Of a stretch of DNA of 64,000 nt, positions 1 through 64,000 are shown piece after piece (position 1 is the stretch's first letter; each line of letters opens with the position of its first letter). The notes under the pieces are model-generated. The model had not been told where the DNA came from and did not search any database. It worked only from the letters and a program-made list of their open reading frames with translations. The DNA lies in assembly GCA_964200185.2 (NCBI GenBank), contig CAXNAD020000001.1:56358-120357 (forward strand), in the 5' to 3' direction. This DNA comes from Choristocarpus tenellus KU-1152. Taxonomy: Eukaryota; Protista; Phaeophyceae. A program made the position numbers and the translations under genes.

Positions 1-201
1 TTTAATAGGTGGTACTTTTAAATCTTCTAAACTAATAGATAAACCAGATTTAGTAGCATATTCAAACCCTAATTCCTTCAGTTGATCAACAAAATAAGTT
101 GCTTTATTTTGTCCATAAGTTTTAAAAATCCATTCGATAATTTTTTTTAATTCTTTTTTATTAATTGTATAATTATAAAAGATTTTTGATGTTTTTATCA
201 T
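1..201 (-). CDS. rpoC2: RNA polymerase beta'' subunit, 5' end (runs off window)
   Basis: Hand translation MIKTSKIFYNYTINKKELKKIIEWIFKTYGQNKATYFVDQLKELGFEYATKSGLSISLEDLKVPPIK; lies directly downstream of rpoC1. Confidence 0.95.
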   Translation of the reverse strand, partial: MIKTSKIFYNYTINKKELKKIIEWIFKTYGQNKATYFVDQLKELGFEYATKSGLSISLEDLKVPPIK

Positions 202-209
202 TTTTAAAA

Positions 210-2741
210 TTAATTTTTTAATAAATTATTTATAAATTGATTGAAAATAATACGACCAGGAGTAGTACGAATATATTTAATTAAAATTTCATTATTAATT
301 GTTTCTTTTTGTTGTAAATTATTATACAGTTGTAATTTTGTTTTATTATTAAATTCAATTGTTTTAGAAAAAATTAATTCACTATTTAAGATCAAATTAT
401 TTTCACAACGAACCCAAATAGATGAATGAATATGTAATTTTTTTTGCTTATATGCAATAATTACTTCTTCAAAATTAGAAAAATAATGATTACTACCTTT
501 TAAATTGGCTTTATTTTCAGTTGTTAAATAATAAAAACCTAAAACCATATCTTGTGTTGGTTGAAGATTAGGTTGACCTGTAGCTGGTGATAAAAAATTA
601 TTTGGTGATAATAAACATAATTTTGTTTCAAGTTGAGATTCATAAGATAAAGGAATATGTACAGCCATTTGATCGCCATCAAAATCTGCATTAAATGCTG
701 GACAAACTAATGGATGTAATTGAATAGCTCGACCTGCAACTAATATTGCATCAAAAGCCTGAACTCCTAAACGATGTAAAGTTGGAGCTCGATTTAATAA
801 AATCGGATGATATTTTATAATTTGTTTTAATAATTTTGATATTAATCCCTTATCACGATAAATAATTTGTTTAGCTCTTTTAATAGTATGAACTAAATCC
901 GTTACTAATAATTTATTTATTAAAAATGGTAAAAATAATTCGACTGCCATTTCATAAGGTAAACCACATTGATTTAATTTTAAATTAGGACCTACAACAA
1001 TAACTGTTCGTCCAGAATAATCAACTCTTTTTCCTAATAAATTTTGACGAAATCGACCTTGTTTTCCTTCAATGATATCAGCTAATGATTTTAATGGTCG
1101 TTTATGTACATCTAAAATTGTTGGACCTCGTTTACCATTATCTATTAATGTATCTACTGCTTCTTGAATTAATCGTTTTTCTGTACTAATAACTAATTCA
1201 GGAGCATTCGCATATAATAATCTAGACATTCTTTTATTTCGAATAATAATTTTTCGATAAAGATCATTTAAGTCAGAACTAACAAATTTCCCATTATCTA
1301 ATTGTATTAATGGTCTTAATCCAGGAGGTAAAACAGGAAGATATTTGAAAATCATCCATTCTGGTCTGGTTTGCGTTATTAAAAAATTTTCAAGTAATCG
1401 AATTCGTTTAACATGTGCATCTCTTTTTGGACTATATATAGTTGCAAGCATTTTAGAACGACTATATTCAATTTCTATATTTAAATCCATATTTTCTAAT
1501 GTTGTATAGATATATTGAGTTTGATCTATATAATTAGTTTTCATAGGATCATTTCTATCTACATTTTCTAAATCATAAAATTTATCATCAATTTTATATT
1601 TTTTTCGTGTTTTTTTAATAGTATTATTTAATTCATCTTCAATTTCATCAAATTGATCAAGATCATTATCAACCGTTTGATTCATATTTTTAGTAGTTTT
1701 ATTATTACTATTTGTTTCAATAGTTTGATTAATATTAATAGTATTTTTTATTTTTTCAATACTTTTTTTTTTCGAATAAATATAATTCTCATAAAAATTA
1801 ATAACGTTACTTTCATTTTCATCTAATTCAGTAAATTGGTTTTCATTCTTGGTAGTATTATTAATTTCAAATTCATTTTCTTGAAATCCCTCTCTTTCAA
1901 ATTCCTCTCTTTCAAATTCCTCTCTTTCAAATTCCTCTTGTTCTTCAAAATCAATAATACCAAAATCTTCTTCAAATTCATTCTCTTCAAATTCTTCTTC
2001 TTGAAATCCCTCTCTTTCAAATTCCTTTTGTTCTTCAAAATCAGTAATACCAAAATCTTCTTCAAATTCATTCTCTTCAAATTCTTCTTCTTGAAATCCC
2101 TCTCTTTCAAATTCCTCTTGTTCTTCAAAATCAGTAATACCAAAATCTTCTTCAGTAAGAGGATCATCTTCTAACTCATTAATATTAAAATTATGATTAT
2201 CAATTTCTTCTTCATCATAATTATCTTCATCAATTTCATTTGGATTTTCTTTTAAAATTTCAATATTAATATTTTCATCATTTTTTATTAATTCATCAAC
2301 ATTTTCAATTTCATTATTATCTTGTTTTCCATAAATCATTTCTTCAATATCTTTTAATTTCCATCCTAAAAGATTTGATAAAATACTTGGATATCCTTTT
2401 AAATACCAAATATGGACAACCGGAGCTACCAATTTAATATATCCCATTCTATGTCGGCGAACTCTCGATATTGTTACTTCCACGCCACACTCTTCACAAA
2501 TTTTACGAAAATAGCTATTATGTTTATATTTGCCACAAGTACATTCCCAATTTTTAACTGGTCCAAAAATTCTTTCACAAAATAATCCTCCTTTTTCTGG
2601 TTTTAATGTTTTATAATTTACTGTTTCAGATTTAAGAACTTCACCTACTAATTCTCCATTAGGTAATTGTCTTTCTCCCCAGTTTTTAATTTTTTCTGGT
2701 GAAGCTAGTTTAATATTAACATAATCAAAATTTTTTATCAT
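210..2741 (-). CDS. rpoC1: RNA polymerase beta' subunit with large acidic insertion
   Basis: GGLFCERIFGP, Zn-finger cysteines, NADFDGDQMAVH catalytic motif. Confidence 0.98.
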   Translation of the reverse strand: MIKNFDYVNIKLASPEKIKNWGERQLPNGELVGEVLKSETVNYKTLKPEKGGLFCERIFGPVKNWECTCGKYKHNSYFRKICEECGVEVTISRVRRHRMGYIKLVAPVVHIWYLKGYPSILSNLLGWKLKDIEEMIYGKQDNNEIENVDELIKNDENINIEILKENPNEIDEDNYDEEEIDNHNFNINELEDDPLTEEDFGITDFEEQEEFEREGFQEEEFEENEFEEDFGITDFEEQKEFEREGFQEEEFEENEFEEDFGIIDFEEQEEFEREEFEREEFEREGFQENEFEINNTTKNENQFTELDENESNVINFYENYIYSKKKSIEKIKNTININQTIETNSNNKTTKNMNQTVDNDLDQFDEIEDELNNTIKKTRKKYKIDDKFYDLENVDRNDPMKTNYIDQTQYIYTTLENMDLNIEIEYSRSKMLATIYSPKRDAHVKRIRLLENFLITQTRPEWMIFKYLPVLPPGLRPLIQLDNGKFVSSDLNDLYRKIIIRNKRMSRLLYANAPELVISTEKRLIQEAVDTLIDNGKRGPTILDVHKRPLKSLADIIEGKQGRFRQNLLGKRVDYSGRTVIVVGPNLKLNQCGLPYEMAVELFLPFLINKLLVTDLVHTIKRAKQIIYRDKGLISKLLKQIIKYHPILLNRAPTLHRLGVQAFDAILVAGRAIQLHPLVCPAFNADFDGDQMAVHIPLSYESQLETKLCLLSPNNFLSPATGQPNLQPTQDMVLGFYYLTTENKANLKGSNHYFSNFEEVIIAYKQKKLHIHSSIWVRCENNLILNSELIFSKTIEFNNKTKLQLYNNLQQKETINNEILIKYIRTTPGRIIFNQFINNLLKN
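1866..2154. repeat. In-frame tandem repeat inside rpoC1: ~90-bp unit in nearly 3 copies, plus 15-bp sub-units
   Basis: tca(a/g)taataccaaaatcttcttca recurs at 1951, 2041 and 2131; ctctctttcaaattc repeated in tandem at ~1890-1935; encodes EEDFGITDFEEQEEFEREGFQEEEFEENEF. Confidence 0.95.
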
Positions 2742-2762
2742 TTTAGTTTTTAAAATATTTAA

Positions 2763-5700
2763 TTAAATAAAGACTGGCATTTTTTCAATTTCAAATAAAT
2801 TAATTTCATTAGAAATTATTTCACCTGATTCCAATTTGTCAATTCTATAAGTTGTAATATCTAATCCAAGAGCATTCAATTCACGACATAAAACTCGAAA
2901 TGATTCAGGAATTCCTGGTTTTGGGATATCTTGATTTTGAATCATAGAATTATACATTTCCATTCTACCATCCATATCATCTGATTTAATTGTTAATAAT
3001 TCTTGTAATGTATAAGCAACACCAAAAGCTTCTAATGCCCAAACTTCCATTTCTCCAAATCGTTGTCCTCCACCTCTTGATTTTCCTCCTAAAGGTTGTT
3101 GTGTTACTAAAGAATATGGTCCACTAGCACGAGCATGCATTTTATGATCGATTAAATGAACAAGTTTTAAAATATATGGTTTTCCAACTAAAACTGGATT
3201 ATCAAAAGTTTCTCCATTTCTACCATCAACTAATGATACTTTACCCGGTGAAGAAGAATTAAATAACCATAGTTTATTTCTTTTAATAGCAGCTTCTTTT
3301 AATTTTTTATTTATTAATATTCGTGAAGCTTCTGGTTTATACATTTCATCAAATGGTAAAACTTTAAATCTACAATTTAAATTATCGCCCGCTAAACCTA
3401 ATAAACATTCAAATATTTGTCCAACATTCATTCGTGAAGGAACTCCTAAAGGATTTAAAATTACATCAATTATTGTTCCATCCGGTAAAAATGGCATATC
3501 TTGTAATGGTAATATTTTAGAAATAACTCCTTTATTTCCATGTCGTCCTGAAATTTTATCTCCAATTTTAATTTTTTTAATTTCAGCAATATAAACATGA
3601 ATAATTAAATTGACACCTGGTTGTAATTTATAACCTTCATTTTTAGAAAATGTTTGAATATCTAAAACACGTCCAGATATACCTTTTGGTAGTCTTAAAG
3701 AAGTATCATCAAAATCAGGCCCAGTAAGATTAAAAACTGCTTTTAATAATCGACTTTCAGGTGATTCACTTGCTTTAGATTTAGGCGTGCGTTTGCCTAT
3801 TAATACATCACCACCTTTAACGGGCGCTCCAACATAAGTATAACCATTTTTATCTAAATGTCTTATAGTATGAGGATCTAAAGGTGGAAGAAGATCAGTT
3901 AATTCATCATCGCCTTCACTTGTTTTATTTACGGTAAGTTGAAATCTTTCTATATGAATAGAAGTAAAAAGATCTTGATGAATTAATCTTTCACTAATTA
4001 AAATAGCATCTTCATAATTATAACCTTCCCAAGGCATATATGCAACATTTAAATTTTGACCTAAAGCCAATTCCCCACCATCAGTACCTGGACCATCTGC
4101 AATTATTTGTCCAGTTTTTACTATTTGACCTGGCCAAACTATAGGTTTTTGATTATTTCCAATTTCTTGATTTGAACGACGATATTTTTCAAGATAATAA
4201 ATTTTTAAATGTTTATTTAATGAATTTTTGTTTTTTAGATTTAAATTAATATAAATTCTATTAACAAAAACTGATTCTACTATTCCATAAGATAAATTTA
4301 TTACACCAATTCTTGAATCGTTTGCAATTTGAAATTCTAATCCTGTCCCAATAATTGGTTTTTGTGGGTATAGTAAAGGAACTGCTTGTCGTTGCATATT
4401 TGAACCCATTAATGCACGATTTGCATCATCATGTTCTAAAAATGGAATTAAAGCAGCACCAGCTGAAATAATTTGTATAGGAGAAATTGCAATATAATCT
4501 ACTTGATAACGATTTACTAAAATAAATTCTTGATGAAAACGAACTGGAATTAAAGCAGTACTTAAATATTTATTATTAATTAATTTGATATCTGCAGATG
4601 CAACTTTTGATTGATTTTCTTTTTCAGCAGTTAAATATATAGGTTTTATAGATTTTAAAACTTCTCCTTTATAAACTCTATAAAAAGGTGTTACAATAAA
4701 GCCATATTTATTAAGTTTTGCGTGAATAGCTAAAGATGAAACTAAACCTGCTTTTTGTCCTTCTGGTGTTTCAATTGGACATAAACGTCCGTATTGTGTT
4801 GGATGTATATCACGCGCAGAAAAACTAACATGTTCACTATTTAATGCACCTGGTCCTAATGAACTAATTCTACGTTTATGAGTTAATTGAGATAAAGCAT
4901 TAGTTTCATCAAAATATTGGGATAATGGACTTAAACCAAAAAATTCTCTCATTACTCCCGTTAAAATTTTAGCATTAATAAAATAACTAGCTTTTATATC
5001 TTTTTCATCTTTTTCTATTAAATTTAAAGTATTATTTTTAGAATCAATTAATTTTTTTTTCGAATTTTTTCTAGTTTTTTTTATACGTACATTTTCAAAA
5101 TTAGTAATATATTTTTTTAATCGACCTAATCCTATACGTAATTGAACTTGTAATAATTCTCCAACAGATCGAACACGACGATTTTCTAAATTATCAATAT
5201 CATCTGGTTGTTTTTTATATAAACAAACTTCGATTAAATAATCAATTGTTTTAAGAATATCAATATGCGTTAACGTTTTTCTAGATAATGGAATATTAAT
5301 ATCTAATTTTTTATTTATTTTTATTCTTCCAATTTCACCTAAATCATAAGAACTGTTATTTCGTAGTCGATTATTTATTAATTCTTTTATTCGAAAAACA
5401 TTTAAACTAATAGCAATTCTTGTTTTTTTTGGATCTTGGTTTTGTTCATTAATTCTTTTATAAATTGCATAATTTAATGAATCAATACTATATTCTAAAA
5501 ATACAGAATATTTTATAGTATTTAAAATTTCATTTTGTTTTAATTCACAAGCTAATAAAAACCAATTAATTGGAATTTTATATTTTTTATCAAATTTAAC
5601 CCAAATTAAATTATATTCAATTTCAAATGTTAACCATGAACCATAATTTGTTATTATTGTTGCATCATAAGTAATTTTTTTTTCTTTTATAATTCTTTTG

Positions 5701-6116
5701 AAATAAACCCCAGGACTTCTAACTAATTGATTCATAACAACCCGTTCACAACCATTATAAATAAAAGTTCCTTTATGGGTAATTAATGGAATTTCACATA
5801 ATAAAACTTTTTGTTTTTTTTTATATAAATTCAATAATATTGGGCCATTTTCTTCAATTATATGTTGTCTTATTCCCACGATAATATATAATTTAATTAA
5901 ATTACTATTTTTTATTTCTTTTATTTGTTTTTTCTCTTTTTTTATATCAAATTTAAATTTATGTCCGTATATTCGAATTTCGATATTATTGTTAGAATTT
6001 ATTAATAGAGAATAGTTTTTTATTTCTTGCATTACACCAATACTCAAAAACCAGCAAAAACTTTTTTGCTGAATCTTTGATAAATGTGGAATATTTATAG
6101 GAAATTTATTTTTCAT
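2763..6116 (-). CDS. rpoB: RNA polymerase beta subunit
   Basis: GRLCPIETPEG, GDKISGRHGNKG and GGQRFGEMEVWALE motifs. Confidence 0.98.
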   Translation of the reverse strand: MKNKFPINIPHLSKIQQKSFCWFLSIGVMQEIKNYSLLINSNNNIEIRIYGHKFKFDIKKEKKQIKEIKNSNLIKLYIIVGIRQHIIEENGPILLNLYKKKQKVLLCEIPLITHKGTFIYNGCERVVMNQLVRSPGVYFKRIIKEKKITYDATIITNYGSWLTFEIEYNLIWVKFDKKYKIPINWFLLACELKQNEILNTIKYSVFLEYSIDSLNYAIYKRINEQNQDPKKTRIAISLNVFRIKELINNRLRNNSSYDLGEIGRIKINKKLDINIPLSRKTLTHIDILKTIDYLIEVCLYKKQPDDIDNLENRRVRSVGELLQVQLRIGLGRLKKYITNFENVRIKKTRKNSKKKLIDSKNNTLNLIEKDEKDIKASYFINAKILTGVMREFFGLSPLSQYFDETNALSQLTHKRRISSLGPGALNSEHVSFSARDIHPTQYGRLCPIETPEGQKAGLVSSLAIHAKLNKYGFIVTPFYRVYKGEVLKSIKPIYLTAEKENQSKVASADIKLINNKYLSTALIPVRFHQEFILVNRYQVDYIAISPIQIISAGAALIPFLEHDDANRALMGSNMQRQAVPLLYPQKPIIGTGLEFQIANDSRIGVINLSYGIVESVFVNRIYINLNLKNKNSLNKHLKIYYLEKYRRSNQEIGNNQKPIVWPGQIVKTGQIIADGPGTDGGELALGQNLNVAYMPWEGYNYEDAILISERLIHQDLFTSIHIERFQLTVNKTSEGDDELTDLLPPLDPHTIRHLDKNGYTYVGAPVKGGDVLIGKRTPKSKASESPESRLLKAVFNLTGPDFDDTSLRLPKGISGRVLDIQTFSKNEGYKLQPGVNLIIHVYIAEIKKIKIGDKISGRHGNKGVISKILPLQDMPFLPDGTIIDVILNPLGVPSRMNVGQIFECLLGLAGDNLNCRFKVLPFDEMYKPEASRILINKKLKEAAIKRNKLWLFNSSSPGKVSLVDGRNGETFDNPVLVGKPYILKLVHLIDHKMHARASGPYSLVTQQPLGGKSRGGGQRFGEMEVWALEAFGVAYTLQELLTIKSDDMDGRMEMYNSMIQNQDIPKPGIPESFRVLCRELNALGLDITTYRIDKLESGEIISNEINLFEIEKMPVFI

Positions 6117-6189
6117 AATATTTTATAATAAAAATTTTTATAGTAATTATTAATAATAACAATTTATAAGAAATATAAATAGTAAAAAT

Positions 6190-6507
6190 TTATTTTTTAT
6201 TAAAAGAAATAAAAATTAATTGTAAAATTTTAAAATTAAATAATTTTGATAATCTAGATTTTTTTCGAGCAACATTATTTATATGTAAAATATTTTTTTT
6301 TTTCGCTTTATCTAATTTACTAAAAACTAAAGTTAATGAATTTGTAAGTGAAATAAAATTTTCATTATTTGGATTATTAATATATTGTTGTAATGTTACA
6401 AAATATTTTTTAATATAAGTTTTAATAATTGATTTATAAGAATTATTTTGAATACGATTTCTTTTATTTATTTTAATTCGTTTTTTGGCTGATTTAATAT
6501 TTACCAT
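6190..6507 (-). CDS. rps20: 30S ribosomal protein S20
   Basis: MVNIKSAKKR...LDKAKKKNILHINNVARKKSRL. Confidence 0.95.
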   Translation of the reverse strand: MVNIKSAKKRIKINKRNRIQNNSYKSIIKTYIKKYFVTLQQYINNPNNENFISLTNSLTLVFSKLDKAKKKNILHINNVARKKSRLSKLFNFKILQLIFISFNKK

Positions 6508-6642
6508 ATTTTATATTGTTTTTTATTTTAAATAATTATTAAATAATAGATAGTTAATGATATGTGAACATATCTTCATTATACCATATTTATGCTAAAA
6601 TAGCAAGTTATAAAATATAATATTATAATCTGTAAATAATTT

Positions 6643-6731
6643 AGGAGAAAGTGGGATTCGAACCCACGGAACGCTTAAACGTTCATCTGATTTCAAATCA
6701 GACGCAATAAACCAAACTCTGCCAAATCTCC
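6643..6731 (-). tRNA. trnS-UGA: tRNA-Ser(UGA)
   Basis: Anticodon arm TCTGA-TTTGAAA-TCAGA, long variable arm, GGTTCGAATCC T-arm. Confidence 0.93.
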
Positions 6732-6776
6732 AAATAAATAAAAAATTTTTATTTATTTATTTATATTTTATAATAA

Positions 6777-7196
6777 TTATGCTTCATATGATGATTTACC
6801 TGTAAATTTTAATAAAGAAGGGTTTGGGTTTTTTCCAATTGAAAAATTACGACTACCGACTGAAATTCTTCCTTTATTTACTTTTTCTGGAAAAACACCA
6901 TCTTTAGGATGTAAAAATTGAATTTCACCCCCAGGAAAAATCCTATAAATTCGATATTCTTTAATTTTTAAAGATCTTAATTGAGTTCCTAAAGCAAGAC
7001 ATTGTTCTTTTCTTGCAAAATATAAAAGATTTTCACCTATTAACATTATTGCTGCACCAGCTGTAGGCATTTCAAAAATGCGTTCTTCTTTTGCTTCCCA
7101 TGTAATTGCATATTTCTCTTCTGTTTCTGCTGCTCTTAACCAACCACCTGTACTACCTCCAAAAAATGGAGTATAATTTTTATTATATAGAGTCAT
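6777..7196 (-). CDS. psaD: Photosystem I subunit II
   Basis: [34 protein letters not shown]. Confidence 0.98.
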
Positions 7197-7242
7197 GTTT
7201 TCAAAATTGATAAATGAAAAATTTAATAAATTTATTTAATTA

Positions 7243-7316
7243 TAGCGGAGACTGGATTTGAACCTGTGACTTCCGGGTTATGAGCCCAACGAGCTACCAA
7301 ACTGCTCTACTCCGCA
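7243..7316 (-). tRNA. trnfM-CAU: Initiator tRNA-fMet(CAU)
   Basis: GGG-CTCATAA-CCC anticodon arm with three G-C pairs; unpaired 1:72 position. Confidence 0.92.
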
Positions 7317-7372
7317 TATATTAAGTTTACTAACTTAAATATTTAATTTGTTATAATTTAATTTGTATTGAC

Positions 7373-7446
7373 TCGGGACGGCAGGATTTGAACCTGCGAC
7401 ACCCTGCTCCCAAAGCAGATGCGCTACCAAACTGCGCTACGTCCCG
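7373..7446 (-). tRNA. trnP-UGG: tRNA-Pro(UGG)
   Basis: CGGGACGTAGCGCAG...CTGCT-TTGGG-AGCAG...GGTTCAAATCC. Confidence 0.95.
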
Positions 7447-7451
7447 GCAAA

Positions 7452-7493
7452 AATGCTTTTATCTATTATATTAATATAATAGATAAAAGCATT
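7452..7493. terminator. Stem-loop downstream of chlB
   Basis: aatgcttttatctattatat / atataatagataaaagcatt inverted repeat. Confidence 0.6.
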
Positions 7494-7526
7494 AACTTAA
7501 TATTATTTTTATCTTTAAAAATAATA

Positions 7527-9050
7527 TTAAGTTAATGCTTCTTTAGCAGCATAAATAACTTCAATTGTAATTATTTTAATTTTTTTTTGTTGTGCAAATT
7601 TTTCTGTATTTCGTTTAATTTTTCCACGAACAAAACCTGGTATTTTTGCCAATTCAGTTTGTGCTTGTAAATCCCATTCTATTTCTATATTAGTGGACAA
7701 ACTGGTACTAAGAACTTCTTTTGTATCATGACCTCCGAAAATTTCTAATAAATGATCTTCCATACCTAATGTAAATGAATTATATATTAAATCAGCAATT
7801 TGATTAGCTCCTTCATAACCAAGAAATGGTCTATAACTCAAAGGAAAATTTTGAATATGAACTGGTGCTGAAATAACACCACAAGGAATATTTAATCTTT
7901 TTCCAACATGTCTTTCCATTTGAGTCCCAAAAATAACAGCTGGTTCTACTTTAGCAATAAGATCTCCAATTAAATTATGATCATCAGTAATTACAATTTC
8001 ATCACAAAGATCACCAACTTCTTTTTCAAACCAAGATTTATCATATTTGCAATATGTACCAGCCCAAACAACTTGAATTCCCATTTCCTTAATTAAAATT
8101 TTAGTCATGGCTGCAGCATGTGTTGAATCTCCGAAAACAACTGCTTTTTTTCCTGTTAAATTTTGACAATCTATTGATCTAGAAAACCAAGCAGATTGTG
8201 AAACAAAACGCGTTTGAATATCAATATATTTTTCAAAATTAACATTTAAATTTTGTTTATTTAAAATAGATTGAATTTTTCTTATACAATGTGCTGTTTC
8301 AACAACTCCCATAGGTGTTATATCTACAAATGGTATATCAAATTCATTTTTTAAATACTCTGCAGTTAATAAACCAATTTCTCTATATGGAACTAGATTA
8401 AACCATGCTTGTGATAAATTTTTTAGTTCTTGTACCGAAGCCCCTTCAGGAATAATAGTATTAATTTTAATATTTAAATCTGATAATAATCTTTTTAATT
8501 CTGCCATGTCATGTTGATTATGAAAAGCTAAATTAAAAGAACCAATAATATTAACAGACGGGAATTCCGTTTTTGTGACATCTAATTGTTTATGTTTTTT
8601 AGCTTTTTTAATATAAAATTGTACAATTTGTTCTAAAGTTCGATCAGCAGCTTGCATTTCATTTACTCGATAATGATTAACATCAGCTAATAAAACATCA
8701 GCTTTTGTTTCAAATGAAGCTCGGTTTACAAAATTTTGTAAATCTTCTTGTAATATACTTGAAGTACAAGTTGGTGTTAAAATAACTAAATCAGGTTGTT
8801 CTTCTTTATCTTTTCTATTTATGTTATTTACTACTTTTTCTTGAGATCCTCGAGCTAAAACATGTCGATCTACAACACTTGCGGTAACAGGAGTAAAATC
8901 TCGTTTTCTTTCTAGCATTGATCTCATTACATTAAAGTAATCATCTCCTAAAGGTGCATGCATTATTGCATGAACATTTTTGAACGAACTTGCAATTCTA
9001 AGAGTACCAATATGGGCTGGTCCAGCGTACATCCAATAAGCTAATTTCAT
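7527..9050 (-). CDS. chlB: Light-independent protochlorophyllide reductase subunit B
   Basis: [19 protein letters not shown]-terminus; C-terminal [14 protein letters not shown]. Confidence 0.98.
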
Positions 9051-9195
9051 AAAGTTTTATACTCCATTAATAAATTTTAATAAGATGAAATATCTCTTTT
9101 ATATATTATAATACATTTTAAATTAAATATAATACTAATAAATATTATTATTTAATAATGTAAATCGATTATTATATATAATCTATTTACATTAA

Positions 9196-9276
9196 GGGTC
9201 GATGCCCGAGTGGTTAAAGGGGGCGGATTGTAAATCCGTTGGTTAACCTACGTTGGTTCAAATCCAACTCGACCTA
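9196..9276 (+). tRNA. trnY-GUA: tRNA-Tyr(GUA)
   Basis: GGGTCGATGCCCGAGTGG...GCGGA-TTGTAAA-TCCGT. Confidence 0.95.
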
Positions 9277-9280
9277 ACTA

Positions 9281-9330
9281 AATAATAATAATAATAATAA
9301 GAATATTATTATTATTATTATTATTATTAT
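9281..9330. repeat. (AAT)n/(ATT)n microsatellite hairpin between convergent trnY and ycf60
   Basis: aataataataataataataa-gaat-attattattattattatt. Confidence 0.8.
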
Positions 9331-9333
9331 TTA

Positions 9334-10023
9334 TTATTTATTATTTTTCTTACGATTATGACGGTCCCACCAAATAAAGTCGGGACCATCTCTACCTAAA
9401 TGTACTTCGATCGCTTCACGTATAAAAGCATTACTTGGATATCTACCTGTTAAAACACGGAAAAAATATGGTATAAAAATAATCATATAAAGTAAAAACA
9501 TATTAAGAGCAGGTTCTGACATTCGACTAATAATATTTTGTTCAAGATATAAGGCAGAATAAATCTCATGAAAAATATTTTGAAATGTTAATAACAAAAT
9601 ACTAAACATTAAATTAAACCTAATAAGACGATCTTTTGGTACTCGAGATCTAATACAAACACCATAGCCTATTACAATATATATAACAGTCATATATGGT
9701 AGTTCTTGAAAAATATCTAATAAATGATTCATAATATCAGGTAAAAATAATCTTGCGAAATAAGGATATTTGAATTCAATGGCAGGCACCAGATCAGATG
9801 TTAACTGTAGCCAATTAATAAAAAAGAAAAATAACGACGTTACACGTTGAAATACTATTGAATTTATTTTATCAAATACTTTTTTTGGTCGTTTAATTTT
9901 AAATAGTTTTTCTAAAACTGAAACTAAAATAAAACATATTACTATAATACTAATATTTTTCCAAGATAGAAGGTTAAATAAATCTTCCATTAAATAATAG
10001 AGTTCAATTAAAGCGTTTCTCAA
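9334..10023 (-). CDS. ycf60: Ycf60 / Tic20-like membrane protein (TTG start)
   Basis: Several hydrophobic helices, LIRFNLMFSILL motif, C-terminal GRYP..FIREAIEVHL; strong SD AAAGGGGGTG upstream. Confidence 0.75.
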   Translation of the reverse strand: MRNALIELYYLMEDLFNLLSWKNISIIVICFILVSVLEKLFKIKRPKKVFDKINSIVFQRVTSLFFFFINWLQLTSDLVPAIEFKYPYFARLFLPDIMNHLLDIFQELPYMTVIYIVIGYGVCIRSRVPKDRLIRFNLMFSILLLTFQNIFHEIYSALYLEQNIISRMSEPALNMFLLYMIIFIPYFFRVLTGRYPSNAFIREAIEVHLGRDGPDFIWWDRHNRKKNNK

Positions 10024-10062
10024 TTTTTATCACCCCCTTTATTTTAAAAAAGAAACAAAAAT

Positions 10063-10092
10063 ATTATATATTACAATATAATAATTTGTCAA
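10063..10092 (-). promoter_or_regulatory. Sigma70-type promoter for ycf60
   Basis: TTGACA-N18-TATAAT on the minus strand. Confidence 0.65.
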
Positions 10093-10102
10093 GATTTAAT
10101 TT

Positions 10103-11398
10103 TTATTTATTCGTAAATGATTGTTTTAATTTTAAAATTTCAATATTAAATTTAATTTTTGCTCGATTTGTTTGACCACCACATAAAATGTGTTTAGGTG
10201 ATTTTAATACCCAAATTTCAGAAAAAGAAATATAACTAATTAAACTACTAATAATTAAACAAAAAAAACCAAAATAAATAAATTTAATTCCAGGATCTAA
10301 TTTAATTTGTATGCCAGTAGAAGAAATATAATCAATAAAACTTAATATTAAAGAATTATTAACAAAAAATTTTTCTCCTAAATTAATTGTTTTTAAAAAT
10401 TGACCTTTCTTATTATAAAGAATTAATTGTCCCCGATTATTTTTAACAACTGTAATAATACCTTTTTCATTTTTTAAATTAATTGGTACCCAACTGATCC
10501 AATTTTTTGGAGTAGAATTATTAATCTTTGATAAAGGAAGTTGAAAAGTACTAAATGAATTATTTGAATTATTTAAAATTAAACGAACACCTAATATTCC
10601 CCAATCAGTTTGATAAATTAAAATATCATTTAATAATAAAGGATTATTTACAGAAATCGTTTTTCGTTTTATTTCATAAGCATCACCATTTAAAATTGAA
10701 ATATCAGAATAAAATTGCTTAATTAAACCTGTTTTTGTATAAGTTGACCAAAAATCATTTATTCGAAAAGTTTTTTGTGGAATATAAGAAAAAATTCCAT
10801 TTTTTATAATATTTTGAGTATGAAATAATTCTGTTTTTGGAATTAATTCTTGTGAATTAAACCCATTTAAAGCACTAAATGTACTTCCAAGTAATATACA
10901 AATGATACTTAAATGAACAATAATTGGACCAATTCGACTAATTAATCCTTTATATGCATAAATAACATTATATTGTTGAAATAATGAATATTCTTTTAAT
11001 AAAAGATTATGATATAAATGATTTTCAAAGATTTTATTATTATTTATAATTTTAAATTTCAATTTATTAAATTGATTGGGTTGTTTATAAAAATAATATC
11101 GACGAGAAAATTTTAAAGTTGGCAATTGTTGAAAAAATGTACAACAAATTAAACATAACCCAAATAAAAACAGTAAACTTATAAACCACCAAGTATTATA
11201 GAGATTATTTAAACCAAAAAAATTAATTATTTTCCATAATTCTATATTAAAAAAAAAATTCGAATAATTATTTTGATAAAATTCGATATTTTTATTTTGT
11301 TCAATAATTGAACCAATACTACTTATTACTGCAATTAACAATAAAATAAGTATTGCTAATTTTAAATTAGCTAAATATTTAAAAAATTGTTTAATCAT
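10103..11398 (-). CDS. ccs1: Cytochrome c biogenesis protein Ccs1 (Ycf44)
   Basis: LANLKLAILILLLIAVISSIGSIIEQ, GPIIVHLS, QFYSD, YQTDW. Confidence 0.95.
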   Translation of the reverse strand: MIKQFFKYLANLKLAILILLLIAVISSIGSIIEQNKNIEFYQNNYSNFFFNIELWKIINFFGLNNLYNTWWFISLLFLFGLCLICCTFFQQLPTLKFSRRYYFYKQPNQFNKLKFKIINNNKIFENHLYHNLLLKEYSLFQQYNVIYAYKGLISRIGPIIVHLSIICILLGSTFSALNGFNSQELIPKTELFHTQNIIKNGIFSYIPQKTFRINDFWSTYTKTGLIKQFYSDISILNGDAYEIKRKTISVNNPLLLNDILIYQTDWGILGVRLILNNSNNSFSTFQLPLSKINNSTPKNWISWVPINLKNEKGIITVVKNNRGQLILYNKKGQFLKTINLGEKFFVNNSLILSFIDYISSTGIQIKLDPGIKFIYFGFFCLIISSLISYISFSEIWVLKSPKHILCGGQTNRAKIKFNIEILKLKQSFTNK

Positions 11399-11443
11399 AA
11401 AATTTTGTCATATATATATAATATAAATCTAAAATAAATTAAT

Positions 11444-11581
11444 TTATAAACTTAATTGTTTTCTTTTTTTTTTTCGTCTTTTATTAATAATTTTTTGACC
11501 TGATTTACTTTTCATTCTAATTCGAAACCCAGATACACCAATAGCTTTTTTATTTGTTCCTTCTAGAGTTCGTTTTGTCAT
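11444..11581 (-). CDS. rpl34: 50S ribosomal protein L34
   Basis: Hand translation MTKRTLEGTNKKAIGVSGFRIRMKSKSGQKIINKRRKKKRKQLSL. Confidence 0.93.
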   Translation of the reverse strand: MTKRTLEGTNKKAIGVSGFRIRMKSKSGQKIINKRRKKKRKQLSL

Positions 11582-11675
11582 ATAAATCCTTTTTTAATTT
11601 TTAATAATTACGTTTAAATGTAACTTAATTAATACTATAACATAAAATATTATTTCTATTAATAAAAAATTTTAG

Positions 11676-14309
11676 TTATATAATATTCGAAACAAAAATT
11701 TCAAAAATAATAGCATCTCTACAATCTTTTAAGGTAAGATTTAATAAATCAGTTGCACTTTCTTCATATTGAATAAATGGATCTTTTTGAGCATACGCTT
11801 CCCAACTAATAGCTTCTCGTAAAAAATTCATATTATCTAAATGTTTACACCAAAAAAGATCAATATATTTTAAAAATAAAAGTTGGCAATAACGATGGAT
11901 TAAACGACAATCATAAAAAGAAAATTCAAATTCTTTACGAATATAAGTATTCCATAATTGTTCATTTAAAAATTTTTTTAATATTGAAAGGTTATTTAAA
12001 TTTTTATAAATTATTTCAGTAGAAATTGATAAACGATTAAGTAATATAGAAATTTTTTTTGTTAAAAATATATTAGTTGTTTTTTGATTAATTGTTTGCA
12101 TTTCAATATAAAGAATAAAATCATCAATTAAACCTTCACCAAATTCCATTATTAAATCACGTAAAATAGTTGTATATAAAACTTTTTGTCTTAAATTATA
12201 AATAACTTTTCTTTGTTTATCTAAAATTTGATCATATTTATTTAATGTTTTACGTTGATCAAAATAAAATCCTTCGACTTTTTGCTGTGCTGAATCTAAA
12301 GCAGAAGATAAAAAACTAGAATTTATTGTTTCTGTATTTAATTGTAAATTTTGCATTAAATTTTGAATTTTTTCACCCCCAAAAATTCGAATCAAGGGAT
12401 CATTTAAACTTAAAAAAAAACAAGAAGTTCCAGGATTACCTTGTCGACCAGAACGTCCACGTAATTGATTATCAATTCTTCTTGATTCATGACGTTCAGT
12501 TCCAATTACATAAAGACCTCCCAATAATTTTATTTGTTCTGATTCAATTATTTGTTTTTGTTTATATTTTTGTAATAATTTTTTATAAAATAAAAAAATT
12601 AAATTTTCAAAAGAATTTAATTTTTTTTTTGATATTTGAATCATTGTTAAAAAAGTTGATAAATTCTTTTTTAATATTGGTAGTAATTTTGGATATTTTT
12701 TTAAATTATTTTTTATTTTTAATAATATAATTAATAAATTATTATCATAAATAATAATTTTTTTTTTAGTTAACAACTTTTGTAATATTAAAAAAGTTAA
12801 TTCTCGAACTTTAAATTCAAAATTGCCTCCTAATAAAATATCTGTACCCCGACCTGCCATATTTGTTGCAATAGTAATAGATTTTAAGCAACCAGCTTGG
12901 GCAATAATTTCTGATTCTTTTTTTATATTTTCAGGTTTAGCATTTAATAATTGATGTGGTATTTTATATGTAGTTAATAAATTTGATAAAATTTCCGAAT
13001 TTTGAATATTAGTAGTTCCAACTAATACAGGTCGACCAATTTCATACATTTTTAAACATTCTTGAACTATTGCTTTCCATTTAGTAATTTCATCGATAAA
13101 AATTAAATCTGATTTATCTTCCCGTTTCATTGTTTTATATGTTGGTAATATTGAAACTGATAAATTATAAATATTTTCAAATTCTAATTCTTCAGTTTTT
13201 GCTGTACCAGTCATTCCAGAAATTTTAGGATATAAACGAAAAAAATTTTGATAAGTAATTGAAGCTAACGTTTCAGTTCCTTTAAGAATTTGAATATTTT
13301 CTTTCGCTTCTATAGCTTGGTGTAACCCATCTCCCCATTTTCTATCTTCCATTACACGCCCAGTAAATTCATCTATAATAATAATTGTATTATTTCGTAT
13401 TATATAATGAACATCTATAAAAAAAAGATATTCAGCTTTTAAAGCATTTAAGATATAAGGAATCCAAGGATCTTGAATATCATAAATATTTTGAATATTT
13501 AATAGTATTTTAATTCGAGAAATTCCTTTATTTGTTAAACTAATTTTCTTAGTTTTTTCATCAATATCAAAATGTTTAATATTTTCTAAATATTTTATTA
13601 TTTCTTTAGCTTTAAAATATTTTTCAACAGTTAAATTAGATTCACGAGATATAATTAATGGTGTTCTAGCTTCATCAATTAATATTGAATCTACTTCATC
13701 AATAATACAAAAATTAAAAGGGTTTTGTACTAATTCATTTGTTTTTGTTACCATATTATCTCGCAAAAAATCAAAAACTAAATCTACATTAGTAACATAA
13801 GTTATATCTCTATAATAATTTTTTTTTCTTTGTTCTGGCTTAGTATTTGATTGAATTAAACCAACTTTAAACCCTAAAAATCGATGAATTTGACCCATCC
13901 ATTCGGAATCTCGTTTCGCTAAATAATCATTTATAGTTACAATATGAACTCCTTGTCCAGTTAAAGAATTAACTAAAGCAGGACTAGTTGCAACTAATGT
14001 TTTACCTTCTCCAGTTTTCATCTCAGCAATTTTACCTTCATGTAAAATTAATCCGCCTAATAATTGAACATTATAGTGTTTTAAACCTAAAGTTCTTTGA
14101 GATGCTTCTCTAGCTAAAGCAAATCCTTCAATAATTGTTTTTTGTGTTAATTGTTTAGATTTTTTTGTTATTAGTTTTAAATGTAATGCTTTTTCTTTTA
14201 ATTCAGTATTACTTAGTAATTTTAATTCTGTATCCAAATCATTAATAGAAATTAATGATGATTTATATTGGTTCCAAATATTTTTTTCATTTAAAAATAA
14301 TTTAATCAT
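11676..14309 (-). CDS. secA: Preprotein translocase SecA
   Basis: EMKTGEGKT, DEVDSILIDEARTPLII, ERHESRRIDNQLRGRSGRQG. Confidence 0.98.
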   Translation of the reverse strand: MIKLFLNEKNIWNQYKSSLISINDLDTELKLLSNTELKEKALHLKLITKKSKQLTQKTIIEGFALAREASQRTLGLKHYNVQLLGGLILHEGKIAEMKTGEGKTLVATSPALVNSLTGQGVHIVTINDYLAKRDSEWMGQIHRFLGFKVGLIQSNTKPEQRKKNYYRDITYVTNVDLVFDFLRDNMVTKTNELVQNPFNFCIIDEVDSILIDEARTPLIISRESNLTVEKYFKAKEIIKYLENIKHFDIDEKTKKISLTNKGISRIKILLNIQNIYDIQDPWIPYILNALKAEYLFFIDVHYIIRNNTIIIIDEFTGRVMEDRKWGDGLHQAIEAKENIQILKGTETLASITYQNFFRLYPKISGMTGTAKTEELEFENIYNLSVSILPTYKTMKREDKSDLIFIDEITKWKAIVQECLKMYEIGRPVLVGTTNIQNSEILSNLLTTYKIPHQLLNAKPENIKKESEIIAQAGCLKSITIATNMAGRGTDILLGGNFEFKVRELTFLILQKLLTKKKIIIYDNNLLIILLKIKNNLKKYPKLLPILKKNLSTFLTMIQISKKKLNSFENLIFLFYKKLLQKYKQKQIIESEQIKLLGGLYVIGTERHESRRIDNQLRGRSGRQGNPGTSCFFLSLNDPLIRIFGGEKIQNLMQNLQLNTETINSSFLSSALDSAQQKVEGFYFDQRKTLNKYDQILDKQRKVIYNLRQKVLYTTILRDLIMEFGEGLIDDFILYIEMQTINQKTTNIFLTKKISILLNRLSISTEIIYKNLNNLSILKKFLNEQLWNTYIRKEFEFSFYDCRLIHRYCQLLFLKYIDLFWCKHLDNMNFLREAISWEAYAQKDPFIQYEESATDLLNLTLKDCRDAIIFEIFVSNII

Positions 14310-14317
14310 TTAATTTT

Positions 14318-14698
14318 TTATTTTAATGGATTAGGTATTTCTTTTGTTGGAGAAAGGAATTGACCCATAAATACATTATTTATTCTTAATTTTAACCAAA
14401 CAATAAATAATTTATCTGTTGAAACTATTACAACTGGATTCTTAGGGATTTTAATTTGAGGATGTTGTTTTTTTATTATATTAATAAAATTTGGTTTTTC
14501 TAAAATCCAATGATTAAAACTTATTTTTGTTCGACGCGTATATTGAGACCTTTCTCGTAACATTTCCTCAATAGGTTCATGTTTTAATAAAAATTCTTCA
14601 CTTGCTAAAATATAAAAATATTTTATTGGTTTTATTTTTATTTTTTGTTGTATAATTTCTTTATTTTTAAAAGAAATATTATTTTTTTGATTTATCAT
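14318..14698 (-). CDS. ycf54: Ycf54, auxiliary factor of the Mg-protoporphyrin monomethyl ester cyclase
   Basis: YFYILASEEFLLKHEPIEEMLRER and VSTDKLFIVWLKLR motifs. Confidence 0.85.
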   Translation of the reverse strand: MINQKNNISFKNKEIIQQKIKIKPIKYFYILASEEFLLKHEPIEEMLRERSQYTRRTKISFNHWILEKPNFINIIKKQHPQIKIPKNPVVIVSTDKLFIVWLKLRINNVFMGQFLSPTKEIPNPLK

Positions 14699-14828
14699 AT
14701 TTAATAATTTTTATATTATATTTATATATATTTACATTTATTTAAAATTAAAAAATTAAATTAAATTTCATTTTATTGAGATTTTATTATTAATTTTTTA
14801 ATTTTAAATAAATTATACTAATTTAAAT

Positions 14829-14957
14829 TTAAAAAGAAGGAAATGTTAAAGCATCAGGATAAAATCGATTAGCTTCAATAATAAAACCAGCCGTAAATGT
14901 TAACCATAATGTAAATAAAACTGGAGCCGTAGATAAGTATTTCAATAAATTTTTCAT
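14829..14957 (-). CDS. psaJ: Photosystem I subunit IX
   Basis: Hand translation [42 protein letters not shown]. Confidence 0.96.
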
Positions 14958-14991
14958 AATTTAAAATATAAGTTTTAAGTTAAATAAATAA

Positions 14992-15549
14992 TTAACGAGG
15001 TGAAACAGTAATATTTGAATCTGACATTAAAAAATCCCCATTACTAAGTTCTTGTATTGCAGAAAAAGGCCAAACAAATCCAGATGCCATTAATTTTACA
15101 GCTAATGGTACGTCAATAATAATTTCTTTTTCTGTTGGATTTGCTGTTTCTTTAATAATACGAATATATTTTCTACCAACCCAACCAATCCAACCACTTA
15201 TATAAATAAATAATACTCCTGGAATTACAAATTCAGTAGCATGATTTAATCGTCCATCAGTAATTAAATGAGGTAAACCTTCTTTACCACAAAGTAAACC
15301 TGATTCAGAATAACGTGTAAATCTATCATTTGTTCTTTTTATTTGTTGTTCAAGCATTAAAGCTGAAGGAGAATTTGGTTCATATTTTTTAAGTCGAGTT
15401 TCTAATTTTCGAACACTTGTTTCTAATCTTTTTTTAAACATAGTTGATTCACTACATTTTGTTAACCCAGCAACTTCAGCCAATGTATTTAATGGTTGAC
15501 TTATAACAACTAATAAAATTATTATTAATGTTTTTTTCAATTGAGACAT
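14992..15549 (-). CDS. psaF: Photosystem I subunit III
   Basis: [35 protein letters not shown]. Confidence 0.97.
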
Positions 15550-15846
15550 TTTTATACTTTAAATTTAAAATATTATTTTAGTTAGGAAAAAATAAAATTT
15601 TTAAACATAAATAAATTTTATTTAGATTTAAAAATATACTATAATAATTAGTATAACTTAAAAAATTTTTAATTGTATTAATTATTATATAATAATAATT
15701 ATATAAAAAAATTCTTATTCTATTATTTTTAAATTAAATAATATTATATATATATCGATATTTATTGTAAATATCGATATATATATAATATTACAATATA
15801 TCACCGAAATATTTTATTAAAAATTTTTAATAAAATATTCTTTTAA

Positions 15847-16128
<282 letters not shown>

Positions 16129-16182
16129 AGTAATTAAATCTTAGCAACCTTTATAATATATATATTATATATATTAATATAA

Positions 16183-16254
16183 GGGTTGCTAACTCAACGG
16201 TAGAGTAATCGGCTTTTAACCGAAAAGTTCTGGGTTCAAATCCCAGGTAACCTA
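16183..16254 (+). tRNA. trnK-UUU: tRNA-Lys(UUU)
   Basis: GGGTTGCTAACTCAACGG...TCGG-CTTTTAA-CCGA. Confidence 0.94.
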
Positions 16255-16262
16255 AAAAAAAT

Positions 16263-16335
16263 GCCCTTATCGTCTAGAGGACTAGGACACCTCCTTTTCA
16301 CGGAGGGAACAGGGATTCGAATTCCCTTAGGGGTA
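16263..16335 (+). tRNA. trnE-UUC: tRNA-Glu(UUC)
   Basis: CCTCC-TTTTCAC-GGAGG; A53-U61 pair typical of plastid tRNA-Glu. Confidence 0.94.
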
Positions 16336-16537
16336 ATAATATTAATAATTACTACTTTTTTTATATAATTTGGAAAATATAATATATATTTAATTTTATT
16401 TTAAAGTTTCATATTATTATATATATATATATAATATAATATTGAAAACTCATTTTCGAATAATTTATTTAAAAATTTTTTTATTCATTATATTTGAGCG
16501 TTTCCTATCTTTTATATCTTCAAAGAGGAAAAGGTAA

Positions 16538-18787
16538 ATGAGTTCAACTGAACAAACAACACGAATTAAAGTTTTAATTGATCGTGATGTTGTTGATACT
16601 AGTTTTGAAAAATGGGCAAAACCTGGTCATTTTTCTCGTACACTAGCAAAAGGTCCTAAAACAACAACTTGGATTTGGAATTTGCATGCTGACGCGCATG
16701 ATTTTGATAGTCAAACAAATTCATTAGAAGAAATTTCTCGAAAAATTTTTAGTGCACATTTTGGACAATTAGCTATTATATTTTTATGGATTAGTGGTAT
16801 GCATTTTCATGGTGCATATTTTTCTAATTATTTAGCTTGGTTAAATAATCCTATAAATGTAAAACCTAGTGCACAAATTGTATGGCCAATTGTTGGTCAA
16901 GAAATTTTGAACGCTGATGTTGGTGGAAATTTTCAAGGAATTCAAATTACTTCAGGATTTTTTCAATTATGGAGAGCTGAAGGTATTACAAGTGAAATTG
17001 AATTATATTGGACTGCTATTGGCGCATTAATTATGTCTGGTTTAATGTTATTTGGTGGTTGGTTTCATTATCATAAAGCTGCTCCAAAACTAGAATGGTT
17101 TCAAAATGCTGAATCAATGTTAAATCATCATTTAACAGGTTTATTAGGATTAGGATGTCTTTCTTGGTCTGGACATCAAATTCATATAGCATTACCTATC
17201 AATAAATTATTAGATGCTGGAGTTGCTGCACAAGAAATTCCATTACCTCATGAATTTTTAATTAATCGTGAATTAGTCGCACAATTATTTCCAAGTTTTA
17301 ATAAGGGATTAGTTCCATTTTTTTCTTTTAATTGGAATGAATATTCTGATTTTCTAACTTTTAAAGGTGGTTTAAATCCAATAACAGGTGGCCTTTGGTT
17401 AAGTGATATTGCTCATCATCATTTAGCTCTTGCAGTAGTTTTTCTTATTGCTGGGCATATGTATCGTACTAATTGGGGTATTGGTCATAGTATGAAAGAT
17501 ATCTTAGAAGCACATAAAGGTCCTTTTACAGGTTCGGGTCATGAGGGATTATATGAAATTTTAACAACATCATGGCATGCACAATTAGCAATTAATTTAG
17601 CAATGTTAGGTTCTTTAAGTATTATTGTGGCACATCATATGTATGCTATGCCACCGTATCCATTTATTGCTACAGATTATGCTACACAACTTTCATTATT
17701 CACTCATCATATGTGGATAGGAGGATTTTGTATTGTAGGTGGAGCTGCTCACGGCGCTATTTTTATGGTACGAGATTATAATCCAGTTAAAAATTATAAT
17801 AATTTATTAGATAGAGTAATACGACATAGAGATGCTATTATTTCTCATTTAAATTGGGTATGTATTTTTTTAGGTTTTCATAGTTTTGGATTATATGTTC
17901 ATAATGATACTATGAGAGCTTTAGGTCGTTCTCAAGATATGTTTTCTAATACTGGGATACCTTTACAACCTATTTTTGCTCAATGGATTCAAAATTTACA
18001 TTTAATAGCTCCAAATAATACAGCACCAAATGCTTTAACAATAGCAAGTTATATTTTTGGAGGAGACGTAGTTGCCATTGGTTCAAAAATAGCAATTATG
18101 CCAATGAAATTAAGTACAGCAGATTTTATGGTACATCATATTCATGCTTTTACAATTCATGTAACAGTTTTAATTTTATTAAAAGGTGTATTATATGCTC
18201 GTAGTTCAAAATTAATACCAGATAAAGCTAATTTAGGGTTTCGTTTTCCTTGTGATGGACCTGGTCGAGGTGGTACTTGTCAAGTTTCCGGTTGGGATCA
18301 TGTATTTTTAGGTTTATTTTGGATGTATAACTCAATTTCAGTAGTAATATTTCATTTTAGTTGGAAAATGCAATCGGATATTTGGGGATCAGTAACTCCT
18401 AATGGAGCTGTTTCACATATTACAGGTGGTAATTTTACTCAAAGTGCAATTACTATTAATGGTTGGTTACGTGATTTTTTATGGTCACAAGCATCACAAG
18501 TAATTCAATCTTATGGTTCAGCGTTATCAGCATATGGCCTTATTTTCTTAGGTGCACATTTTATTTGGGCATTTAGTTTAATGTTTTTATTTAGTGGTCG
18601 TGGATATTGGCAAGAACTTATTGAATCAATTATTTGGGCTCATAATAAAATTAAGGTTGCTCCAGCTATTCAACCTCGAGCCTTAAGTATTACACAAGGT
18701 CGTGCAGTAGGATTAGCTCATTATTTATTAGGTGGTATAGGAACAACTTGGGCCTTCTTTTTAGCACGAATCATTTCTGTAGGATAA
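16538..18787 (+). CDS. psaA: Photosystem I P700 apoprotein A1
   Basis: [24 protein letters not shown]. Confidence 0.99.
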
Positions 18788-18817
18788 TTCTGATATTAAT
18801 AAAAAGGTAAAATATTT

Positions 18818-21022
18818 ATGGCAACTAAATTTCCTAAATTTAGCCAAGCTTTAGCACAAGATCCAACTACCAGAAGAATTTGGTTTGGCATAGCTACAGC
18901 TCATGATTTCGAAACACATGATGGAATGACAGAAGAAAATTTATATCAAAAAATTTTTGCTTCACATTTTGGTCATTTAGCAATTATTTTTCTTTGGACT
19001 TCTGGGAATTTATTTCACGTAGCTTGGCAAGGAAATTTTGAACAATGGATTTTAAATCCATTAAAAGTAAAACCTATTGCCCATACGATTTGGGATCCTC
19101 ATTTTGGTGAACTTGCAATGAAAGCATTTACTAAGGGCGGAGCTTTTTATCCAATAAATATTGCATATTCTGGTATTTATCATTGGTGGTATACAATTGG
19201 GATGCGAACAAATAATGATTTATATATAGGATCGATTTTTTTAATATTTTTATCAAGTTTACTTTTATTTGCAGGATGGTTACATTTACAACCAAAATTT
19301 TCTCCAAGTTTATCATGGTTTAAAAATAATGAATCACGTTTAAATCATCATTTAACAGGATTATTTGGAGTTAGTTCTTTGGCTTGGACAGGTCATTTAG
19401 TTCATGTAGCGATTCCAGAATCAAGAGGTATTCATATTGGATGGAATAATTTTTTAACTACAGTCCCTCATCCTGAAGGTCTTGTTCCATTTTTTAATGG
19501 TAATTGGAATGCTTATGCACAAAACCCAGATACTTCGGAACATATTTTTGGAACAACGACAGGAGCAGGTACAGCGATCCTAACGTTTTTAGGAGGTTTT
19601 CACCCGCAATCTCAATCTTTATGGTTAACAGATATTGCTCACCACCATTTAGCAATTGCTGTAGTTTTTTTAATTGCTGGACATATGTATCGAACAAATT
19701 TTGGTATTGGACATAATATGAAAGAGATTCTAGATGCACATCGTCCACCAGGTGGAAGATTAGGTGTAGGACACCGAGGTCTTTTTAATACTATTACAGA
19801 TTCATTACATATGCAATTAGGATTAGCATTAGCAGCATTAGGAGTAATTACTTCATTAGTAGCTCAACATATTTATGCGTTATCTCCTTATGCTTTTATG
19901 GCAAAAGACTATACAACCCAAGCTGCGTTATATACTCATCATCAATATATTGCTGGGTTTTTAATGGTTGGAGCCTTTGCACATGGAGCAATATTTTTTG
20001 TAAGAGATTATGAACCAGAAAATAATAAAGATAATGTGTTAGCGCGTATGTTAGAACATAAAGAAGCAATTATTTCTCATTTAAGTTGGGTAAGTTTATT
20101 TTTAGGGTTCCATACTTTAGGATTATATATTCATAATGATACTGTTGTGGCTTTTGGTCAACCTGAAAAACAAATACTAGTTGAGCCAGTTTTTGCTCAA
20201 TTTATTCAAGCTGCATCAGGAAAAGCTTTATATGGTTTTGATATTTTATTATCATCAAAAGAAAGTCCCGCTAGTATAGCAGGAAGTGAGATTTGGTTAC
20301 CAAGTTGGATAGAAGCGATTAATACTGATAAAAATGATTTATTTCTTACTATTGGACCTGGTGATTTTTTAATTCATCATGCTATTGCATTAGGATTACA
20401 TGTAACTACTTTAATTTTAGTAAAAGGAGCACTAGATGCTCGAGGTTCAAAATTAATGCCAGATAAAAAAGATTTTGGGTATAGTTTTCCTTGTGATGGA
20501 CCTGGTCGTGGTGGCACATGTGATATATCTGCTTGGGATGCGTTTTATTTATCTATGTTCTGGATGTTAAATACTATAGGTTGGGTTACTTTTTATTGGC
20601 ATTGGAAACATGTGACAATTTGGCAAGGAAATGTTGGACAATTTAATGAATCTTCGAATTATATTATGGGATGGTTACGTGATTATTTATGGTTAAATTC
20701 ATCTCCATTAATTAATGGTTATAATCCTTATGGTATGAATAGCTTATCTGTTTGGGCATGGATGTTTTTATTTGGACATTTAATTTGGGCAACAGGTTTT
20801 ATGTTTTTAATTTCATGGCGTGGATATTGGCAAGAACTTATTGAAACATTAGTTTGGGCACATGAACGTACACCTTTAGCAAATTTAGTACGTTGGCGTG
20901 ATAAACCTGTAGCTTTATCGATTGTTCAAGCAAGATTAGTAGGTTTAATTCATTTTACTGTTGGTTATATTTTAACTTATGCAGCATTTGTTATTGCTTC
21001 AACTGCTGGTAAATTTGGTTAA
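18818..21022 (+). CDS. psaB: Photosystem I P700 apoprotein A2
   Basis: [35 protein letters not shown]. Confidence 0.99.
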
Positions 21023-21150
21023 TATATTTTATATTATCAAATCAATATAAATATATATCTATTAAAAAATAGATATATATTTTTTATTATTTTTATTAAA
21101 TAGAAATTAAATAAAAATATTATATTAAAAATTTAATTAGGAAAATTTAT

Positions 21151-21453
21151 ATGGCTAAACAATCAATGATTGAAAGGGAAAAGAAAAGAAAAAATTTAAT
21201 TATTAAATATGCTACAAAACGCAAAATTTATTTATTAAATTTTAAAAAAGCAAAAAATTTTACTGAACAAATGGAATTACATAGAAAAATAGAAAAATTA
21301 CCTCGAAATAGTGCAAAAATCCGATTACGTAATAGATGTTGGAGGACAGGTCGTAGTAGAGGTTTTTATCGAGATTTTGGATTATGTAGACATATGATTC
21401 GAGAAATGACACATGATTGTTTATTACCAGGTATGCGTAAAGCTAGTTGGTAA
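21151..21453 (+). CDS. rps14: 30S ribosomal protein S14
   Basis: [12 protein letters not shown]...LPGMRKASW. Confidence 0.97.
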
Positions 21454-21488
21454 TTAATTTATTTTAAACTCTATTTAAATTTTAAATT

Positions 21489-21605
21489 TTATATAATAAT
21501 GTCTTTATTTCCACGACGATATTGAAAAAACGCAGCAGCAAATAAACCAATTAATGTTACAGGAATAAGACCAAGTACCATACCAAAAAGAATAGGTTCA
21601 ATCAT
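21489..21605 (-). CDS. petG: Cytochrome b6f subunit V
   Basis: Hand translation [38 protein letters not shown]. Confidence 0.96.
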
Positions 21606-21630
21606 ATTTTTTTATTAATTTAATATAATA

Positions 21631-21765
21631 TTATCGAAAACTTATAGAAGCTTGCCATACAAAAGCAAGTAATAAGAAAAAAATAGGGACAATTGGTAAA
21701 ACATCAATAATCGGACTAAAAAGCGCATAAGCTGCAGGTAATTTTGTTAATAATATTATTCCCAT
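21631..21765 (-). CDS. psbK: Photosystem II protein K
   Basis: Hand translation [44 protein letters not shown]. Confidence 0.96.
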
Positions 21766-21976
21766 TTTAATTTAGTATTTTATTAATAATAAATAGAGTT
21801 ATCTATATTATATTATACCATATTATAACCTGTAATAGTATTTTTTAAAACGAAAACATAGAAATTTCAATTTTAAAAAGAAAAAGGTTTTAAAAATATA
21901 TTTTATAGTATTCTTAAAAATATTACCTAATTTATTATTTTATTTTATAAATTATTAAAAAATTAAAAAAAAAATT

Positions 21977-22165
21977 ATGATATTAACTGTACAAGTTTTA
22001 ACTAGCTTATTTGTTTTATTTTCATTAAGTTTAGTTGTTGCAGTGCCAGTATCATTAGCTATTCCTGGCCGATGGGAAGTAGATAAATCAAATTTTTATA
22101 AATCAACAACTTTATGGATAACTTTAGTTTTTTTAATTGCGTTTTCTAATTATTTCATAAAATAA
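21977..22165 (+). CDS. psbZ: Photosystem II protein Z
   Basis: 62 aa, two TM helices, LVVAVPVSLAIPGRWE. Confidence 0.92.
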   Translation: MILTVQVLTSLFVLFSLSLVVAVPVSLAIPGRWEVDKSNFYKSTTLWITLVFLIAFSNYFIK

Positions 22166-22239
22166 TTAAAAATCTTAATATAAATAAATAAAAATATATA
22201 TCTATCTATATAATTAAATATATATATATATATTATATA

Positions 22240-22311
22240 GCGAGTGTAACTTAGTGGTAGAGTGTAACCTTGCCAAGGTTGATGTCGCGCGTTCGAGTCG
22301 CGTCACTCGCT
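22240..22311 (+). tRNA. trnG-GCC: tRNA-Gly(GCC)
   Basis: AACC-TTGCCAA-GGTT anticodon arm. Confidence 0.94.
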
Positions 22312-22342
22312 AAAATAAATTATTAAATATAATAGTAATAAA

Positions 22343-32453: not shown

Positions 32454-35400
32454 ATGGTCTTTGAACGTTTTACAGAGCGCGCGATACAAGCAGTAATGAG
32501 ATCACAAGAAGAAGCAAGACTTATTGGACATAATTTTGTTGGAACGGAGCAAATTTTATTAGGATTAATGCGTGAAAAAGAAGGTATAACATGCCGTAAT
32601 ATAATGAAATTTAATGTTAGTCTTAATGATTTAAGATTAGAGGTAGAAAGAATAATTGGCCGTGGAAAAGGGTTTATTTCTTTAGAGATTCCATTTACTC
32701 CAAGAGCCAAACGTCTTCTTGAAATGTCAGTAATACAATCAAAACAATTAAATCGTAGTTATGTAGCACCTGAGCATCTTCTTTTAGCAATACTGAATGA
32801 CCAAAGTAGTATTTGTATAAATATATTGCAAAATCTTGATGTCGATATTGCAAAATTAAAAAAAAATGTATTATTTGAATTAGGTGAAATAACTGATGGT
32901 TACAATTCAAATTATGAAAATAATGGTATTATTGATGCCGAAATCGTAGTTGATTATAATAATGATTATACTATGAATAATAGAAATATGAATCTTATTC
33001 AAGAACTTGAAGAAAATTTCAGTGATAATGAAGCTGAAGATGTTTTTATTAATGATAATATTCTTTTAGGGCGAAATAAAAAATTTACTGGAAATGAATA
33101 TGAATATGAGAACGAAACTAAACTAAATAGTGACAATGAAAGTGAAGATGATCTTAATGACAATAAACCGAAAAAAAAACGAATATCAATGTTAGATTTT
33201 ATATATGAAAAAAAAGATGAATATATTATAAAAAGTAAAAATCTTTTTTCTAAGAGATTTAGAAAAACTTTGAATTTCTTAGAGAGAAAAAATGACGATG
33301 AAAATGAATGGGAAGAAGAAAATAAAACAGATATTGAAAATTATCCTGGAACTGAAAGTGATAATTATGTTGAAAGTGATATTGAAAGTGATATTGAAAG
33401 TGATATTGAAAACGATATTGAAAACGAAAAAAATAATATAGAAAAAAATAGTGAAGATGACGATTATAAACCTAAAGATTTATTTTTATATAATGATTTT
33501 GATGAAGAAGTTTTTAATAATCCAAATTTACAAGAATTTACTAGTGATTTAACTGCTGATGCCAAAGCAGGAAAATTAGATCCAATGATCGGTAGAGAAA
33601 ATGAAATTGAACGTGTAATACAAATTTTAGGTCGTCGTCGAAAAAATAATCCTATTTTAATCGGCCCAGCTGGGGTAGGAAAAACAGCGGTAGCTGAAGG
33701 TTTAGCACAACAAATAATTGATAAAAAAGTACCAAGACAATTACATAATTATAAAATTATTGTTTTAGATATAACTTTATTACTTGCAGGAACAAAATAT
33801 CGAGGTGAATTTGAAGAAAGATTAAAATTAATTTTGGATGAAATGAAAAGTTTTCCAAATATAATTATTGTAATTGATGAAGTTCATACTTTAGTTGGTG
33901 CTGGATCTGCAGAAGGAGCTTTAGATGCTGCAAATATTTTAAAACCAGCCTTAGCTCGGGGTGAATTGCAATGTATAGGTGCAACAACAGTTGATGAATT
34001 TAGACAATATATCCAAAAAGATCCAGCTTTAGAACGTCGTTTTCAACCTGTTTGGGTAAATGAACCGAGTATTGAAGAAACCATAGCTATATTAAAAGGA
34101 CTTCGAATGAGTTATGAACATCATCATCAAGTAAAAATTGAAGATGAAGCAATAGAAGCAGCTGTAAAATTAGGTTCTCAGTATATAAATGACCGTTTTT
34201 TACCAGATAAAGCTATCGATTTAATTGATGAAGGAAGTTCAAGAGTAAGACATATTAATTGTAATTTACCTTTAGCGGTTCAAACTTTAGAAGGAGAATT
34301 ATCAAATATTATATCTAAAAAAGATAAATCTGTTCGTGAACAAAATTATGAAAAAGCGGAAATTTATAAAAAACAAGAAAAAACAACTCGTGGTCATATG
34401 GCTTCTATAATTCGAGTTCAAGCAGAAGATAGAGCAGAAGCAGGCATGCCAGATGGCGTGCTTGATACATTAAAAGTAGATGCAGATGATATTGCTGCTA
34501 TTGTAGCAGTTTGGACTGGTGTTCCAGTAACAAATATAACAGAAGATGAAAATAGTAGATTAATTGATTTAGAAAATCTACTTCATACAAGAATTATAGG
34601 TCAAAAAGAAGCCGTTAGTGCTATTGCTAGAGCTGTTCGACGAGCTCGATTAGGTATGCGTGATATGAATCGACCAATTGCAAGTTTCTTTTTTTCAGGA
34701 CCAACTGGAGTAGGTAAAACAGAATTAACAAAAACATTAGCATCTTTTTTCTTTGGAGCAGAAGATGCTATGGTACGTTTAGATATGTCTGAATATATGG
34801 AACGTCATACTGTAGCAAAATTAATTGGTTCACCTCCGGGATATGTTGGTTATAGTGAAGGTGGAATATTAACAGAAGCTGTAAGACGAAAACCCTATAC
34901 TCTTATTTTATTTGATGAAGTAGAAAAAGCTCATGCAGATATTTATAATTTATTATTACAAATTTTAGATGATGGTCGATTAACTGATTCACAAGGTCAT
35001 ACAGTAGATTTTACAAATACAATTATAATCATGACATCTAATTTAGGATCAACAGAAATTGATGAACAAGAAGTTCAACAAGAAGCTGAACAAAAAAATG
35101 AAAAAAGACGAGAAAAAGAAACAAAAAGACTTCTTGATGTATTAGATAAAAACCATGAAAAAAGAAATAATAATAATATTATTTCAAATTATGAGGAAGA
35201 TGAAAATCTAGAAAAAAATGAAGAAAAAAAATTAACACCATATGAACAGTTACGTGAAATTGTTATAAAAAGTTTAAAAAAATATTTTAGACCTGAATTT
35301 TTGAATCGTTTAGACGAAATTATTGTTTTTGAACAATTAACAAAAGAACATATAACGAAAATTGCTGATATTATGGTTAAAGATTTAATTAAACGTGTTC

Positions 35401-35855
35401 ATGAAGAAAAAAATATAACACTTAATTTAAGTGAGAAAATGATGAATCTTTTAGTTGAAGAAGGTTTCGATCCACAATATGGAGCTCGACCATTACGTCG
35501 AGCAATTGTTAAATTAATTGAAGATAATGTTTCTCTTGCTTTTTTAAGATATATGAAAGAAAAAGAAATGAAAAAAAATCCTGTTACTGTTAGTTTAGAT
35601 GTTGATTCAAAAAATCAAGTTAAAGTTCATATAATAGAAACTGTTATTCCTTCGATTGAAGAAAAAGATAAAAATATAGAAAGAGAAAAAGAACAGAAAA
35701 AAAATAATTATGTTAAACCAGTATTATCATCAGATGATATTCAAAGAATTATACGAGCTGCTGCTGATAAAGGAATTAAGAGATTAGAAAAAGAAAAACT
35801 AGAAAAAAAACGATTAGAAAATAAAGAACAAAAAATTAAAAATAATTTTTTATAA
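32454..35855 (+). CDS. clpC: Clp/Hsp100 ATPase ClpC, enlarged
   Basis: Clp-N repeats ([16 protein letters not shown]); Walker A motifs GPAGVGKT and GPTGVGKT; GARPLRR. Confidence 0.96.
33353..33428 (+). repeat. 12-bp in-frame tandem repeat (ESDI/ENDI) in the clpC linker
   Basis: gaaagtgatatt x3 followed by gaaaacgatatt variants. Confidence 0.85.
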
Positions 35856-35964
35856 ATTTAAAATTATTTAATAATTCGATTATATATATAATATACATAT
35901 TACTATAATATTATTTTCATATTTTTCTTAAATAGATATTCTATTAAATACAAATTAATTAAAT

Positions 35965-36174
35965 ATGGCTAAAAGTAAAAATGTTCGAATTATTATAAAT
36001 ATGAAATGTACAAATTGTAAAAAAATTAACCATAATAATTTAACTATAACTAAAATTTCAAAAAGTACTCAGTATACAACAACAAAAAATCGTCAAAATA
36101 ATCCGGAACGATTAAAATTAAAAAAATTTTGTGCACATTGTAATTCTCATACTTTATATCAAGAAATAAAATAA
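35965..36174 (+). CDS. rpl33: 50S ribosomal protein L33
   Basis: CTNC...YTTTKNRQNNPERLKLKKFCAHC. Confidence 0.96.
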   Translation: MAKSKNVRIIINMKCTNCKKINHNNLTITKISKSTQYTTTKNRQNNPERLKLKKFCAHCNSHTLYQEIK

Positions 36175-36181
36175 TAAATTT

Positions 36182-36451
36182 ATGAATAAATCAAAACGTC
36201 CTACTTCTTCGATTAAACCAACAGATATTATTGATTATAATCAAACAGATATTTTATTATCTTTTTTAACCGAACAAGGCAAAATAAAATCACGTTATTT
36301 AACTCATTTAACGTTAAAACAACAACGACAATTATCAAAATCGATTAAACGGGCTCGCATGATAAATTTATTACCATTTAAATTTAATAAAAATTGGATT
36401 AAATCTAATAAAAATTCAATTAAGAAAAATAATACTTATTTAAAAAAATAA
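36182..36451 (+). CDS. rps18: 30S ribosomal protein S18
   Basis: IDY...FLTEQGKI...KQQRQLSKSIKRAR. Confidence 0.94.
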   Translation: MNKSKRPTSSIKPTDIIDYNQTDILLSFLTEQGKIKSRYLTHLTLKQQRQLSKSIKRARMINLLPFKFNKNWIKSNKNSIKKNNTYLKK

Positions 36452-36552
36452 TAACAATTAAATCAAATTATTAGTATATATAGTTAATATAACTAATTAA
36501 ATTATTTATTAAAGAAACTAATATATTTTATTATATATACGATAAAAATACT

Positions 36553-37062
36553 ATGAGTCGGTCACAACGAAATGATAATTTTATCGATAAAACTTTTACG
36601 ATAATGGCAGATCTTATTTTAAAGACTTTTCCTGCAAGTAAAGAAGAAAAACAAGCTTTTTATTATTATAAAGATGGTCTTTCGGCACAATTAGAAGGAG
36701 AATATGCGGAAGCTTTAGAAAATTATTATGAAGCTTTACAAATTGAAGAAGATTATAAAGATCGTAGTTTCATTCTTTATAATGTTGGATTAATTTATGC
36801 AAATAATGGAGAATATTTAAAAGCTTTAGAATATTATCATCAAGCAATAGAATTAAATTCAAATTTACCTCAAGCTTTAAATAATATTGCTGTAATTTAT
36901 CATTTTCAAGGAGTTAAAGCTTCTGAAAAACAAAATTTTAATATTGCTAAAATATTATTTATTAAAGCTTCTAATTATTGGAAACAAGCTATTAATTTAG
37001 CTCCCGATAATTATATTACAGCTCAAAATTGGCTTCAAACAACAATGCGATTTTCTTTTTAA
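36553..37062 (+). CDS. ycf3: PSI assembly TPR protein Ycf3
   Basis: [28 protein letters not shown]. Confidence 0.97.
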
Positions 37063-37131
37063 TTAATAATATTATTATATAATTGAAATTTATTAATTTT
37101 TTTTTTTTCAGTATAGTAATATTTTATTTAA

Positions 37132-38607
<1,476 letters not shown>

Positions 38608-38618
38608 GAAATTTTTCA

Positions 38619-39020
38619 ATGAGTTTAAATATTCGTGTAATTGCTCCCAATGGTTTAATTTGGGATACAGAAGTCGATGAAGTAGTTTTACCTAGTTTAA
38701 CAGGTCAAATAGGTATATTACCTGGTCATGCACCTTTAATTACTGCTCTTGAAATTGGAATTTTAAGAATTAAAGTAAATTTATCTTGGACACCTATTAT
38801 TGTTTTAGGTGGATTTGCTGTCATTAAAAAGAATGAAGTTATTGTTCTAATAAGTGGGGTGGAAAAAATAAATAAAAAAGATTATAATCAAGCAAATGAA
38901 TTACTAGAACAAGCAACTAAAAACTTAGAACAAGCAAAAACAATTAAAGAAAAAATTGAAGCATCACAAGATATAAAAAGAGCATCTTCAAGATTACAAG
39001 CTTTTCAATTTTTAGAATAA
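38619..39020 (+). CDS. atpE: ATP synthase CF1 epsilon
   Basis: GQIGILPGHAPLITAL; follows atpB. Confidence 0.97.
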   Translation: MSLNIRVIAPNGLIWDTEVDEVVLPSLTGQIGILPGHAPLITALEIGILRIKVNLSWTPIIVLGGFAVIKKNEVIVLISGVEKINKKDYNQANELLEQATKNLEQAKTIKEKIEASQDIKRASSRLQAFQFLE

Positions 39021-39057
39021 TTAATCCTAATAATAAAATAATAATGAGATATTTAAT

Positions 39058-39861
39058 ATGATACAAAAAATTTCTAAATTAAATTTTTCATTTTTTTCAA
39101 TTTATCCTTTTTCAAATATGGTTTTTGTAACAAAATCATTATTTGAATTATATTCGACTGAACATTTTAATGAATTTCGACAAAGATTTTTTCATACTTT
39201 AATTTTTTTTTTTTTAAGTTTTTTAATATTATTTGCTAATATTAAATTAATAGTTCAAATTTTAGAAAATCCAGTTTTAAATGTAAAATTTTTTCAATTT
39301 TCACCTGGAGAATATTTTTTATCTACACTTAAAATTTCATTTTCTAGTGGTTTATTATTTTTAATTCCTTTTTTATTAAATCAAATTCTTTTTTTTTTTT
39401 TTCCTGCTCTAGATGAAAAACAAAAAAAAATTCTTTTTATATTATTTATTAATTCTATTTTATTATTTTTAGGAAGTTTATTTTTTTCATATTTTTTATT
39501 AATTCCAGCTGCTTTAAATTTTTTTATTAATTATAGTATTGATGTAATCGAACCTTTATGGTCATTTGAACCTTATTTTGAATTTGTTTCTTCTTTATTT
39601 TTAAGTACTGGATTAGTTTTTCAAATTCCAATAATATTAATTGTATTAAGTTTATCAAAATTAATTAATCCAACAATAATATTTAATTATTGGCGTTTTA
39701 TGTTATTTTTTTCTACTCTTTTAGGAGCAATTTTAACACCTTCTGCAGACCCAGTTACACAATTAATATTATCGGTAGCTTTATTTTTTTTATATATTTC
39801 TGGTAGTCTTATATCGATTTTTTTATTAAAAAAAAATTATGAATTACAATTAAAATTATAA
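39058..39861 (+). CDS. tatC: Twin-arginine translocase TatC (start codon uncertain)
   Basis: EHFNEFRQR, SPGEYF, FQIP, GAILTPSADPVTQ. Confidence 0.94.
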   Translation: MIQKISKLNFSFFSIYPFSNMVFVTKSLFELYSTEHFNEFRQRFFHTLIFFFLSFLILFANIKLIVQILENPVLNVKFFQFSPGEYFLSTLKISFSSGLLFLIPFLLNQILFFFFPALDEKQKKILFILFINSILLFLGSLFFSYFLLIPAALNFFINYSIDVIEPLWSFEPYFEFVSSLFLSTGLVFQIPIILIVLSLSKLINPTIIFNYWRFMLFFSTLLGAILTPSADPVTQLILSVALFFLYISGSLISIFLLKKNYELQLKL

Positions 39862-39923
39862 ATTTCTTATTTTAATCTTTTTATCAAATATTATTAAAAT
39901 TTTTATATTTTCCAAATTTCAAA

Positions 39924-40883
39924 ATGGAAACTTTGAATCATACGACTATTAAAAAAATAAAAACATTTATTTTAATTTTAAGTATTATAATCAGTCAATC
40001 AATAATATTTATTAATAATTCAGAAGCATATCCAATTTATGCACAACAAGCTTATACAAATCCTCGCGCAGCAAATGGTCGTATAGCTTGCGCAAATTGT
40101 CATTTAGCAGAAAAAGCAGTTGAAATAGAAACACCTCAAGCTATTTTACCAAATACTGTTTTCGAAGCAACAATCAAAATTCCTTATAACAAAACTGCTA
40201 AACAAATTTTATCTAATGGTCAATTAGGTAATCTAAATGTAGGTGCAGTTGTAATTTTGCCCGAAGGTTTTAAATTAGCACCTAAAAATCAAATTTCTAA
40301 AGAAATTCAACAAAAAAATAAAGGTGTTTTTATTTCTCCTTATAGTTCAACACAAGAAAATATTTTAGTTGTTGGACCTATATCTGGTGATCAACACCAA
40401 GAAATTATTTTTCCTATTTTATCGCCAGATCCTGAAACAAATAAAAAAGTTAATTTTTTAAAATATCCTATTTATGTAGGAGCGAACCGAGGAAGAGGAC
40501 AAATTTATCCTACAGGTGAAAAAAGTAATAATAATATAATTACTTCTTCTTTAAATGGTCAAATTTTAACAATTCAAACATCAGAAAAAGGAGAAAAAGT
40601 TTTAAATTTATTAAATTCTGAAGGACAAGAAATGAAACAAGTTATTCCGAAAGGATTAACATTAATTGTTTCAGAAAAAGATATTATTAAAATTGATCAA
40701 CCATTAACAAAAGATCCTAATGTTGGTGGTTTTGGGCAAACGGATAAAGAAATTGTTTTACAAAATTCTAATCGAGTTATTGGTTTTATTTTATTTTCTT
40801 TTTCTGTTTTACTTACCCAAATTTTCTTTGTACTTAAGAAAAAACAATTTGAAAAAGTTCAACTTGCCGATTTTGAATTCTAA
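39924..40883 (+). CDS. petA: Apocytochrome f
   Basis: YPIYAQQ...CANCHLA, PNVGGFGQ, KKKQFEKVQ. Confidence 0.98.
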   Translation: METLNHTTIKKIKTFILILSIIISQSIIFINNSEAYPIYAQQAYTNPRAANGRIACANCHLAEKAVEIETPQAILPNTVFEATIKIPYNKTAKQILSNGQLGNLNVGAVVILPEGFKLAPKNQISKEIQQKNKGVFISPYSSTQENILVVGPISGDQHQEIIFPILSPDPETNKKVNFLKYPIYVGANRGRGQIYPTGEKSNNNIITSSLNGQILTIQTSEKGEKVLNLLNSEGQEMKQVIPKGLTLIVSEKDIIKIDQPLTKDPNVGGFGQTDKEIVLQNSNRVIGFILFSFSVLLTQIFFVLKKKQFEKVQLADFEF

Positions 40884-40947
40884 AAAACTAGAAAACAAAT
40901 TATTTATAATATTTAATTTGTTTTTTATTTTTTAATATATAATAAAC

Positions 40948-41093
40948 AAGGGCGAAAATTGTTTTACCTTTTTTGAAAATAAAACTAGAATGGTTAAGAT
41001 TTTGGATTCCAACTCAATATAATATAAGTTCGCGTTATTATTAATACTATATTATTAAATAAATTTGAGAATAAAATCTTTTTCATCGCCCTT
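40948..41093. ncRNA. Candidate structured RNA, family unassigned
   Basis: Four nested helices: aagggcga/tcgccctt, aagatttt/aaaatctt, ctcaa/ttgag, ataatata/tatattat. Confidence 0.35.
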
Positions 41094-41207
41094 TTCTTAA
41101 TATTTTATCCAAATATAGTATATTTTATAAATAATAATCTTAATTTAGATTTTAATTTTCAATCTCATTAATTTAGAATTAATTAAATATTTCATAATCT
41201 TAAAAAA

Positions 41208-43007
41208 ATGATAAATACTCAAATACCTCCAAAAAAAAATTTACTTGTTAATAATAATTATATGTCTATTAATGATAGATATAATAAAAACGATGTAACA
41301 ATACAAAAAGATTCACAAGAAACAATACTTGCACCTCGTTTTTATACGACAGATTTTGAAGAAATGGCAAATTTAAATATTGAATCTAATAAACTAGAAC
41401 TTCAAGCTGTTTTAAGAGAATTTGAATTTGATTATAATAAAGATCATTTTGTGCGAGATAAAGAATTTAAAAAACCTTGGTTAAATATTTTTGATTATGA
41501 GACTAGAAGATTATTTATAGGTTTTTTACAGCGCTCATGTACAGCTGAATTTTCTGGATTTTTGCTTTATAAAGAATTATCAAGAGCTTTAAGAGAAAAA
41601 AATCCCTTACTAGCAGATGGATTTGCATATATGTCACGTGATGAAGCAAGACATGCAGGTTTTTTAAATAAATCGATGTCTGATTTTAATGTAACACTTG
41701 ATTTAGGCTTTTTAACTAAAAACCGAAAATATACTTTTTTTCCCGTAAAATTTATATTATATGCAACTTTTTTATCTGAAAGAATTGGTTATTGTCGTTA
41801 TATAACAATTTATCGTCATTTAGAAAAAAATTCTAAATATCGTATTTATCCAATTTTTAAGTTTTTTGAATCTTGGTGCCAAGATGAAAATCGTCATGCA
41901 GATTTTTTTGCTGCAGTTTTGCGATCACAACCACATTTACTTACAACTTTAGAATCAAAACTTTGGTGTAGATTTTTTTTATTGTCTGTTTTTATTACAA
42001 TGTATATCAATGATTTACAAAGAGCAAATTTTTATGCAACTATTGGTTTAGATGCAATAAAATTTGATGTCTTTGTTATTAAAAAAACTAATGAATTTTC
42101 AGGACGATTATTTCCAGTTATTTTAGATTTAAAGCATCCAAAATTTTATACTTATTTAAATAGATTAGTAAAAATAAATAAAGAATTATTAGAAATTGAT
42201 TTACTTAAAAAATATTTTAATGATAGTTTTAAATATATAAATTATATTTTTTTAAATTCAATTCCAAAAAATAATAATAAAATAAATAATTTGAAAAATT
42301 ATTTTCCTGCTATTTTTTTAATATATTTAGAAAATTGTTTAGGAAAAAAATTAACTGAAAAATTCATTAATAAATTTTCTATCACATTTTCTAAAAAATT
42401 AAATGATAATTTAGAAAATGATTTTGATATAAAATCAAACCGTTTAAATTTACGAAAATCAAAAGAAGAAAAACGAATAGAATTATCGGACAAATTAATG
42501 GATTGTTTACATATAACATTAAATGAAGTTTTTACAAATAATTCTATTAATGAAATAATAAGTGAGCTAAACAAGGATGTTAGTTTTGATTTAAGTGAAA
42601 AATTATCGCAAATTTTGTTAGGTAAATTAAAATTTGATCTTAAGGATACGAATAATTTACCACAAAATTTAAATCAAAAAATACAAGATGATATTCTTTC
42701 TTCATATTTTCGTAATGTTTATATGAAATTTATAATAATGAAAAATCAATACATTATAAACCAATTAAAAAAAGAATTTTCAATAATCTTAGAAAATGAA
42801 CTTGTTAAAATTATTCCTACCAAATTTGGTAATTCAATAAAACAATTAAATTTATATAATAATAAAAATAAATTTTTTGAAAACATTTCTATTGAACTTC
42901 AGAAAAATTTATCAACTAATTTGTTAGTTTTACTAAAAAATAATAACATTATTGAAACAGAAAAAAATACTGAAATAATAACTATTTTTAATAAAATTTT
43001 TAATTAA
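41208..43007 (+). CDS. acsF: Mg-protoporphyrin IX monomethyl ester cyclase: catalytic part plus ~270 aa foreign tail
   Basis: [25 protein letters not shown], and DEARH / DENRH di-iron motifs. Confidence 0.93.
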
Positions 43008-43113
43008 CGAAAAAATTAATATTATTAACTTTTTCGTTAAAATACTAACAAATAAAAAAATTTAATTAATTAGATAATATTACTAATAAATAAAAATCTA
43101 TATTACCAATAAT

Positions 43114-43428
43114 ATGATGCAAGAAAAAAACAATCCCTTTCAACAAATATCTAATAATTTAGTAGATGAACAAAATTTATATAATTTATTTAATCAATTA
43201 ATACAAAATGAAAAAATCTCTGTTCCTTATTCTAATAATTCTACTGTGATTAAAAATAATCTAATATTAGCTTTAATTACAATACGAATATCAATAATTA
43301 AAGTTTTTTTTTCATTTTTATTTGTTTTAATTAAAGTACCAAATTATTTAAATATACTTATTACTTTAATTAAACTTTTTTTACTAAAACCTATCGATTC
43401 ACAAAAAACATGGAATAAAATATTATAA
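43114..43428 (+). CDS. Separate ORF ending in an AcsF-like C-terminus
   Basis: KVPNYLNILITLIKLFLLKPIDSQ resembles the terminal K-x-P...L-x-L-Y/F-L-x-K-P-I-D segment of AcsF. Confidence 0.6.
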   Translation: MMQEKNNPFQQISNNLVDEQNLYNLFNQLIQNEKISVPYSNNSTVIKNNLILALITIRISIIKVFFSFLFVLIKVPNYLNILITLIKLFLLKPIDSQKTWNKIL

Positions 43429-43488
43429 TATTAATTTCATGTTATACTATATAATAAAAATTTTTTAATATAAATTTAATAATTATTT

Positions 43489-44088
43489 ATGATATCAAAA
43501 ATTCAAATAGGTAAAATGGCTCCGGATTTTGAAGCGACAGCTGTGTTTGATCAAGATTTTTGTAAAATTAAATTATCTGATTATCGTAAAAAAAAATATG
43601 TTATTTTGTTTTTTTATCCATTAGATTTTACATTTGTTTGTCCTACTGAAATAACGGCGTTTAGTGATCGTTTCAATGATTTTTTTGTATTAAATACTGA
43701 AATTTTAGGAATTTCAGTAGATAGTGAATATTCCCATTTAGCATGGCTTCAAACTAGTCGAGAAACCGGGGGATTAGGAGATTTAAATTATCCTTTAATT
43801 TCAGATTTAACTAAAAAAATTAGTTCTTCATATGAAGTATTAATTGATTCAGGAATTGCTTTAAGAGGTTTATTTATTATAGATAAAGAAGGAATCATAC
43901 AGTATTCAACAATCAATAATCTAGATTTTGGTAGAAATGTTGATGAAGTGCTTCGAGTATTACAAGCTATCCAATATGTTCAAGAAAATCCAGATGAAGT
44001 TTGCCCAGCAAATTGGAAACCAGGAGAACAAACAATTAAAGCTAATCCATTAGAAGCAAAAGATTTTTTTGCTTCTTCAAATGAATAA
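43489..44088 (+). CDS. ycf42: 2-Cys peroxiredoxin (Ycf42/Bas1)
   Basis: [24 protein letters not shown]. Confidence 0.96.
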
Positions 44089-44122
44089 AAAATTAATCGA
44101 AATTTTTAATTTTATTTAAATT

Positions 44123-44317
44123 ATGCCAAAACTTAAAATTTGTAAAGCTGCTAAAAAACGTTATAGACCTAAAAAAGGAAAAATATTTTTAAGACGAAAA
44201 GCTTTTAAAGGACATCTTTTAGAAAAAAAATCATCAAAACAAAAAAGAAATTTAACAAATACAATAATTGTAAATAAAGCAGATACTAAAGCAATTAGAC
44301 GAATGTTAGTCTGTTAA
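44123..44317 (+). CDS. rpl35: 50S ribosomal protein L35
   Basis: MPKLK..KAAKKRY, AFKGHLLEKKSSKQKR. Confidence 0.96.
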   Translation: MPKLKICKAAKKRYRPKKGKIFLRRKAFKGHLLEKKSSKQKRNLTNTIIVNKADTKAIRRMLVC

Positions 44318-44344
44318 AAAAACTTTAAAAATTAAACTATATTT

Positions 44345-44689
44345 ATGGTTAGAATTAAACGTGGAAATGTTGCTCGAAAACGGAGAAAACGTATATTAAA
44401 TTTAGCTAGAGGATTTCGTGGCGCCCATTCAAGTTTATTTAGAATAGCAAATCAACAAATTATAAAAAGTTTGTTATATGCTTATATCGGTAGAAAAAAA
44501 AAAAAAAGACAATTTCGTCAATTATGGATTACACGTATTAATGCAACAGTTCGAAAATATAATATGAATTATAGTAAATTTATTTTTAGTTTAAAAAAAT
44601 CAAAAATTTTATTAAATCGAAAAATGTTATCACAATTAGCAATATTAGATCCTACGGGATTTTCTAAATTAGTAAAAATAATTACTTGA
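44345..44689 (+). CDS. rpl20: 50S ribosomal protein L20
   Basis: [25 protein letters not shown]. Confidence 0.98.
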
Positions 44690-44726
44690 AAGTAAATCTA
44701 ATATTTTTAAACTTTTAAAAAATAAA

Positions 44727-64000: not shown

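Follow-up and report, generated by a model that had tools for sequence, protein, structure and literature searches.

AcsF is the enzyme that closes a ring in chlorophyll synthesis, and each of its 118 retrieved homologues of 340-380 aa is one chain. The plastid acsF of Choristocarpus tenellus, an early-branching brown alga, differs: the core is separated from the last helix by about 1.05 kb that contain a stop codon, a hairpin, a spacer rich in stops and a change of frame, and the core carries a 250-aa orphan tail. The reading preferred here, with a probability of roughly 0.5, is that acsF was split by fission within a surface loop that had expanded between its last two helices, giving a two-chain cyclase. 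The 64,000-nt stretch of DNA analysed (the window; all positions below are numbered from its first letter unless stated otherwise) corresponds to G000:C1:56358-120357 of a 164-Mb assembly.

Genomic Setting and Pathway

The window has a G+C content of 26.6% and contains plastid genes and a bacterial-type rRNA operon; the published plastome of C. tenellus (NC_085297) is 120,428 bp with 26.5% G+C (PMC13280774). A trnL(UAA) gene at 45340-45651 (minus strand) contains a group I intron (RF00028, 65.9 bits at 45423-45629) with tRNA exons readable on either side; the gene is not called by ARAGORN, and a comparative table lists 0 introns for the Choristocarpus plastome (PMC13280774). A 499-aa ORF at 23196-24695 (plus strand) has no NCBIfam match at E<=1e-5.

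The auxiliary cyclase subunit Ycf54 is encoded in the same plastome as AcsF, which is one of the likenesses to single-chain systems; ycf54 lies at 14318-14698 (minus strand) and its PF10674 match of 83.6 bits, above the cut-off, is located at G000:C1:70711-70980. In oxygenic phototrophs the cyclase activity of AcsF depends on Ycf54 (PMC7319587). The genes chlN, chlL and chlB are also present and intact, and the apparent retention of the pathway that the first-pass annotation had read from these four genes is borne out; their integrity indicates that the pathway is in use. No second acsF is found in the 164-Mb assembly, where the candidate for a nuclear back-up copy was rejected as a chance-level match (E 0.06). 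With the pathway genes intact and no other acsF, this photosynthetic alga needs a working cyclase from this locus.

The first-pass annotation suggested a comparison with sister taxa. In the sister genus Discosporangium acsF is uninterrupted and encodes a single chain of 353 aa; a gap of 145 bp separates it from the genes prx, rpl35, rpl20 and ilvH. The downstream order is the same in Choristocarpus, a second likeness to single-chain loci, and the insert is therefore specific to Choristocarpus. Two other genes of this plastome are also enlarged when measured against NCBIfam profiles. RpoC1 (210-2741, minus strand) has 843 aa against a profile of ~620 positions, with residue 408 falling on profile position 190, and ClpC (32454-35855, plus strand) has 1133 aa, with residue 358 falling on profile position 155; each contains ~200 extra in-frame residues, located before NBD1 in ClpC. 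Large in-frame expansion is thus a habit of the plastome. They are comparable to that of acsF and likewise rich in N, K, I and L, but their frames are continuous whereas the acsF frame is interrupted.

The AcsF Core

ORF1 (41208-43007, plus strand) is a 599-aa frame that joins an AcsF core to an orphan extension; it is on record in the protein collection from a 120,357-bp NCBI contig. The catalytic core, part 1 of acsF, occupies residues 1-349 (41208-42254) and includes the penultimate helix together with the opening turns of the last-helix region. Residues 24-336 match positions 12-323 of the 361 in NCBIfam model NF010172 (477.6 bits; cut-off 391), residues 31-332 match positions 3-303 of the 337 in TIGR02029 (439.2 bits; cut-off 192.5), and a rubrerythrin-like helix bundle (PF02915) is matched with an E of 1.4e-38. 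The first-pass annotation had noted both di-iron motifs as intact, and the two ExxH motifs are indeed kept (E146/H149 and E227/H230) along with two further glutamate ligands (E114 and E191); all six ligands lie in invariant columns. The core shares 70% identity with residues 8-330 of Discosporangium AcsF and ~70% with the AcsF of other brown algae, and the AcsF part of ORF1 matches the acsF product recorded for C. tenellus at NCBI and in UniRef at 100% identity; in identity, ligands and profile scores it resembles a single-chain AcsF. As both model matches stop short of the end, the last ~35 model positions are absent from ORF1, and no one chain covers the full models; the remainder is found in ORF2, in another frame.

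The end of the homology was placed near residue 330 by the first-pass annotation. The homology itself holds, but its end point seems to lie further downstream, at residue 349 (nt 42254), to judge from residues 334-349, which match Discosporangium AcsF 315-330 with a score of 49 and still resemble the start of the last helix. This score is reached by 1 of the 16,973 16-mers in window ORFs of at least 100 aa, namely by residues 334-349 themselves. The orphan extension is accordingly ~250 aa rather than the ~270 aa first proposed.

The C-Terminal Piece

ORF2 (43114-43428, plus strand) is a 104-aa frame that differs from the frame of ORF1, as the first-pass annotation had stated. Its N-terminal part (residues 1-66; 43114-43311) is an orphan, Q/N-rich sequence that begins ATG ATG, and residues 67-104 with the stop (43312-43428) form part 2 of acsF, containing the conserved C-terminal helix and tail. 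The assignment of the last ~30 aa to the AcsF C-terminus, proposed from inspection and open to failure on alignment, proved correct: BLASTP aligns residues 57-101 with Discosporangium AcsF 309-350 (E 1e-11), and the C-terminal part aligns end to end with 31 homologues, keeping the invariant Trp and ending at the identical stop position. A profile of 74 positions, running from the conserved LFPV motif to the C-terminus, was built from 118 AcsF homologues; ORF1 matches its positions 1-37 (E 5.5e-13) and ORF2 its positions 37-73 (E 1.2e-12), so that the pieces complement each other exactly. The Discosporangium segment 315-330, which ORF1 residues 334-349 resemble, is also matched by ORF2 residues 69-81; thus a short ancestral stretch may be present on both sides of the insert, as far as these alignments indicate.

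Over 31 codons the ORF2 helix differs from Discosporangium with a pN of 0.22 and a pS of 0.51, against 0.18 and 0.46 for the ORF1 core, in which the last windows have a pN of 0.24-0.36; judged by these differences, the helix has evolved like the remainder of the protein. ORF2 codons 1-66 (74 counting upstream) are without a stop, which has a probability of about 4e-4 to 8e-4 under local composition, and the other frames over this part contain 3-11 stops. No homologue of ORF2 was found in a search among proteins of 57-182 aa. A Shine-Dalgarno-like motif is absent before ORF2; such a motif is present in just 11 of 41 surveyed genes, hence the survey is uninformative. A promoter scan, with 68 sites against 57 expected, is likewise uninformative in such AT-rich DNA.

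It is conceivable, although unlikely, that ORF1 alone is the working enzyme, with or without its tail, and that ORF2 is an untranslated or useless 3' remnant which has not yet decayed. ORF1 would suit such a role in that it keeps every metal ligand, exceeds both curated AcsF cut-offs even without the C-terminus and retains, in residues 334-349, a likeness to the start of the last helix; in addition, the public protein collection has no gene call for ORF2. However, the C-terminal ~35 positions with their invariant Trp belong to both curated AcsF models, and in DNA of ~15% G+C ORF2 still has its ATG, 104 codons free of stops and the stop of the ancestral gene. The excess of synonymous over non-synonymous differences in the ORF2 helix, as in the core, is also unexpected of a remnant. 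If the break were recent, ORF2 might owe its open state to a once-continuous frame; the spacer, described below, does not make the break look very recent.

The Extension, Hairpin and Spacer

The orphan extension (42255-43007, plus strand) continues in frame from the AcsF core for 250 codons to a TAA stop at 43005-43007. None of these codons is a stop, whereas the other forward frames contain 35 and 43; with a first-order Markov model based on the composition of the extension, such openness has a probability of about 8e-12. The first 80 of the open codons precede any internal Met. No homologue was found by a word-indexed search, by an exhaustive HMMER search of 1.84 billion representatives or in the ESM Atlas, and no Pfam domain is present. 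AF2 predicts an all-alpha fold at low confidence (mean pLDDT 51). The insert has no large internal repeats and no second copy in the window or in the 164-Mb assembly. Three candidate origins or relationships were rejected. The extension is not supported as tandem copies of the AcsF C-terminal region: its 'IYLENC' match to Discosporangium is equalled by 449 of 2000 shuffles, and profile domain scores are below 0. Similarity between the extension and the N-terminus of ORF2 is not significant (248 of 2000 shuffles). A repeated mobile element is contradicted by the single-copy state, in the window and the 164-Mb assembly, of the insert and of the palindrome described below.

The end of AcsF homology is a slippage-prone junction (42210-42253, plus strand) made up of a 21-nt tandem duplication at 42210-42251, reported by TRF with a period of 21, 2 copies and 80% matches, and a T7 run at 42247-42253. 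Short slippage duplications thus flank the insert, as a second one (18 nt x2) lies at 43343-43377.

A near-perfect 18+18-nt palindrome (43004-43040, plus strand; arms 94% complementary) begins at the ORF1 stop and would form an RNA hairpin with a dG of -10.4 kcal/mol (z -5.3), which 0 of 200 shuffles equal; it has no further copy in the window. Hairpins like it are found after petA (z -4.5) and ilvH (z -5.1), but not after ORF2 or prx. Those after petA and ilvH (40883-40933 and 45302-45336) are AT-rich and strong, are located at or adjoining the stop codons, and are probably inverted repeats that stabilise 3' ends, resembling the one at the ORF1 stop. A gene-end type of hairpin after ORF1 with none after ORF2 counts in favour of ORF2 as a relic, while the likeness of the ORF1 hairpin to those of petA and ilvH also counts for the preferred reading of loop fission. 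The spacer (43008-43113, plus strand) is 106 bp in length, and three-frame translation confirms both the ORF1 stop and the presence of stops in all three frames claimed by the first-pass annotation. There are at least four stops in each forward frame; no single indel therefore restores one ORF, and the break does not look very recent, which speaks against a relic that has yet to decay.

Fidelity of the Sequence

If the locus were misassembled, the true gene could be one continuous ORF of ~700 aa or a normal acsF. Errors are common in DNA this rich in A+T and in homopolymers, and two assemblies give one T-run different lengths, but such an artefact is scarcely credible given the public contigs. 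A Logan contig from X4 (2,547 nt, depth 41) has 0 differences from window positions 41961-43500; X4 may be the assembly's own data, while the marine metagenome X5 is independent but shallow. Short contigs from X5 extend over most of 41920-43500 and show 4 listed substitutions but no indels, and one of these contigs spans 42984-43134, which includes the entire spacer. The substitutions are D432N, K521E and a synonymous change at I527 in the extension, and A53V in ORF2. Since public contigs show the same stops and the same spacer, a simple error of assembly is improbable, and the number of stops per spacer frame argues in the same direction; the suspicion that the stops are read errors, raised as a possible refutation by the first-pass annotation, is contradicted as far as assembled public contigs show.

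Marine metagenomes contain sequence near-identical to window positions 41920-43500, with 42% of words in X5 and small shares in X6-X8, and the 4 listed substitutions fall in ~1.3 kb. Choristocarpus carrying this split, either of the same population or of one very close to it, therefore occurs in environmental samples.

The T-run on which the assemblies disagree is that of the junction. The RefSeq protein YP_011005525.1 (WAM62388.1; acsF, P0001, 337 aa) follows ORF1 up to the T7 run (42247-42253), diverges exactly there and ends in the short tail that a T8 run would give. With eight T residues the core would end five codons later at a normal-looking length, the extension would be out of frame, and the 250-codon frame would be separate or untranslated, leaving a locus in three pieces. 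The position of the homopolymer exactly at the end of homology lends this reading something, but it is judged very improbable: a frame open for 250 codons, with no internal Met in the first 80, is expected only if it is read from upstream, and the X4 contig, which alone properly bridges the run, has no difference there. A contig from X5 that ends 5 nt past the run is gapless, although it is not a proper bridge. The RefSeq 337-aa acsF appears to be of normal length but is without the true C-terminus, and it hides both the 599-aa ORF and ORF2; annotations of this kind feed plastid phylogenomic matrices.

Possible Removal as an Intervening Sequence

The flanks of the insert would join as an AcsF of normal length. 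The first-pass annotation offered removal at the RNA or protein level as its alternative. An unrecognised intervening sequence of ~1.05 kb, extending roughly from 42216/42255 to 43281/43332, would be removed from RNA to give an AcsF of ~355-370 aa, and the in-frame ORF would then be a reading frame of intron type that runs on from the preceding exon, an arrangement known from some organellar introns. Organellar group I and group II introns may carry an ORF fused in frame to the upstream exon, and the layout of acsF resembles them in its succession of exon, ORF, stop, short non-coding part and next exon. The would-be 3' part also folds somewhat better than shuffles (z -2.7), although the folding scores of the flanks are modest (-2.7 and -1.9).

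Despite this likeness the locus differs from such introns in several features. No Rfam family, group I and group II included, matches 42000-43500 at E<=10, in agreement with the earlier remark that intron motifs are not seen; the same library, through RF00028, recovers the trnL group I intron. The group II features sought in addition are also absent: there is no GUGYG-like 5' end in 42200-42270, and the ORF is without a reverse-transcriptase or maturase domain. It has likewise no LAGLIDADG, GIY-YIG or HNH domain and no homologue of any kind, and the element is single-copy. The gene-end hairpin stands at the ORF1 stop, and 66 ATG-initiated open codons precede the ORF2 helix in the downstream frame, continuing into the downstream piece; an intron would not need them. 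The 15-billion-protein collection contains no ~360-aa product at least 90% identical to ORF1, which is weak evidence. Support for removal from RNA was thus not found, and the explanation is considered improbable. More speculative again is that the ~1.05 kb represents an intervening sequence of a novel kind, with neither group I nor group II features, that is removed from RNA or bypassed in translation to give a single-chain AcsF, with the 250-codon ORF encoding an unknown type of intron-associated protein; this would be a very remote prospect.

Structural Prediction for the Two Pieces

A PDB sequence search returned no experimental AcsF structure, as also stated in a 2026 review (PMC13297055). 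The AF2 model of Discosporangium AcsF (mean pLDDT 81) features a helix at residues 294-313, a loop at 314-318 and a last helix at 319-339; on this model the insert is located in or beside the loop, before the last helix. The C-terminal region is predicted at a pLDDT of 94-97 and packed on the core, which would make a dispensable, relic C-terminus less plausible.

The structure prediction of two chains proposed by the first-pass annotation was made with ORF1 residues 1-352 and ORF2. The predicted complex puts the ORF2 helix back on ORF1 with an ipSAE of 0.71, against 0.00 for the best control; the ipSAE mark applied is reached by 51 of 78 solved complexes and by 2 of 108 mismatched pairs. The runs have at least 64% of contacts in common and the partner has a pLDDT of at least 54; ORF2 residues 63-97 are modelled in contact with ORF1 residues 251-263 and 298-338. 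Because such a model largely re-recognises two pieces of one fold, it indicates compatibility of the chains and not binding in the cell.

Proposed Fission of an Expanded Loop

Fission into neighbouring collinear ORFs is known from plastid and cyanobacterial genes: rpoC has become rpoC1 and rpoC2, and rpoB is split in some green algae. The acsF locus resembles these fissions in that two adjacent ORFs on the same strand cover one ancestral protein, cut in a surface loop; it has the adjacency, collinearity and complementary coverage of a split gene, and both frames are open (P 8e-12 for the extension and about 8e-4 for ORF2). Unlike those fissions, it has a small piece that is mostly one helix and a cut placed within a large lineage-specific insertion instead of between domains. 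The literature yielded no account of a split acsF, nor of the acsF of Choristocarpus in particular.

Under loop fission an AT-rich in-frame insertion would have grown at the slippage-prone site in the loop, kept open by the need to read on into the essential C-terminal helix; a stop-rich segment of ~100 bp bearing the gene-end hairpin would later have interrupted the insertion. The locus would then give two products: a ~70-kDa AcsF core fused to a helical orphan tail of 250 aa, and a 104-aa protein in which the last ~38 residues are the AcsF C-terminal helix. The proposal in the first-pass annotation of an in-frame insertion that grew and then broke is consistent with the complementary ORFs, their openness, the loop site, the parallels in rpoC1 and clpC and the model; its further step to a two-subunit cyclase, which presumes that ORF2 is expressed and that the two chains reassemble, is inferred only, as is the order of events.

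On this reading the locus illustrates how gene fission can be the outcome of runaway in-frame expansion in an AT-rich plastome. If the two-chain reading is true, a helix supplied in trans beside a 250-aa add-on is a natural fragment-complementation experiment; the C-terminal helix of AcsF would be separable from the catalytic core, and the locus would be a handle on the assembly of the cyclase with Ycf54.
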